From NCBI GenBank assembly GCA_016928955.1, contig JAFGJV010000027.1, positions 1 to 64,000 on the forward strand: a stretch of 64,000 nucleotides of DNA, in the 5' to 3' direction. Of the stretch, positions 1 through 64,000 are shown in pieces (position 1 is the stretch's first letter; every line of letters begins with the position of its first letter). The notes beneath the pieces are model-generated. The model had not been told where the DNA came from. It made no database searches and worked only from the letters and a program-made list of their open reading frames with translations. The position numbers were made by a program, and so were the translations under genes. This DNA comes from Spirochaetales bacterium (GTDB lineage: Bacteria > Spirochaetota > Spirochaetia > Treponematales > UBA12059).

Positions 1-1
1 A

Positions 2-58
2 CTGAGTGACCATTATCCAGTATGGGCAGAGTTTTATGTGGACAGGGATGAGGAATGA
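2..58 (+). CDS. 3' end of an endonuclease/exonuclease/phosphatase (DNase I-like) protein, partial
   Basis: Hand translation LSDHYPVWAEFYVDRDEE*; SDHYPV is the C-terminal catalytic motif of the EEP family. Confidence 0.7.
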   Translation: MSDHYPVWAEFYVDRDEE

Positions 59-86
59 ATCAGCAACATGGAGAATTAAATGTTGA

Positions 87-221
87 TTACTCTGGAAATC
101 AGAATCAACATCCGATTCGGAAGTGAACTCAATGGAAATTGAGTATATCCAACAGCTTCAAGCTAACAATCCCCAAATTGGCTATAATCGCTTCCCCAAA
201 TACATTGCAAATGAGGAGTGA
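87..221 (+). pseudogene. Probable C-terminal remnant of a small GIY-YIG-like protein
   Basis: Frame reads LLWKSESTSDSEVNSMEIEYIQQLQANNPQIGYNRFPKYIANEE*, with an in-frame TGA directly upstream; the E..I....N.P..GYN pattern resembles GIY-YIG C-termini (from memory). Confidence 0.4.
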
Positions 222-224
222 AGA

Positions 225-1136
225 ATGTCCATTCCTGACTATCAGACCTGCATGCTCCCACTACTTAAATTCGCTTCTGATGGTAAAGCTCATAAACTGA
301 CTGATGCTATCGAATCTTTATCATCATTTTTTAATCTCACAACAGATGAGCGAGAAGCTGTTCTCCCTTCTGGTACACAGTTTATCATGGCAAACCGTGT
401 TGGTTGGGCAAGAACTTATCTAAAGAAGGCAGGGCTTATCTGTGACCCCAAGCGCGGACTTTTCCAGATCACCGAACGTGGACAGGCGTTGCTTCGGTCA
501 AATCCTCTGGAAATTAATACTAAATCTCTACAGCAATATGAAGAGTTCAATGACTTCAGAAACAAGACCCGTGCAAAGAGTACCCAAGAAGAGCAAGAGA
601 CTGAACACCCCACTTATTCTACACCACAAGAAGCTCTTGAATTTGGCTACCTAAAACTTACAGAAAATCTTTCAGACGAACTGCTTGAAAAAATAATGAC
701 ATGTTCACCAAACTTCTTTGAGCGTCTCGTAGTCGAGTTGCTCGTGAAAATGGGATATGGTGGATCACTAAAAGAAGCCGCCAGTATCGTAGGAAAATCT
801 GGCGATGCTGGTATCGATGGCATCATCAAAGAGGACAAACTCGGTCTCGATGCGATCTATATCCAAGCAAAACGTTGGGATTCTGTTGTGGGACGCCCTG
901 AGATTCAGAAATTTGTTGGAGCCTTGGATGGGCAGAAGGCAAGGAAAGGTATCTTCATTACAACCAGTAGTTTTACAAAAGAGGCTGTTGAGTATGCAAA
1001 AAATACAACCGTCAAGGTTGTACTGGTTGATGGAGATCGTCTTGCCAATCTAATGATCGAAAATTGCCTTGGGGTTAGCACCACCCAAACCTATGAGATA
1101 AAGAAAGTTGATACAGACTATTTTGAGGAAGATTAA
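225..1136 (+). CDS. mrr: Mrr-family type IV restriction endonuclease
   Basis: Mrr N-terminal winged helix (NRVGWARTYLKKAGLI) plus Mrr_cat motif GDAGIDG...IYIQAKRW. Confidence 0.95.
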   Translation: MSIPDYQTCMLPLLKFASDGKAHKLTDAIESLSSFFNLTTDEREAVLPSGTQFIMANRVGWARTYLKKAGLICDPKRGLFQITERGQALLRSNPLEINTKSLQQYEEFNDFRNKTRAKSTQEEQETEHPTYSTPQEALEFGYLKLTENLSDELLEKIMTCSPNFFERLVVELLVKMGYGGSLKEAASIVGKSGDAGIDGIIKEDKLGLDAIYIQAKRWDSVVGRPEIQKFVGALDGQKARKGIFITTSSFTKEAVEYAKNTTVKVVLVDGDRLANLMIENCLGVSTTQTYEIKKVDTDYFEED

Positions 1137-1171
1137 CATTTTCAACAAATCACTAAGGTTCGAATGATATT

Positions 1172-2155
1172 ATGAACTACCTCGAAGCATGGGACGGCTT
1201 AAAAACAGCTATTGAACAAGCGCACTCCGTCATAGACCTTCGCAAGATTCGCGATCAAGCAGAAGCCTATCGCTACGCCCTCAAAGTTGCGGGAGAATCT
1301 CGCGAAGTGGTCAGGAAGGCTGAAGAGATCAAACTGAGAGCCGAACGCCGGGCTGGTGAGATACTGCTCAAATCACCTAAACAACGTCCCGGCTCATACC
1401 AGCAAAAGCAACGATCAATGGCAGATACCGTTGATATTCCGCCATCCTACAAAGAGCTTGGACTGTCCAAGGTAGATGCATCGAAGTGGCAGAGGATCGC
1501 ATCCATACCAGCTAAAGACTTTGAAAGATGGCTCAAGACCTCTGATGAAGTTTCCTCCGCAGGAGCACTCCGTCTTGAGGCAACCTTGCGATTTGCAGAG
1601 CGAGAAACACCACCACTGCCTTCTGGCAAGTATGGTGTGATCCTTGCCGATCCGCCGTGGGCCTACGAATATAGCCACAAGAGTTTCAAGCGTGTAGATG
1701 ACCACTACCCCACGATGTCAATTGAGGAAATATGTGACATGGGTGCGGACATCAAGAAGCTCTCGGGAAAAGACTGTACGCTTTTTATGTGGATTCCTTC
1801 TCCCCACCTCGACAAGTTTCCAGCCGTACTTGAAGCATGGGGGTTTCGCTATGCGACCACTTGGGTTTGGTCAAAGGCCGGTTACAGCTATGGTCACTAT
1901 GGCAACATCTCGCACGAACTCATTATTATTGGAGCCAAAGGTCAGGGAACTCCAACCTGCGATCCCAAGATTACCGCGCGGATCAGTTCAGTCCAGAGCA
2001 TTCCCAAGACACTCCACTCTGCCAAGCCGCCTGAATACTATGAGATCATCGAAAGTCTGTATCCAGATCGACGATACCTCGAACTCTTCGCACGGAATAC
2101 GGAGCCCCGGAAGAGATGGACGTTCTGGGGAGATGAGGCAAGTGTGGAAAGATAA
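1172..2155 (+). CDS. MT-A70-family N6-adenine methyltransferase with phage-type helical N-terminal domain
   Basis: YGVILADPPW, HYPTM, LFMW, HSAKP and YLELFAR motifs; N-terminal ~150 aa is a separate helical region. Confidence 0.9.
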   Translation: MNYLEAWDGLKTAIEQAHSVIDLRKIRDQAEAYRYALKVAGESREVVRKAEEIKLRAERRAGEILLKSPKQRPGSYQQKQRSMADTVDIPPSYKELGLSKVDASKWQRIASIPAKDFERWLKTSDEVSSAGALRLEATLRFAERETPPLPSGKYGVILADPPWAYEYSHKSFKRVDDHYPTMSIEEICDMGADIKKLSGKDCTLFMWIPSPHLDKFPAVLEAWGFRYATTWVWSKAGYSYGHYGNISHELIIIGAKGQGTPTCDPKITARISSVQSIPKTLHSAKPPEYYEIIESLYPDRRYLELFARNTEPRKRWTFWGDEASVER

Positions 2156-2472
2156 GACTGATGATTATGCGGTCATCACATGGATGAAGAATAGCATTGC
2201 ATCTTCCACAGTAGAACCTCTGCCATATTCGCCATTTTCAACCTCATAGACGCCTCGCCCCTCTCAAAACACATACCAAACACCCCGAGAATCGCTTACA
2301 GGAAGCCATGGTGAGACGAGGAAGGGTTCGGACAGGGAATCATACCAAAGAGCGACAGGATGCGTCTGTGAGCTACTATTCGCGATATTGGCGACCTCAG
2401 AAATTCATGCCATCAAGCATATGTATGTGCATTTTCTCCCTCTAAATGCTAAACTAAACGAAGGAGGATCGC

Positions 2473-2652
2473 ATGAAAAATGTGGACATGAAGCTTGAAG
2501 GCAATATCCTGACCATCAAGGTGGATATCTCCAAAGAGTATGGAAAATCAACTTCTGGTAAGAGCCTCATCATTGCTTCGACAGAAGGCAACGTCTCGGT
2601 TGAGGGCAAAGAAGAAGTGAAGGTGGGTTTGAATATCTACCGGAAGCCCTGA
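2473..2652 (+). CDS. Small conserved hypothetical protein, 59 aa (not in ORF track)
   Basis: AAGGAGG RBS at 2461; MKNVDMKLEGNILTIKVDISKEYGKSTSGKSLIIASTEGNVSVEGKEEVKVGLNIYRKP. Confidence 0.85.
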   Translation: MKNVDMKLEGNILTIKVDISKEYGKSTSGKSLIIASTEGNVSVEGKEEVKVGLNIYRKP

Positions 2653-2653
2653 C

Positions 2654-2818
2654 ATGAAAGTTAATCTTGAAGGAACACCGCTCCTTGAAAATGAGATTGT
2701 ACTCGATGAGATTTATATCCAGTTCGTAGGCCAGAAGGGAGTAGAGTATCCGCCGAGCGATAAGCTGATCAGAGACATGATCAACTTGTTTAACCAAATG
2801 ATGGTCTCACAAAACTAA
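2654..2818 (+). CDS. Small hypothetical protein, 54 aa (not in ORF track)
   Basis: ATG 1 nt after the previous stop; MKVNLEGTPLLENEIVLDEIYIQFVGQKGVEYPPSDKLIRDMINLFNQMMVSQN. Confidence 0.55.
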   Translation: MKVNLEGTPLLENEIVLDEIYIQFVGQKGVEYPPSDKLIRDMINLFNQMMVSQN

Positions 2819-2954
2819 ACCTTTATAGCTATTAGGGCCGAATTCTCATAGGGTTTTTGAAGACTGATAGGCATTCTGATTGCAGGATGCTTTGGATGTA
2901 CAGGGTTATAGCAAATCGCACTTGGCACTGAGCCATTTACCAAGCGAGGACTTC

Positions 2955-3353
2955 ATGATCCGTTATTACAATTCACTGGAACACATTGACTGTTTTAAGA
3001 TCGAAGGATTTTTCGTTGGATGGAAAAAACCACTCTCTGACGAGCAACTCAAGAATTTACTAATTAATAGTACATACAAGGTACTCGCTGTTGATGATCT
3101 TAATGAAATGGTTGTCGGAATAATTACTGCCTTATCAGACAATACCAACTGGGCTTTCATTCCCTATTTGGAGGTTTTGCCTGATTACCAGAAACAAGGT
3201 ATTGGGAAACAGTTGATGTCTATGATGCTGGCCAACTTGAGCCATATCAACTGCATTGATTTGACTTGCGATCACGAGATGCAACCATTCTATGAACAGT
3301 TTGGAATGCTACGGTCTGAAGGCATGGTCATACGCAGGTATTTATTTGAATAA
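2955..3353 (+). CDS. GNAT-family N-acetyltransferase
   Basis: Motif A VLPDYQKQGIGKQLM and PFYEQFG; start moved to the ATG after GAGGA. Confidence 0.9.
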   Translation: MIRYYNSLEHIDCFKIEGFFVGWKKPLSDEQLKNLLINSTYKVLAVDDLNEMVVGIITALSDNTNWAFIPYLEVLPDYQKQGIGKQLMSMMLANLSHINCIDLTCDHEMQPFYEQFGMLRSEGMVIRRYLFE

Positions 3354-3497
3354 CTTTCAATCTTGGATATAACGAAAGGCAAAAGGAAAGAAATATATAT
3401 TTTTCTTCGTACTTTGCCTGAGATGAATAGAATAATCATTTCCGATTAGCTGATCAGATTAGCGATCAGAGATAGAGACATTAAAAGGCAGGTAGTC

Positions 3498-4229
3498 ATG
3501 GCCCCGAAAGCTCCCATATTTCCTCTCAAGCTGATCCTCTCCCAGATCAAAGACATGCAGGTTTTCCTCTTCCGAAAGACGGACCTGACTGCCTTCTTCA
3601 ATCAACAAGCTGAGGCGAAAACCGAAGCCGAGCTCTCAATCCTCTTTGACGACCTCTTCGCTTTCAATGCCTATCTCGGACGCCTTGAAGGGTATCCATC
3701 CTTCGAGGCGATTCCGTTTTGGGAATACAGCACTTGCCTCGAATGGGTCGAGTCGCATTTCTTGGGTGGGGACTCTTTTGATCTCAACCTCAAGAATGCT
3801 CGCCGCTTCCTCGGGAATGTGCACACCTACTATGAACACCTCATCAGCTTAAGCAAGATGAAGGATATTGCCAATCTGGACAAGGCCATCAAGGAGATTT
3901 GCGGTGGCAAAAAGCTCAAGCTCGTGACCGACATTCCGTTCACTGGAACCGAGACCTACACGGCCATCTATCAGGGTGGCAAGGAAGTCAGGTTTGATGT
4001 AGCCGACTACTGGGTATTGATCCTGCATTCCACTCTGTTTGATGACAATTGGACCAAGTTGCTGGAAGCCGCCTTTGGGGTCTCCGGGGAACGAATTCAA
4101 AAGGTCAAAGAGCTACAGTCGAAGATGGAAGGTCTCGGCAAATCAAAGCTCTGGGACATTGCCTACCATGATGTCACAAAAGCCGAAGCAGACAGAGCAG
4201 AAGCGTGGTTCTTTGATAAAGACAAATAA
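3498..4229 (+). CDS. Hypothetical protein; N-half resembles an integrase SAM-like (core-binding) domain
   Basis: 243-aa ORF with pattern DLFAFNAYL...FEAI...CLEWV...NARRFLGNVHTYYEHL; no R-H-R-Y catalytic motifs. Confidence 0.6.
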   Translation: MAPKAPIFPLKLILSQIKDMQVFLFRKTDLTAFFNQQAEAKTEAELSILFDDLFAFNAYLGRLEGYPSFEAIPFWEYSTCLEWVESHFLGGDSFDLNLKNARRFLGNVHTYYEHLISLSKMKDIANLDKAIKEICGGKKLKLVTDIPFTGTETYTAIYQGGKEVRFDVADYWVLILHSTLFDDNWTKLLEAAFGVSGERIQKVKELQSKMEGLGKSKLWDIAYHDVTKAEADRAEAWFFDKDK

Positions 4230-4249
4230 GAACAAGTTCAGCCATCACA

Positions 4250-4711
4250 TCACGCAGAAACCTGCCTCAACTTATCAAGGAACTGGCAGACCTGCATCTC
4301 TTGTTGTGCTCGGAGAGGCCGCCAGATTCTCGTATCCTTCCACAGCGTGTATTGAAAATGATGGCAGTCGCCACAAGCGAGAAAATGATCCTCGGGGTGA
4401 AGGTGGTTGACGCCGAGATTGTTGTATGACGGCCCGTAGATCATCAATTGTTTCTGCTTATGGCAGATCGGACACTCGCCTTCTTTTCGGAAATGCTTGT
4501 CGATGATGAGCCAGTAGGGAGACCGCCTGAATACATTGTTGAAGAACTGGCCTCGAAGATAGCCTATAGTCCCGCGCAGTTCCTTGACCTTGAAGATGGA
4601 AAGGTCGTCGCACATCTCGTCATAGAGGTCGGTCGCAGGGTAAGATCGAGGCAGGATGTAGAGTGCGAGGACTCGCATCTGCTCGTTTGATAGTTTGGTG
4701 ATGTCGTACAT
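4250..4711 (-). CDS. Zn-binding HNH-like protein with degenerate active site
   Basis: SPYW...CPIC...YNNLG...HPED...CGDCH layout of small phage HNH proteins; AAGGAG RBS. Confidence 0.6.
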   Translation of the reverse strand: MYDITKLSNEQMRVLALYILPRSYPATDLYDEMCDDLSIFKVKELRGTIGYLRGQFFNNVFRRSPYWLIIDKHFRKEGECPICHKQKQLMIYGPSYNNLGVNHLHPEDHFLACGDCHHFQYTLWKDTRIWRPLRAQQEMQVCQFLDKLRQVSA

Positions 4712-4750
4712 GTTGACTCCTTTTCCGATAGTGGTGCAAGTGGGTGTTCG

Positions 4751-4853
4751 TGGACAGAAAAGACAGAAATTTCTGTCTTTTCAAAACCTTTTTTATTTTG
4801 AAAATCATATAGAATACTTTATCTAGGACAGAAATTTCTGTCTTTTCTGTCCA
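4751..4853. repeat. Putative replication origin: 27-bp inverted repeats holding six GACAGAAA octamers around an AT-rich core
   Basis: 4751-4777 is the exact reverse complement of 4827-4853; 26-bp palindrome at 4757-4782; lies directly downstream of the primase-helicase gene. Confidence 0.8.
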
Positions 4854-4880
4854 TGACCATATATTGATCCATACACCCAG

Positions 4881-7001
4881 CTATGCTACCTGCCGGGCAA
4901 TATGCCATCCCCTTTTCCCGAAATCCTTGTTGTAATCGATTCGGAAGTTCTTTAGACTTTTCCGCATATTCTTCATACGCCTTGTCAGCGATGAGGCGGT
5001 CGTATTGTAAGATTTATTTTTTTCTCGCCACCTCTCAACCAGATCGGAGATGGCAAAGAATCTGTCATTCATATCACCAAGTACATCGTCGAGAAACTCC
5101 TCGAACATCATTCGGTCATCGGCATACTCTTCGTCTTCAGCAGACAATGAAAAATCAAACTCTTCAATCTCGGGATAGAAGGGTCGGAGCATTTTAGCCA
5201 TCGCAACGGACCAACGTGAAAACTTCGCATGCTTCTTCACAGGGACGTCTCTACTAAAATCCACCTCCGCAAGACAAGCCAGAACATCTGCAACTATGTC
5301 TTTCCACTTCGCCTCAAGTTCTATGAATGCTTCGGATATTTCAGCCTTTCTTTCGAGAGAGACATCTCGGCCATCAGTCATCATGATGGTAACTGTCCGA
5401 TTCAGAACATCAGTATTGATTGATTCCCCAGTGTTGAATGTGCATGCATACGTTTTATTGTTCACTACTCTTGAATGCGAGACATACATGATATGCGACG
5501 GTATAGTGATGTCGGTCACTCTGAGCGTGATATTGAGAAGCTGATCGTTTGTAGCATTCTGTATATTGTCTATCAGGACAAACGGATTCTCGAAGGCAAC
5601 AAGACCAGACATCTGCTTTTCATCACTATCGTTCGCCCTGAACTCAAGAGGATCGCGGCCTGTAATACATCGGCATCCCTTCCTTGTGCTGTAGCTCTTT
5701 CCCGAGTTGACTGACGGTGCGATAATCGCAAAAAGAGGCTTCTCTCCGTCGAAAGTCGAATTCATGAAAGAACTGAGTAGCATACTCGCATAACGATACT
5801 GATCTTTTACCGACTCAAGTGTTGCTGTGTTCACGAGCTTCATGAAGAGCCCGTTTTTTTTAGGCTCGATCTGCGAACCTCTATAAAGCGTATCTCTTTG
5901 CATAGTAGGCTCGGGCAAACAGGTTATCCTTCGGTACGCCTCGCAATGTTCCCTCAGAAATACAAGATACTTTGCTTCGGTTATTTCCTTCCCATAAGTA
6001 AAGTCAAGTACAAAGCCGTTCTTTGCGAGGATGAAGTGAAGGTCTTTGGGGTCTGTTATGAAGTAATCTGCCCCTTCCCGGAGAAACATATATTTCCGGC
6101 CTGAAGCGTCTATGAACGAATAGAAAAGGCTCGAAGGTTCTGCCATCTCTTTGGTGTATTCAAGTTCATGTTCTATTGAGACCTGCGTTCTCGTGTTTCC
6201 ATCTTTATCAGGAATCTGACGCTTTATCTTCCGGTAGTTGCGTATTATTTTCTTAGCATCTTCTGGCTTGTATCGCTTCACTGATCGAAGTATGCTGTCT
6301 ACTTCTTTCAAAGAAAGTGGTTCTTCCAAAAGATCGTTTGCCTGATAGAGCATTGGGCCGACATCTTCAAGAGGGTATATTTCAATCCACTTGCATGCGA
6401 GGCGGAATAGTTCCGCGTTCCGACCTCCTCTCGTTATTGACTCTATGCCTTGTCTCGATGAATCAACAGGCATCTTTAGCGATACAACTGGCTCGGCTAA
6501 TAAATCTGAGATCGACTTACCTTTATTCTCAACAATCACAGCATCTTTATTACCAAAAAATAAGCGAGCAATATCGACCACTTTCGGGTCAAAGAAATTA
6601 AATGTAGATTGGAGCTTCCTGAGAAGGTCGCCAAGCTCAACACCACCGACCTCTCTTCCAAGCGGAAAATAGACATGGAAGCGAGGCCGTGCAGATACTG
6701 TTTTTCTCTCATCTACTTTGTCCTTCATGTGATTACGCGAAGTTACGAGATAGTAGTCATATTCATGGAACAAAGCATTGAACCTGTCTTCAGTAATCCA
6801 TTCCTCCTCATTCTCTGTTTCACCGTTGTCGATGTCGCCATATAAGCAGTCGCACGATATGAAGTTCTCAATGGACCTATTGTTGTTGCGGAAGCGGGCC
6901 ATCACATGATCATGTTTCACAGCCTCAGCAAGATCGTGAGTCTCGAAGGGATAAGTCTTGTTTTTTGGCTGATTGATGCTGTTACTATAGTGCAGGGTCA
7001 T
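4881..7001 (-). CDS. AEP-type primase with PriCT-1 domain fused to a P-loop helicase-like domain (replication protein)
   Basis: DCLYGDID, TSRNH and RPRFHVYFPL primase motifs; GGRNAELFRLA...PLSLKEVDSILRS (PriCT-1); APSVNSGKS Walker A and VLIDN Walker B; AAGGAGGT RBS. Confidence 0.85.
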   Translation of the reverse strand: MTLHYSNSINQPKNKTYPFETHDLAEAVKHDHVMARFRNNNRSIENFISCDCLYGDIDNGETENEEEWITEDRFNALFHEYDYYLVTSRNHMKDKVDERKTVSARPRFHVYFPLGREVGGVELGDLLRKLQSTFNFFDPKVVDIARLFFGNKDAVIVENKGKSISDLLAEPVVSLKMPVDSSRQGIESITRGGRNAELFRLACKWIEIYPLEDVGPMLYQANDLLEEPLSLKEVDSILRSVKRYKPEDAKKIIRNYRKIKRQIPDKDGNTRTQVSIEHELEYTKEMAEPSSLFYSFIDASGRKYMFLREGADYFITDPKDLHFILAKNGFVLDFTYGKEITEAKYLVFLREHCEAYRRITCLPEPTMQRDTLYRGSQIEPKKNGLFMKLVNTATLESVKDQYRYASMLLSSFMNSTFDGEKPLFAIIAPSVNSGKSYSTRKGCRCITGRDPLEFRANDSDEKQMSGLVAFENPFVLIDNIQNATNDQLLNITLRVTDITIPSHIMYVSHSRVVNNKTYACTFNTGESINTDVLNRTVTIMMTDGRDVSLERKAEISEAFIELEAKWKDIVADVLACLAEVDFSRDVPVKKHAKFSRWSVAMAKMLRPFYPEIEEFDFSLSAEDEEYADDRMMFEEFLDDVLGDMNDRFFAISDLVERWREKNKSYNTTASSLTRRMKNMRKSLKNFRIDYNKDFGKRGWHIARQVA

Positions 7002-7015
7002 TTTTACCTCCTTAT

Positions 7016-7153
7016 AGAAAAGTCCTTCCTGCCGGACATGGTTGAACCTATTGTGGATGAGAACTCGGAATCATCCACGAATATCCATATCCGGCAGGAA
7101 GGACTTTCCTCACCGATCCGAGTTCATGTAGCACAAAGAATGGGGTTCAACCA
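7016..7153 (-). ncRNA. C4/CI-like structured leader RNA with upstream complementary target sites
   Basis: 18-bp perfect stem 7019-7036/7090-7107; inner stem 7053-7060/7071-7078; loop 7061-7069 complementary to 7117-7125; bulge 7039-7048 complementary to 7144-7153. Confidence 0.65.
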
Positions 7154-7173
7154 CTACAATCAAATATGCTTAT

Positions 7174-7350
7174 TTAGTTGATTGTTCTCGCTCCATTCTC
7201 ATCTTTATTTTCGATTTCCTGTACCAGCAGTTCAGCTATCAGTTGATATAGAAATTTATTTTTCAATGCGGCCTGAATGCGAAGCTGACGAAGCAATGAT
7301 CTTGGAATCTTCATGGTTGTGTATGGATCGGATGTTTTTCTTGTATTCAT
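7174..7350 (-). CDS. Ribbon-helix-helix-like small regulator (58 aa)
   Basis: TTMKIPRSLLRQLRIQAALKNKFLYQLIAELL beta-alpha-alpha pattern; start moved to MNTRK. Confidence 0.65.
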   Translation of the reverse strand: MNTRKTSDPYTTMKIPRSLLRQLRIQAALKNKFLYQLIAELLVQEIENKDENGARTIN

Positions 7351-7464
7351 ATTCTTATCTTTACAACTTTTCCTTAATAATGCGATTTTACCATGAAAAA
7401 GTTTTCGCCTTGTTGTTGTCATCTCTTTTAAATTCTATCTGTTAATGTTGTAATCTATGTATCA

Positions 7465-7538
7465 GTTCAATGGTTGAACACCAGAAGCCATATTCATTGA
7501 TTTGCTGTTCAATGGTTGAACGAGGTGTTCAATGGTTG
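7465..7538. promoter_or_regulatory. Three copies of GTTCAATGGTTG(AAC), candidate operators
   Basis: Copies at 7465-7479, 7507-7521 and 7527-7538; GTTCAA-N3-TTGAAC is palindromic. Confidence 0.6.
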
Positions 7539-7802
7539 TAATGCAAAAAATTTGAACACGAAAAAAGCATACTTAATGATATGAGAATGCAAACCATAAT
7601 CACAATCGTATGCGCCATGCTCGGCCTTGATTACCTCTTCGGCCTCCCGCGCACGGAGGCAGATCGCGCGGAGGGCATCATCGCGATAGTCGTGACGCAG
7701 GGCAGTCTCCTCCTCCATGGCGCGGTATTGGATAAGCCAATCGGGCATCCAGTTGTCGAGAGCGAGGTTGATTCTATCTACTGCGAGTTCAATGGAAGTC
7801 AC
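7509..7802 (-). CDS. Hypothetical protein
   Basis: 97-aa ORF co-oriented with the leftward operon. Confidence 0.45.
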   Translation of the reverse strand: MTSIELAVDRINLALDNWMPDWLIQYRAMEEETALRHDYRDDALRAICLRAREAEEVIKAEHGAYDCDYGLHSHIIKYAFFVFKFFALQPLNTSFNH

Positions 7803-7884
7803 TGGCCCACCAGTTGCATTGATTGCATGTATTCACCAACCTCATCGCCCGCGCTTCCATGTAGTGGAAGATGGATTGATACAT
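7789..7884 (-). CDS. Possible 31-aa peptide with CxxC
   Basis: TGATG overlap with the upstream gene and GGAGAGGA RBS; MYQSIFHYMEARAMRLVNTCNQCNWWASDFH. Confidence 0.35.
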   Translation of the reverse strand: MYQSIFHYMEARAMRLVNTCNQCNWWASDFH

Positions 7885-8477
7885 CAGTCCTCTCCGCCAA
7901 TATGCCCGTGAAGCAAGTTGCAGATCGTCGCCTCACTTAACGAGAGGAGTTTAGCGATTGCCTTTTGGCTATGCCCGCAACGCTTCAGTCTCCTGATTTC
8001 GGGTAGGAGATGATACAGCTTTGAGAAGAATCTCTTCCCCAAGGGCTGGATATGAAATTTGTGACAGTAATTCAAAACGCAGGTCGAACCAACTCCGAGA
8101 TCAGTTGCGATCTCTGCGTAACTTTTACCCTCCTTCCGCCAGTTTTCTATCGCTACGCGATGCTGGTCGAGAATAGAAGGTTTCTTTTCACTGCTTCGCC
8201 ATTTTAGCTTGGCAAGCTCGCGCGATACATTATTTCGCCCCAAGCGTAGAAAAAGCGAGATTTCGGTTATAGTTTTCCCGCTTCTTAACCAATACAAGAC
8301 TTTTTGCTTATTGGCCAAAAGAACTTCGCGGGTTTGGTTTTTTCGCGGATTAGGCGGTGTATTTGATTCCAACAAGCGAAGTCGCACGGTGCTCGGCGAG
8401 CAACCAACTTTATCAGCGATGGTGTAAATTGATTTCCCGCGTTCATAGAGATTGATAATCCTCTCGCAAGTCTTCAT
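7884..8477 (-). CDS. Protein made of four tandem helix-turn-helix repeats
   Basis: GKSIYTIADKVGCSPSTV, GKTITEISLFLRLGRNNV, GKSYAEIATDLGVGSTCV, GHSQKAIAKLLSLSEATI; GGGGAGG RBS. Confidence 0.8.
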   Translation of the reverse strand: MKTCERIINLYERGKSIYTIADKVGCSPSTVRLRLLESNTPPNPRKNQTREVLLANKQKVLYWLRSGKTITEISLFLRLGRNNVSRELAKLKWRSSEKKPSILDQHRVAIENWRKEGKSYAEIATDLGVGSTCVLNYCHKFHIQPLGKRFFSKLYHLLPEIRRLKRCGHSQKAIAKLLSLSEATICNLLHGHIGGED

Positions 8478-8867
8478 CTCGTTCCTCCCCCAATTGGCTC
8501 AAGTATCTCTAAGCCGCCTTCGTGAAACTAATCTTGCTCATAGCCGAAGCGTGAGATAGGAGTGATTTGGCCATACCGCCCAGAACATATGATCTTCGCC
8601 ATCCGCTACCTCCCCGGTGCCAACGCCTCATGGCGTAACAACGCACCTCATGTGAAGAAGGATAGCAGATCGAGAGACTATGTACATGTTCTATTTTCTT
8701 CCTGTTGTAGTATTTATATGTTTTTTATTACCCAGTTACATACAGCTTTCAACAAACGACCTTTTCCTCTTAGCTTTCCTCCAATCAATGGCTGTGCTAA
8801 TCTTTCAAGCGTCAGACTGACTCATGTAGGGCCTCAATCCCAATCACGAAACAAAGGGAATGTATTC

Positions 8868-10496
8868 ATGGTGGTACCCAAAAAGCCTCATGCTCTATTC
8901 GGTTATGCACACTACGACGTAGATGGCAAGATAATCACCGAAATAATCGAAGAACAAGCAAGGGTCATTTCCTCGATCTTTCGTTACTTCATCGATGAGC
9001 GCCTGACATTGAATGCTATCGCGACCAAGCTCAATGCTGATCCTGTCTCTTTAACAGCAATGAGTAGCGAGAAAAATGAACATCGCTTCCATGCCACGAC
9101 TATAGAAAAAATACTTAGACGCCCTGAGTATGGCGGGTATCAGAGAGATACAGATGACGACCTCGTTCCTTCGACGATATTCGAAGGTATCATTTCAGTA
9201 GAAGATTGGTACCATGCCCAATACCTTCTCAACAAAAAATCAAGCAAAAACAAGGGAAGCAAGCGACAAGTTGATCATCCATTGACCGGTATCATTAAAT
9301 GCGCTGAGTATAAAAAGAAATACTATATAAAACCAAAGGCCAACATATATTTACATTCACAGCAAGAGATATGTAAATGCAACAGTCAGAAATCAATACC
9401 AGCAAAGCACAGCGACGAACTACTGTTTTCGATCATTCTGGATTATCTAACACGCCCAGAGTTGCTGAAATACAGACTGCGGCATCATCAGATGTCATGG
9501 TACTTCGCCCATCGTGTGGCAAAAATGACTTACACTGAGCCGCTTACCTTCCCTCTTTCGAGCAAAGCAATCAGCCGTGCAGAAAAGTCGCTCTTGGCAT
9601 GGGATTCTACAATAGAAAAGTCTTCTATTGCATTTTCACGCATTGAAAGCAACTTGGTATTCGAGGCAAGAGGAATGCAATCCATACACGAAGCCATATT
9701 GCCAGAGATTAGTAGCTATACCAAGAATGCGATTCAGAAATGGTTCACTCGAATACCGAAATCAGCAAGGCTCGAACTTCTGGACGATTCGATTGAATCA
9801 ATCGAGCTTCAGGGCCGACGACTAATCATGTCCTTCTTTCAAGACTTGAAGATAACCGTAGCCATCGACTACTTCAAGAATCGATCATCACATTGGGCAA
9901 AAAGAAGAGTAGAAAACTCAAAACTCGGAAGTACCAAGTGGAATATCTTTGAAATGCCAAGTTTCATTTCTCAACACGTTAACAAACTTATCAAGCGCCT
10001 CTGTCATGATGAAGAATCTGCTGGATTGATGGCATCTAATGCTATCTGTACAAATTTCTTGAGTCGTGGGCTTATACCCGCAAACAGAAAGTTTTATTTT
10101 TCGATTAGCGACTATGTGTACATGCAAGATACCAGCATTAAAAAGGATAACATATGGTCATTCAGGTACGGCAACCAAGGCACAGTTTTTATTGAAGCAG
10201 ATGGATCACAAGAGACCGAATCACCAATCCATCGCAATGGGGAACTGATCTCGTTCCGTTTAGGCAATCAAGCCTATTTCAATGCCAAGTTCTTGCACAG
10301 CCTTCCTGAATGGTTCTACGGCCACAACTATGAATACTTTCTTGCTGACAAGCAACGAATCTGCTTCATTGAAGATGACAACAAAATTCTCGCCAAGATT
10401 CTTGGAAGAGGGGGGAAGAAGATTGAAATCGAAACGGCAAGGGCTTTCGAGATTATCATGAATAGCGAAAAGCTGAGATACATTGAGATCGATTAG
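8868..10496 (+). CDS. Large-serine-recombinase-type DNA-binding (Recombinase + Zn-ribbon-like) protein lacking the catalytic domain, with unknown C-terminal region
   Basis: LFGY...EQARVISSIF...TIEKILRRPEYGG...IISVEDW...LTGIIKC; no YxRxS resolvase motif in frame upstream. Confidence 0.7.
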   Translation: MVVPKKPHALFGYAHYDVDGKIITEIIEEQARVISSIFRYFIDERLTLNAIATKLNADPVSLTAMSSEKNEHRFHATTIEKILRRPEYGGYQRDTDDDLVPSTIFEGIISVEDWYHAQYLLNKKSSKNKGSKRQVDHPLTGIIKCAEYKKKYYIKPKANIYLHSQQEICKCNSQKSIPAKHSDELLFSIILDYLTRPELLKYRLRHHQMSWYFAHRVAKMTYTEPLTFPLSSKAISRAEKSLLAWDSTIEKSSIAFSRIESNLVFEARGMQSIHEAILPEISSYTKNAIQKWFTRIPKSARLELLDDSIESIELQGRRLIMSFFQDLKITVAIDYFKNRSSHWAKRRVENSKLGSTKWNIFEMPSFISQHVNKLIKRLCHDEESAGLMASNAICTNFLSRGLIPANRKFYFSISDYVYMQDTSIKKDNIWSFRYGNQGTVFIEADGSQETESPIHRNGELISFRLGNQAYFNAKFLHSLPEWFYGHNYEYFLADKQRICFIEDDNKILAKILGRGGKKIEIETARAFEIIMNSEKLRYIEID

Positions 10497-10572
10497 GGCT
10501 TTGTAGCAGGGAGACTGTCATGTCCCTCATAACGAACCGCAAAGGGTGATGATTGTGGTACCAAGATCATCC

Positions 10573-11001
10573 TTATTGTGGAAGCAGATTCTTACTTTCC
10601 AGCTTCAGTTGCTTCTTTGCCTTACGATAAATTTCAAGTGTTACTATTGGAGTAAGATTCTTCACTCCGACCAGCTTCCCGCGTTGCTCGATATACCCAG
10701 CATAGATTGGCCGAATGAGGGCTGTGATCCGAGCGAAAGAATAGCGATTGTTGCTTGAGTCACGGGCCTTCATCTCGTCGAGCGCGGCCTTAGTCTCGAG
10801 AAGGGTCTTTCCCGCCGCAAGCATCTCGTTGATTGTCTTGATCGCGGGCGCGAAACGCTCGTCCGGTTCGTAATGTCCTCGTACAAGGCGGTAGCCAAAG
10901 AGACGTGACATGAATACGGTCCCGCTGGAATAGTAAGCGCGGACACCGGCCTTACGTTTTTGTTTAGTGATAACATTTTTAAGGGCTTTGATAAATTCCA
11001 T
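10573..11001 (-). CDS. Stand-alone Recombinase-domain protein (142 aa)
   Basis: LFGYR...APAIKTI...LIRPIYAGY...PIVTLEIY; GGAGGA RBS. Confidence 0.75.
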   Translation of the reverse strand: MEFIKALKNVITKQKRKAGVRAYYSSGTVFMSRLFGYRLVRGHYEPDERFAPAIKTINEMLAAGKTLLETKAALDEMKARDSSNNRYSFARITALIRPIYAGYIEQRGKLVGVKNLTPIVTLEIYRKAKKQLKLESKNLLPQ

Positions 11002-11049
11002 GTACTTATTCCTCCATGGGTTTATCTTGCGTGAAGGAAGGTAAAAGTT

Positions 11050-11073
11050 AAAAAAGGCACCCTTCAGAGTGCC
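11050..11073 (-). terminator. Rho-independent terminator after integrase
   Basis: Minus strand GGCACTCTGAAGGGTGCC followed by TTTTTT. Confidence 0.7.
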
Positions 11074-11081
11074 GAATGAAG

Positions 11082-12356
11082 TTATTCAACTCCTATCAAC
11101 TCTATTTTTTCTTCTGGTCTATAATCAGGATCAGGAGTTGACTTGACCGGATCAGAAGGGCTTTCTTGTCCCAGCTTCTCTTGCCAGATAGCGGCTACTT
11201 GAGAGTCATACTTCATTTTCATGGTTTTGAGAGTAGAAGCATAGTTTGGATGGGAGTATCGGGCTATCATTGAAGCACTCTTATGCCCAGTAAAGGCCAT
11301 CACATCTTCGATTGGCATCTTTTCAGCCAAAGCAGTTGTGAAGGTGTGCCGAAAGCTATGGACTACTAAATTCCTTTTTGGATCGAATCCCTGTTGCTTT
11401 AGAACACGCTTGAAGAAATGCAGGACAGAATCACCTCGGACGTGATCGTCTCCCTTTCTATTGTAGAATAAGTAGTTGTCATCTCCCTTTTTGGGAGTGG
11501 CATCGTACCAGCACTTCAGATGAGCAAGTGTTTGCTTCGGAAGGATAAGAACTCTTGGCGTATCTGTCTTGGTAGCGCCACTTTTTCCAGAATACTTGAT
11601 TGCCTTATCAACTATGATTCCACCATCTTCGAAGCTGATCTTGTGCCATCGGAGTGCTTGAATTTCTCCCGAGCGAAGTCCAGAGGTAAGGAAAAGACTA
11701 TATAGAGCAACTCTCTCATCGCTTTTCCAGATTTTTAGAAGCTCTGCCTTATCTTCGGGAAACAAACGCTTTATATCTTCAGGCTCAAGCGTATCACGAG
11801 GCTTGTAGGTTGATTGCGACATCGGGTCTGTATCTCGAATGACATTGGTTTGGACAATGCCATGCCTCTTTGCAATATCGAGAATTTGGATAAGGGTCCG
11901 TCTAATCCTATTCACCGTGCCATCAGCGACTTTATGCGGATGGAGACCTTTGGTTAGAACCTTTCCAGATTCGATGTCTTCCAGCCAATGATCCCAATGA
12001 ACTGGGGATAAGTCTTTCAGCTTGATGTCACCAAATGCTGGAAGGATGTAGTTTTCCAGTCTGGATCGCTCATCTCCCAGAGTCCTCTCATCGACTGGCT
12101 TTCCTGTCCTGCGGCGGCTGGCGGCATATGGGCACTTATCGATGATATAAAAGTCTTTAGTGTACTCCTTCAGGGACGGGTCACTTTTGCCCTTGTTTTT
12201 AAGCATATCCTCACAATAGAGGATAGCCTCTCGCCTTGTTGTCTTTCCCGTTGACCGTGCCGCTGGTCTTTTCGTGTCGTAGCCCATTCTATAGAGATAA
12301 GGGCCACCTTTTATCTCTGGTTTGATCAGCGTGTACGGTTGCTTCGTTCTTCCCAT
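11082..12356 (-). CDS. int: Tyrosine recombinase / phage integrase
   Basis: GLRSGE (R), HSFRH (HxxR), GH...RYSH (H, Y); adjacent to tRNA. Confidence 0.95.
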   Translation of the reverse strand: MGRTKQPYTLIKPEIKGGPYLYRMGYDTKRPAARSTGKTTRREAILYCEDMLKNKGKSDPSLKEYTKDFYIIDKCPYAASRRRTGKPVDERTLGDERSRLENYILPAFGDIKLKDLSPVHWDHWLEDIESGKVLTKGLHPHKVADGTVNRIRRTLIQILDIAKRHGIVQTNVIRDTDPMSQSTYKPRDTLEPEDIKRLFPEDKAELLKIWKSDERVALYSLFLTSGLRSGEIQALRWHKISFEDGGIIVDKAIKYSGKSGATKTDTPRVLILPKQTLAHLKCWYDATPKKGDDNYLFYNRKGDDHVRGDSVLHFFKRVLKQQGFDPKRNLVVHSFRHTFTTALAEKMPIEDVMAFTGHKSASMIARYSHPNYASTLKTMKMKYDSQVAAIWQEKLGQESPSDPVKSTPDPDYRPEEKIELIGVE

Positions 12357-12509
12357 GGTCTCTCCTTTGCCCAGCCTTTTACTCGGGCGGCATTCCCTTC
12401 GGGTGCCTCACAAGGAACTATGCTTTTTTGAGCAGTAGTTCGGAGATTTGGGTTGGAAAACGGAGAAATCGCTGAAATGGTCGGTTTAGTGGTCGCATTT
12501 GGAACGGAA

Positions 12510-12558
12510 AACGAAAATGCCGAAGCCATCTTGTTACGATGACTTCGGCATTTCGTTG
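12510..12558 (-). terminator. Hairpin downstream of the tRNA (terminator and/or att-arm element)
   Basis: AAATGCCGAAGCCATC / GATGACTTCGGCATTT inverted repeat; T-rich tail on the minus strand. Confidence 0.55.
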
Positions 12559-12588
12559 TAAGAAAAAGAAATACACTAATCAGCTTCG

Positions 12589-12661
12589 AGCCGAGACCGG
12601 GAATCGAACCCGGTACCTGCGCATTACGAGTGCGCCGCTCTGCCAAGTGAGCTATCTCGGC
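12589..12661 (-). tRNA. tRNA-Thr (CGT), CCA not encoded
   Basis: GCCGAGATAGCTCACTTGGCAGAGCGGCGCACTCGTAATGCGCAGGTACCGGGTTCGATTCCCGGTCTCGGCT folds as a cloverleaf; anticodon loop CTCGTAA. Confidence 0.97.
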
Positions 12662-12729
12662 GATCGGGCGCAACTATAGCAAAAAATCCGGATACAAGGC
12701 AAGGGGATGCTTCCTGCCTTAGCAGGCTG

Positions 12730-14463
12730 TTAAATGCCGGCAAGGAAGTCCAGAAGCTCCTTCCTGAAGCGCTCAGCATTCTCGACCATGGGCGAGTGGC
12801 CCGCGTCGTCCCAGATGGATAGCTTTGCGTTTTTGTATGCGGCCGCCGTTTCCCTGGCCATGGCTTCCGTGACGATCACGTCCTTGCGCCCCCACAGTAC
12901 CAGCACGGGGCCCGTAAACGCTCCGGCGCGGCCGGCATAATCAAAGCGCTCCAGGGCCCGGGCGTTCCCGGCGTACGCGTGCGGGGCCATCAGCATGGCG
13001 TCGTCCGCCAGATTATCCAGCAGGCGCTCGTCCTTGAGCGTGGGCGCAACGCCGGAGAGGGCCTTGCGCATGAGGTCGCGGCTGGTGCGGTACAGCTCTA
13101 TCACGGGATAGTGCTCCTCCGGGGTCTTGAGTCCGGATGGCGACGCGGAGTCCACAAGGACTATGCCTGCCGCCAGCTCGGGCTTTCTAGCCGCCAGCGA
13201 CATGACCACGGCCCCGCCCAGGCTGTGCCCTACCACCACTGGCCGCTTGAGGCCGAGGACATCGATGAAGGCCGCCAGACTGTCCGCGTACGCGTCGATA
13301 TCGGCCACATCCAGGGCGTCGGAGCGGCCAAAGTTCGGCAGGTCGGGGGCCACGGTCCTCCAGCCTGGCAGGTCCATCGCGTCACGCCACCACAGGCAGG
13401 AGCCGGTGTTGCCGTGCACCAGCACCACGGGTCGCCCCTCGCCGGCTTCCCGGTAAAACATGTTTTTCCCGGACACCACTACGCTCGAACCGTCCATGCT
13501 TGTCCTCCGGCGGCGGATTTTTCTCAGGAGCCATAGGTAGGGTACCTGCAGGCGCTTGTGCCAATTCAGGGTCGCGCCCCAGGCTATGCCCCTGGGGAAA
13601 AATAGGGTAAAGGCCACAAGGAGCCCGCCTATGATGACGGACAGCCAGGGTCCGAATCCCCTGCTGAAGAAGAAGCGCAGTCCGACAATGATGACGGCGC
13701 CCGCAAGACCGCCTTGGTACGAGCCCAGGCCGCCTATCATGATCATGGCCAGGAGGTCCAGCGAGCGTCCCAGGCCAAAGTCGGCCGAGCGGATATACCC
13801 CACCGTATGCGCGTAGAGAGAACCGGCCACGCCGCCGTAAAACGCGCTCAGGGTAAACGCCGACAGCTTGGCCCTGGCCGTGTCCACGCCGAAGGATCGT
13901 GCCGGTGTTTCGCCGTCCCTCACCATGCGCCAGCGGAGGCCCACGGGGCTTTCTGCCACGCGACGCGCGGCCCACAGCAACACCAGGTAGAAGGCCAGGT
14001 TGAACAGGTAGGTCCACAGCTCGCCCGGCAGGAAACTCGGTATGTTGCGTATGCCGTCATGCGCGCCCAGCGCGGGGATCACCGCTATCAATTGCTCCAC
14101 CACCACGCCAAACGCCATGGTCGCTATGGCCAGGTAGAAGCCCTTCATGCGCAAGGCCGGGAGCCCTATCAAAAAGCCAAAGACGGCGGCGGCCAAGCCC
14201 CCCAGAACGGCGGCCAGGGGCACGGGCACGCCCAGCCTGGTCGCCAGCACCACGCTGGCGTACGCGCCTATGGACATGAACGCGGCGTTTCCTATGGACA
14301 CCTGCCCGGCCATGCCCGTAAGCAGGTTCAGTCCCAGGGCCGCGATGGAGAACACGACAATCTGGGACAGGATGACCAGGATAAAGCTCTGCCCGGAAAA
14401 CACGGCCCCGGCCAGGATGCCGACAGCGGCCGTAACGGCCATGTATCGCAGCGTTCCGCGCAT
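12730..14463 (-). CDS. HAAT (LivM-type) ABC permease fused in frame to an alpha/beta-hydrolase
   Basis: N-terminal GLNLLTGMAGQVSIG permease; C-terminal HGNTG, GHSLGG, WGRKD and GHSP hydrolase motifs; start MRGTLR. Confidence 0.85.
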   Translation of the reverse strand: MRGTLRYMAVTAAVGILAGAVFSGQSFILVILSQIVVFSIAALGLNLLTGMAGQVSIGNAAFMSIGAYASVVLATRLGVPVPLAAVLGGLAAAVFGFLIGLPALRMKGFYLAIATMAFGVVVEQLIAVIPALGAHDGIRNIPSFLPGELWTYLFNLAFYLVLLWAARRVAESPVGLRWRMVRDGETPARSFGVDTARAKLSAFTLSAFYGGVAGSLYAHTVGYIRSADFGLGRSLDLLAMIMIGGLGSYQGGLAGAVIIVGLRFFFSRGFGPWLSVIIGGLLVAFTLFFPRGIAWGATLNWHKRLQVPYLWLLRKIRRRRTSMDGSSVVVSGKNMFYREAGEGRPVVLVHGNTGSCLWWRDAMDLPGWRTVAPDLPNFGRSDALDVADIDAYADSLAAFIDVLGLKRPVVVGHSLGGAVVMSLAARKPELAAGIVLVDSASPSGLKTPEEHYPVIELYRTSRDLMRKALSGVAPTLKDERLLDNLADDAMLMAPHAYAGNARALERFDYAGRAGAFTGPVLVLWGRKDVIVTEAMARETAAAYKNAKLSIWDDAGHSPMVENAERFRKELLDFLAGI

Positions 14464-14465
14464 GG

Positions 14466-15410
14466 TCACACCTTGCCCTTGAATTTGCTGGCAAAGAGGC
14501 CCGTGGGCCTCGCCGCCAGGGTTACGATGATGATGATGAGCACCACGGACAGCTGGAAGTCCACTGCGTTGACCCCGGCGACGCCGCCTGCCATGAAAGC
14601 CTCGTCCAGGCCAAGCACCACCAGCTTCTCGATCACGCCCAGGGCCAGGCCGCCTATCACGGCGCCCATCATGCTGGAAAAGCCTCCGAACACGGCCGCG
14701 GTAAAGCCGTACAGCTGGAGGTTGACCAGCATGGTCGGCGCCACCGTGGTCTTGGGGGCGATCAGGAAGCCGGCCAGCACGGCGGACGCCACGCCCACGG
14801 ACCAGGCCAGGGTGTCGCTCGCGGCCACGTTTATGCCCACGGCCTTGGCGCCCACTTCGTCCTGGGCACGCGCCCTGGCCGCCAGCCCGGGCTTGGACCA
14901 GCGGAAGAACGCCGCCAGGAGCAAGGCCGAACCCAGGGCCGCAAGGAAGGTGCGGAGGTCGTTGCCGGGTATGATCAGGGGCATGCCCGAAGGATTGAGC
15001 GCGGGCGGCAGGGTCCACAGTATGGGCAGGCCTGAGAACAGGTCCGGAAACAGAAGCGGCTCGGTGCCCCACACGATCAAAGCCAGCCCGTCCAGGATCA
15101 TGAGCACGCCCAGGGTGATGATCAGCATGGATCCGTGTGACAGGCCGCGGACGCGCTTCATGAGCACCCGGTCCATGAAAGCTCCCAAAACTGCGCCGGC
15201 GGCCAGCCCCGCCACTATGCCGGCGGGCAGGCTCTTGGTCAGGACCAGCACGGTCCAGCCCACGAACACGCCCACCATGCCCGCGTTGCCGTGCGCAAAG
15301 TTCATCACGCCGGCCGTGCCGAACACCAGGGACAGGCCAAAGCCCATGAGCCCGTACAGGGCCCCCTGGGGCAGGCCGAAGATTATAGACTGCAGTAGCT
15401 TAACCAGCAT
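14466..15410 (-). CDS. HAAT ABC permease (LivH-type)
   Basis: GLSLVFGTAGVMNFAHG; multiple TM helices. Confidence 0.9.
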   Translation of the reverse strand: MLVKLLQSIIFGLPQGALYGLMGFGLSLVFGTAGVMNFAHGNAGMVGVFVGWTVLVLTKSLPAGIVAGLAAGAVLGAFMDRVLMKRVRGLSHGSMLIITLGVLMILDGLALIVWGTEPLLFPDLFSGLPILWTLPPALNPSGMPLIIPGNDLRTFLAALGSALLLAAFFRWSKPGLAARARAQDEVGAKAVGINVAASDTLAWSVGVASAVLAGFLIAPKTTVAPTMLVNLQLYGFTAAVFGGFSSMMGAVIGGLALGVIEKLVVLGLDEAFMAGGVAGVNAVDFQLSVVLIIIIVTLAARPTGLFASKFKGKV

Positions 15411-15419
15411 GCCCCGCTC

Positions 15420-16115
15420 CTAAATTCCCAGATAGGCCGAGCGAACGCGCCCGTCGTTCAAAAGCTCGCGCGCCCTGCCTTCCATGACCACGCGTCCCGT
15501 TTCCAGGATGTAGGCGCGGTCTGCAAAGCCCAGGGCCTTAACCGCGTTCTGCTCCACCAGGAGCATGGCCATGCCCGTTGCCCTCAGCCTGCCCAGGGCC
15601 TCGAACACCTGGTCCACCAGCACGGGCGCCAGTCCCAAAGACGGCTCGTCCAGCATCAAAAGCTCGGGTTCGGCCATCAGGGCGCGGCCTATGGCCAGCA
15701 TCTGCTGCTCGCCTCCGGACAGGTAGCCGGCCGCCTGGCGCCTGCGCTCGGCCAGGCGCGGGAAGAGTTCATAGGCTTTTTCCAGGCCCTGCCTGGCCCT
15801 GCCCCGTCGGTACGCGCCCAGCCTGAGGTTCTCCTCCACAGGGAGCTCGGGGAACACGTGCCTGCCCTCGGGGCACAGCACCAGTCCATCTTTGACGCGA
15901 CCATGGGACGGCAGGACGCCAAGATCCCGCCCGCGGTACACAGCCGCTCCTCGGGACTCAACGATGCCGGCCAGGCCCAGGAGCAGGGAACTTTTACCGG
16001 CTCCGTTTGCGCCTATCACGGCCACCGCTTCCTTGTCGCCCACCGCTATGGACACGCCCTTCAAGGCCTCGATCTTGCCGTAGGACACGGCAAAGGCCGT
16101 GGTCTCAAGCACCAT
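15420..16115 (-). CDS. ABC ATPase (LivF-type)
   Basis: GANGAGKS, LSGGEQQM, LDEPSLGLAP. Confidence 0.92.
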   Translation of the reverse strand: MVLETTAFAVSYGKIEALKGVSIAVGDKEAVAVIGANGAGKSSLLLGLAGIVESRGAAVYRGRDLGVLPSHGRVKDGLVLCPEGRHVFPELPVEENLRLGAYRRGRARQGLEKAYELFPRLAERRRQAAGYLSGGEQQMLAIGRALMAEPELLMLDEPSLGLAPVLVDQVFEALGRLRATGMAMLLVEQNAVKALGFADRAYILETGRVVMEGRARELLNDGRVRSAYLGI

Positions 16116-16866
16116 GGTCGTCCCCCAGGTACACCTTGATGACATCCGGATTGGCGGCCACCTCGGCGGGCCGGCCGCCGGCTATCAGGCGGCCGAAATC
16201 CATCACCGTGACGCTGTCCGATATGCGCATCACCAGGCTCATGTCGTGCTCGACCAGCAGGATGGTCAGACCCCGCGCCTTGAGCAGGGACAGGGTCTCG
16301 TCCAGCTCTGCCGTCTCGTCGTTGTTAAGGCCAGCCGCCGGTTCGTCCAGCAGGAGGATAGACGGTTCGGCTGCCAGGGCCCGGGCCAGCTCGACTTTCT
16401 TGAGGATGCCGTAGGGCAGGCCGCCGGCCAGGGAACCCAGCCTGTTCTGTATGCCAAAGAGCTCGGCCGCGGCTCGCGCCTTGTCCTCGGCCTCCTTCTG
16501 GAACGTCCGGTGCGCGCCGGCCATGGCCGCAAATATCCCGCCCTTCCAAAGATGCGTAAGCCCGGCCATGATGTTGTCCCGGACCGTCTGGAAAGGCGAC
16601 AACTGCAGGTTCTGGAAGGTCCTCACCACCCCGCGCCTGATGACGGCGTCAGCGCGCTCGCCGGCCAGGGAGCGGCCGTCCAGGACTATGTCGCCTTCCT
16701 GAATGTCCACAAGGCGCGTGATGGCGTTGAACAGGGTCGTCTTGCCGGCGCCGTTCGGGCCTATCAGCGAATGGATGGTGCCGCGCTCCACGCGCAGGCT
16801 CATGTCCTTGACGGCCGTGAGGCCCCCGAAGCGTACCGTGACGCCCCTGCATTCCAGCATCGTCAT
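16105..16866 (-). CDS. ABC ATPase (LivG-type)
   Basis: GPNGAGKT, LPYG, LLDEPAAG, VYLG. Confidence 0.92.
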   Translation of the reverse strand: MTMLECRGVTVRFGGLTAVKDMSLRVERGTIHSLIGPNGAGKTTLFNAITRLVDIQEGDIVLDGRSLAGERADAVIRRGVVRTFQNLQLSPFQTVRDNIMAGLTHLWKGGIFAAMAGAHRTFQKEAEDKARAAAELFGIQNRLGSLAGGLPYGILKKVELARALAAEPSILLLDEPAAGLNNDETAELDETLSLLKARGLTILLVEHDMSLVMRISDSVTVMDFGRLIAGGRPAEVAANPDVIKVYLGDDHGA

Positions 16867-16908
16867 CCCCCGAGTGTAACGCCCCTAAGAGCTGGGCGCG
16901 AACGATTC

Positions 16909-16940
16909 AAAACGGCCCGACGGGCTTACACCGCCGGGCC
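16909..16940 (-). terminator. Stem-loop after substrate-binding gene
   Basis: GGCCCGGCGG/CCGTCGGGCC stem plus T-run on the minus strand. Confidence 0.5.
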
Positions 16941-16959
16941 TGTCCTCAACACGGAGAAC

Positions 16960-18147
16960 TCAGAGCTTGATCCAGCCAAAGGCGCGTTCCATGGTTCCGT
17001 CCGCCAGGAAGCGGAGCACGTACATGGTCTTGACGCCCAGCCTGGCCTGGTCGCCCTTGCGGGCTATGGGGCCGTAGCTGATGGCCGGGCCGATCTTGCC
17101 GGTCCAGTTGTCCATGGTCTCAAGGGCCGCCACCAGGCGCTCGCGGGTCAGGTTCTTGCCCGTGCGCCTGAGGGCTTCAGTAAAGGTCTCGGCCGCTATC
17201 ATGCCGGCCACGGCGTACGCGTTGGGGATTTCCCCCGGGAAGGTGGCCTGGTACACCTGGATGAAATGCGCCTTGGGGTCGGTAAAGTCAACGTCCACCC
17301 AGGCCAGGCTCTCCACGCCGGCCGCTATGGCCGGGCCGGCCAGGGCCGCAAAGGTGGGGTCGGCGTTTGAGTAGGTCAGTATGTAATTCTGGCCGGTCAT
17401 GCCCAGCTGCTTGGCCTGCTTCACAAAGTTGGACGACTGCGGCACGAACAGCATGACGATGACCGAGTCGACGCCCGCCTGCATGAGCTTGACCACGTTG
17501 GCGGAAAAGTCGGTTGCAGTGGCCTCCACGGGCACCTCGGCGGCCAGTGTCATGCCCTTGGACGCCAGGTACTTCTTGACGGACGCGTACTCTTCCTTGC
17601 CGTCGTCCAGGTTGCGGTACACGATGCCTATCTTCTTGGCCTTCTTCTGCTCCACCAGGTACTTGGCCGCTATGGCGCCCTCGGTGGTGTAGTTGGGCTG
17701 GACGCCGAACACGTAGCGCCTGGGCGGTATGGTCAGGGAGCCAGCTCCCGCCGCCTGGTACACGTACGGCACCTTCTGCGCCTCCAGGTAATCGACCACG
17801 GCCAGGTTGCCCGGCGCCCCAAGGCCTGCTATCATGGCAAACACCTTGTCGGACTCGACCAGGCGCTTGACCTCAACCACGGTGTTGGACGGGTTAAAGG
17901 CGTCGTCGGCCACGGTCAGGCTGATCTTCCTGCCGTTGACGCCGCCCTGGGCGTTCACCCAGTTGAAGTAGGCGTCCATGCCCTTCTTGACCGGCACGCC
18001 TATGGCAGCCACCGGCCCGGACAGGGCCTGGAACGAGCCCAGCTTGACCTCGCTTGCGCTGACGCCGTTCTGGTCGCCGGGATTGGCCTGGGCGAACGCC
18101 GCGGCAACTGCCGCCAGCATGGCCACGGCCAGCATGATCTTCTTCAT
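16960..18147 (-). CDS. HAAT-family ABC substrate-binding protein
   Basis: Signal peptide MKKIMLAVAMLAAVAAAFA; GGVNGRKI..DD motif; AAGGAGG RBS. Confidence 0.9.
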   Translation of the reverse strand: MKKIMLAVAMLAAVAAAFAQANPGDQNGVSASEVKLGSFQALSGPVAAIGVPVKKGMDAYFNWVNAQGGVNGRKISLTVADDAFNPSNTVVEVKRLVESDKVFAMIAGLGAPGNLAVVDYLEAQKVPYVYQAAGAGSLTIPPRRYVFGVQPNYTTEGAIAAKYLVEQKKAKKIGIVYRNLDDGKEEYASVKKYLASKGMTLAAEVPVEATATDFSANVVKLMQAGVDSVIVMLFVPQSSNFVKQAKQLGMTGQNYILTYSNADPTFAALAGPAIAAGVESLAWVDVDFTDPKAHFIQVYQATFPGEIPNAYAVAGMIAAETFTEALRRTGKNLTRERLVAALETMDNWTGKIGPAISYGPIARKGDQARLGVKTMYVLRFLADGTMERAFGWIKL

Positions 18148-18259
18148 CGTATGCCTCCTTACAGGACACTGCGGGACGCTTCCCGCCAAGCGATTATTCC
18201 GGTAACGGGCCTCCGGGCCCGGAACCGGACACGCGGCCGCGCCGCGCTTAAGGCCGGAT

Positions 18260-19000
18260 TCAGAGCACCAGGCCGCCGTCCACCCTGAGCGTCTGCCCGG
18301 TGATGAACGCCGCCTCGTCGCTGCACAGAAACAACACGGCGTTGGCTATGTCACGGATTTCCGCCAGGCGCCCCAGGGGCGTCCGCGCGATGATGGGCTC
18401 CAGCACCTTGTCGGGCACGGATTCTATCATCGGGGTGCGGGTATAGCCGGGCGACACCGCGTTGACGCGTACCTTGGCTCCTTTACGCGCGAATTCCTTG
18501 GCCCAGCCCTTGGTCATGGACACCACGCCACCCTTGGTGGCCGCGTAGTTGGACTGGCCTATGTTGCCGTCCAGGCCGACCACGCTGGATATGGACACGA
18601 TGGCGCCCGAGCCGTTTTCCATCATCAGGGGCGCCACGAACTTGGTCATCAGGAACACGCCCTTAAGGTTGACGTTGATGACTGCGTCCCAGTCGTCCTC
18701 GCCCATTTTCTGGATCAGGGCGTCGCGGGTGATGCCGGCGTTGTTCACAAGGACATCCACGCGTCCCGACTCGGAGCGCGCCCTGGCCACAAAAGCCTCC
18801 ACGGCGGCCGCGTCCGTGACGTTCACCACGGCCCCCCTGACCGCCGGAAATTCCTTTTCCAGGGCGGGGAACTCAGCGTCGTTCATGTCCAGGGCCCACA
18901 CCCGCTCGGCGCCTTCGCGCGCCAGCGTTTCCACAATGCCCCTGCCTATGCCACGCGCGCCGCCGGTCACCACGCACACGCGTCCCTTCATTCTGTCCAT
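18260..19000 (-). CDS. FabG/PhaB-like 3-oxoacyl reductase (SDR)
   Basis: TGGARGIG, NNAGITRD, YAATK. Confidence 0.9.
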   Translation of the reverse strand: MDRMKGRVCVVTGGARGIGRGIVETLAREGAERVWALDMNDAEFPALEKEFPAVRGAVVNVTDAAAVEAFVARARSESGRVDVLVNNAGITRDALIQKMGEDDWDAVINVNLKGVFLMTKFVAPLMMENGSGAIVSISSVVGLDGNIGQSNYAATKGGVVSMTKGWAKEFARKGAKVRVNAVSPGYTRTPMIESVPDKVLEPIIARTPLGRLAEIRDIANAVLFLCSDEAAFITGQTLRVDGGLVL

Positions 19001-19064
19001 ACCGTCTCCTTGCATGCGGGGCGCCCGTACCGTCCGCGGCTTATCCGGGCGCACACTGATCGCC

Positions 19065-20081
19065 TTATTCCGTATACGGACCCCAGCGCACAACGCTGGC
19101 CGCCCACACAAAGCCCAGGCCGGCTCCTACCATCACCACGTTCATGCCGTCACGCAGGCGGCCGGCGGCCAAGCCCAGTTCCAGGGACAGCACCTGGTCG
19201 TTCTGGCCCAGGTGGCCGTATTGGTCCAGGTAGGTGGTCTGCCCTTCCGAAAGCCCGAGCTCGGCCAGCACTGCGTCATGCGCGCTCCGTTTGAAATGCA
19301 GTATGGCCAGGTAGCCTATATCGCGCCGGGTCAAGCCGCCGGACAAGGCAAGGGCCCGGTCTATCACCGCGTAAAAATTGGGCAGGGTCTTGTCGTTCAG
19401 CTTGGCCTTGAAGGCTGGTTCGTCAGGAACGACGAAATGGGCCTTCCCGAGGTCCGAAGGCTCCGGCGGCCATGCCTTGGAACCCAGCACGGGCACCACG
19501 CAATCCATGCTCAGGGAGCCGTCGCCCCGGAAGGCCGAACCGAGCACCGCGTTCCTGCCCAGGTTCTTGCGCAAAACCACGGCCGATCCACCCGAACCTA
19601 TGTCCATCATGAAACGGGTGCTCGGCTCCGCCAGGTCAATGAGGTCGTTGTTCCGGTAGCCCGACACCAAAAGCACGGTCGCCAGGTCGTCGCGCGCCAG
19701 CATGAGGCTCTTGGCCACGTCCAGCGCGGCCATCATGGAGCCGCACATGGCCTCCATGTCAAAGCTCCACGCGTCCGCCGCACCCAGTTCGTTGGCCACG
19801 TACAGGCCGGCTAGCCAGCAGGGGTGGTCCTTGTGCTGGGCACCGCACCACAGCACCAGGTCCAGCTCGGACGCCTGTATGCCTGCCCTGCCAAGAGCCT
19901 CCCTGGCCGCTTTGACCCCCATGGCCGCCGTGGTGTCCTCCGGACCGGCCACGGGCTTGCGCCTGACGCCAAACTTGACGGCCACCACGTCCGGAGGCAC
20001 GCCGGTGGCCTTGGCCAGGTCAGCCGCGCTCATGGTAGTGGCCGGGATATAGACTCCTGTGCCCGCGATCCCGATATGCAT
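19065..20081 (-). CDS. KAS III (FabH-like) protein 1
   Basis: GIAGTGVYIP, EAMCGS, ILHF, YGHLG, GAGLG. Confidence 0.88.
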   Translation of the reverse strand: MHIGIAGTGVYIPATTMSAADLAKATGVPPDVVAVKFGVRRKPVAGPEDTTAAMGVKAAREALGRAGIQASELDLVLWCGAQHKDHPCWLAGLYVANELGAADAWSFDMEAMCGSMMAALDVAKSLMLARDDLATVLLVSGYRNNDLIDLAEPSTRFMMDIGSGGSAVVLRKNLGRNAVLGSAFRGDGSLSMDCVVPVLGSKAWPPEPSDLGKAHFVVPDEPAFKAKLNDKTLPNFYAVIDRALALSGGLTRRDIGYLAILHFKRSAHDAVLAELGLSEGQTTYLDQYGHLGQNDQVLSLELGLAAGRLRDGMNVVMVGAGLGFVWAASVVRWGPYTE

Positions 20082-20097
20082 GCTCAATCCTTTACAA

Positions 20098-20264
20098 TGT
20101 GAATCAGCTCTCACCGTAGATATCCGCCACTTTTTCCATTCCGTCAAGAGCAAAAAAGTAAATACTGGGTTTTTCATGCGTATTATAATAGTTTCAAACA
20201 TTTTTTCTTGCCATAAACGGTTTCCAGTTCTATACTGGCGCCTATAAGTGTGAATCATCTCTCA
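20098..20264. promoter_or_regulatory. Divergent promoter region with two 16-bp operator copies and a sigma70 promoter
   Basis: TGTGAATCAGCTCTCA at 20098-20113 and TGTGAATCATCTCTCA at 20249-20264; TTGCCA-17-TATACT at 20208-20236 (+). Confidence 0.65.
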
Positions 20265-20287
20265 TTGATACACATTCAGGGGGACCC

Positions 20288-21454
20288 GTGGGCACCGTAG
20301 CGACAAGCGCTCGCGACAGCATAGAGGCCAGCGCCATACGACTGTTTTCCGAACGCTGGTATTCATCCGTGTCCGTGGCCGAGATATGCAGGGACGCGGG
20401 CGTGTCCAACGGAATCTTCTATAAGTACTACGACAACAAGGAAAACCTGATCCGGACCATCCTGGATGACGTCATAGCCGCCATAGCGCTTGCCTTGGAG
20501 GGCGTGGACGGCCCGGACCCTGCCGCCCGGCTGTCCAGCATGGCTTCCATCCTGGTGGGCTTCGCGGCCGAGCACCGGGACCTGATCATCGTGTTCCGCG
20601 AGGGTCAGTACCGGTACTTCGAGTACGAGCGTCGCCTGGTGGACCTGTACCGCGCCGTCCTGGGCAAGGCTTTGGGCCGGCCGGTAACCATGGCCGACTA
20701 CCTGTTTGCCCTTGGCGGCATACGCTTTGCCGGCGTGCGCTCTGCTCTCCACGGCACGCCCTTGTCCCTGCCCGCCCTTGGTCACATGCTGGCCCAGGGC
20801 ATCTTTCCGGGCTTGGCCTGGGATTCCAAAGCGGTGTTTGGCATAGCGGCCACGCCGTCGCCCGTGGCCCTGGCGGAAAGCGCCCGGGAACGCATGATCC
20901 ACGCAGGCAAGCGCCTTTTTGGAGAGAACGACTACCACGCCGTGAACATATACCAGATCACTGAAGCCGCCGGCCTGGCCGTGGGCTCGTTCTACAGACA
21001 TTTCAAGAGCAAGGACGAGTTCTTCCGCGCCTTGATAGACGAGGCCGGCCACGAGATTCGTCGCTTCATCAGCACCAACCTGCGGCCGGGCCTCAACCGG
21101 CTGGAACGGGAGCTTCAGGGCATGTACCTGTTTGCCGCGTTCCTGTCCATGGACCGCTGGTGCTACAACATTGTGCGCGAGGGCGAATTCGTGGCCCCGG
21201 ACCGTGTGCGAGCCTATTACGGGGCCTTTGAGAACGGTTACCGCAAGCAGGGCACGGACGGCATGGACGCGCGCCGGGCGGAAAGCGACCCCCTGTGGGA
21301 GGACACAGCCATCCAGTTCATGCTGGGCATATCCCATTACTTTGGCATAGAGCTCCTGTTCGAGGGCCTGGGCAGGGGAGCGCGCGGCGTCATAGAGGGC
21401 GTGGCAAAGCTCCTGTCCCGCGGCCTTGCCGGTGCGGACGGGAAAGCGGACTGA
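20288..21454 (+). CDS. Tandem double-TetR transcriptional regulator
   Basis: Two TetR HTHs: SVAEICRDAGVSNGIFYKYY and NIYQITEAAGLAVGSFYRHF. Confidence 0.9.
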   Translation: MGTVATSARDSIEASAIRLFSERWYSSVSVAEICRDAGVSNGIFYKYYDNKENLIRTILDDVIAAIALALEGVDGPDPAARLSSMASILVGFAAEHRDLIIVFREGQYRYFEYERRLVDLYRAVLGKALGRPVTMADYLFALGGIRFAGVRSALHGTPLSLPALGHMLAQGIFPGLAWDSKAVFGIAATPSPVALAESARERMIHAGKRLFGENDYHAVNIYQITEAAGLAVGSFYRHFKSKDEFFRALIDEAGHEIRRFISTNLRPGLNRLERELQGMYLFAAFLSMDRWCYNIVREGEFVAPDRVRAYYGAFENGYRKQGTDGMDARRAESDPLWEDTAIQFMLGISHYFGIELLFEGLGRGARGVIEGVAKLLSRGLAGADGKAD

Positions 21455-21463
21455 GGAGGAACC

Positions 21464-22474
21464 ATGGCGGGCATACGGATACGCGGCACCGGGGTATACG
21501 CCCCCGGCGAGCCCATAGACAACCAGGAACTGATGCGACTGGCCGGCGTGGAGTTCGACGCCGAGCGCCTTGAGGCCAAGGTGGGCATCAAAGCCCGGCA
21601 CATCGCGCGGCTCCGCGGCATAGACGAAAGCTCGGCCGACTTTGCCGAGAAGGCCGTCCGGGCTGCCCTGGCCGACGCGGACGCCGACCCGGACAGCCTG
21701 GACCTGGTCATTGTGGGCACGGACACGCCGGAGTACGTGAGCCCGGCCACCGCCATCCTGGTCCAGGGCAGGCTACAAGGCGGCCAGCGGGACTGTGCCG
21801 CATTTGACGTGAGCTCGTCCTGCGCCAGTTTTGTCACGGCCCTGGACGCGGCCGCCCGCATGCTGGCCGGCGACAGCACGCGCAAACTGGCCGCCGTGGT
21901 GGGCGTGTACAACATGCCTGCCCATGTCAGGGCGGGCGACGCTTTTGGCTGGTCGATCTTTGCCGACGGGGCGGGGGCCGTCATCCTGGAGCGCGCCGAC
22001 CCGGATTCCGGTTCCGACTATCTGGCCGGCTCCTTTGTGGCCGACGGAACCCAGTGGGACTACATAGGCGTGTACGCGGGCGGCACCAGGAAGCCGGTCA
22101 CGCGCGAGCTCCTGGACGCGGGCACCTATGGCCTGGAACTGCTTCAGCGCCTACCCGGCGACCGCAACGTCAAGCTGTGGCCAAAGGTGGTGCGCGGGCT
22201 CTGCGGCAAGGCCGGCGTCAGCCTTGCGGACGTGGCCGCCTTTGTGTTCACCCAGATCAACCGCAGCGTCATAGAGCAGGTCATGGACGAGCTTGGACGC
22301 CCGCGCGCCCTGGCTCCCATGACCATGGACCGCTACGGGTACACGGGTTCGGCCTGCGTGCCCATGGCCTTCCACCACGCCGTCAAGGAAGGCCGCATAA
22401 GGCGCGGCGACCTGGTGGCGTTCTGCGCGAGCGGCGCCGGCCTGGCCGTGGGCGCCAACCTGTTCCGGTATTGA
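21464..22474 (+). CDS. KAS III (FabH-like) protein 2
   Basis: GTGVYAP, SSSCASF, FADGAGA, FTQIN, YGYTGSA. Confidence 0.88.
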   Translation: MAGIRIRGTGVYAPGEPIDNQELMRLAGVEFDAERLEAKVGIKARHIARLRGIDESSADFAEKAVRAALADADADPDSLDLVIVGTDTPEYVSPATAILVQGRLQGGQRDCAAFDVSSSCASFVTALDAAARMLAGDSTRKLAAVVGVYNMPAHVRAGDAFGWSIFADGAGAVILERADPDSGSDYLAGSFVADGTQWDYIGVYAGGTRKPVTRELLDAGTYGLELLQRLPGDRNVKLWPKVVRGLCGKAGVSLADVAAFVFTQINRSVIEQVMDELGRPRALAPMTMDRYGYTGSACVPMAFHHAVKEGRIRRGDLVAFCASGAGLAVGANLFRY

Positions 22475-22530
22475 GCGGAGGAACCCATAGAAACCCGATG
22501 GTTCTTAGAGGTTCCCGAAAGGAAGACGAC

Positions 22531-23841
22531 ATGTCCAAATGGGACGACGAATACAAATCAAGGGTGCGCCCGATAGACGAGGCCATCCAGTGCATAGAAA
22601 GCGGCTTTGACGTGGTGGTCGGCCAGTGCGCCAGCGAGCCCCAGGGAACCATGGCCCGCCTCCACACCCTGGCGCCCCGGGTCAGGGACGTGCGCGTGTT
22701 CAGCGTGCTCACGCTCAAGCCCTACGACTTTTACATGAAACCGGAGATGCGCCAGCATTTCGAGCTGGCCAGCTGGTTCCACGCGCCCGGCTCGCGCGAG
22801 GCGCTGAAGGAAGGCACCGGCACGGTGACCTACGTGCCCAACATGCTCCACCGGGCGGCCACCGACCGCATACACGCCAGGCCCCCCGAGGTGTTCATAG
22901 GCACCTGCACCCCACCAGACCGCAACGGCTTTGTGAGCCTGTCGCTGGGCATCACCTACGAGAAGGACATCCTGGAGCACGCCCGCATCGTCATCCTTGA
23001 GGTGAATCCCCGCCTGCCCCGTACCTTTGGCGACACGCACCTCCACGTGAGCCGCGTCACCTACTTTGTCGAGCACGACCAGGAGGTTCCCAGCCTGCCT
23101 GCGCCCCAGCCCACGCCAACCGACCTGCTCATAGGCGAGCACATAGCGTCGCTGGTGGACGACGGTTCCACCCTCCAGCTCGGCATAGGCGGCATACCCA
23201 ACGCGGCAGCCCTGGCGTTACGCGGCAAGAAGGACCTGGGCGTGCACACGGAGATGTTCGTGGACTCCATGATGGAGCTGTACGAGGCCGGCGTGATAAC
23301 CAACGCGCGCAAAGCCCTGAAGAAGGACAAATTCATATGCACCTTTGCCATGGGCAGCCACGCTTTGTACGACTGGCTGGACGACAACGTGGCCGTGGAA
23401 TTCCAGCGCGGCCGCTGGGTCAACGACCCGGCCGTAGTCGCCCAGAACTCGCGCATGGTGTCCGTCAACACCTGCCTGATGGTCGACCTGACCGGGCAGG
23501 TGGCCAGCGAGTCCATAGGCACGCGCCAGTATTCCGGCACGGGCGGCCAGTCCGACACGGCCCAGGGCGCGGTGGCTGGTTTTGACGGCCTGGGGAAATC
23601 CATCATAGCCTGCTACGCCACGGCCAAGGGCGGGTCGGTCAGCACCATAGTCCCCACCCTGCCGGAAGGCAGCGCCGTTACCCTGCACCGGTCCTTTGTG
23701 GACCACGTGGTCACGGAGCACGGCGTGGCCCGCCTCCGCGGCCGCACCGTCAGGGAGCGCGTGGAAGAGCTGATAGGCGTGGCTGCGCCGGAATTCCGCC
23801 AGGAACTCAAGAGCCAGGCCCGGGCCATGGGCTACATCTGA
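22531..23841 (+). CDS. Acetyl-CoA hydrolase / 4-hydroxybutyrate CoA-transferase family
   Basis: TLQLGIGGIP, GVHTEM, SGTGGQ, VVTEHG. Confidence 0.9.
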   Translation: MSKWDDEYKSRVRPIDEAIQCIESGFDVVVGQCASEPQGTMARLHTLAPRVRDVRVFSVLTLKPYDFYMKPEMRQHFELASWFHAPGSREALKEGTGTVTYVPNMLHRAATDRIHARPPEVFIGTCTPPDRNGFVSLSLGITYEKDILEHARIVILEVNPRLPRTFGDTHLHVSRVTYFVEHDQEVPSLPAPQPTPTDLLIGEHIASLVDDGSTLQLGIGGIPNAAALALRGKKDLGVHTEMFVDSMMELYEAGVITNARKALKKDKFICTFAMGSHALYDWLDDNVAVEFQRGRWVNDPAVVAQNSRMVSVNTCLMVDLTGQVASESIGTRQYSGTGGQSDTAQGAVAGFDGLGKSIIACYATAKGGSVSTIVPTLPEGSAVTLHRSFVDHVVTEHGVARLRGRTVRERVEELIGVAAPEFRQELKSQARAMGYI

Positions 23842-23895
23842 CAGAACCGGTCCGGAAAGGTCACGGAACCAGTTTTTTTGAAAAAAGGAGAAGAC

Positions 23896-25149
23896 ATGTC
23901 AAAGGTTGCGATCATCGGCGCGTACAACGGCAAGTTCGGGAACTTGGTCAAGCGCGACAAGGAAACGGGCCAGCTTACAGACCTGGCCAGCATATACGAC
24001 CTCATGCTGGAAGCGGGCCGGGGAGCCCTGGCAGACGCCGGGCTGGAAGCCGCCCAGGTGGGCGGCGTGTGGCTCGGCTCCTGCGCCCCTGGCATCTTTG
24101 CCGAGCAGGAACACCTGGCCGCCTTTGCCACCGAGATAGACCCGGAAGGCCTGCGTTTCAAGCGCATGACCCGCTGTGAGGACGCATGCGCGTCTGGCAC
24201 GGTGGCCCTGTACGACGCCCTGTACGCGGTGGAGGCCGGCCGCGTGGATGTGGCCCTGGTCCTGGGCGTGGAAAAAATGAACCTCTTGGACACCAAGGGC
24301 GTCACCCACGCCCTGGCCACCTGCTCCTACTGGCCCGAGGAGGGAGCGTCGGGCATGACCTTCCCGGGCCTGTTCGCCGAATACGCCAAGGGCTACCGCG
24401 ACCATTACGACATCAAGCCCGACGAGTTTGCCAGGATGCTGGCCAGCGCCGCCGCCCTCTGCTACCGCAACGGCATACAAAATCCTCTGGCCCATTTTGG
24501 CCCGGGCGGCCCGTCCGACAGGCTGGGGCTCACCAGTGCCGACGCCATCCTGGCCTTGCCGCCTGAAAAGAACCCCGTGATAGCCGATCCCCTGCGCCTC
24601 CACGACTGCTCCCTTGTCACTGACGGGGCGGCCGCCCTGGTCATCGCGCGCGCCGACCATCCGGCGGCCAAGCGCGGGCGCCCGGTATCCATAGCGGGCA
24701 TCGGGCACGCCAACGAGCGCATGGCCCTTTCCCGCAGGCGCAACCTGCACGAGCTCCAGGCCGCCAAGGAAGCCGCCCGGCAGGCATACGCCGAGGCCGG
24801 CGTGTCCGCGTCCGACCTTGACCTTGCCGAGGTGCACGACTGCTTTACCATCAACCAGCTCTTGTGCACCGAGGCTTTGGGCCTGGCCTCGGACGGGCGG
24901 GCCGGCCACGAATACATGGCAGGCCGCTTTGGCCCGGATGACCGCGTGGCCATCAACCTGTCCGGCGGCCTAAAAGCCAAGGGCCACCCGGTCGGGGCCA
25001 CGGGCGTGTCCATGCACGCCCTGGTGTACAAACAGCTGGTCGGCCAGCCCATAGGCCAGGCGCCCGGCAGGCAGCCGAGCGTGGGCGCCGTACTCAACGT
25101 GGGCGGCAGTTCGGTGACCAACTGCGTCACCGTGCTCCGCCGCGACTGA
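23896..25149 (+). CDS. Thiolase (SCP2-type acetyl-CoA acetyltransferase)
   Basis: DACASG, EVHDCFT, GHPVGATG. Confidence 0.9.
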   Translation: MSKVAIIGAYNGKFGNLVKRDKETGQLTDLASIYDLMLEAGRGALADAGLEAAQVGGVWLGSCAPGIFAEQEHLAAFATEIDPEGLRFKRMTRCEDACASGTVALYDALYAVEAGRVDVALVLGVEKMNLLDTKGVTHALATCSYWPEEGASGMTFPGLFAEYAKGYRDHYDIKPDEFARMLASAAALCYRNGIQNPLAHFGPGGPSDRLGLTSADAILALPPEKNPVIADPLRLHDCSLVTDGAAALVIARADHPAAKRGRPVSIAGIGHANERMALSRRRNLHELQAAKEAARQAYAEAGVSASDLDLAEVHDCFTINQLLCTEALGLASDGRAGHEYMAGRFGPDDRVAINLSGGLKAKGHPVGATGVSMHALVYKQLVGQPIGQAPGRQPSVGAVLNVGGSSVTNCVTVLRRD

Positions 25150-25234
25150 AAAATCGCCCGGCCCTCCCCCGCGCGGCCTTTTGGTGTACAATGTGCCTGG
25201 TGGCGCGGAGTGCGCCGCACGCCGGGGAGGGTGC

Positions 25235-26296
25235 ATGGGGCAGAGCGTCAGCTTTGGAGAACGAGCGGGTCCTATGGGCCTCCCGGCATTGTGCGACCCG
25301 TCCAGGACCTTTTTTCTGGCCGACGAATTCACGCGACGCTTTATCCCAGAAGCTTTCAGCGCCTGCCCGGCGGCCATAGTGCCCCGCGGCGAGGCATGCA
25401 AGACCCTGGCCGTCCTCGATGGCGTGTACGCCGCCCTCCTGGACGCGGGCGCGGGGCGGGACTGGACCCTGGTTGCCGTGGGAGGCGGGTCGGTCAGCGA
25501 CCTTGGAGGCTTTGCTGCGGCCACCTGGAACCGTGGCATGGACCTGGGCCTGGCGCCCACCACCCTGCTGTCCATGGTCGACGCGTCGCTGGGCGGCAAA
25601 AACGGCGTGGACTACCGGGGCTTCAAGAACCTGGTCGGCACCGTCCACCTGCCCCGCTTTACCCTGATGGACATGGCCACCCTGGAAAGCCTGGACGCCC
25701 GCGAGCTGGCATCTGGCCTGGCAGAGATCATCAAGCACGCGGTCATAGACGGCCCTGTACACATGGAGCTGGTGGAGTCAGCCCTGGGCCCAAACGGGCG
25801 ACTCTCGCCGGCCGTGCTCAAACAGCTGGTCCAGGCGTCCGTGGAACTGAAACTCAGGATTACTGAAGCCGATCCTCTGGACCATGGCGAGCGGCTCAAG
25901 CTCAACCTGGGGCACAGCTTTGGCCACGCCCTGGAGGCCGCTACCGGCCTGCCCCACGGCTTGTGCGTTGCCGCCGGCATCATGACGGCGTTCCGTTTCG
26001 CTCTGGCGCGCCCGGCCCAGGACCGCCTGTCCCATACCCAGCGCGACGCCGACCGGACGGCGGCCCTGCTCAAGTCCGCCGGCCTGCCGCTCGGCATAAC
26101 CGAGCTGTGCTCGCTCGCCGGACCCGAGCGCGGAGGCCAGGCCGCCGTCCGCTCCGCGGCAGCCCGTGCCATGCTGTCCGACAAAAAGCGCCGCGGCGAC
26201 CAGCTACGTGCCGTCCTTCCCCTGGGCATAGGCAGCGTGAGCGTGGAGCCGGTGCCGGTCGGTGCCCTGGCCAGCTTCATAGAGGAGGCCCCATGA
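25235..26296 (+). CDS. aroB: 3-dehydroquinate synthase
   Basis: GGGSVSDLGGF, PTTLLSMVDASLGGKNG, LNLGHSFGHALE. Confidence 0.92.
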   Translation: MGQSVSFGERAGPMGLPALCDPSRTFFLADEFTRRFIPEAFSACPAAIVPRGEACKTLAVLDGVYAALLDAGAGRDWTLVAVGGGSVSDLGGFAAATWNRGMDLGLAPTTLLSMVDASLGGKNGVDYRGFKNLVGTVHLPRFTLMDMATLESLDARELASGLAEIIKHAVIDGPVHMELVESALGPNGRLSPAVLKQLVQASVELKLRITEADPLDHGERLKLNLGHSFGHALEAATGLPHGLCVAAGIMTAFRFALARPAQDRLSHTQRDADRTAALLKSAGLPLGITELCSLAGPERGGQAAVRSAAARAMLSDKKRRGDQLRAVLPLGIGSVSVEPVPVGALASFIEEAP

Positions 26297-27291
26297 ACGA
26301 CTTTGGCCGCCTGTTCCGCGTGACCCTGTACGGAGAGAGCCACGGGCCCGCCGTTGGCGTTATCCTGGACGGCGTCCCGCCCGGACTGTCCCTGGCGGAA
26401 GATGATTTCAGCGCCGACCTGGCAAGGCGCAGGGGCGGCCCGGCCGGCACCACGGCGCGCTCAGAGCCCGACCATCCGCGCATACGTTCCGGCCTGTACC
26501 ACGGGCACAGCACGGGCACGCCCCTGGCCATCGAGTTTGAAAACACGGACACCCGGCCAGGCGACTATGCCCAATTCGAGCGCTATCCCCGGCCAGGCCA
26601 CGCGGACCTGGCATCCCGCGCCCGCTACCGCGGCTGGGCCGACCCCCGTGGCTCGGGTCACTTTTCAGGCCGCCTGACGGTAGGCGTGGTGGCCGCCGGC
26701 GTGGTGGCCAAGAAACTCCTGCCAGGCGTATCGTTCCGGACCCTGGTCTTGGAAGCCGGCGGCCGTGCCGACGTGGCCGCGGCCATGCAGGAGGCGCAGG
26801 CGGCCGGCGACTCGGTGGGCTCTCTGGTGGAAATCCACGTGGACGGCCTGTCGTCCGGCCTGGGCGAACCCTACTGGGACGGCCTTGAAAGCCGCCTGGC
26901 CGCCGCCCTGTTCGCGGTGCCCGGCGTGCGTGGCGTGGAATTCGGAGACGGCTTCCGGGTGGCCGCCATGCGCGGCAGCGAGCACAATGATCCCATCCTA
27001 GACGCCGAGGGGCGTACGGAACGGAACGGCGCTGGAGGAATCAACGGGGGCGTCGGCAACGGCAACCAGGTGGTGGTTCGGGTCGCCTTCAAGCCGCCAT
27101 CGTCCATAGCCCTGCCGCAGGACACGGTGGACATGGATACCGGCCAGAGGGCGCGTGTTAGCGCCGCCGGACGGCACGACGCCTGCCTTGGCCCGCGGGG
27201 AGCCGTGGTCCTTGAGGCCGCATGCGCCATAGTCCTGGCCGACCTGGCCCTGGCAGCCCGCTGCCACGCCGCGCCCGAGAGCACGCCGTGA
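26293..27291 (+). CDS. aroC: Chorismate synthase
   Basis: GESHG, RPGHAD, GGINGG, GRHDAC. Confidence 0.93.
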   Translation: MNDFGRLFRVTLYGESHGPAVGVILDGVPPGLSLAEDDFSADLARRRGGPAGTTARSEPDHPRIRSGLYHGHSTGTPLAIEFENTDTRPGDYAQFERYPRPGHADLASRARYRGWADPRGSGHFSGRLTVGVVAAGVVAKKLLPGVSFRTLVLEAGGRADVAAAMQEAQAAGDSVGSLVEIHVDGLSSGLGEPYWDGLESRLAAALFAVPGVRGVEFGDGFRVAAMRGSEHNDPILDAEGRTERNGAGGINGGVGNGNQVVVRVAFKPPSSIALPQDTVDMDTGQRARVSAAGRHDACLGPRGAVVLEAACAIVLADLALAARCHAAPESTP

Positions 27292-27785
27292 ACCTGGACA
27301 GCCTGCGCGCCCGCATAGACGAACTGGACAGCCGCCTCGTCGCCACCCTGGCAGAACGCCAGGCCCTTGCCCTGCTCACCGGCCGTTTCAAAAACGCCGT
27401 GCGGGATCCGGCGCGCGAGCGGGCCGTTTTGGACAGGCTTACAACCTTGGCGGAGGAACCCCTGGACGCCGGTTTCATTGAGGCCCTCTACGCGCTGATC
27501 ATGGGGCACAGCAGGAGCCTGCAGGAAACGGGCCGGGTCTGCGTCGGGTACGTGGGCCCGAGGGACCGGGCGCGCGCCGTCATGGCCGATCTGAGGCCGG
27601 AGGCGGTCCTTATCCCCGTGGCTGACGCGGACGAGGCCCTGGCCGAGCTGGATGAGGGCAAGCTGGACGGCGTCCTTGTGGTGAGTACGGAAGCGACCCT
27701 ATCCGCCCCGGGGACGACACGCGTCCTCCGCGGCCCAGCGGGCGCCTGGTCATTCTACCAGCGCTCGTCTTACGCTCCGGCCTGA
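27288..27785 (+). CDS. AroQ-type chorismate mutase with short C-terminal extension
   Basis: LDSLRARIDELD...ERQ...VRDPARE. Confidence 0.8.
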   Translation: MNLDSLRARIDELDSRLVATLAERQALALLTGRFKNAVRDPARERAVLDRLTTLAEEPLDAGFIEALYALIMGHSRSLQETGRVCVGYVGPRDRARAVMADLRPEAVLIPVADADEALAELDEGKLDGVLVVSTEATLSAPGTTRVLRGPAGAWSFYQRSSYAPA

Positions 27786-28177
27786 CAGCCGTCCGCCACG
27801 GATTGGCGTATCAAAGACAGAAGCTCGGCCGAGCGCCAGGGTTTCCGGACGCAGGCCAGGACGCCGGCTTCCTTCACGACCCGGTCTATGGCTTCGTCGT
27901 CTGCCTGGCCGGTCACCATGATGAGGCCGACCTTGGGGTAGCGCCTGCGGAGGGCGATGAGGAATTCGTCGCCCCGCATGCCCGGCATGAGCCAGTCCGA
28001 CACGGCCACCCTGAGGAACAGACCCTCTCGCTCCAAATCCTCGATGATGGAGAACGCCTCAGCCGCGTTCAGGGCGGTTTCCACACGGACGCCGGGACCA
28101 AGGGCCAGGCGCAATTCCCGGGACAGGGCCAGGAGTATGATGGCTTCGTCGTCCACAAGCAGCACGGCTTCCTTCAC
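27770..28177 (-). CDS. Single-domain response regulator
   Basis: LLVDDE, SDWLMPGMRG, TG, KPW. Confidence 0.9.
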   Translation of the reverse strand: MKEAVLLVDDEAIILLALSRELRLALGPGVRVETALNAAEAFSIIEDLEREGLFLRVAVSDWLMPGMRGDEFLIALRRRYPKVGLIMVTGQADDEAIDRVVKEAGVLACVRKPWRSAELLSLIRQSVADGCQAGA

Positions 28178-30276
28178 GCTGGCGTTCCGTCCTTTTCCCG
28201 GCCCGAGGGAGCTTCGACAGCGGGCAGGCTGACTATGAAACTGGTCCTGCCGGCAGCGCTGGCGCACTGGATATCGCCACCCAACTCGGATACCAGGTTT
28301 CTGATCAAGGCCAGGGGCACGCTGCCCCGCTCGTATGCCTGAGCCCTGCCCATGGAATCATCCCACAGATTCTGCATTTTGTCGCTGGGCACCGGTGGCC
28401 CTGAGTCCTCTATCCTGACCACCACCCGCTCGCCGGAGCGCCTTGCCGCCAGGCTCAGGCTCCCCCGGTAGGTCATGACCTCAAGGGCGTTGGAAAGGAG
28501 GCTCATCCACACCCTCTGCAAGGCCTCGGGCCTGGCCCTGATCCACAGGTCGCCGGCCACCTTCAGGTCAAAGCTCACGCCTTTCTTGGTCCGTATGTAC
28601 AGAAGCGACACCGCCTCTTCCAGCGACACTGCCAGCTTGAGCGGCTTTTTTGACGACGGGTCCTCCGACAGGGTTTTTATCGACACCACCACAGCGTTGG
28701 CCTTGGCCATGGCCGCCCTGGCAACCTTGCACGACGCCACAATCTCGGCGGCCGACAGGCACGACAGAGCCGCGTCCGCGCCCTCCCCGCTCAAGGCGGC
28801 GCGTATGGTCCGGATAACGGGTTTGTCCGCGCGGCTGTACCCTATGTCGGCCAGCCTTGACGCGATATCGACGGCGGACAGGTCGGGCCTGATTCCCGAC
28901 AGCTCGCGCTCCAGAGCTGCGGTCACGGCCCTGCGTTCGGGTCCGGTGGCGGCCGATTCTGGCTCGTAAGCGTCCACAAGCCCCCGCAAGGCTGCCGCCG
29001 AGCCTGAAGCGTCCTTTGACCAGGGCCAGCCGCGTTCCACAAAGGACAGTATGTCCACGGCCGCCATGGACGCGGCTCCGGCGGCAGAATCGGCGGCGGC
29101 TATGGGGCTGTTGAGCTCGTGGGCCATGACCGACGCCATGGTGCCGCGGACAGCCCTGCGCTCGGATTCTACCAGGGCTTCCTGGGCGCGCTCCAGTTCC
29201 TCCAGGGTGGTGGCCAGCCGGACGTTCAGGGCCTCCAGGCGCTTGTTGTCAGCTTCTTTGGCGCGTATCCGGTTGGCGGCCGCCCGGGCCGCGTTCCGTA
29301 TGGCGGCCGTTTCCTTGAAGTGCATGCGCTGGCCCGGCTCACCGGACCGTTCTATGTCCAGCCCGGCGGCCTTGATATCCAGAAGGAGGAGCCTGCTTGA
29401 ACGCACGGCAAGGGTAAGCGACAGGGCTATGGTCAACGCCGCCACAAGGGACACGGGAGGGAAACTGCGTGCGATGCTGCGTTTCAACAGAGAGGCCGGC
29501 CGTTCCACAATGGCGTACCAGCCGGTCTCGGGTATGCGCACCGCCGTGACCACCACGGCGCCGGGATCCCGCGTAAAGCTGTAGGACGGAGCCTGGGGGT
29601 CTTCCAGACGCCTGGCCAGCAAGCCCTGGTCGGTCACGCGCCTGTCCACCATGTCGCTGTCCCGATGGACTATGTACGCCCCGCCCGAATCCGTCAGGGC
29701 TATGGTCGAGCGGCCGTCTTCCCAGAATTCGCCAAAGGTCTGGCCCACCCTGGCCGCCAGGCGCTCAAAGTCCAGCACGGCAACCACGTACCCATCTCTG
29801 GCGGGCAGGGCCATGGCCAGTTCCCGCCGTCCCTCGTCCAGACCGGCGTACACCGACGACCAGCGCGGCTCGCCGGCCGCCCGCACCTGCCGTATCAGCT
29901 CCAAGTTGGACAGGTCCGTGCCAACAATGGAGCGCGACTCTGGCCGGGCGTATATCACCACGGCGTCGCGGTTCAGGTACCACAGCGATTCCAGGTAGGT
30001 TGAGCTGTCCAGCGCCTGTCCCAGGATGGTCTCAGGCGGCGTGGGGTCGCGCCCCAGCGCGCGGGCCACCGATTCCAGCATGGGCACCGGTTCCCGTAGC
30101 ACGGCCCTGATGGTGGACGCGGCGACGGTGGACAGGGTCTCCGTCTCCTTGAGGGATTCGTCCCGGTCCACGCCGGCCAGGACGCCAAGCGACACCGCGT
30201 ATATGACAAAGCCGCTGGCCACCACGGTGGCCACAAGGGCTGCCATCATGCCGGATAGCGAACGCCGTCGTTTCAT
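28174..30276 (-). CDS. Cache-domain sensor histidine kinase (degenerate ATP-binding boxes)
   Basis: Two TM helices around a Cache-like domain; AHELNSP H-box; LLSNA N-box; DSGPP. Confidence 0.82.
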   Translation of the reverse strand: MKRRRSLSGMMAALVATVVASGFVIYAVSLGVLAGVDRDESLKETETLSTVAASTIRAVLREPVPMLESVARALGRDPTPPETILGQALDSSTYLESLWYLNRDAVVIYARPESRSIVGTDLSNLELIRQVRAAGEPRWSSVYAGLDEGRRELAMALPARDGYVVAVLDFERLAARVGQTFGEFWEDGRSTIALTDSGGAYIVHRDSDMVDRRVTDQGLLARRLEDPQAPSYSFTRDPGAVVVTAVRIPETGWYAIVERPASLLKRSIARSFPPVSLVAALTIALSLTLAVRSSRLLLLDIKAAGLDIERSGEPGQRMHFKETAAIRNAARAAANRIRAKEADNKRLEALNVRLATTLEELERAQEALVESERRAVRGTMASVMAHELNSPIAAADSAAGAASMAAVDILSFVERGWPWSKDASGSAAALRGLVDAYEPESAATGPERRAVTAALERELSGIRPDLSAVDIASRLADIGYSRADKPVIRTIRAALSGEGADAALSCLSAAEIVASCKVARAAMAKANAVVVSIKTLSEDPSSKKPLKLAVSLEEAVSLLYIRTKKGVSFDLKVAGDLWIRARPEALQRVWMSLLSNALEVMTYRGSLSLAARRSGERVVVRIEDSGPPVPSDKMQNLWDDSMGRAQAYERGSVPLALIRNLVSELGGDIQCASAAGRTSFIVSLPAVEAPSGREKDGTPA

Positions 30277-30278
30277 GG

Positions 30279-31391
30279 TCAGCGCGCCGCTGAAAAGGAG
30301 CCGTCTTGTATGGTGATTACAAGCGACGACACGGTTGCGTCGCCTTCGGCGTCCAGGGTCACCGTTTCCTGGAGGCCCTTGAAGGAACCCAGGTCCAGGA
30401 GGGCCTTTTTGACGTCCGCGGGACTGTCCGAACGGGAGTGGGCCACGCCCTCGAACAGGAACCTGGCGCATTCGTAGCCGAAACAGCCGTACACGGCCGG
30501 AAGCCGCCCGTACACGGCTTCATAGTCGTACACAAACTTCCGGTACGTGGGCGCCTGGCTGTCGCGGTCAAAGAAGGTGGTCAGGTAAATTCGGTCGGAA
30601 AATGCGCCGGCGTAGGTGAGCAGGTTCTGGTCCTCCGACCAGGGCGACAGCAAGAGCCAGCCGCCGTAGCCCGCGCGTTCCAGGGCCTGCGCCAGCTTGG
30701 CCGCGTCCAGGCCATTGAGTACGGCAAAGCACGCGTCCGCGCCGGATGACGCGACCCACGCCGCCAGTCCGGCATGATCCATGCCCACGTCCACCACGCG
30801 CCTGTCCAAAAAACGTATGGACGGGGCCGCGCCCAAGAAGCCGGCGGCCATTGAGGACGCGTAGGCGGCGTTGCGCCTGTCCTCTATCACGGCAACCGAG
30901 CGCACGCCCAGAGTTTCGGCAAAGAGGCCCAAGGGGGCGCTGAAACGGTCCGACGACGACACAAAACGTATGAACGCGTCGTCACGGTCTTCCCACAGGG
31001 GAGAGCTGACCGTCTGGGACACGACCAAGGCGTTTTCGAGGGTGATCCAGTCCAGCACGCCCTCCGAGGCGCCGCTTGTGGTATTGAGGACGATAATACG
31101 TATGCCACGGGCCAGCAGTTCCTCCACCGCCCGGCGGCTTTCTTCCGGCGTGGCTGCGTCGTCTGCCACCACCGTCTCTATCAGCCTGCCGCCCACGCCC
31201 CCTGCCCGGTTGATTTCCGCCACCGCAAGGCCAAAGCCCTGGTGGCACTCTATGCCAACGGCTGCGGACGGGCCGGTCATGGGCCCAACAAAGCCCACCA
31301 CCAGGGGCGGCTTGGCGCATGACACGAGGGCGCAGGCCGCCATCGCGGCAAGAACCCCGAGAAAAACCTGCGCGGCGGAACGTTTATCCAT
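30279..31391 (-). CDS. LivK-like substrate-binding lipoprotein
   Basis: Lipobox LVSC; EINRAGGVGGR..DD. Confidence 0.85.
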   Translation of the reverse strand: MDKRSAAQVFLGVLAAMAACALVSCAKPPLVVGFVGPMTGPSAAVGIECHQGFGLAVAEINRAGGVGGRLIETVVADDAATPEESRRAVEELLARGIRIIVLNTTSGASEGVLDWITLENALVVSQTVSSPLWEDRDDAFIRFVSSSDRFSAPLGLFAETLGVRSVAVIEDRRNAAYASSMAAGFLGAAPSIRFLDRRVVDVGMDHAGLAAWVASSGADACFAVLNGLDAAKLAQALERAGYGGWLLLSPWSEDQNLLTYAGAFSDRIYLTTFFDRDSQAPTYRKFVYDYEAVYGRLPAVYGCFGYECARFLFEGVAHSRSDSPADVKKALLDLGSFKGLQETVTLDAEGDATVSSLVITIQDGSFSAAR

Positions 31392-31435
31392 ACCTTCAGT
31401 ACAGTCCCCGTCCCGCCGGAAGCAAGGAAACGGCG

Positions 31436-33451
31436 TCAGCCCTTGACGGCCCTGGTTATGATGTCGTCACGCACCGTGTACGGCAAGGTGATGTGGCCAA
31501 GATCGGCATGGTCTTGGTTGTACTCGACGCCGGTGTCCACGGCATGCTCGTTGCGCGCCCACGCGCGCCTGGCCACGCCGCCCATCACGTCCCAGGGCAT
31601 GGCCATGCGCAATATGGCGTCCACGCGCTCGGATCCGTCCAGCACCATGCCGAAGCCGCCGTTGACGGCCTTGCCTATGCCCACGCCGCCTCCGTTGTGC
31701 AGGGCCACCAGGCTCATGCCCCGAGCCGCGTCGCCCGCGAAATTCTGCACGGCCATGTCGGCCATCACGTTTGAGCCGTCCTTGATGTTGCTGGTTTCCC
31801 GGAAGGGGCTGTCCGTGCCTCCGGTGTCATGGTGGTCGCGCCCCAGCATGATGGGGCCCACATCGCCCTTCCTGACCATGTCGTTGAACTTCAGTGCTAT
31901 GGCCAGGCGGCCCAGGGCGTCCTGGTATAGGATCCGCGCCTTGGTGCCCACCACCAGGCGGTTTTTCTCGGCGTCCCGGATCCACGCCCAGTTGTCCCGG
32001 TCCTGGCCCCGGCGCGTGGGATCTATGCAGTCCATGGCGGCCTTGTCCGTCTTGCGCAGGTCATCGTCCTTGCCGGACAGGCACACCCAGCGGAAGGGAC
32101 CGTAGCCGTAGTCAAAAAGCTCGGGTCCCAGGATGTCCTCAACGTAGCTGGGGAAGACAAAGCCGTCTTTCTCGTCCACGCCGTTCTTGGATACTTCCCG
32201 GACGCCGGCGTCGAACACGGCCTTGAGGAAGCTGTTGCCGTAATCAAAGAAGTAGGTGCCAGCCGCAGACAGTTTCTGTATGCCCCGGAAGTGGCGCTCC
32301 AGGCCCGCGTCCACGCGGCGGCGGAACTCGGCCGGGTCGTCGCGCAGGAGCCTTGTGCGTTCATCAAAACTGGTGCCGACTGGGCAGTACCCGCCCTCGT
32401 AGGCGGCGTGGCAGCTGGTCTGGTCGGACAAAAGATCGACGCTGGTGCCCGTGGCCAGGGCGCGCTCCAGAAGGTCCACTATGTTGCCCTGGAAGGCCAC
32501 GGCCAGAGCCTGCCCCTTCTTCCTGGCTTCCTCGGCCCGCGCCAGGGCCGCGTCCGCGTCGGTTTCCACGCAACTGACCCAGCCCTGCTCGTGGCGGGTT
32601 TTCACGCGGCTGGGATCCACCTCGGCTATGATCGCGGCCGCACCGGCTATGACGGCCGCCTTGCCCTGGGCCCCGGACATGCCGCCCAGGCCGGACGACA
32701 CAAAGAGCTTGCCGGCAAGGTCGCCGTCCTTGGGTACGCCCAGCTTCAGCCGGCCGGCGTTCAGGAGGGTGTTGAAGGTGCCATGGACGATGCCCTGCGG
32801 CCCTATGTACATCCAGCCGCCCGCGGTCATCTGGCCGTAATTGGCCACGCCCAGGGCGGCCGCGTGGTTGAAGTCCTTCAGGTTGTCGAACATGCCTATC
32901 ATGAGGCCGTTGGTTATGACGACGCGCGGCGCCAGACTGTGGCTTTTGAACAGGCCCAGAGGATGGCCGCTCTCCACCACCAGGGTGCTCTCATGGTCCA
33001 GCTTTTCCAGGTAGCGCTTGATGAGGAGGTACTGCATCCAGTTCTGGCACACCTGGCCGGTTTCGCCGTAGGTAACCAGCTCGTAGGGGTACAGGGCAAT
33101 GTCAAAGTCCAGGTTGTTGTCTATCATCACCTGGAAGGCCTTGCCCTCAAGGCAGGCGCCGGCGTAGCTGTCTATGGGTTTGCCCTGTATGGGCCCGGCC
33201 GGGCGGAAACGGTAGCCGTATATCCTCCCGCGCGTGCGCAGCTCGGCCAGGAATTCAGGCACAAGCTCCTCATGGAAGCGCTCAGGAAGGTAGCGCAGGG
33301 CGTTGCGGAGCGCCAGGGCCTCCTGCTCGGCGGATAGCTGGGCCTCGCGGCGGGGCGCCCGGCGGTAGGCCGGATCAAAGGCGGCCGGCGGGGGCAGGGT
33401 GTTAAAATCCAGGCGTATGCGCATGGCCTTCTCAACGTTCGCGTTCATCAT
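31436..33451 (-). CDS. hutU: Urocanate hydratase (long form)
   Basis: YGQMTAGGWMYIGPQGIVHGT, DQTSCH, HNGGGVG. Confidence 0.96.
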   Translation of the reverse strand: MMNANVEKAMRIRLDFNTLPPPAAFDPAYRRAPRREAQLSAEQEALALRNALRYLPERFHEELVPEFLAELRTRGRIYGYRFRPAGPIQGKPIDSYAGACLEGKAFQVMIDNNLDFDIALYPYELVTYGETGQVCQNWMQYLLIKRYLEKLDHESTLVVESGHPLGLFKSHSLAPRVVITNGLMIGMFDNLKDFNHAAALGVANYGQMTAGGWMYIGPQGIVHGTFNTLLNAGRLKLGVPKDGDLAGKLFVSSGLGGMSGAQGKAAVIAGAAAIIAEVDPSRVKTRHEQGWVSCVETDADAALARAEEARKKGQALAVAFQGNIVDLLERALATGTSVDLLSDQTSCHAAYEGGYCPVGTSFDERTRLLRDDPAEFRRRVDAGLERHFRGIQKLSAAGTYFFDYGNSFLKAVFDAGVREVSKNGVDEKDGFVFPSYVEDILGPELFDYGYGPFRWVCLSGKDDDLRKTDKAAMDCIDPTRRGQDRDNWAWIRDAEKNRLVVGTKARILYQDALGRLAIALKFNDMVRKGDVGPIMLGRDHHDTGGTDSPFRETSNIKDGSNVMADMAVQNFAGDAARGMSLVALHNGGGVGIGKAVNGGFGMVLDGSERVDAILRMAMPWDVMGGVARRAWARNEHAVDTGVEYNQDHADLGHITLPYTVRDDIITRAVKG

Positions 33452-33557
33452 GGCTGGAAGCTCCTCCTTTTTGCTTCTTCCGGGGATACGAGCAGGTCCA
33501 TATCGCGGCGTATATCAGTCGGCTGCTAGCACAGCAGCCTGCATTGCCAGCGGCCTG

Positions 33558-35111
33558 TTAGTCATTCGAGCCCTGGTCCATGGCTTCTTCTGCGGCCCGT
33601 AGCACGGCCCCATCGGCCATGAGGGCGCTCACCGCTTCCAGGTCAGGATGCAGGATCCTGTCGGCGCTCAGCATGGGCACCACAGACCTGACCACCCGGT
33701 ACGCCGCCAGGGTGGGCGGCGACAGGGCCTGGCTGGCGTCCTGCAGGTCTATGGCCTGACAGGCGGCCAGAAGCTCCATGGCAAGCACGGAGCGCGCGTT
33801 TCCGACTATCTGCCTGGCCTTGCGCGCCGCGATGGTGCCCATGGACACGTGGTCCTCCTGGTTAGCGCTGGACGGAATGGAGTCGACGCTGGCAGGGTGG
33901 GCAAGCACCTTGTTTTCCGACACCAGGGACGCGGCGCTGTACTGCACGATCATGAAGCCCGAGTTGACGCCGCCGTCCTTGACCAAAAAAGCCGGAAGCC
34001 CGTTGGACAGGGCGGGATTGACCATGCGCTCAAGGCGCCGCTCGGACACGTTGGCAAGCTCCGCCGCGGCTATGCCCAGAAAATCCATGGCCAGGGCCAC
34101 GGGTTGGCCGTGGAAATTGCCGCCGGATATGATATCGCCGCCTGAAGGATCGTCCGGGTTGAGGAAAATCAGGGGATTGTCCGTGACCGCGTTGACCTCG
34201 CGGCCGAGCACCTCGTACACGTAACCGAGGGCGTCGCGGGACGCCCCGTGTATCTGGGGCACGCAGCGGAGCGCGTAGGCGTCCTGCACGCGGCGCTCGC
34301 CCTGCCTGGTGGTCAGTCCGGAGCCTTCCAGCAGGGAGCGCAGGTTTGCCGCGCACTCGATCTGGCCCATCTGGCCGCGCGCGTCGTGGACGCGCTCGTC
34401 ATAGGCGTCGGTGATGCCGCCAAGGGCCTGCATGGTCAAGGCGGCGACCACGTCGGCCGCGCGGGTCAGCTTCCAGGCGTCAAAGGCGGCCAGAACGCCC
34501 ACGGCGCTCATGGCCTGGGTGCCGTTGATCAGGGCCAGGCCTTCCTTGGCGGACAGCTCCACGGGTTTCAGCCCGGCCGCGGCCAGCGCGTCCTGGCTTG
34601 GAAGCGTCTTTCCTTTGTACCTGCACGATCCCATACCGCACAGACCGAGCGCCACGTGCGCCAGCGGGGCAAGGTCGCCGGACGCTCCGAGGGATCCTTT
34701 TTCCGGCACCAGGGGGCACACCCCGGCGTTCAGCATGTCCACCAGGGCCTGGACCGTGGACGGGCGGGCTCCCGAGTAGCCAACGGCCAGGGCATTGGCC
34801 CGGAGGAACATCATGGCGCGGACCACCTCGTCCGGGAAATAGTCGCCCACGCCCACCGCATGGCTCATGATCAGGTTTTTCTGCAGGGTAGCGTTGTCCT
34901 TCCTGCTGATAACCACGTCGCAGAATTTGCCAAAGCCGGTGGTTATGCCGTAGCGGACCAGTTCGTCCTCCACGCAGCGCTCGACCACCTCGCGCGACTG
35001 GGCCATGCGGTCCAGGGCGTTTTCCGTCAGTTCGGCCTGAGCGCCATACCTGGCCACCAGGGTCACATCCTTGATGGTCGCGTCCTGACCGCTAATGTAT
35101 ACGGTTTCCAT
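33558..35111 (-). CDS. hutH: Histidine ammonia-lyase
   Basis: YGITTGFG, GASGDLAPL (MIO), NQEDHVSMG. Confidence 0.96.
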   Translation of the reverse strand: METVYISGQDATIKDVTLVARYGAQAELTENALDRMAQSREVVERCVEDELVRYGITTGFGKFCDVVISRKDNATLQKNLIMSHAVGVGDYFPDEVVRAMMFLRANALAVGYSGARPSTVQALVDMLNAGVCPLVPEKGSLGASGDLAPLAHVALGLCGMGSCRYKGKTLPSQDALAAAGLKPVELSAKEGLALINGTQAMSAVGVLAAFDAWKLTRAADVVAALTMQALGGITDAYDERVHDARGQMGQIECAANLRSLLEGSGLTTRQGERRVQDAYALRCVPQIHGASRDALGYVYEVLGREVNAVTDNPLIFLNPDDPSGGDIISGGNFHGQPVALAMDFLGIAAAELANVSERRLERMVNPALSNGLPAFLVKDGGVNSGFMIVQYSAASLVSENKVLAHPASVDSIPSSANQEDHVSMGTIAARKARQIVGNARSVLAMELLAACQAIDLQDASQALSPPTLAAYRVVRSVVPMLSADRILHPDLEAVSALMADGAVLRAAEEAMDQGSND

Positions 35112-35243
35112 GTGACAAGCCTTTCAGGGGCCGCCAAAGGGCCCTCCCTTTTTCAGACGGCAAAAGTATACCATGACGGCGAGCGTGGGGTACAAGGCCG
35201 TGCCGCGTTACGCCCGATAGCTGCGAGGGTGCGGCCCCGGGCC

Positions 35244-35822
35244 CTACAGGCCGAGCAGGCTGAGGGCGGCCGTCCAGAACTCGTCGTCGCCCATGCGGCC
35301 TTCCAGCCTGGCTTTGATGAAAGCCCTGAGGGCCGGCGGAAAGCTCTCCCAATAGCGCTCCTGCCAGGACGGCAGGGAATCCCACAGTTCCTTCTGCGCG
35401 GAGGGGACCATGCGCCCAAGACTATAATCGACGAATTCCTCGGCCATTTTGGCCAGGGCTTCGGGAGGAAGGCCGCTGTCCGGCGTGCCCTGGTCCTCCT
35501 CCCCGGCAGACCTGTCGGGTAAATAATGGTCTACCAGGGCGGCCACGTCCCGATCCGTCGCCTCGGGCGCGTTCTCCCGGATCAGGTCCTCCACGAACTG
35601 CCGCACCGTGTCCCGTATGCGGTCCATACTGTCCGCAACGCCCTGGTTGAGCGATTCGGCCATGCGTCCAGCCAGGGCCCCGGGGTTGATGCCCCCAAGA
35701 CCGGCAAAGCGGCCAAGATCGGCGCGCCTGCGCTCGCAGGCCTTGACGATCACCTCAAACTCGGCCTGGCTGGAGCGGTTGAGGATGTAATCCAGGACTT
35801 CGGACAGTTCAGGCACGGCCAT
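35244..35822 (-). CDS. Hypothetical protein
   Basis: Host-like codon usage; helical acidic protein starting MAVPEL. Confidence 0.7.
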   Translation of the reverse strand: MAVPELSEVLDYILNRSSQAEFEVIVKACERRRADLGRFAGLGGINPGALAGRMAESLNQGVADSMDRIRDTVRQFVEDLIRENAPEATDRDVAALVDHYLPDRSAGEEDQGTPDSGLPPEALAKMAEEFVDYSLGRMVPSAQKELWDSLPSWQERYWESFPPALRAFIKARLEGRMGDDEFWTAALSLLGL

Positions 35823-36000
35823 GCGCCCATCATACACCCGATCTGCGCGTTGACATAGGCTCGGGCAGGCGTCGCGTACAGGCACCGCGACATGACGCAG
35901 GTAATCGCTCAGGTAACACGCGGCAGGGGACGGAACGCGCTGGAACAAATCCCTGGTTTTTACTACCATGCAAACGTGTTTTGCCATGCGAGGAGGCTCT

Positions 36001-39000
36001 ATGGCCGTCAAACGGGATTTTGGGATTGGGGTCGACCGCCACAAGGCTGACGAACGGGGTCGATTGATCGCCTATATCAACCTGAAGCTGGCGTCCCTCG
36101 GACTGCCGGTGTATTCCAAGGAAGGTGTGGCCTTCCTGGACCTGGCCAGGGACATGCTGGCCAATTACCGAGAAAAATCCAGGCTGCTGGCCGGCTACCT
36201 TCCGCCGGCCGACGCCCGTATCCAGGCTTTCCTGGACGACTATCTGGCCGACCTCCCGCCGGCCGAGCGTCCCCGCCTGCCGGACCGCACCGTGGTCCTG
36301 GACCGCTACGGCATGGCCCGCGAACTGTCCCTGCCCCCGGACGCCCATGAATACAGCTCGCCCACGCTGGCCAGTTACCGGGTGCGGAACGGCATACTCC
36401 ACAACCCGGCCAATGACCGCCGCACCACGGAGGGCGTGTTCCATGTGGCCGACGGCGGCCTGCCCGTGCCCCCGGACAAGAAAGAAGTGCCAAGGCTGGC
36501 CTTTGCGCGCCTCTTGGCCGCCGCCCTGAACCCGCCGGACGAACTTTTGACCATACCCTTCACCGCCGGCGAGACAGAGCCGGCGCGGGCCATCCTGTCC
36601 CTGCTCCAGAGGCCCCTGGTCCGGCCCGGGGTGCCCGGCGTCCTTCCCGAACTCTATATGGAGACCCGCTTTTTTGCCCCGGGGACCCTGGCAGCCAACT
36701 GCGACTTTGCGGAGAGCATCTTTGGCAACTCAGGCGACCCCTACGTGGCCGAGAACGACGCTGCCCTGGATCCCCTGCACTGGACCGGGCACACCGGCTG
36801 CATCATCCTGGCCACGCACCTGGTGGGCATGCCCAAAAAGAACCTGGGCCTGCCCGCCTGGGCCGACGCCACAGAGCGCCAGCGCAAGGACGGCATGGCG
36901 TGGAAGGAGCCAGACGAGCCGTACAACGGCGGCAAGCCCTTCAAGATATGCGCGCGCGACGAGCGCGGCGTCATCGTCACCATTATCGCGGACAACTACT
37001 TTGGCTACACCAAGAAGGAAATCAAGACGCAGATTTCCTACTCGTCCAACCTGCTCGGCCTGTCCGAGGAGGAGCACTCGGGCGGGGCCCTGGTGACGCC
37101 AAGCTACAACCTGGGCACGCGCTTCCTGCCCGACACCAACCTGCACTCGCGCGGCCAGACCTTTGACGACGTGGTGCGCGTGCTCGGCAACCACATAGAG
37201 ATACGGCCGGAGGGCTACGCAATAGACCGAGTGTTCCCCAAGGTGATCTACCTGCCGGAGGACGCCATCATCAGCCTGGAGGACCAGAAGGCCCACTGGA
37301 CACAGGACGGCCTGGCCCAGGAACTGCGCGTCCTGCCCGACGAAGTATACGTCCACCCCACCGGCTACCGCGTCACCATGTACCAGCATCCCAAGACGGG
37401 TTCATGGCGCCTGGTCGGCACCGCGGCCGACGGTCTCCTCTGCCACAAACCGTGCACGGTGTCCGGCGGCGGCAAGTCGGAAATATCCAAGTCCATACGC
37501 GACGCCATGAGCGACGCTCCCATCGTGGTGGGCGACTTTGCTGCGGATATGGCTGCCGCCAGGGAACTCATCGAGAAATCCTACGGACAGCGCTTCAAGG
37601 ACCCGGCTGAGAACCACGGCGACGCCAGCCGCTCCATCCTGTCCGCCAAGCGCTCCCTGGGCTCGGTCATCAAGCTCCTGTCGCCGTCTCCCCTGTACAG
37701 CGACGAGTACAACGCCTGGCTCCTGTCCATACCCGAGCGCGTCAAAGCCCTGGTGTTCCTGGTCAAGCGCTTCTACCGGCCCGAGTGGGGCGACAATTGG
37801 GCGTCGCACTTTGACGCGGACGTGGTCAACGGCGCGCGCGGCAACGTGGTCAACTACGACGGCCGGCCGGTCATGGGTTCCTACCTGCGCGTTGGCTTCA
37901 CGCCGGACGGCGCGCGCTCCATGCACAAGCTCAGGCAGGACTTCATGCCGGCGGCCAAGGTACAGTGGGAAGACGACATCACGGCGTCCGTGGTGGTGCC
38001 AACGCGCGGCCTTACGGGCCTTCCCACCTGGTTTACCGCCAAGGGCGCAAAATTCGCCAAAAACTGCGAGGCCCGCTTCTTCCAGCGGCCGGACGACGCC
38101 GTCCACCGCGGTTACGACAAGCAGGCCGAGGAGGACATGGCCCGGCCGGACAACTTCATATCCAATTTCGAGCCCCTGAGCCGCTCCAAGGCCAGGGACA
38201 TGGCCGAGCACACGGTCCAGCTGACCGAGTACACCGAGCCCATGCGCCGCATGATAGAGGAGGCCGAGCGCGACGACGACTTCCGGTGGTTCGTGGTGTC
38301 GTCCATGCCCCGCCTGGTCAACGGCAAGCCGTCCAAGAACCCGCGCTACCTCCAGCCCGACCAGAGCTACGTGCGGCCCCTGGAACGCTACCTGGCCGAA
38401 GTGGGAGCCCGCTTGTACCGCGGCATAGCGGCGGACCAGCCCGTGCTCCAGCCCGTGGGAGCCGTCCTGCCCGGCAGGCGCAACAATCCCGCCGATCCGG
38501 AAGCCGGCATACGTCCCCTGGCCGTGTACGGTCCCATCCATTACCAGGAACTGCCCGAACTGTTCATGGACTTTGCCTGCTCCCTGACGGGCAAGAGCCC
38601 GTCCACCACGGGAGCCGGTTCCGAGGGCGCCCTGACCAAGGGACCCTTCAACGCCCTGTCGCCCACGGCCGACCTCAACGCGGCCCTCCTGGGCTTCATC
38701 CTGGGCGGCTACTCGGGCTACAGCACGGCCGCCGGGCACATAGGCCACACGTACCGTGTAGAGCACGACATATCGCTTCTGGTGCCTGAGCTGTGGTCGC
38801 GCATGGAGGCGGACGAGCGAGAGCCGGCCTACCTGATCAAGCACGGCTACCTGGAACGCGTGTCGGACTTTGAGCACGGCGGGTCAACCGTGCCCGCCAG
38901 CCGCCTGGGCTGGCGCATCACGCCGCTGTTCGTGTCGCACTTCCTGGGCCGCATCTTTGACGCGCCGTCCGCGGTGTTCCCTGAGGAAATGCTCAGGCCG

Positions 39001-39483
39001 GAACTGCAGAGCCTAGACCACTTCGCGGACGGCGTTCGCAACATTGCGGATGCCCAGCAGAAGGTGGCGCGCGACTATTTCGAGTCGGGCGCCATAGAAC
39101 ACGCCATACCGCCCCTGGCCGCCATCCTGTCCGTCATGGCCTACGGCAGCTGGGAAGGCAAGGGCCTGGACCATCCGGAGCTCAGAAGGCTGTTCGACCG
39201 CGACTACGTGTCGGCGTCCGACTGGTACCGCGAGCGACTTGAACGCGCCGCGTTCGTGGAGCGCAAGCGCCTGGAGGATGGCGTCGCCAGCCTGGAGTCC
39301 TTCCTGGCCAAGACGGCCGGACGGGAACCCGGCATGGTGGCCGCGGCGCGCCGCGAGCTTGCCGGCGTGAAAGAGCGCCTGGCCTTGTGCTCGGCCCCGG
39401 GCTACGCGGAAACCCTGCGCTGCACCATAGGCGCCGACACGCAGTTTGCTCCAAGGCCAGCGCGGAAAGGTGCAACGTCATGA
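36001..39483 (+). CDS. Pyrophosphate-dependent PEP carboxykinase (PPi-PEPCK)
   Basis: ~1160 aa; NYFGYTKKEIKTQISY, CHKPCTVSGGGKSEISK, KSPSTTGAGSEGALTK. Confidence 0.85.
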   Translation: MAVKRDFGIGVDRHKADERGRLIAYINLKLASLGLPVYSKEGVAFLDLARDMLANYREKSRLLAGYLPPADARIQAFLDDYLADLPPAERPRLPDRTVVLDRYGMARELSLPPDAHEYSSPTLASYRVRNGILHNPANDRRTTEGVFHVADGGLPVPPDKKEVPRLAFARLLAAALNPPDELLTIPFTAGETEPARAILSLLQRPLVRPGVPGVLPELYMETRFFAPGTLAANCDFAESIFGNSGDPYVAENDAALDPLHWTGHTGCIILATHLVGMPKKNLGLPAWADATERQRKDGMAWKEPDEPYNGGKPFKICARDERGVIVTIIADNYFGYTKKEIKTQISYSSNLLGLSEEEHSGGALVTPSYNLGTRFLPDTNLHSRGQTFDDVVRVLGNHIEIRPEGYAIDRVFPKVIYLPEDAIISLEDQKAHWTQDGLAQELRVLPDEVYVHPTGYRVTMYQHPKTGSWRLVGTAADGLLCHKPCTVSGGGKSEISKSIRDAMSDAPIVVGDFAADMAAARELIEKSYGQRFKDPAENHGDASRSILSAKRSLGSVIKLLSPSPLYSDEYNAWLLSIPERVKALVFLVKRFYRPEWGDNWASHFDADVVNGARGNVVNYDGRPVMGSYLRVGFTPDGARSMHKLRQDFMPAAKVQWEDDITASVVVPTRGLTGLPTWFTAKGAKFAKNCEARFFQRPDDAVHRGYDKQAEEDMARPDNFISNFEPLSRSKARDMAEHTVQLTEYTEPMRRMIEEAERDDDFRWFVVSSMPRLVNGKPSKNPRYLQPDQSYVRPLERYLAEVGARLYRGIAADQPVLQPVGAVLPGRRNNPADPEAGIRPLAVYGPIHYQELPELFMDFACSLTGKSPSTTGAGSEGALTKGPFNALSPTADLNAALLGFILGGYSGYSTAAGHIGHTYRVEHDISLLVPELWSRMEADEREPAYLIKHGYLERVSDFEHGGSTVPASRLGWRITPLFVSHFLGRIFDAPSAVFPEEMLRPELQSLDHFADGVRNIADAQQKVARDYFESGAIEHAIPPLAAILSVMAYGSWEGKGLDHPELRRLFDRDYVSASDWYRERLERAAFVERKRLEDGVASLESFLAKTAGREPGMVAAARRELAGVKERLALCSAPGYAETLRCTIGADTQFAPRPARKGATS

Positions 39484-40730
39484 AAGCGACGCTCGTCGTC
39501 AGGAACATAGGCCAACTGGCCACGCCGCTGGGGTCCCGGGCGGTCAGGGGCAAAAAAATGGACCACGTGTCGGTCACGCAGAACGCGGCCGTGGCCGTGA
39601 ACGTGGACACCATCGTGTGGGCCGGCCCCGAAACCGGCCTGCCGGCCTTTGACGGCCCCCAGCCGGAGATCCTGGACGCCAGGGGCCGGGCCGTGGTGCC
39701 CGGCTTTGTCGATTCCCACACCCACGTGGTGTTTGCCGGCTTTCGCGACGAGGAGTTCCTCTGGCGCGCTTCCGGCGTGCCCTACATGGAGATCCACAAG
39801 CGCGGCGGCGGCATAGCCACCAGCGTGCGCGCAACCAGGCAGGCCGGCACGGCGGAGCTCATGAGCCAGGCCAGCCCCCGGCTGGAGCGCATGCTTGAGC
39901 TGGGCGTTACCACGGTTGAGGGCAAGTCCGGCTACGGCCTTGACCTGGACACCGAGCTTAGGCAGCTGGACGCCATGAAGCGCCTGGACGTGCTCCAGCC
40001 GGTGGACATCGTCCCCACCTACATGGGCGCACACTCGGTGCCCGAAGAGTGGAAGGGCCAGCCTTCCGCCTACGTGGACTGGATGATACAAAACGCCCTG
40101 CCGGCGGTACGGGACCAGGGCGTGGCCCGCTTTTGCGACGTGTTCTGCGAGCGGGGCGTGTTCGAGCTGGACGATTCCCGACGCTACCTGGAGGCTGCCC
40201 GGGCGGCCGGTTTCGGGCTCAAGCTGCACGCCGACGAGATCGTGCGGCTCGGAGGAGCCGGCCTGGCCGCCGAGCTTGGAGCGACCAGCGCCGACCACCT
40301 CCTGAAGGCCGATCCCGCCGACCTGGGCAGGATGGCCGAGGCCGGCGTTGTGGCCACCTGCCTGCCCCTGACCGCCTTTGTGCTCAGGGAGCCGTACGCG
40401 GACGCCCGCGCCATGATGGAGGCGGGTTGCGCCGTGGCCCTGGCCAGCGACCTCAATCCCGGTTCGTGCTACAGCCAGTCCATACCCCTGGTCATAGCCC
40501 TGGCCGTTCTGTACATGGGCATGTCCCTGGAGGCCGCGCTGACCGCGCTGACCCTGAATGGGGCCGCCGCGTTGGGACTGTCGGCCGACCGGGGCTCAAT
40601 AGAAGCGGGCAAGCTGGCGGATTTCCTGATCCTGGACGCGCCGTCGTACCGGCACCTGGCCTACCACACGGCCATGAACATCGTGGACACGGTGGTCAAG
40701 CGCGGTAAAATAGTCTGCGTTCGATCCTGA
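39480..40730 (+). CDS. hutI: Imidazolonepropionase
   Basis: DSHTH, KSGYGL, DVFCE, SDLNPGS; ATGA overlap with the upstream gene. Confidence 0.95.
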   Translation: MKATLVVRNIGQLATPLGSRAVRGKKMDHVSVTQNAAVAVNVDTIVWAGPETGLPAFDGPQPEILDARGRAVVPGFVDSHTHVVFAGFRDEEFLWRASGVPYMEIHKRGGGIATSVRATRQAGTAELMSQASPRLERMLELGVTTVEGKSGYGLDLDTELRQLDAMKRLDVLQPVDIVPTYMGAHSVPEEWKGQPSAYVDWMIQNALPAVRDQGVARFCDVFCERGVFELDDSRRYLEAARAAGFGLKLHADEIVRLGGAGLAAELGATSADHLLKADPADLGRMAEAGVVATCLPLTAFVLREPYADARAMMEAGCAVALASDLNPGSCYSQSIPLVIALAVLYMGMSLEAALTALTLNGAAALGLSADRGSIEAGKLADFLILDAPSYRHLAYHTAMNIVDTVVKRGKIVCVRS

Positions 40731-40801
40731 AACCGTTAGCGCGTTTGGGGCTCGATGGGCGGCCAGGGGCCGTTCCACCGGCCTGATAAGGGAGGCGCGG
40801 C

Positions 40802-40960
40802 ATGAGCTTCCGGCCACCCATGTTTGCGGCCGCCGTCGCGCTGTGCGCCATCGTGGTTTCGTGCGCGTCCTATGATCCGCGCGCCGACTACCTGGGCGTA
40901 CTCCGAGACGGCAGCGTTTACGTCACCCACGACCCGGCATACTTCTGGAGCGCGTCCTAA
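40802..40960 (+). CDS. Small putative lipoprotein, 52 aa (not in ORF track)
   Basis: GGGAGG RBS; MSFRPPMFAAAVALCAIVVSC-ASYDPRADYLGVLRDGSVYVTHDPAYFWSAS. Confidence 0.5.
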   Translation: MSFRPPMFAAAVALCAIVVSCASYDPRADYLGVLRDGSVYVTHDPAYFWSAS

Positions 40961-40973
40961 AACCCCGGGAGCC

Positions 40974-41002
40974 AAAAACGGCCGGCCCCTCCGGGCCGGC
41001 CG
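40974..41002 (-). terminator. Terminator after S8 protease
   Basis: CGGCCGGCCC/GGGCCGGCCG stem with T-run on the minus strand. Confidence 0.65.
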
Positions 41003-41030
41003 CGTGATTCCTAAATTATTTTCCCGTCGC

Positions 41031-42944
41031 TCAGTACACGCTGAACGCGGTCGTGGCCGTGCTTCCTGTAAAGCCGGTCATGCTGGTGGTAGCCCTGACC
41101 GAGTACGTGCCCACGGGGGTGTAGTAGCTGGTGCTCAGCGTCCAGGTGACCACGCCGCTCGAGTTGGTTGTCTTGGTGGTGCTCATGGTGGTGCCGTTGG
41201 GCTTGGTCAGCGTGATGTTGACCGTGGCGCCGTACAGCAGGGCGTTGGTGTCGGTGCGGCGTACCGTCGCGGTGATGTACACGTAGGATCCGCGGGAGTA
41301 GGACGTCCGGTTGGTGGTAACCACGGTGCTGGTGCCCACGGTGCCGGTGGCCTGGATCTTGAAGCTGGTGCTGGCGGTGGAACCGTCGTAGCCGCTCATG
41401 GTTGTGGACGCTGTCAGGCCGTAGGTGCCCACCGCCGTGCTCGTGGTGGTGGTATAGGTCAGCGTGGCCACGCCGGATGTGTTGGTGGTTGCGCTGCCTG
41501 AGGCCGTGCTGCCCGAGGGCGTGGTCAGGGTGACCGCTACCGTGGCGCCGGACAGGGCGTAGCCGTCCTGGTCCTTGACCGTGGCCGTGATGGTCACTAC
41601 CTCGCCGGGCGCGTAGATGGCCTTGTTGGTGTTGAGCGTGGTGGTGGTGTAGTAGTCATCGGGCGGGGGCTCGGTGCCGCCGCCAAGGGCCGCCTGGACG
41701 GCTGCGTACGCGTTGACAATGCCGGAACCGTAATACGTGGCGCTGCCCGCGTAGGTGGCGGTGTCCATGAGTATGCTGGTCACCTCGGCCACGCTGATGG
41801 ACGGGTTGGCCGAGCGTATCAGGCCCACGACGCCTGCCACGTGCGGGGTGGCCATGGACGTGCCGGACATGGTGGTGTACGAGTCGCCGGGCTTGCAGCT
41901 GTAGATGTTGGAACCGGGCGCCATGACGTCAAGGCCGGTGCCGTAGTTGGAGTAGTAGGCCCTGGCTCCGGTGGAGTCCACCGCGCCGACCGCGATGACG
42001 CCCGGGTAGGCCGCGGGGTAGGAAATGGTGCTGGCGTTGTCGTTGCCGGACGCAGCCACCACCACGGTGCCCTCGGATACCGCGAAGGAGCACGCGTCGG
42101 CCATGGCGCTGTTGTAGCCGCCGCCGCCGAGGGACATGTTGATCACGTCAGCGCCGATTTCCGCGGCGTAGATGATGGCCGCGGTGATGTCGTCGGTTGA
42201 GCCGGAACCTTCGTCGGTCAGTACCTTGACTGGGACCAGCTTGCCTATCTGCATGACGCCGGAAACCACACCGTAGCTGGCTATGGTGCCCGCCACGTGG
42301 GTGCCGTGGCCATGGCCGTCCATGAAGGTGGTGCCGGTGTAGCTCTTGCCCAGGCCGGTGTCCACATAGTTCTGCAGGGCGTCATGGGTGTAGTCGATGC
42401 CGGTATCCAGCACGGCCACGATGGTGGATGACGAGCCGCCTTCCACGGTCCAGGCCTCGGGGGCATGGATCATCTCGTAGTGCCATTCCTGGCTGGGGTG
42501 CATGGTGGTGGCGTACAGGGTATCGTTGGGCTCCACGTAGCGCACCGCGAGTCCTTCGGCTTCCAGCACGGCCTTCAAGGCCCGTACGGCCTCGGCCTGG
42601 TCCGGGAAGTCCTTCTTGGAATACTCGTAGGTGTACACGTGTCCCATTCTGGCGACGACGCGGGCGGTGAAATCAGGATCCGCAGACACTGCCGAGCGGC
42701 TGAGCGCGCCGTCGGTCAGGGCGTTAACGATCCTGAACTGGCCGCCAGACTCCGTTGAGCGGGCACGGGCGGTGACAGAGGCTTCCGGCGCCTCGGCTAT
42801 GTCGTTCTCGAGGGACACGATCAGCTGGCCAGCGTCAGCGGCGGGTACGCCGGAGACAGGGGCATTGGCGACGGTTCCGAAGGGGTCGCCGCATCCGGCC
42901 AGAAGCACGGCCAGACAGGCAACACACATGAACAAACGTTTCAT
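41031..42944 (-). CDS. S8 subtilisin-like serine protease, lipoprotein, with two C-terminal Thr-rich Ig-like repeats
   Basis: Lipobox LAGC; VLDTG, HGTHVAG, GTSMATPHVAG; repeated TN..Y..G..V.ITATV. Confidence 0.93.
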   Translation of the reverse strand: MKRLFMCVACLAVLLAGCGDPFGTVANAPVSGVPAADAGQLIVSLENDIAEAPEASVTARARSTESGGQFRIVNALTDGALSRSAVSADPDFTARVVARMGHVYTYEYSKKDFPDQAEAVRALKAVLEAEGLAVRYVEPNDTLYATTMHPSQEWHYEMIHAPEAWTVEGGSSSTIVAVLDTGIDYTHDALQNYVDTGLGKSYTGTTFMDGHGHGTHVAGTIASYGVVSGVMQIGKLVPVKVLTDEGSGSTDDITAAIIYAAEIGADVINMSLGGGGYNSAMADACSFAVSEGTVVVAASGNDNASTISYPAAYPGVIAVGAVDSTGARAYYSNYGTGLDVMAPGSNIYSCKPGDSYTTMSGTSMATPHVAGVVGLIRSANPSISVAEVTSILMDTATYAGSATYYGSGIVNAYAAVQAALGGGTEPPPDDYYTTTTLNTNKAIYAPGEVVTITATVKDQDGYALSGATVAVTLTTPSGSTASGSATTNTSGVATLTYTTTTSTAVGTYGLTASTTMSGYDGSTASTSFKIQATGTVGTSTVVTTNRTSYSRGSYVYITATVRRTDTNALLYGATVNITLTKPNGTTMSTTKTTNSSGVVTWTLSTSYYTPVGTYSVRATTSMTGFTGSTATTAFSVY

Positions 42945-43114
42945 GAGAACTCCTAACTTTGTCAAAGAATCTGCCGCCGGCGGGCCCGCGCTGTCGGACA
43001 AGGGGCATCGTCAACCCAAATTAGTAACATGTCAAGTTATTTTTGAATCGCTATTCTTCTAGAAAAATTCGGAGATGACGATTTTGTTCGCCGGTCGCCG
43101 CCAGGAGAGCCCAT

Positions 43115-43144
43115 AAAAAAACGTCCGGCCGCAGTGGCCGGACG
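43115..43144 (-). terminator. Terminator ending the BMC operon
   Basis: CGTCCGGCC/GGCCGGACG stem plus T7 on the minus strand. Confidence 0.75.
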
Positions 43145-43174
43145 CATGCAAGCGGAACCACAAACCCGCGTTTT

Positions 43175-43966
43175 TCAGTACGCCGAACTGCCCGCCTGGC
43201 CGCTCACAATGGCCACTCCCGAGCTGGTGCCCAGTCGGTTGGCCCCCGCGCGTATCATGGCAACGGCGTCCTCAAAACTGCGTACGCCTCCGGAAGCCTT
43301 GACGCCCATGTTCGGCCCCACGGTCCTTCTCATCAGGGTGATATCGGCAACGGTCGCCCCGCCCTTGGAAAAGCCGGTGGATGTTTTCACAAAATCCGCG
43401 CCTATGTCCTTGGCCAGCTGGCAGGAAAGCACCTTCTCCTCCTCGGACAAAAGGCAGGTTTCCAGGATCACCTTGAGCACAACGCCGGGCCTGCACGCGC
43501 GTCGCACGGCCAGCATGTCCTCCCGCACGGCCTTGATGTTCTTGGCCTTCATGGCGCCTATGTTCATCACCATGTCTATCTCGTTGGCGCCGTTGGCTAT
43601 GGCGTTGCGCGCCTCCAGGCCCTTGGTCCGGCTATCCATGGCTCCCAGCGGGAAACCGACCACGGCGCACACCTTGACGCCGCTGCCGCCCAGGCGCCTC
43701 GCGCAGTGTTCCACCCATTGAGAATTGACGCACACGGAATAGAAGTGGTGCTTGGCCGCCTCGTCGCACAGGGTATCTATCTGCTCCACGGTGGCCTCGG
43801 GCTTGAGGAGGGTGTGGTCTATGTATTTGGGCAGGTCGGACGGGAGTATGGCGTCTGCCGACGACTGCTGGGCCACTGACGCGTTGGGTGCGGCGGCCGG
43901 AGCCTGGGTCGTCATCCGGCTCATCACTTCCTCTACGATTTTCTGTATGATCTGGTTCTGGTCCAT
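43175..43966 (-). CDS. deoC: Deoxyribose-phosphate aldolase with N-terminal encapsulation peptide
   Basis: [22 protein letters not shown]-terminal [13 protein letters not shown] plus Ala/Pro linker. Confidence 0.95.
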
Positions 43967-44457
43967 CAGTCGCTCGCGCCTCCACGCTCCAAAGCCATTA
44001 TCTTGTTGATGCGGACGATGTGCCTGCCGCCCTCAAAGCGGGTGGCCAGCCACACGCGCGCCAGCTCGGCCAGCACGTCCGGACTGTGTAGGGGGCCGCC
44101 CAGGGTCAGCACGTTGGCGTTGTTGTGCTCCCGGCTGTTGACCACGGTCTTGAGGTCGTAGCACAGGGCCGCCCTGATGCCGCGCATCTTGTTGGCCGCC
44201 ATGCACGAGCCTATTCCCGCGCCGTCCAGGATGATGCCGCGCTCGCAGTCGCCGCTCTTCACCTTGCGGCACACGGCCGCCGCTATGTCCGGGTAATCCA
44301 CCTTGTCCGTGCCAAAGGTGCCCACGTCAACCACGCGGTAGCCCAGGATCTCTAGATACCTGGCCAACATGTCCTTCTGCCCAACGGCGCCATGGTCGGC
44401 GCCTATGGCCACGCTCCGAACCGTGTCCTCGGGCGCGCCCGCGGCCGTGTCGCTCAT
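43966..44457 (-). CDS. rpiB: Ribose-5-phosphate isomerase B family
   Basis: [25 protein letters not shown]. Confidence 0.92.
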
Positions 44458-44735
44458 TCCTTCACCTCGATGTCTATGCGGTCTATGATGCCGCAGATGG
44501 CGGTGCGCACGGTCACGGCGCCTTCGTCGCCGATCACGGCGCGCGCGGAGCCGCCTTCGTCCACCACCAGCACCAGGTCGCCTACGCCGGCCTGGACCCC
44601 GTCCACGGCCAGCACGGGCTTGCCCCTGGGCGAGCCGGCGGCGTCCACGGGCTGGACCATGAGGAGTTTGCGACCCAGGTAGTGCGGATGCTTCTCCGTT
44701 GCCACCACGCTGGCCGTCACGCGTCCGGCCGTCAT
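44454..44735 (-). CDS. BMC-P pentamer (EutN/CcmL)
   Basis: LAVDGVQAGVGDLVL, ICGIID. Confidence 0.9.
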   Translation of the reverse strand: MTAGRVTASVVATEKHPHYLGRKLLMVQPVDAAGSPRGKPVLAVDGVQAGVGDLVLVVDEGGSARAVIGDEGAVTVRTAICGIIDRIDIEVKE

Positions 44736-45010
44736 TCCCGGCCTCCCGCGTTCACCGCGTCAACCACGCCCAGGATGGCGGCGTCACCGGGGTTGAACCA
44801 GCCGTTTGGATTGGCCTGCGCCGCTTCCTTGCCCGACTCGTATATCACCGTGTCGCCTTCCCCTGCCCGGGCCGTATCCCAGGCAACCAGAGCGGGGCCA
44901 CAGTCCTTGCCCGCCTCGTCCACCGGCTGGACAAGCAAAAGCTTGAGTCCGTCAAAGCAGGCCAGTTTGTGCGTGCTGACCACGCGGCCTATCACCTTGC
45001 CCAGTTTCAT
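44732..45010 (-). CDS. BMC-P pentamer (EutN/CcmL)
   Basis: MKLGKVIGRVVST, DAAILGVVD. Confidence 0.9.
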   Translation of the reverse strand: MKLGKVIGRVVSTHKLACFDGLKLLLVQPVDEAGKDCGPALVAWDTARAGEGDTVIYESGKEAAQANPNGWFNPGDAAILGVVDAVNAGGRE

Positions 45011-45020
45011 GCCGCCGCCC

Positions 45021-46526
45021 TCACACGATCCGGAACGCGTCCACTAGGGTACAACGGCGCTCGCGCGTAAACGTGCGCGGACGCGTGATGCCGTCACCGG
45101 TGGGGCTGGCTATGGTGAAGGACGTGTGCCCGGCGCCGCCGTAGCCCAGGCCCGCCACGCAGGGTCCGTTCTTGACGAACAGCGAGCAGTCCATGGCTCT
45201 GGCCATGCGCGACAATTTCTCAACGTCGTGGGAGTGCATCATGGCCGTGTGGCGGTAGCCGTGCTCGACAACCACCGCAAAGTCTATGGCCTCGTCCACG
45301 TTCTTCATGCGGACCAAGGGCAGGACGGGCATCAGCTGCTCGGTCCACACCAGGGGATGGTCCCTGCCAACTTCCATAAGGAGTATTTTGGCGCCGTCCG
45401 GCACCTGCACGCCCGCGGCCCTGGCTATATCGGCGGGCGCCTTGCCCACCCAGGCCTTGTTGGGCGCCCCGTCCTTGCCCGGTCCGCCCGGCTCGGCTAT
45501 GACCAGCCGGGTCACGGCGTCAATCTGGGCGCCCGTGAGCTCGAAGGCGCCATTTTTCTTCATTTCATCCTTGAGCCGGTCGGCTATGCTTTCCACGGCC
45601 AGGACTTCCTTCTCGCATATGCACACAATGCCATGGTCAAAGCCGGCGCCGGCAACAATGTCCCTGCCGGCCTTCACGAGGTCGGCCGTCTGGTCGACCA
45701 CGCAGGGCGGATTGCCCGGACCTGCGCATATGGACTTGCGCCCGCTGCCCATGGCAGCCCTGACCACGGCCGGGCCGCCGGTGACCACCAGGAGCTGTAT
45801 GCCGGGATGCTTCATCAGTTGGCCGGCCGTTTCCAGCGTGGGCTCGGCCACGGCGCACAGGAGGTCGCGCGGGCCACCCTCTGCCATGATGGCCTCGTTG
45901 AGCATGCCGATCAGCCGGTTGGATATGCCCTTGGCGTTGGGATGCACGTTGAACACCACAGTGTTGCCCGCGGCTATCATGCCTATGGCGTTGGACACGA
46001 TGGTTGCTATGGGATTGGTCATGGGCGTTATGGTGCCTATGACGCCCCAGGGCGCAAGCTCTGTGAGCGTGAGCCCGTGCTCGTCCGTGCGCACCCAGGG
46101 TTCCACGTCCTCCACGCCCGGCGTCTTTTCAGCCGCCAGCGTGTTTTTGGCCATTTTGTCCGTCACGTTCCCCAGGCCCGTCTCGGCCACGGCCTGGGTG
46201 GACAGGTCGCGGTTGTTCCACGCTATGACGCGGCGCATGGCGTCCAGGCAGGCCTTGCGCTTGCCAAGGGGCAGGGCCACAAGCTCGCGCTGGGCCACCG
46301 CCGCCGCCGCCACGGCCGCGTCAACGCTCCCGTATATGCCGGGCCGCGAGCCGGCCGGGGCGGCCTGAACCGCGGGAGCCAGCGCAGGGGCTGGCTGGGC
46401 CGGGGCGGCCTGCGTCTGGGCGGCCGGAGCCGCCTCTGATCCGGACTGCGCCAACAGCGCACGGATATCCGGACTCTGGAGAACCTGCTCGGCTATCTTT
46501 CGTATCTCGTCAGCCAAATCAGCCAT
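45021..46526 (-). CDS. CoA-acylating aldehyde dehydrogenase (EutE/PduP-like) with encapsulation peptide
   Basis: PWGVIG..TP.TNP, TGGPAVV, GPGNPP, CICEKE, RERRC. Confidence 0.92.
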   Translation of the reverse strand: MADLADEIRKIAEQVLQSPDIRALLAQSGSEAAPAAQTQAAPAQPAPALAPAVQAAPAGSRPGIYGSVDAAVAAAAVAQRELVALPLGKRKACLDAMRRVIAWNNRDLSTQAVAETGLGNVTDKMAKNTLAAEKTPGVEDVEPWVRTDEHGLTLTELAPWGVIGTITPMTNPIATIVSNAIGMIAAGNTVVFNVHPNAKGISNRLIGMLNEAIMAEGGPRDLLCAVAEPTLETAGQLMKHPGIQLLVVTGGPAVVRAAMGSGRKSICAGPGNPPCVVDQTADLVKAGRDIVAGAGFDHGIVCICEKEVLAVESIADRLKDEMKKNGAFELTGAQIDAVTRLVIAEPGGPGKDGAPNKAWVGKAPADIARAAGVQVPDGAKILLMEVGRDHPLVWTEQLMPVLPLVRMKNVDEAIDFAVVVEHGYRHTAMMHSHDVEKLSRMARAMDCSLFVKNGPCVAGLGYGGAGHTSFTIASPTGDGITRPRTFTRERRCTLVDAFRIV

Positions 46527-46537
46527 GCTTGCTCCCG

Positions 46538-46828
46538 TCACACCTGTTTCCACACGTAGCGGCCGCCCTGGTCTATGGCGTCAACGATGGCTACCACCAG
46601 CGTGTCCATGGGCCGGTCTGCGGTGCCGTCCGTCCAGCGGCAGGAACTGCCTTGGGTAAGCAGGACCAGCTGGTCCCGCGCCGCGCCGACCAGGTCCAGG
46701 GCCACGAGGAATTCCCCGCGGCCCTTGCCCGCCTGGTCGCAGTCCTCCACTAGGAGGTAGCGCGCGTCCTTTAGGCCGTCCGCCCGGACGGTGCCCACCA
46801 CGGTGCCGCTCACCCGCGCCAGGGTCAT
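46538..46828 (-). CDS. BMC-P pentamer (EutN/CcmL)
   Basis: VALDLVGA, GSS.R, DTLVVAIVD. Confidence 0.9.
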   Translation of the reverse strand: MTLARVSGTVVGTVRADGLKDARYLLVEDCDQAGKGRGEFLVALDLVGAARDQLVLLTQGSSCRWTDGTADRPMDTLVVAIVDAIDQGGRYVWKQV

Positions 46829-47127
46829 GCTTCCTGGCCTTTCGAGTAGGTCAGCGTGCCGTCCTTCTCTATCTGGTCGACTATGGCGATGATCGTGGCG
46901 TCGGACGGCTTGCCCTTGGTGGCCTCGGTCATGCGCGCGCTTGAGCCGGTCACGTAGAACACGATCTCGCCCGAGTTGGCGCCCACGGCGTCCACGGCCA
47001 CCACAAAGTCTCCCTTGCCCGCAAGCCCGGCCGGCTCGATCCTCTCCAGGAGGAGGAGGCGCTGGCCTTCCATGGACGGGCTTTTGTGCGTGGACACCAC
47101 CGTGCCCTTGACGCGCGCCAGTTGCAT
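46825..47127 (-). CDS. BMC-P pentamer (EutN/CcmL)
   Basis: VAVDAVGA, GSSAR, DATIIAIVD. Confidence 0.9.
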   Translation of the reverse strand: MQLARVKGTVVSTHKSPSMEGQRLLLLERIEPAGLAGKGDFVVAVDAVGANSGEIVFYVTGSSARMTEATKGKPSDATIIAIVDQIEKDGTLTYSKGQEA

Positions 47128-47139
47128 GCTCGGTATCCC

Positions 47140-47445
47140 TTATTTCTTGGCCGGAGCCGGCTTCCTGCCCAGGGGCAGGGCCGCGTCCACGGCCTCGTGC
47201 GGCCTGGGTATCACGTGGGTGGACACCACCTCGCCCACCTTCTCGGCGGCGCGGGCGCCAGCGTCCACGGCAGCCCTGCAGGCCGCCACGTCGCCGCGCA
47301 CGATGGCGGTCACGTAACCGCCGCCGGTGCGCTCGTGGCCCACCAGGTCCACCTTGGCGGCCTTGACCATAGCGTCGGCCGCCTCGACCATGGCGGCAAA
47401 GCCGCGGGTTTCTATCATCCCAAGAGCGTCGTTCATCTCTGCCAT
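47140..47445 (-). CDS. BMC-H hexamer shell protein
   Basis: ALGMIET.G...[10 protein letters not shown]...HVIPRPH. Confidence 0.95.
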
Positions 47446-47500
47446 ATTCCTGTCTCCCCTGTTTTATGCCGGCGGATCCGATGCGCCCCGCCGGGCCGCC

Positions 47501-48142
47501 TCAGATGCGGCCGCCCTTGGCCTCTACCACGCGGCCGGATATGTCGCCGAGCCGCGCCTCTACCACCTTGCGGGCCTCTATGACCTCGGCCTCGTCGCCC
47601 GCTATGTACACCCGCCCAAAGGCGCCGAAACCGACCACCTCGATGATGTTCACGTCCGACGTCTTTTCAGCCTCGTTGGCCGCGTAGTACGCGTAACCGG
47701 CCGGCTCAACCTCGAGCACGTACAGCGTGTCGCCGCGGAGCACCATGTTGCCGTGGCGCACCTTGTTGATCAGCTGGGCGTGATGGTCGGACACGTTCTT
47801 GATCAGCTGGCTGGTCAGGATGCGCGGCTTAAGCCGGTTGTCCTCGGTCATGCCCAGCTCGCGCAGGACGGCCTCGCCCGCCATCCGGGCGTCGCCCTGG
47901 TTGTCCGAGTGGACCTCCAGGAGCCCGTACGCGCGCTCCACGATCTGGAGGCCGGGCGTCACGTTGGTGGCCTTGAGAGCCACGTCGGTCAGGCGGTTGA
48001 TCTCGATGCCGGGCGCTATCTCGATGATGCAGCAGGCCTGCATGCCCACCGGGTAGTAGCCCTTGGAAATGGTGGCAATGAAGGACGCGTTCTGGAGCTG
48101 GAGGGAGTCCAGGAACACGTAGGTGCGAAGGTCTATGGCCAT
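47501..48142 (-). CDS. BMC-T tandem shell protein (CcmP/CsoS1D-like, permuted)
   Basis: LRTYVFLDSLQ, VERAYGLLE, GAFGR. Confidence 0.88.
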   Translation of the reverse strand: MAIDLRTYVFLDSLQLQNASFIATISKGYYPVGMQACCIIEIAPGIEINRLTDVALKATNVTPGLQIVERAYGLLEVHSDNQGDARMAGEAVLRELGMTEDNRLKPRILTSQLIKNVSDHHAQLINKVRHGNMVLRGDTLYVLEVEPAGYAYYAANEAEKTSDVNIIEVVGFGAFGRVYIAGDEAEVIEARKVVEARLGDISGRVVEAKGGRI

Positions 48143-48145
48143 GGC

Positions 48146-48439
48146 TTACGCGTCCTTCCTGCCCAGCGGCAGGGCGGCGTCCACGGCGTTGTGCGGCCGC
48201 GGAATCACGTGCGTCGATACCACCTCGCCCACCTTCTCGGCCGAGCGTACGCCCGCGTCCACGGCGGCGCGGCAGGCTGCCACGTCTCCCCGGATGATGG
48301 CCGTTACGTAGCCGCCGCCGGTCTTCTCGTACCCCACCAGGTCCACCTTGGCGGCTTTGACCATGGCGTCAGCGGCTTCCACCATGGCGGCAAAACCCTT
48401 CGTCTCGATCATACCGAGAGCGTCCATACTCTCCGACAT
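48146..48439 (-). CDS. BMC-H hexamer shell protein
   Basis: Near-identical to 47140-47445. Confidence 0.95.
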
Positions 48440-48498
48440 GTTTCCTCCTCATGGTACCCGCTGCCTGGGGCCGCGGCCATCTTTCAGCGTTATAGGGT

Positions 48499-48560
48499 AT
48501 TGTAGGTACAGCGATGTTATATGTCAAGCATTTTGGCGCTTATTTGTTATTATTTTAACA
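48499..48560 (-). promoter_or_regulatory. BMC operon sigma70 promoter and DeoR-type operator
   Basis: TTGACA-17-TACAAT (48527 to 48499); TGTTA-N6-TAACA at 48545-48560. Confidence 0.75.
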
Positions 48561-48646
48561 TCCATGCTTGTCAAAGCTGTGGTTCTCTTATACGATGTTT
48601 CCGTGAAAACCATAACGCCGGCGGCCGCCCTCTACAAGAGGGCGGT

Positions 48647-49429
48647 ATGACCCGGACCGAGCGCCTGGCTCGCATACTTGCCATCCTCGAGGAACACAAG
48701 GCATCCACCGTGCCCGAGCTGGCCGGGGAACTGGACGTGTCGCACATGACCGTGCGCCGCGACCTGGTGAGCCTGGTGGACGACGAACGGGTCAAGATAC
48801 TCCACGGCAGCGTCATCCTCCACCCCAAGAGCGACTCGCGGAGCGTGGACAGCTACTATTCGCTGATAGCGGCGGGATCCCTGCACCGCAAGCAGAAACG
48901 GGCCATAGGCGCCCTGGCGGCCAGCCTGGTCGAGCCTGACGACGCGCTGATCATAGACTCGGGGTCCACCACCGAGTACCTGGCCAAGGAACTGCCGTCG
49001 GACCGGCCCTACTCCGCCCTCAGCTACTCGCTGAACGTCCTGTCGGAAACCGTCAGGCGGAAAAACTGCCGGACCCTGTTCGCCGGCGGCGTGTTCCACG
49101 ACAACACCCTGATGTTCGAAGGCCCGGAAGCCCTGGACATGATCAGGCGCTACCGGGCCAGCAAGGCCTTCATATCGTCGGCCGGCCTGTCAGCGCAGTT
49201 CGGCGTCACCTGCATGAACCCCTACGAGCGCGAGACCAAGCTGGCCGTCATGCAGTCTTCGTTAAGGAAAATACTCCTGGTCGACTCGTCCAAATTCGGC
49301 GTGGTGCGTTCCGAGTGGTTCGCAAACCTGTCCGACTTTGACGAGCTGGTCACCGATTCCAGCCTGGGTGACGATGACGAGACCATCATCCGGGGCATGG
49401 GCATCCGCCTGCACATAGCCCGGGTGTAG
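48647..49429 (+). CDS. deoR: DeoR-family repressor
   Basis: VSHMTVRRDL HTH; IDSGSTT; DSSKFG. Confidence 0.9.
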   Translation: MTRTERLARILAILEEHKASTVPELAGELDVSHMTVRRDLVSLVDDERVKILHGSVILHPKSDSRSVDSYYSLIAAGSLHRKQKRAIGALAASLVEPDDALIIDSGSTTEYLAKELPSDRPYSALSYSLNVLSETVRRKNCRTLFAGGVFHDNTLMFEGPEALDMIRRYRASKAFISSAGLSAQFGVTCMNPYERETKLAVMQSSLRKILLVDSSKFGVVRSEWFANLSDFDELVTDSSLGDDDETIIRGMGIRLHIARV

Positions 49430-49441
49430 CGCCGGGCGACG

Positions 49442-50020
49442 CTAGCGCGCGGAGCCGCCTTGCAGCGCGTCCTCGGCCCTGCGGGCCAGGGCTATCAGGT
49501 GGGCGGCCACGTCGGGTGGCCAGCCGGCTGCCTGCTGGCGGAAACGGTCAAACTGGCCGGCGTACAAGGCGCGCGACGCTTCCTCGCAGCCGGCCTGGTT
49601 CCCGGCCAGCACCCACAGTTCACGGTCCGCTGCCTCAACCATGCCGCGGGCCACGGCCTCCGCGGGCTCGGCCTTTATGGCCTGGTTAATCAGGCGCCTG
49701 AGCGCCGCGGACGCGCTGTTCGGCTGGCGGGCAAGCCAGTCCCAGTGCCGGGGCAACAGCGACACCTCGGCGCTCGTCACGCCCAGGCTCGGCCGGCCGC
49801 GCCCTGGTCGTTTGCGCTCCGGGATATTCCGTTCCAAAACCTCGTCCAGCGAGCCTCGAAGGTCAAAGTCCAGCTGGCGGCCGCTGGAGTCGTCAAAAAC
49901 CAGGACTCCATGGCCGCCCGAGCTGTCCATGTCGGCCTTCAGCGCTTTCAGAACCGCTTCAAGGCCGCCGTGTGCCAGAAGCCGCTGGGCCTTGAAGGCC
50001 GTGTAGCTTGTGTTATCCAT
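49442..50020 (-). CDS. DUF2239 family protein
   Basis: FDDSSGRQLDFDLRG, GRPSLGV, EVSLLPRHWDWL, EEASRALYA. Confidence 0.85.
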   Translation of the reverse strand: MDNTSYTAFKAQRLLAHGGLEAVLKALKADMDSSGGHGVLVFDDSSGRQLDFDLRGSLDEVLERNIPERKRPGRGRPSLGVTSAEVSLLPRHWDWLARQPNSASAALRRLINQAIKAEPAEAVARGMVEAADRELWVLAGNQAGCEEASRALYAGQFDRFRQQAAGWPPDVAAHLIALARRAEDALQGGSAR

Positions 50021-50027
50021 GCCGGTA

Positions 50028-50074
50028 TTTTTACCCTGGTATTAATCCTGTGTCAATAGTACCCGGGTATTAAT
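50028..50074 (-). promoter_or_regulatory. Promoter with two TACCC(T/G)GGTATTAAT boxes upstream of DUF2239
   Basis: Boxes at 50032-50046 and 50060-50074; TTGACA-17-TAAAAA. Confidence 0.65.
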
Positions 50075-50076
50075 AC

Positions 50077-51270
50077 TCAGCGGATGCTTGCCGCAAAGCG
50101 CTTTCCGTACTCGTAGGCCGCTTCCAGGGCCGCCGGGTCCGGGTTCCATAAAGCCTTGAAGCCATCATCCACCAGTTCAAAACCGGCGTCCTTAAGACGG
50201 GTACCCAGCACGGCCACCGATTCCCCAGACCAGCCATAGGTTCCAAAGGCCGCCGCCTTCTTGCCGGTGAACTTGAGGCCCTTCATTTCCTCCATGACCA
50301 TGGCCACCGCGCTTAGGATGCCTTTGTTCACCGTGGGCGAACCCATAAGCACGGCCTTGGAGCGGAACACGTCGGTCAGGGCGTCGTTCTTGTCGAACTT
50401 GGACAGGGAATGGGCGACTACGGTGGTTGATGGCGACGCGTCGCTTATGCCGCGGGCCAGGGCCTCGGCCAGGGTCCGGGTGCCGTTCCACATGCTGTCG
50501 TACAGGATGGCCACGCGGTCTTCCTGGTACGACTGGCTCCAGTCCAGGTACTTCTTGACGATCTGCGTGGGGTCGTCTCTCCAAATGACTCCGTGGCTGG
50601 TGGCTATCATGGATACCGGCAGGCCCAGGGCAAGCACCTGGTCTATTTTGGCCTTCACCAACGGGGAGAAGGGCGTCAGGATGTTGGCGTAGTATTTGAT
50701 GCACTCTTCCTCAAGCTCGGCCTGGTCCACCTGGTCGTTGAACAGGCGCTCGGTGGCCAGATGCTGTCCAAAGGCGTCATTGGAGAACAGGATGGCGTCG
50801 CCGGTCATGTAGCTGAACATGCTGTCCGGCCAGTGGAGCATGGGCGCTTCCACGAACACCAGCTTCTTGCCGTTGCCCAGGTCAAACTCGTCGCCGGTCT
50901 TGACCGGGTGGAAATCCCAGTCCTGGTGGTAATGGCCCTTGAGCGACTTGATGCCGTTTGCAGAGCAGTACACGGGCAGATCAGGCCTTCTCCTCATGAG
51001 CTCTGGCATGGCGCCCGAATGGTCCACCTCCGCGTGCTGGGCTATCACGGCGTCCAGCTTGGAAAGAAGCCCCTCCGCTTCCAGGTTGTCCACGAATTCC
51101 TTGGCAAAAGGGGCCCATACCGTGTCTATGAGGACGGTTTTGCCCTCCTCTATCACGTAGCTGTTGTAGGTGGAACCCCTGTGCGTGGAAAACTCGTCGC
51201 CGTGAAAGGTTTCAAGTTCCCAGTCCACCTTGCCCACCCAGGACACGTTGCCCGCTACCAGCTTCTTCAC
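50077..51270 (-). CDS. fprA: Class A flavodiiron protein (FprA)
   Basis: HAEVDH, HWPD, NDAFGQH, flavodoxin SMWNGT, FGTYGWSG. Confidence 0.92.
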   Translation of the reverse strand: MKKLVAGNVSWVGKVDWELETFHGDEFSTHRGSTYNSYVIEEGKTVLIDTVWAPFAKEFVDNLEAEGLLSKLDAVIAQHAEVDHSGAMPELMRRRPDLPVYCSANGIKSLKGHYHQDWDFHPVKTGDEFDLGNGKKLVFVEAPMLHWPDSMFSYMTGDAILFSNDAFGQHLATERLFNDQVDQAELEEECIKYYANILTPFSPLVKAKIDQVLALGLPVSMIATSHGVIWRDDPTQIVKKYLDWSQSYQEDRVAILYDSMWNGTRTLAEALARGISDASPSTTVVAHSLSKFDKNDALTDVFRSKAVLMGSPTVNKGILSAVAMVMEEMKGLKFTGKKAAAFGTYGWSGESVAVLGTRLKDAGFELVDDGFKALWNPDPAALEAAYEYGKRFAASIR

Positions 51271-51476
51271 CGTTCCCTCCTCGAGTGCGTCTGGCGCTAC
51301 CCAGCGCACCCGGAAATAATACTAGTACATTCCTTTTTTGTCAATTTGGTACTCTTTTACCTTTTATAGTCGAACAAGATATTTACAAATGACCCAAAAC
51401 CGTATGCTTCCGCGCGGACTGCCTTTTATGCGGCTCGAAGCTTTGATGCCCGGCCACCGCCGCTGCCGCCGGGCGC

Positions 51477-51503
51477 AAAAAAACCCGCGCGCCGCGCGGG
51501 TTT
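51477..51503 (-). terminator. Rho-independent terminator
   Basis: AAACCCGCGCG/CGCGCGGGTTT hairpin, T7 on the minus strand. Confidence 0.7.
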
Positions 51504-51525
51504 CTGTACGCTCATTGGCGGGGCG

Positions 51526-52230
51526 TCAAGCCTCGGCTATCAGCAGGGTCTTGGCATCCAGCTTGATCCGGAGGTCCTCAGGATTCATGCGCCCGTGATC
51601 CTTGACCACGGTAAAGTGTATGTATTCGGTCTTGGGTTCCAGGAGTATCAGCACCGATATGTCCTTGATGTACTCGCGCAGGAGGACCGGCACGTTGTGC
51701 TTATCCACCAGGGGCTCCTCGCCCACCATGGTGCACGAGTACCAGAACTCAAGGCCCATGGACGACGCGAACTCGCGGACAGCCGCAAAGTGGGCGGCGT
51801 CCGCCCGGCTGAAGTCAAAGCCGTCCGTGATGATGGCGTCGGCCTTGAAGCCGCCCTCCACGATCAGGGCCGACAGCGACTTGAGTATCTGCTCGGTAGT
51901 GACGCCTTCCTGGTTGAAATTCATGATGACGCGGTTCTTGACCAGCTCGTCGTGCACGTCGTGGAAGTTTTCCAGATTCTTGCGCTTGGCCACCTCGGTG
52001 AATATGTTCTCGTACCAGGAGATGACGTAGCTGGTGTGCGTGGTGAAGGACACATGGATGACCTTCTTGCCCTGCATGAGCTTGTCCAGGGCCAGCTGCA
52101 CGAGGACGCTCGTCTTGCCTATGCCCTTGCGGCTGGCTATGACGCCAATGTTGCCCGCCTTGAGTCCGCCCTCGATACCTTTCTCGAGGATGCGGACCGG
52201 GCTTTTCTTGATAAGCTCCTCTTTCAGCAT
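51526..52230 (-). CDS. RecA/KaiC-fold P-loop protein of unknown function
   Basis: GGL.AG.IGVI.SRKGIGKT, IITDG. Confidence 0.75.
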   Translation of the reverse strand: MLKEELIKKSPVRILEKGIEGGLKAGNIGVIASRKGIGKTSVLVQLALDKLMQGKKVIHVSFTTHTSYVISWYENIFTEVAKRKNLENFHDVHDELVKNRVIMNFNQEGVTTEQILKSLSALIVEGGFKADAIITDGFDFSRADAAHFAAVREFASSMGLEFWYSCTMVGEEPLVDKHNVPVLLREYIKDISVLILLEPKTEYIHFTVVKDHGRMNPEDLRIKLDAKTLLIAEA

Positions 52231-52384
52231 GGGAACTCCTTGTCGACGTGGTTTTGTTCGGGGAAGGGGCTACTGAGTCTAAAAACGCTGGCGCTTCTGG
52301 CCGTTCTTTCCATCGTCACCCCTTGAGTATACGTTCCGTCCGGCCGCTTGGCAAACGCCATGGCGTGCCGGACGGAAGCCCAGG

Positions 52385-54475
52385 CTACCGGCCCTGCTCG
52401 GCCTTCCTCTTGTCCAGGTACTCCTTGCGGAGCTGCTCGGACACGCTGGACGGCACCTTGCCGTATTTCATGAACTCCATGGTGAACTCCGCCTTGCCCT
52501 GGGTCAGGGAGCGCAGGACCGTGGAGAAGCCGAACATCTCCGACAGGGGCACCTCGGCCTCAACGCGGCTGAAGGCGCCTTCCTCCGTGCTGGACGTGAT
52601 GACGCCCCGGCGCTGGTTGATGGTGGCAAACATGTTGCCCTGGAACTCTGTGGGACCCTCCAAGGCCACCTTCATGATGGGCTCAAGGATCACGGGCTTG
52701 GCCTTCTCGTACGCGTCGCGGAAGGCGCCGATGGCGGCCAGCTGGAAGGCTATGTCGGACGAGTCCACGGGGTGGCTCTGGCCGTCGTTGATGGCGCAGC
52801 GAATATTGACCACGGGGAAGCCGATCAGGCTGCCCTTCTTGATGGCCTCGCGGAAGCCCTTGTCGCAGGACGGAATGAACTCGTTGGGTATGGCGCCGCC
52901 CTTGATCTGGTCGGAGAACTCGTATACCTGCTCCTCAACGGGTTCCATGTAGCCGGCCACGCGGCCGTACTGGCCGGAGCCGCCGGTCTGCTTCTTGTGG
53001 GTGTAGTTGAAATCGGAGCGCTGGGTGATGGTCTCGCGGTAGGCCACCTGGGGCATGCCGGTTTCCACCTCGCACTTGTACTCGCGCTTCATGCGCTCTA
53101 TGTACACGTCCAGGTGCAGTTCGCCCATGCCCTGGATGATGGTCTGATTGGACTCGGGATCCACATAGGTGCGGAAGGTGGGATCTTCCTTGGTAAAGCG
53201 GTTGAGCGCCTTGGACATCTGGTCGGCGCTCTTCTTGTCCTTGGGGTTGATGGCCAGGGATATGACCGGCTCGGGCACGAACATGCTGGTCATGGCGTAA
53301 TTGATGGACGGATCGCAGAAAGTGTCGCCGGACGCGCACTCGATGCCGAACAGGGCCACGATGTCGCCCGGGTTGCCCTCGTTGATGTCTTCCATAGACG
53401 CCGAATGCATGCGCACCAGGCGGCCCACCTTGAAGCGCTTGCGGGCGCGGGTGTTAAGAAGCTCGGTGCCTTTCTTGATGGAGCCCTGGTATATGCGCAC
53501 GTAGGTGAGCTGGCCGTACTGCCCGTCCTCCAGCTTGAAGGCCAAGGCCACGGTGGGCAGGCCGTCGCGGGACTGCACCTCCATGGGAGTCTCGTTCTTG
53601 TCCAGGTCCAGGGCCACGTTCTTGACCTCGTCGGGGGCCGGCAGGAAGCTGGCCACGCCGTCCAGGAGGAGCTGCACGCCCTTGTTCTTGTATGCCGAGC
53701 CCACAAAGATGGGCACGAACTGCAGGGCTATGGTGCCCTTGCGCACGGCCGCGCGGATCATGTCCGGCGTCTCGGTACCCTCAAGATAGGCCTCCGCCAG
53801 CTCGTCGGAGAACATGGACGCGCTGTCCAGGAGCTCCTCGCGGTGCTTGCGGGCGTCGTCCAGCATGTGGGCGGGTATCTCGGCGTAGCGCAGGTCCACG
53901 CCGCCCTCGCCGTCAAAGTAGACGGCCTTCATCTCGATCAGGTCTATGATGCCTTCCAGCTTGTCTTCCAGGCCTATGGGCAGGGTGACAAAGGCGGCGT
54001 TCAGGCCGAGTTTTTCCACGATCTGGTTGCGGACGCGGTAGGGGTTGGCGCCCGTGCGGTCGCACTTGTTGATGAAAACCAGGCGGGGCACGTTGTAGCG
54101 CTTGAGCTGGCGGTCCACCGTCAGGGTCTGGGACTGCACGCCGCCCACGGAGCAGAGCACCAGTACGGCCCCGTCCAGCACGCGGAGGGCGCGTTCCACC
54201 TCGATGGTAAAGTCCACGTGGCCGGGTGTGTCGATCAGGTTGACCGTGTAATCCTTCCACTGCACGTTGGTGGCCGCTGACTGTATGGTGATGCCGCGCT
54301 CGCGCTCAAGGTCCATGGAGTCCATGGTAGCGCCAACGCCGTCCTTGCCGCGCACCTCGTGGATGGCGTGGATCTTGCGGCAGTAGAACAGGATGCGCTC
54401 GGACAGGGTGGTCTTGCCCGAATCGATGTGGGCGCTGATGCCGATATTGCGCATCTTGGAAATGTCGAAAGCCAT
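52385..54475 (-). CDS. fusA: Elongation factor G (spirochaete/mitochondrial EF-G1 type)
   Basis: [44 protein letters not shown]. Confidence 0.96.
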
Positions 54476-54879
54476 GCTCGTTCCTCTGTTCACAACTAAG
54501 GTAGGGTTCAAGGCGCGCTCATGGGGCGCCGCCCCCGAGGTACGTTGTTCTGTTGGTGATTGACTTTCCGTAAGCGCCAGGCTTGCCAAGCCAGACCATC
54601 CAGAAAGCGCTTTAGTATGAAAAAACGTACTCAGCGCGGAGTATAGTGAAAAACGCCAGTATATGCAATAGGTCCGGACACAAGCCGCAAAAGCGTCGTG
54701 CCCCGAATGCAGGGCCAGAACCCCGGCGCGGCCCACTTGACGGTGTCAAGAAAATTCGTACAATTGGCCGCAATCCAAAAAATAGCTAAATTATCTCCAT
54801 TGGTGGCGACGCCTCTGGACCGGAACACTGGTAGCCGGCCCAGGCGAGCCTCCAAAACCGAACAGGGAGAATTCGCAGG

Positions 54880-55638
54880 ATGCTGAAAGATACCGTACTC
54901 AGGGTTGCCAAGCCCGTATTTGCCACCGCGCTCCTTGCGGCCGCGTCGTTTTTGGGCGGCGCCTGCTCCAAGGACGACGAACTGTCCTACGTACCCAGCG
55001 GTTTTGCCGCCATGAGCGACATACCCAGTGAAGGGTACGCAGCGGCCATGAAGAGCCTCGAGAGGGCCGACCATATCAGCCAGCTGTATATGAAACCGAC
55101 GGGCAGGGACCTAACCTTGGCCTTTTTCTCGGCGCTGACCGGTTCCCAGCAGGTGGCCAAGGCCATCCTGGACGCGGCCGTGGACCAGAACGTCCCGCCG
55201 GCCCTGGCCTTTGCCTTGGCGTACGAGGAGAGCCACTACAAAACAGCCGCCGTGGGCCACAACGCGGATTCCGTGGACCGGGGCCTGTTCCAGCTCAACT
55301 CGAAATCCTTCCCCAGCCTCAGCTCCAAGGACTTTTTCGATCCGGTCACCAACGCCGAGCACGGCGTCAGCCACCTGGCCTACTGCCTCAAGGCCGGCGG
55401 CAACGAAGTGGCGGCCCTGGCCATGTACAACGCCGGCCAGACCCGCGTGTCCAGGGGCGGCACGCCGCGCAAGACCCTGGACTATATCTTCCGCATAACC
55501 AATTACCGCGCCAACCTGGAAGCCCTCTTTGAGGCCCAGGTCGTGGCCAAGATGGAAGTGCCGGAGGGCATGCCCCTCCTGGCCTTGGCAGACCGCCCCG
55601 AGCGCGCCCCAAACAACGACGAGAATATACGGTTTTAA
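54880..55638 (+). CDS. SLT-domain lytic transglycosylase (putative lipoprotein)
   Basis: EES, RGLFQL, MYNAG. Confidence 0.88.
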   Translation: MLKDTVLRVAKPVFATALLAAASFLGGACSKDDELSYVPSGFAAMSDIPSEGYAAAMKSLERADHISQLYMKPTGRDLTLAFFSALTGSQQVAKAILDAAVDQNVPPALAFALAYEESHYKTAAVGHNADSVDRGLFQLNSKSFPSLSSKDFFDPVTNAEHGVSHLAYCLKAGGNEVAALAMYNAGQTRVSRGGTPRKTLDYIFRITNYRANLEALFEAQVVAKMEVPEGMPLLALADRPERAPNNDENIRF

Positions 55639-55671
55639 GTGCGTACGGGGGCTGGCTCGTCTGCCCTGATA

Positions 55672-56430
55672 TCAGCGCTTGGCCGTCCAGGCCAGGGTAC
55701 CGAATTTTTCCGCGGCCAGGCGTTCGGCACCGGCCTGCTCGGCTTCCGTGGGCTGGCCAGGCGCCAACTCGGCGCCAAAGGCGGACGCAAAGGCCGGGCG
55801 GAAGGTTGCCACCGCCTCGTCGTAGCCAAAGGGGCGCCCCAGCATGGCGCTCACCGAGCTGACCCTGGCTTTTACGTCCGCTATCAGCTTTCCCTTGAGC
55901 TTCTCGTTGGGCACCTTGAGCAGGGCGAACATCTGGTCCACGTCCACGTCCAGGAGCACGGTCCCGTGCTGCAGAAGACAGCCCTTCTTGCGCGTCTGCG
56001 CGTTGCCGGACAGCTTCTTGCCGCCCGCAACCACGTCGTTGAGGGGAGCGAACTCAGCGGGTATGCCCAGCGACGACAGCCCGAGGACCAGGCCGCCACA
56101 GATGGACCGGTAGCTGTCCAGGATGCTGCCGGCGGCCAGCGGATGCGACTCGGGCACCACGATGCTGTAGGTCAGCTCGGCCGCGTGGAACACGGCGCCG
56201 CCCCCCGTGACCCTGCGCACCACGTCCACGCCGCTGGCCGAGCAGGCTTCCCTGTCCACCTCGTCATTGAGGCCCTGAAAGTACCCGAGCGACACGGCCC
56301 AGGGTTTCCATGCGTACAGACGCAGGGTAGGCTGGCTGCGGCCTGCTGCCACCTCGTCCAGAACGGCCTCGTCCAGGCCCATGTTGAAGGCGGCCGGGCG
56401 GGCGCCCGTTTCCAGATATCGTAGCTGCAT
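55672..56430 (-). CDS. Lipoate-protein ligase catalytic domain (LplA-N/LipM-like)
   Basis: NMGLDE, RRVTGGGAVFH, KKLSGNAQ, LQHGT. Confidence 0.92.
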   Translation of the reverse strand: MQLRYLETGARPAAFNMGLDEAVLDEVAAGRSQPTLRLYAWKPWAVSLGYFQGLNDEVDREACSASGVDVVRRVTGGGAVFHAAELTYSIVVPESHPLAAGSILDSYRSICGGLVLGLSSLGIPAEFAPLNDVVAGGKKLSGNAQTRKKGCLLQHGTVLLDVDVDQMFALLKVPNEKLKGKLIADVKARVSSVSAMLGRPFGYDEAVATFRPAFASAFGAELAPGQPTEAEQAGAERLAAEKFGTLAWTAKR

Positions 56431-56434
56431 GCGC

Positions 56435-56725
56435 CTATCCTTGCTTGATGGCTGAGGACACGATCGACTCCACGGCGTCGTCCAGGTCCGAGGGCAACAG
56501 CCCAAAGAGGGTAACGCCCCTGGCTTCAAGCTGGCGGCCGAACACCTGGCCAAGTTCGGTCAGGGGCACACCGGCCAGGCCGTCCTCGGCTGCGTCAAAA
56601 CCGTCCTCCGGATGCGCAAAAAAGTCGCCGCGGATGCTGACGCGCTCGGCCCTGCCGTCCTGCCAGTAGAGATCCACCCTAAGGAGCTTCCCGCCCCTGC
56701 CCTTGCCCACGTATGACCCGGTCAC
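56435..56725 (-). CDS. Stand-alone lipoate ligase C-terminal domain (LplB-like)
   Basis: K..GGKLLRV...I.GDFFAHPE. Confidence 0.8.
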   Translation of the reverse strand: MTGSYVGKGRGGKLLRVDLYWQDGRAERVSIRGDFFAHPEDGFDAAEDGLAGVPLTELGQVFGRQLEARGVTLFGLLPSDLDDAVESIVSSAIKQG

Positions 56726-57609
56726 CGGCGTTCCTTTCCGGACAGGGCTTCATGGCCCTCGCGCGCGTGGTAGCTGGTACGGGCCAGTGGGCTGGACACC
56801 ACGGACGAAAAGCCTTTGTCCCTGGCTAGCTCGGCGTAACGGTCAAACTGTTCTGGGCTCACATACTCGACCACGGGCACCTGCTTGTGCGTGGGCTGGA
56901 GATACTGCCCCAGTACCAGGATGTCGCAATCCACGGCCCGTAGTTCGTCCATGGCGGACAGGACCTCGGCCTCGGTCTCGCCCAGGCCCAGGAGCATGCT
57001 GGACTTGGTTGGCGTGCCTGATTTGCTCTTGGTCTCGGCCAGGGTTCGGATGGACAGGTCAAAGGTGGCACGAGCGTCGCGCACGCCCTGCAGGCGGCGG
57101 ACGGTCTCTATGTTGTGGGCCACCACGTCAGGGCCGGCCGCAAGGAGCGTGTCCAGTTCGTCGCCGCGGAAATCCGGTATCAGGGTCTCTACCAGGACGC
57201 CCGGGTTGTCCCGCTTGATGGCGCTCACGCAGGCCGCAAAGTGGCCCGCGCCGCGGTCCGCAAGGTCGTCGCGGTCCACGCTGGTCAGCACCACGTAGCG
57301 GAGACCCAGCTCGGCGGTGGCCCCGGCAAGCTCCTCTGGCTCCCTTTGGTTCACCGGAGAGCCGACCCGGCCCGTGGCAACGGCGCAGAAGCGGCAGTTA
57401 CGCGTGCACGTGTCGCCCAGCACCATGAAGGTGGCCGTGCCGCAGGCCCAGCACTCCGCCTTGTTCGGGCAGGCGGCCTCGTCGCACACGGTGTGGAGGC
57501 CCCTGCGCGCTATCATGTCGCTGAGAGAGCGCCAGCGCTGGCCGTGGGGTATGCCAACCTTGAGCCAGGAAGGCTTTCTGGTCGGCAGCGGGGAATTGTC
57601 GTTATCCAT
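56722..57609 (-). CDS. lipA: Lipoyl synthase
   Basis: CDEAACPNKAEC, CTRNCRFC, RTSY. Confidence 0.96.
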   Translation of the reverse strand: MDNDNSPLPTRKPSWLKVGIPHGQRWRSLSDMIARRGLHTVCDEAACPNKAECWACGTATFMVLGDTCTRNCRFCAVATGRVGSPVNQREPEELAGATAELGLRYVVLTSVDRDDLADRGAGHFAACVSAIKRDNPGVLVETLIPDFRGDELDTLLAAGPDVVAHNIETVRRLQGVRDARATFDLSIRTLAETKSKSGTPTKSSMLLGLGETEAEVLSAMDELRAVDCDILVLGQYLQPTHKQVPVVEYVSPEQFDRYAELARDKGFSSVVSSPLARTSYHAREGHEALSGKERR

Positions 57610-57613
57610 GATA

Positions 57614-58207
57614 TCAAACCTTAAGTCGGCCTATGAACAGCCGCACTGACGTTTCCAGGTCCTCAAGAGATTCCTTGTCCAGCATGGTGACGCGGAACGC
57701 CGCCGACTCGGCCATGGCGTACAACAGGTCGGTAACCGGCCGTACCGGAACCCGGGCAAGCTCGCCCTGTTTCTGCCCGTTGATGATGATGCCGGCTATG
57801 ATGTGACGCATGCGTATGGTCCTGCGCCGCACGCGCTCCGACGTGTCGCCCCCGGATCGCTTCATGTACGTGAGGTAGGCCATGATGACGGACAGCAGCC
57901 TGGCGTTCTGGGCGCAGGAGTCGATCACCATCACCATCACCCGCTCCAGCCGCTCCGCCGCTCCCAGCGCCTCGTCCGCGGCCACGCCTTTTATGGACTC
58001 TTCCAGCTTTTCCATGAAGCGCTTGATGCTGAACGAGAAAATCTCGCGCTTGTTCTTGAAGTACAGGTACAGGATGGTGCGGGTGATGCCGCAGCGGTCG
58101 GCTATTTTCTGGAAGGTGGTATCCGCGTAGCCCTCCTCAACGAACACGTCCAGGGCCTTTTCGAGGATTTCCTTTTTCCGTTTTTCATGTTCGACGATCG
58201 CGGACAC
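57614..58207 (-). CDS. TetR-family regulator
   Basis: TTFQKIADRCGITRTILYLYF. Confidence 0.9.
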   Translation of the reverse strand: MSAIVEHEKRKKEILEKALDVFVEEGYADTTFQKIADRCGITRTILYLYFKNKREIFSFSIKRFMEKLEESIKGVAADEALGAAERLERVMVMVIDSCAQNARLLSVIMAYLTYMKRSGGDTSERVRRRTIRMRHIIAGIIINGQKQGELARVPVRPVTDLLYAMAESAAFRVTMLDKESLEDLETSVRLFIGRLKV

Positions 58208-58385
58208 GGCTGCCTCCGCGCGCGCTTTGAAGGTATACGCCCGGATGGCGGTACGCGGCGCGCTTGATTCTACCTTGACGAAATTCTCCTTTAACGTCAA
58301 GTATCTAGTATTGGAAGCGCCCTCAAGCCATCCAAGGTTTGGCGGAAGCTCCGAAACACAGCGGGCGCGGCGTGGAGGGGGCAGC

Positions 58386-59528
58386 ATGACAGTGACCATC
58401 GATCCGGACGCCATGGAAACCGATTTCCTTCCGGCACCCCGCTACCATCAGGCTGATCTGGACAGGCAGCGCTCAGTGCTTGAGAGCGTCCCCTTTGTGG
58501 CCGCCGCCCGGTACCTGCCCATTTTGATTTTTGTCCTCAACGACAGGCGCCAGATCGTGTGGCTTAACGACCAGGCCCTGGCCCTGGTAGGCCAGGCGAC
58601 CGGCGCCCGCCCCGGCGAGGCACTGGGCTGCATCCACTCGTGCGAGAAACCCGGCGGCTGCGGCACCACCTCGTTCTGCGCCTATTGCGCGGCCCCGTCG
58701 GCCATCATGAAGGCCCTGGAAGGCGCCGAGGACCGGGAGGAATGCGCCATACAGCTGGACCCCGGCCACTCGCCGGACGCCCTGGACCTGCTCCTGTGGA
58801 GCCGGCCCCTGGACGCGGGAGACCAGCGCTACGTGGTGTTCGTGGCGCGGGACATATCCAAGGAAAAGCGCAGGGAGGCCCTGGAGCGCATTTTCTACCA
58901 TGATATAGGCAATACCGTGACCGGCATGCGCTCCATGCTGGAACTGGTGGAAGCCGCGCGCGACGCCTCAGGCACGGACTACCTGGATTATTTCAAGTCG
59001 GCCACCGACCAGCTGATCGAGGAAATAGAGGGACAGCGGGCCCTGCGCGACGCGGAGAGCGGTACCCTGGAGTCCGTCCGCGAACCCGTAGACCTTAGAG
59101 CCGTCCTGACCCAGGCCGTGACCCTGTACCGCTACGCGTCCATGAGCAGGGACGTGGGCGTGACCCTGGACCCGGACGGGCCCTCTCCCCTGGTCATGGG
59201 CGACCCGGTACTGGTGCGGCGCGTGGCCGTCAACATGCTCAAGAACGCCTTTGAGGCATCGGCCAGGGGCCAGACCGTCAGGGCGGGCTGTTTCCAGACC
59301 GGGGAGGACGCGGGCCTCTGGGTATGGAACGACGCCGTTATGGACTCAGAGACCAGACGGCGCGTGTTCCAGCGCTCGTTCTCCACCAAAGGCCGAGGCA
59401 GGGGCTTGGGCACCTACGGCATGAAGGTTCTGGCCGAGCGCTATCTGGGCGGCGTTGTGTCCTTCGAGTCTGCCGACGGAGCGGGAACCACCTTCAGGCT
59501 GACCCTGCCCCTGGAAGGGAAGCGCTGA
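58386..59528 (+). CDS. Cytoplasmic sensor histidine kinase with Cys-rich PAS-like input
   Basis: GC.H...GGCG...C..C; FYHDIGN; NMLKNA; STKGRGRGLG. Confidence 0.88.
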   Translation: MTVTIDPDAMETDFLPAPRYHQADLDRQRSVLESVPFVAAARYLPILIFVLNDRRQIVWLNDQALALVGQATGARPGEALGCIHSCEKPGGCGTTSFCAYCAAPSAIMKALEGAEDREECAIQLDPGHSPDALDLLLWSRPLDAGDQRYVVFVARDISKEKRREALERIFYHDIGNTVTGMRSMLELVEAARDASGTDYLDYFKSATDQLIEEIEGQRALRDAESGTLESVREPVDLRAVLTQAVTLYRYASMSRDVGVTLDPDGPSPLVMGDPVLVRRVAVNMLKNAFEASARGQTVRAGCFQTGEDAGLWVWNDAVMDSETRRRVFQRSFSTKGRGRGLGTYGMKVLAERYLGGVVSFESADGAGTTFRLTLPLEGKR

Positions 59529-60286
59529 TGGCCGACCAAGCCCCTCCCGCGTCCGCCACAGAACCGCGCCGCCGCTCGCAGACCCTGGACATCATAAGAG
59601 GCGCCCTGGTCGTCCTCATGGTCGTGTTCCACGCGGCGTACATAGCGTCCATGTACGGACTTGCGACCGTAGACCTGGGCAGCGGCTTCTGGTGGATATT
59701 CCCCCGGGGCATAGCCGCCGGTTTTGTTGCCGTGTCGGGTTGGAGCCTGGCTTCCAAGCGCGAGCGGGGTGGCCGCCTTGGCGACTATGTCCGCCGGGCC
59801 GCCCGGCTGGCCATCCCTGCCCTGGCCGTCAGCCTGGTCAGTTTTGTGGCACTGGGCCGGAACTTTGTCTTCTTCGGCGTCCTTCACCTTCTGGCCGTGT
59901 CGTCCGTCCTGGCCTGGCCCCTCCTGGGCAGACCAGCCCTGGCCCTGGCCGCCGGCATCCTGGTATTCGCCGCCGGCCTGGTCCTGGGACCCGTACGCTT
60001 TGACTGGCCCTGGCTGGCCTGGCTGGGATTCAGGCCGAGCGGCCTCTACCCCGCCGACTACTTGCCGCTCCTGCCCTGGTTTGCCTGGGTGGCCTTTGGC
60101 TCGGCTGCAAGGGACCTGGCAAGCGCCTGGCTGTCCCGCCGGCCGCGCCCAGACCAGGCGCCCTGGTCTCCCCCACGGGCCCTGCGACCCCTGGCCTTCC
60201 TGGGCCGCCATTCGCTGTGGGCCTACCTCATCCACCTTCCCTTGCTGTACGGCCTTGGTTGGCTTGTCGCCATGGTGGTGAGCTGA
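59528..60286 (+). CDS. DUF1624 / HGSNAT-like membrane acyltransferase
   Basis: LDIIRG...MVVFH, FFGVLH, DYLPLLPW, GRHSL.AYLIH. Confidence 0.85.
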   Translation: MADQAPPASATEPRRRSQTLDIIRGALVVLMVVFHAAYIASMYGLATVDLGSGFWWIFPRGIAAGFVAVSGWSLASKRERGGRLGDYVRRAARLAIPALAVSLVSFVALGRNFVFFGVLHLLAVSSVLAWPLLGRPALALAAGILVFAAGLVLGPVRFDWPWLAWLGFRPSGLYPADYLPLLPWFAWVAFGSAARDLASAWLSRRPRPDQAPWSPPRALRPLAFLGRHSLWAYLIHLPLLYGLGWLVAMVVS

Positions 60287-60444
60287 AAGCCGCGTACTCT
60301 ACTCGTGTGGGCGAGGCGATCACCATCCTCAAGACCGGCGAGATGGCAACCATGGGCGGCGTCACCGCGCCCTGGTACCGCATCAGGAAAGCTGACGGAC
60401 TCATTGGCTGGGCGTTCGGGGGCTTCATCACGGTAGCGGACTAG
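60287..60444 (+). pseudogene. Fragment of an SH3b-like domain
   Basis: GEAITILKTG...PWYRIR..DG.IGWAFGGFI; no credible start codon or RBS. Confidence 0.5.
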
Positions 60445-60573
60445 CCTCACAAAACATACCTTGTATTGTCCCCCGGCGGATGTTCGGCTATCATCAGGGG
60501 AGCGCGCGCCGGGCGCGGCCGGGACGCATGGGGCGGCCGCCGGCCGGGGGCGTCCGCGGGATGGGGTAACGCC

Positions 60574-63500
60574 ATGCACCGATACAGCCACACCGTCCTT
60601 GAAGTCATCTTCAGCTCCTTTCCGGCCCGGCCGGCCACACGCGCCATGCCCAGGCTAGAATTCCACGTGCGCGCGGACGCGCGTACGGCCTACGGGCTGG
60701 ATCCGGGCGCCTTCTCGGTAAGCGGCAACCTGGTGTTCGCGGATTTCTACGCCGCCCGCGCTTTTGCCGCCCGCCTGAACGAGCGCGTCAACCCGGCAGC
60801 CCATCCCGAGCGCGTGGTCAAGGCGGGCAGCGTCAACGCCATGGCCCTGATCGACGAGTTCACGCACGCCGTGCTGGACCTGTACCGCCAGACCGTGCGC
60901 CCGGACGCGCTGACTGTCGGCCTGGCCGCGGCCCAGGCGGCCATCGGCTCGGAACAGACGGACACGGCGCTGCTTGCCTTCCTGCGCGCCTTCCCGCCGG
61001 CCGCCGTCCAGGCCGGCTCGGCCACAGCCGAATCATGGCTGGACGGGCGCTCGGAAGGCGTGCCCAACCGGGAACTGGCGCTGGAGGAGCTGGTCCTTCT
61101 CCGCCTGGCCAACGAGAACCCAGCCTTCAAACCCTACGGCTTTTTGTTCGACGACGCGGACCTGAAGGCCGCCGCCCCCGTGGAGCCCGTCCTGGACGCC
61201 GCCGAGGCCGCTTTCAAACTCCTCCCGCGCTTCGGTCCGGACGACCAGGACCTGCCCACCCTCCTCCGCGCGCCCATGAAGGCCAGCCCCGACTCGCTGG
61301 CCGGCCAACTGGACTTCATGCGCCGCCGCTGGGGTCTCCTTTTGGGCGAGCGCATGCGCAAATTGCTCGGCGGCGTGGACATGCTGGCCGAGGAGAGCAA
61401 ACCTCATTTCCCGGGCCCTGGCCCCGCGCGCGTCCTGTCCTACGAGAGCCTGGAAAAGGAATACGAGCGCTTCAGCGAGGACCGCGACTGGATGCCGCGC
61501 GTCGTCATGATAGCCAAGAGCACCCTGGTATGGCTGGACCAGCTGTCGCGCTGGTACGGACGCGACATACGGACCCTGGACGCCATACCGGACGAGGAAC
61601 TGGACGCCCTGGCGTCCAGGGGCTTCAACGCCCTGTGGCTGATAGGCCTGTGGGAACGCAGCCAGGCATCCAGGCTTATCAAGGAGCTGTGCGGCAACCC
61701 TGAGGCCGCGCCCAGCGCCTATTCTCTGTACGACTACGAGATAGCCGGCGAGCTGGGCGGTTGGCCGGCCCTGGACAACCTGCGCCGCCGCGCCGAGTGG
61801 CGGGGCATACGCCTGGCCGCCGACATGGTCCCCAACCACACGGGCATGGACTCGGCGTGGGTCAGGGAGCGCCCGGACCTGTTCATACAGAGCGACCGCC
61901 CGCCCTTTCCCGGCTACTCCTTCAACGGCCGCAACCTGTCCGGCGACCCGTCCATAGGCCTGTGGCTGGAAGACCACTATTACGACCGCACCGACGCGGC
62001 CGTGGTGTTCAAGCGCGTGGATTTCCGGACGGGCGACACGCGCTACATATACCACGGCAACGACGGCACCAGCATGCCCTGGAACGACACGGCCCAGCTG
62101 GACTTCCTCAAGCCCGACGCCCGCGAGGCGGTGACCGAGCGCATCCTCCACGTGGCCCGGGCCTTTCCCATCATCCGCTTTGACGCGGCCATGATCATGG
62201 CGCGCAAGCATTTCCGGCGCCTGTGGTACCCGGAGCCGGGCCACGGCGGCGACATAGCCAGCCGCGGCGAGTCGTCATTGCCGCCGGATGTCTTTGACCG
62301 CCATATGCCGGGCGAGTTCTGGCGCGACGTGGTGGACCGCTGCGCGGCGGAGGCCCCGGACACCCTCCTCCTGGCCGAGGCGTTCTGGATGATGGAAGGC
62401 TACTTTGTCCGCACCCTGGGCATGCACCGCGTGTACAACTCGGCCTTCATGAACATGCTCAAGAACCAGGAGAACAAAAAGTACCGCGACACCATCAAGA
62501 ACACGCAGGAGTTCGACAAGGATATCCTCAAGCGCTTTGTCAACTTCATGAACAATCCCGACGAGGAGACGGCCGTGGCCCAGTTCGGCCGCGACGACCG
62601 CTACTTTGGCGTATGCACCCTGATGGCCACCCTGCCTGGCCTGCCCATGTTCGGGCACGGCCAGGTGGAAGGCTTCACCGAGAAATACGGCATGGAATAC
62701 CGCCGCGCCTACCTGGACGAGCGCCCGGACCAGGGGCTCATAGCCAGGCACGAGCGAGAAATCTTCCCGCTCCTCAAGCGCCGCTACCTGTTCTCCGGCG
62801 TCGACCAGTTCCTCCTGTACGACCTGTACCGCCCGGACGGCTCGGTGGACGAGAACGTGTTCGCGTACTCAAACGGCGCGGGCGGCGAACGCGCCCTGGT
62901 GCTGTACAACAACGCCTACGAGCGCGCGGCAGGCACCCTGCACCGCAGCTGCCCCTTTGCGCGCAAGGAGCCGGACGGCCGGAAAACGCGCGTCGTCATG
63001 GACCTTGCTTCCGGCCTGGGCCTGTCCGGCCTGCCCGGCCGCTTCCTGGCCATGCGGGAACAGCGCTCGGGCCTGTGGTTCCTCCGCCGCTCCGCCGACG
63101 TTGCCGAGCGCGGCATGGTCGTCATGCTGGACGGTTTCCAGAGCCAGGCCTTCCTGGACATCCACGAGTTGGCCGACGACGAGCTGGGGGCGTGGGCCAA
63201 GCTGTGCGACCAGCTGGGCGGTTCCGGCGTGCCGGACCTTTCGGCCGCCCTGCAGGACGTGGTATTGGACAGGCTGTACGCCTCATGGAACGCGGCCTTT
63301 GGGCCCGCCTACCTGCGCACGGTCCTGGACGCCTTTGCCCCGCCGGACGCGGCGCCAAAAACCTCGGCCGCTGGCAAAGCCGGCAAGAAGGCCGTTACCC
63401 CGGACCTGGACGCCGTGAGCGCCTTTGCCCGCGACTCGGGGGCCTTTATGGCAGAGCTGGCCGGACGCTCGGCCACCGATGCCGGCCGCGCAGAGCGCGC

Positions 63501-64000
63501 GCTGGAGCTGGCCGCGGGCGCGTCGGCCACGCTGGCCGGACTCGCGTCGGCTGGCACAAGTAAGCCAGGCTCCTTGTTGGCCGCTCGCCTGCGTTCAGGC
63601 GCGGCCCCGGCCGCCGCCGCCCTGGGCGCCCTGTCCATACTGCCCGGCCTCCTGTCAGAGGACGCCGACTGGACGGACGCCCGCGCCCTGGCCGACGCCT
63701 GGGGCCTGGACCGCAAGCTCAGGGAAGCCATGCAGGCCGCCGGCGTGCCTGGCGACCACGCCTGGCTGTGCTCCGCCCTGGCCACAGCCGCCTTGGGCGC
63801 CTTGGGCTCGCTAGAAGGACTCAAAGCGACCGGCCTTGCCGGCCTTGCGGAAGCAGTCCTGTCCCAAGAGGAAGCGAGCCGCCTCCTTGGCGTCAATATC
63901 TGGGACGGCTCCCGGTGGTTCAACGCCGAGCGCTTTGCCCTGGCCGCTCCCGTTGCGCTGGCGGCGGCCATACTGGCCGGCAGGCTCAGCCCGAAACAGG
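60574..64000 (+). CDS. Large GH13 alpha-amylase-family protein, partial (runs off window; not in ORF track)
   Basis: Frame from ATG 60574 (alternative 60646) is still open at the window end; DMVPNH, IRFDAAM, LAEAFW, NNPDE. Confidence 0.88.
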   Translation, partial: MHRYSHTVLEVIFSSFPARPATRAMPRLEFHVRADARTAYGLDPGAFSVSGNLVFADFYAARAFAARLNERVNPAAHPERVVKAGSVNAMALIDEFTHAVLDLYRQTVRPDALTVGLAAAQAAIGSEQTDTALLAFLRAFPPAAVQAGSATAESWLDGRSEGVPNRELALEELVLLRLANENPAFKPYGFLFDDADLKAAAPVEPVLDAAEAAFKLLPRFGPDDQDLPTLLRAPMKASPDSLAGQLDFMRRRWGLLLGERMRKLLGGVDMLAEESKPHFPGPGPARVLSYESLEKEYERFSEDRDWMPRVVMIAKSTLVWLDQLSRWYGRDIRTLDAIPDEELDALASRGFNALWLIGLWERSQASRLIKELCGNPEAAPSAYSLYDYEIAGELGGWPALDNLRRRAEWRGIRLAADMVPNHTGMDSAWVRERPDLFIQSDRPPFPGYSFNGRNLSGDPSIGLWLEDHYYDRTDAAVVFKRVDFRTGDTRYIYHGNDGTSMPWNDTAQLDFLKPDAREAVTERILHVARAFPIIRFDAAMIMARKHFRRLWYPEPGHGGDIASRGESSLPPDVFDRHMPGEFWRDVVDRCAAEAPDTLLLAEAFWMMEGYFVRTLGMHRVYNSAFMNMLKNQENKKYRDTIKNTQEFDKDILKRFVNFMNNPDEETAVAQFGRDDRYFGVCTLMATLPGLPMFGHGQVEGFTEKYGMEYRRAYLDERPDQGLIARHEREIFPLLKRRYLFSGVDQFLLYDLYRPDGSVDENVFAYSNGAGGERALVLYNNAYERAAGTLHRSCPFARKEPDGRKTRVVMDLASGLGLSGLPGRFLAMREQRSGLWFLRRSADVAERGMVVMLDGFQSQAFLDIHELADDELGAWAKLCDQLGGSGVPDLSAALQDVVLDRLYASWNAAFGPAYLRTVLDAFAPPDAAPKTSAAGKAGKKAVTPDLDAVSAFARDSGAFMAELAGRSATDAGRAERALELAAGASATLAGLASAGTSKPGSLLAARLRSGAAPAAAALGALSILPGLLSEDADWTDARALADAWGLDRKLREAMQAAGVPGDHAWLCSALATAALGALGSLEGLKATGLAGLAEAVLSQEEASRLLGVNIWDGSRWFNAERFALAAPVALAAAILAGRLSPKQ

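Follow-up and report, generated by a model that had tools for sequence, protein, structure and literature searches.

The stretch of DNA analysed here, called the window, comprises 64,000 nucleotides of a spirochaete genome, of which bases 1 to ~12,590 form an integrated mobile element of low GC content (44%, against 65% in the host). This element ends at a tRNA-Thr beside a tyrosine integrase, and on the other side it runs off the start of the contig. It contains two recombinase-domain genes, a multi-HTH gene, a PriCT_1 primase-helicase-like gene, Mrr, and a methylase. In the same host, a 44-bp copy of the tRNA-Thr 3' end follows low-GC DNA at C42:641-684 and is a candidate for the far attachment site. 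No capsid, structural, or packaging PHROG was detected among 10 window proteins and 27 ORFs of related elements, the window element being cut by the contig start; the satellite-like character given to the element in the original prediction is thus unsupported. Directly ahead of the replication gene, on the minus strand, lies a leader of 140 bases. The features of the locus, in the order in which the minus strand is read, are as follows.

7465-7479, 7507-7521 and 7527-7541, no strand: three palindromic repeats, likely DNA operators
7174..7350, minus strand: ribbon-helix-helix-like (RHH) gene, 58 aa, which heads the module
7160..7170, minus strand: conserved box just past the RHH stop, a candidate -10 region or operator judging by its position
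7139..7155, minus strand: small 5' hairpin with a 5-bp stem and site a in its 7-nt loop (7150-7144)
7144..7153, minus strand: site a, 10 nt, complement of a' (the equivalents have 9 nt in G033 and 8 nt in G029)
7117..7125, minus strand: site b, 9 nt, complement of b', 7 nt ahead of the foot of the long hairpin
7016..7110, minus strand: long unbranched hairpin with a 25-26 bp lower stem, a 3'-side bulge, an 8-bp upper stem and a 10-nt loop, the predicted attenuator/terminator
7061..7069, minus strand: b', in the terminal loop, predicted unpaired
7039..7048, minus strand: a', made up of the 7-nt bulge and the 3 nt that open the 3' arm of the lower stem
7014..7021, minus strand: U-rich tail, 6 U in 8
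7006..7013, minus strand: Shine-Dalgarno sequence (SD), outside the hairpin
4881..7001, minus strand: primase-helicase-like replication gene, 706 aa, with its ATG at 7001 (PriCT_1, E 1.9e-8; PHROG 1883, E 4e-47), taken as the regulated gene

The original prediction had described four short sites in this leader, and the sequence agrees with it at every position: a (7153-7144) is the exact reverse complement of a' (7048-7039) over 10 nt, b (7125-7117) is that of b' (7069-7061) over 9 nt, and the order on the minus strand is nested, a-b...b'-a'. The two arms of the long hairpin (7110-7085 and 7041-7016, 26 nt each) are 92% complementary, and its terminal loop has 10 nt (7070-7061). As had been proposed, b' lies in this loop; however, a' is not entirely in the side bulge, which holds seven of its ten nucleotides (7048-7042) while the remaining three are paired in the lower stem. 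A feature absent from the original prediction is a separate small hairpin (stem 7155-7151/7143-7139) that carries site a in its 7-nt loop, and this loop is the complement of the bulge. The U tail of the window consists of four U followed by C. A 171-nt region around these features folds with a z-score of -6.3, and equal stability was reached in none of 200 shuffles. Similarly, 20,000 dinucleotide shuffles of the upstream 66 nt produced two colinear complements of at least 9 nt only twice, and among 754 native 66-nt segments of the element, the leader's own was the only one to give such a pair. A search of Rfam at E <= 10 gave no match to the leader, either in the window or in the related loci L120 and L121.

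Two related leaders were identified in the genomes G033 and G029. They lie in related integrative elements of the same spirochaete family, and the three elements have an integrase, a recombinase pair, and cargo in common. FlaA, which is present in all three genomes (the host, G033, and G029) and in none of 14 controls, marks the host and both relatives as spirochaetes, as the original prediction had it for the element. The recombinase-domain (PF07508) genes form a convergent pair beside the tyrosine integrase in all three elements (window 8562-11001). A second PF07508 pair opens contig C24 of the same host (G000 C24:97-1814), which suggests that this host may carry a second element of the family. 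Two further stretches are unusually well conserved: window 2457-2652 and its counterparts L122 14923-15223 and L123 16673-16934 show ~80-85% conservation on both strands, which exceeds that of most genes and possibly marks a site without coding function, for instance a signal for transfer or packaging, and a short, highly conserved stretch precedes the DNA methylase gene at L122 6672-6866 and L123 7591-7797.

In both relatives the layout is kept: RHH stop, conserved box, small hairpin with a, b, long bulged hairpin, U tail, ribosome-binding site, and replication gene, within leaders of 120-145 nt. The RHH stop is ~20 nt ahead of a in the three loci, and the spacing from the conserved box to the a loop is exactly 20 nt in each. 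The distance from b to the foot of the long stem is 5-10 nt, with b' at the tip of the hairpin, and 13-19 nt separate the stem foot from the start codon. The tail has five consecutive U in both relatives, and the SD is outside the stem in 3/3. The original prediction had inferred a minus-strand RNA from G-U pairs; this is borne out in the window, where both stem mismatches are G-U pairs on the minus strand and the hairpin folds at -58.9 kcal/mol against -52.1 on the plus strand, as well as in the set as a whole, with 2, 3, and 3 G-U pairs and a more stable sense strand at every locus.

The letters of the paired sites have changed while their complementarity has been retained in G033 and G029, the very outcome whose absence had been named beforehand as a refutation. 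The 7-nt a loops, UUGAACC in the window and CUGGACA and UUGGUAG in the two relatives, differ from one another at 3, 4, and 4 of 7 positions, and each is complementary to its own 3'-side bulge. The cognate duplexes reach -35.2, -33.7, and -21.4 kcal/mol, compared with -10.3 to -20.5 for the six cross pairs. In all three leaders b' is in the terminal loop, with an exact match to b of 9 nt in the window, 6 nt in G033, and 6 nt in G029, and each of the 700-nt stretches around the leaders contains one exact sense copy of a and one of b. Across the three leaders 96% of the cells are paired and 16 of 38 consensus pairs have changed on both sides, including three of the five in the stem of the small hairpin (helix 1), although these counts are descriptive only because there are three sequences and the structure was derived from the same three. 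This pattern identifies, as far as sequence comparison goes, a conserved and uncatalogued RNA element in which a/a' and b/b' covary between elements. Chance, or local duplication with the complementarity as its by-product, is hardly credible as an explanation: short as the matches are, with b reduced to 6 nt in the relatives, a two-site match was reached in only 1, 121, and 128 of 20,000 shuffles for the three leaders, and a, b, a', and b' occupy the same structural position in three diverged sequences.

The original prediction had placed the switch on a primase. This holds for the window; in both relatives, however, the leader precedes a different gene, whose products of 495 and 511 aa resemble HTH_36/DnaD_N winged-helix initiators (a weak Pfam hit for one protein, and Atlas scores of 0.95-0.96). 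The leader is therefore portable and not specific to the primase. On its upstream side, the 58-aa gene may be of the ribbon-helix-helix type, as weakly suggested by a protein model whose nearest folds are CopASO, Arc, and CopG, all at E >= 1, and by the match of a relative, P0174, to the Arc-like repressor PHROG 582 (E 1.7e-4). The family to which it belongs comprises 23 proteins, two of them from the window's element, and carriers of the gene are rare: three of 301 genomes of the order, the window's own included, and two of 41 in the family.

Three or four palindromes lie upstream of the RHH gene in each element (window 7465-7541, L120 ~1290-1390, L121 ~1195-1305). Their GTTCA/TGAAC arms surround a variable 5-nt centre and are conserved across elements. 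An inverted copy of the conserved box is located ~400-510 nt upstream (7566-7573, plus strand, in the window, with equivalents in L120 and L121, and thus in 3/3 elements); it points away from the RHH gene, with an ATG next to it, and may be a divergent promoter or a second operator. Just past the primase stop, a second long inverted repeat (4745-4859) has 33-nt arms that match at 94%, each arm containing the same 21-nt sequence and an internal palindrome, with an AT-rich spacer between them; it is a candidate origin or terminator.

These repeats raise the question of whether a and a' act as DNA, namely as half-sites of palindromic operators or iterons, with the hairpin serving as a cruciform or as a single-strand recognition site for the primase. 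There is a 9-nt overlap in sequence between the window's a/a' and the palindromes at 7465-7479 and 7507-7521, and the second inverted repeat could be placed in the same scheme. However, this overlap is found in the window locus only, since the palindromes of G033 and G029 keep their arms while the a/a' words differ, and a relative in sequencing run X1 alters the palindrome spacer that belongs to the shared 9 nt. The G-U pairs on the sense strand in 3/3 loci, the persistence of the leader ahead of non-primase genes, and the absence of the second repeat after the replication genes of G033 and G029 also argue against such a role. The DNA-level reading is largely refuted and highly improbable. The palindromes themselves are likely DNA operators, and their 9-nt overlap with a/a' a coincidence or a sign of local origin.

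Searches beyond these three elements brought little. No full-length relative of the primase was found in 100 relatives, 400 genomes of the phylum, or plasmids. Its C-terminal helicase-like half is without a Pfam family and recurs in metagenome proteins fused to varied N-terminal domains (P0023-P0063). Among 13 metagenome or genome loci of distant primase relatives (26-41% identity), none of the seven with upstream DNA, four of them near-identical, had a hairpin ahead of the gene, and an RNA model search gave no leader in any of the 13; the primase-led search for leaders thus failed because the distant relatives lack them. At L068-L071, iteron-like 21-nt tandem repeats of variable copy number lie ~250-310 nt ahead of such a distant relative. 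Of 64 phage loci that share only the primase domain, those listed had mostly coding DNA upstream. BLAST with the leader DNA returned short chance matches only in 400 genomes of the class, phages, and plasmids, and two pattern scans of viral contigs yielded 19 and 16 stretches, none with the fold. Homologues of the RHH protein were absent from viral contigs, plasmids, and phages, and three weak matches in the class (E about 3e-4) were without a leader. RNA model R1 recovered, across 101 genomes, the three leaders on which it had been trained; a de novo hairpin scan recovered both relatives and nothing else in the genome, but its tail filter missed the window's own hairpin, and its negative result for the remaining genome therefore carries little weight. 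Sequencing runs compared with the G033 leader gave no additional one. The closest primase, P0002 (59% identity), may indirectly represent a fourth case, as its called N-terminal extension reads through its leader. Compared with the window, this extension would require at least two base changes in the 7-nt bulge, whereas two suffice for the 23 nt of the 3' arm that follow it.

Folding models of the nascent RNA assumed a 5' end 6 nt past the conserved box, an inferred position that coincides with the foot of the small hairpin. In the free RNA, the a:a' pairing kept a probability of about 1.0 until 10 nt (window) or 17 nt (G033) had been transcribed beyond a', and the barrier to the terminator fold was 41 and 23 kcal/mol, respectively. 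With a and b blocked, the barrier fell to 0.3 kcal/mol in the window and 2.5 in G033, all these values being upper bounds from direct paths. Shuffled 5' parts reached the native barrier in 0-1 of 100 cases for the window and 1-3 of 100 for G033. For G029, nested folding gave no trap in cis: the barrier was 0-6 kcal/mol, matched by 60-100 of 100 shuffles, and a:a' peaked at 0.64. There, a is held in a hairpin of 7-9 bp and would need kissing between loop and bulge, which is outside what the programs model. In each leader there is a resemblance between the small hairpin's 5' arm and the uppermost part of the 5' arm of the terminator, and for this reason the contact between loop and bulge can extend into the terminator's 3' arm. 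In nested folds, cis b:b' pairing was weak or transient in G033 and G029 (<=0.06 in G033). The full-length RNA favoured the terminator fold by 6-23 kcal/mol, so that any read-through must be kinetic.

From the observed layout, complementarity, three-locus covariation, sense-strand G-U pairs, and position between an RHH-like and a replication gene, we propose, with about even confidence, that the leader is a transcription attenuator of the replication gene resembling P4 CI, whose terminated copies act in trans. According to the folding models, a would pair with a' as soon as a' emerges from the polymerase, and so occupy the initial bases of the 3' arm of the terminator; b:b' would form ahead of a:a' in the window. 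With a trapped in this way, the long stem would be unable to zip before the polymerase clears the U tail, and the gene would be read. Were a and b already occupied, the long hairpin would zip almost without a barrier, and transcription would be predicted to stop at ~7016. The stopped RNA of 120-145 nt, or a 5'-trimmed form of 80-95 nt, would show a' in its bulge and b' in its loop, and these could bind the a loop and b of new transcripts. Such positive feedback might allow brief replication by a newly arrived element and then lock it off in the integrated state, and it would also silence incoming elements with an identical 7-nt address. The location of b near the stem foot, with b' at the tip, would favour a partner on another molecule, and the SD outside the stem points to transcription as the controlled step.

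Several observations count against this attenuator. There are only three leaders, all of one family; G029 is without the cis trap, and the exact b match is short in both relatives. A consensus terminator scan called none of the three hairpins, because of its loop rule, and the window's tail is four U and then C. Scans at the assumed 5' end detected no sigma-70 consensus promoter in the three loci, and no second target resembling seqC was found downstream, as an exact copy, in 700 nt around each leader.

The cis folding results would also apply to a counter-transcript attenuator of the pT181/pIP501 type, in which a:a' is the pre-emptor in cis, inhibition comes from an antisense RNA transcribed across a and b on the opposite strand, and the RHH protein takes the role of CopR at the promoter. 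The gene order is that of pIP501, where passages of PMC5703833 describe a small repressor gene, a leader, a terminator-like hairpin with poly-T, and a PriCT_1 initiator; moreover, the a hairpin also folds well as antisense RNA in G033 (-8.1) and G029 (-6.6). However, consensus scans of the three loci, which are weak tools for this purpose, detected no promoter on the opposite strand across a-b, the -10-like hexamers within the hairpin have -35 matches of at most 2/6, and no U run follows the antisense a hairpin. The leader is also short (about 320 nt in pIP501), and the pT181 pre-emptor pairs with the terminator's 5' arm, whereas a pairs here with the bulge and the 3' arm. Finally, a counter-transcript needs no unpaired a' or b', yet bulge and loop keep them so in 3/3. 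We therefore regard it as unlikely and favour feedback by the terminated RNA, on account of the displayed matching segments, the difficulty for b to reach b' in the finished hairpin, the diversifying address, and the lack of an evident antisense promoter.

Because every covarying pair is possible within one molecule and the trap is predicted in two of three loci, the leader might also be a kinetic attenuator that acts purely in cis, with no RNA in trans. The share of read-through would then be set by folding speed, pausing, binding of the RHH or Rep protein, or the ribosome that ends on the RHH gene, whose stop has the same ~20-nt distance to a in 3/3. This appears quite unlikely, as it leaves unexplained both the diversification of the 7-nt address with low cross-pairing and the b:b' match in G033, which hardly forms in nested cis folds.

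The output or the polarity of control may also differ from that proposed: pairing could affect how well the replication mRNA is translated or how stable it is, or the short RNA could activate, as in Gifsy-1, where the terminated short isoform IsrK can activate its long isoform, according to passages of PMC4825925. The stem foot is within reach of a ribosome at the start codon. In addition, metatranscriptome run X3 contains three read-sized identical contigs (5622-5772, 6991-7141, and 7145-7363; depth 2-2.6, unstranded, possibly DNA); that at 6991-7141 spans the hairpin, tail, and start codon and is compatible with read-through molecules, although it shares these reservations. Two of these contigs map to the RHH gene and the leader, and none of the three was counted as support. 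On the other side, the SD is unpaired in the terminator fold in 3/3, the U tail is conserved, and the models shift towards the terminator fold once a and b are blocked, which makes this possibility very unlikely.

Beyond the single locus, the self-terminating attenuator leads to a broader and more tentative proposal, to which we give somewhat less than even confidence: that these leaders belong to an uncatalogued family of RNA immunity switches, each in one piece, carried by integrative elements of spirochaetes. In such a family the terminator would itself be the repressor RNA, a hypervariable 7-nt loop/bulge address would set mutually orthogonal exclusion groups, and the RHH-plus-leader cassette would be swapped as a unit onto unrelated replication genes, be it a primase-helicase or a winged-helix initiator. 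The three natural, poorly cross-pairing variants provide a ready test of action in cis versus trans and of address-based exclusion, and they would be natural orthogonal RNA attenuator parts. In the open-access literature, no description was found of this leader or of the control of replication genes in integrated spirochaete elements.

The logic of the attenuator itself is already known, and the leader, though uncatalogued, can be compared with four systems. In pT181 and pIP501, as passages of PMC5703833 describe them, cis pre-emptor pairing prevents the terminator. The shared features (pT181 RNAI and pIP501 CopR/RNAIII) are a repressor gene, a leader, a terminator-like hairpin with a U tail, and a Rep gene; here, the hairpin and U tail stand just before rep in 3/3, and alternative pairing in cis is predicted in 2/3. 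Their inhibitor, however, is counter-transcribed, from a promoter of a kind that the consensus scans did not find here; the present leader is much shorter, its element is integrated, and its repressor is RHH-like where that of pIP501 is XRE-HTH. Gifsy-1 IsrK is similar in that a short RNA produced by termination works in trans on the longer, read-through version of the transcript to which it belongs (passages of PMC4825925). It activates translation via a downstream target, whereas the leader has no Rfam match to it, its targets are upstream, and its predicted effect is termination.

The original prediction had called the leader C4/CI-like. What stands of this is the exposure of a' and b', which match the upstream a and b; three stems, a second target downstream (as an exact copy), and an Rfam match are lacking, which, with a single rod in place of the stems, places the leader outside C4 and CI in their defined sense. 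With the C4 RNA of P1/P7 it shares two short exposed segments, a' and b', that match two sites in order, a' being the variable specificity word (passages of PMC5320573). C4 (RF01695) has three stems according to the same source, whereas each leader here is one unbranched bulged rod. RNase P cuts C4 at a GGW start, which is present in one of three leaders, and the b' of C4 blocks the ribosome-binding site, with which neither a nor b overlaps here. P4 CI RNA uses loop and bulge bases for pairing. It is processed from the same transcript as its target and causes premature termination of the replication genes (passages of PMC4825925 and PMC3632133). The likeness to CI/seqA/seqC in these sources, a same-strand RNA in the leader with its target upstream and the replication genes of an integrative element behind it, is drawn from the anatomy of all three loci. 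Unlike P4 CI, to which it has no sequence or Rfam match, the leader has a spirochaete host and an RHH gene upstream, and its putative regulator is the terminator hairpin, a short step from the start codon. If true, the proposal would extend the principle of P4 CI outside the Proteobacteria, in a compact form that unites terminator and regulator in a single hairpin immediately ahead of the start codon.
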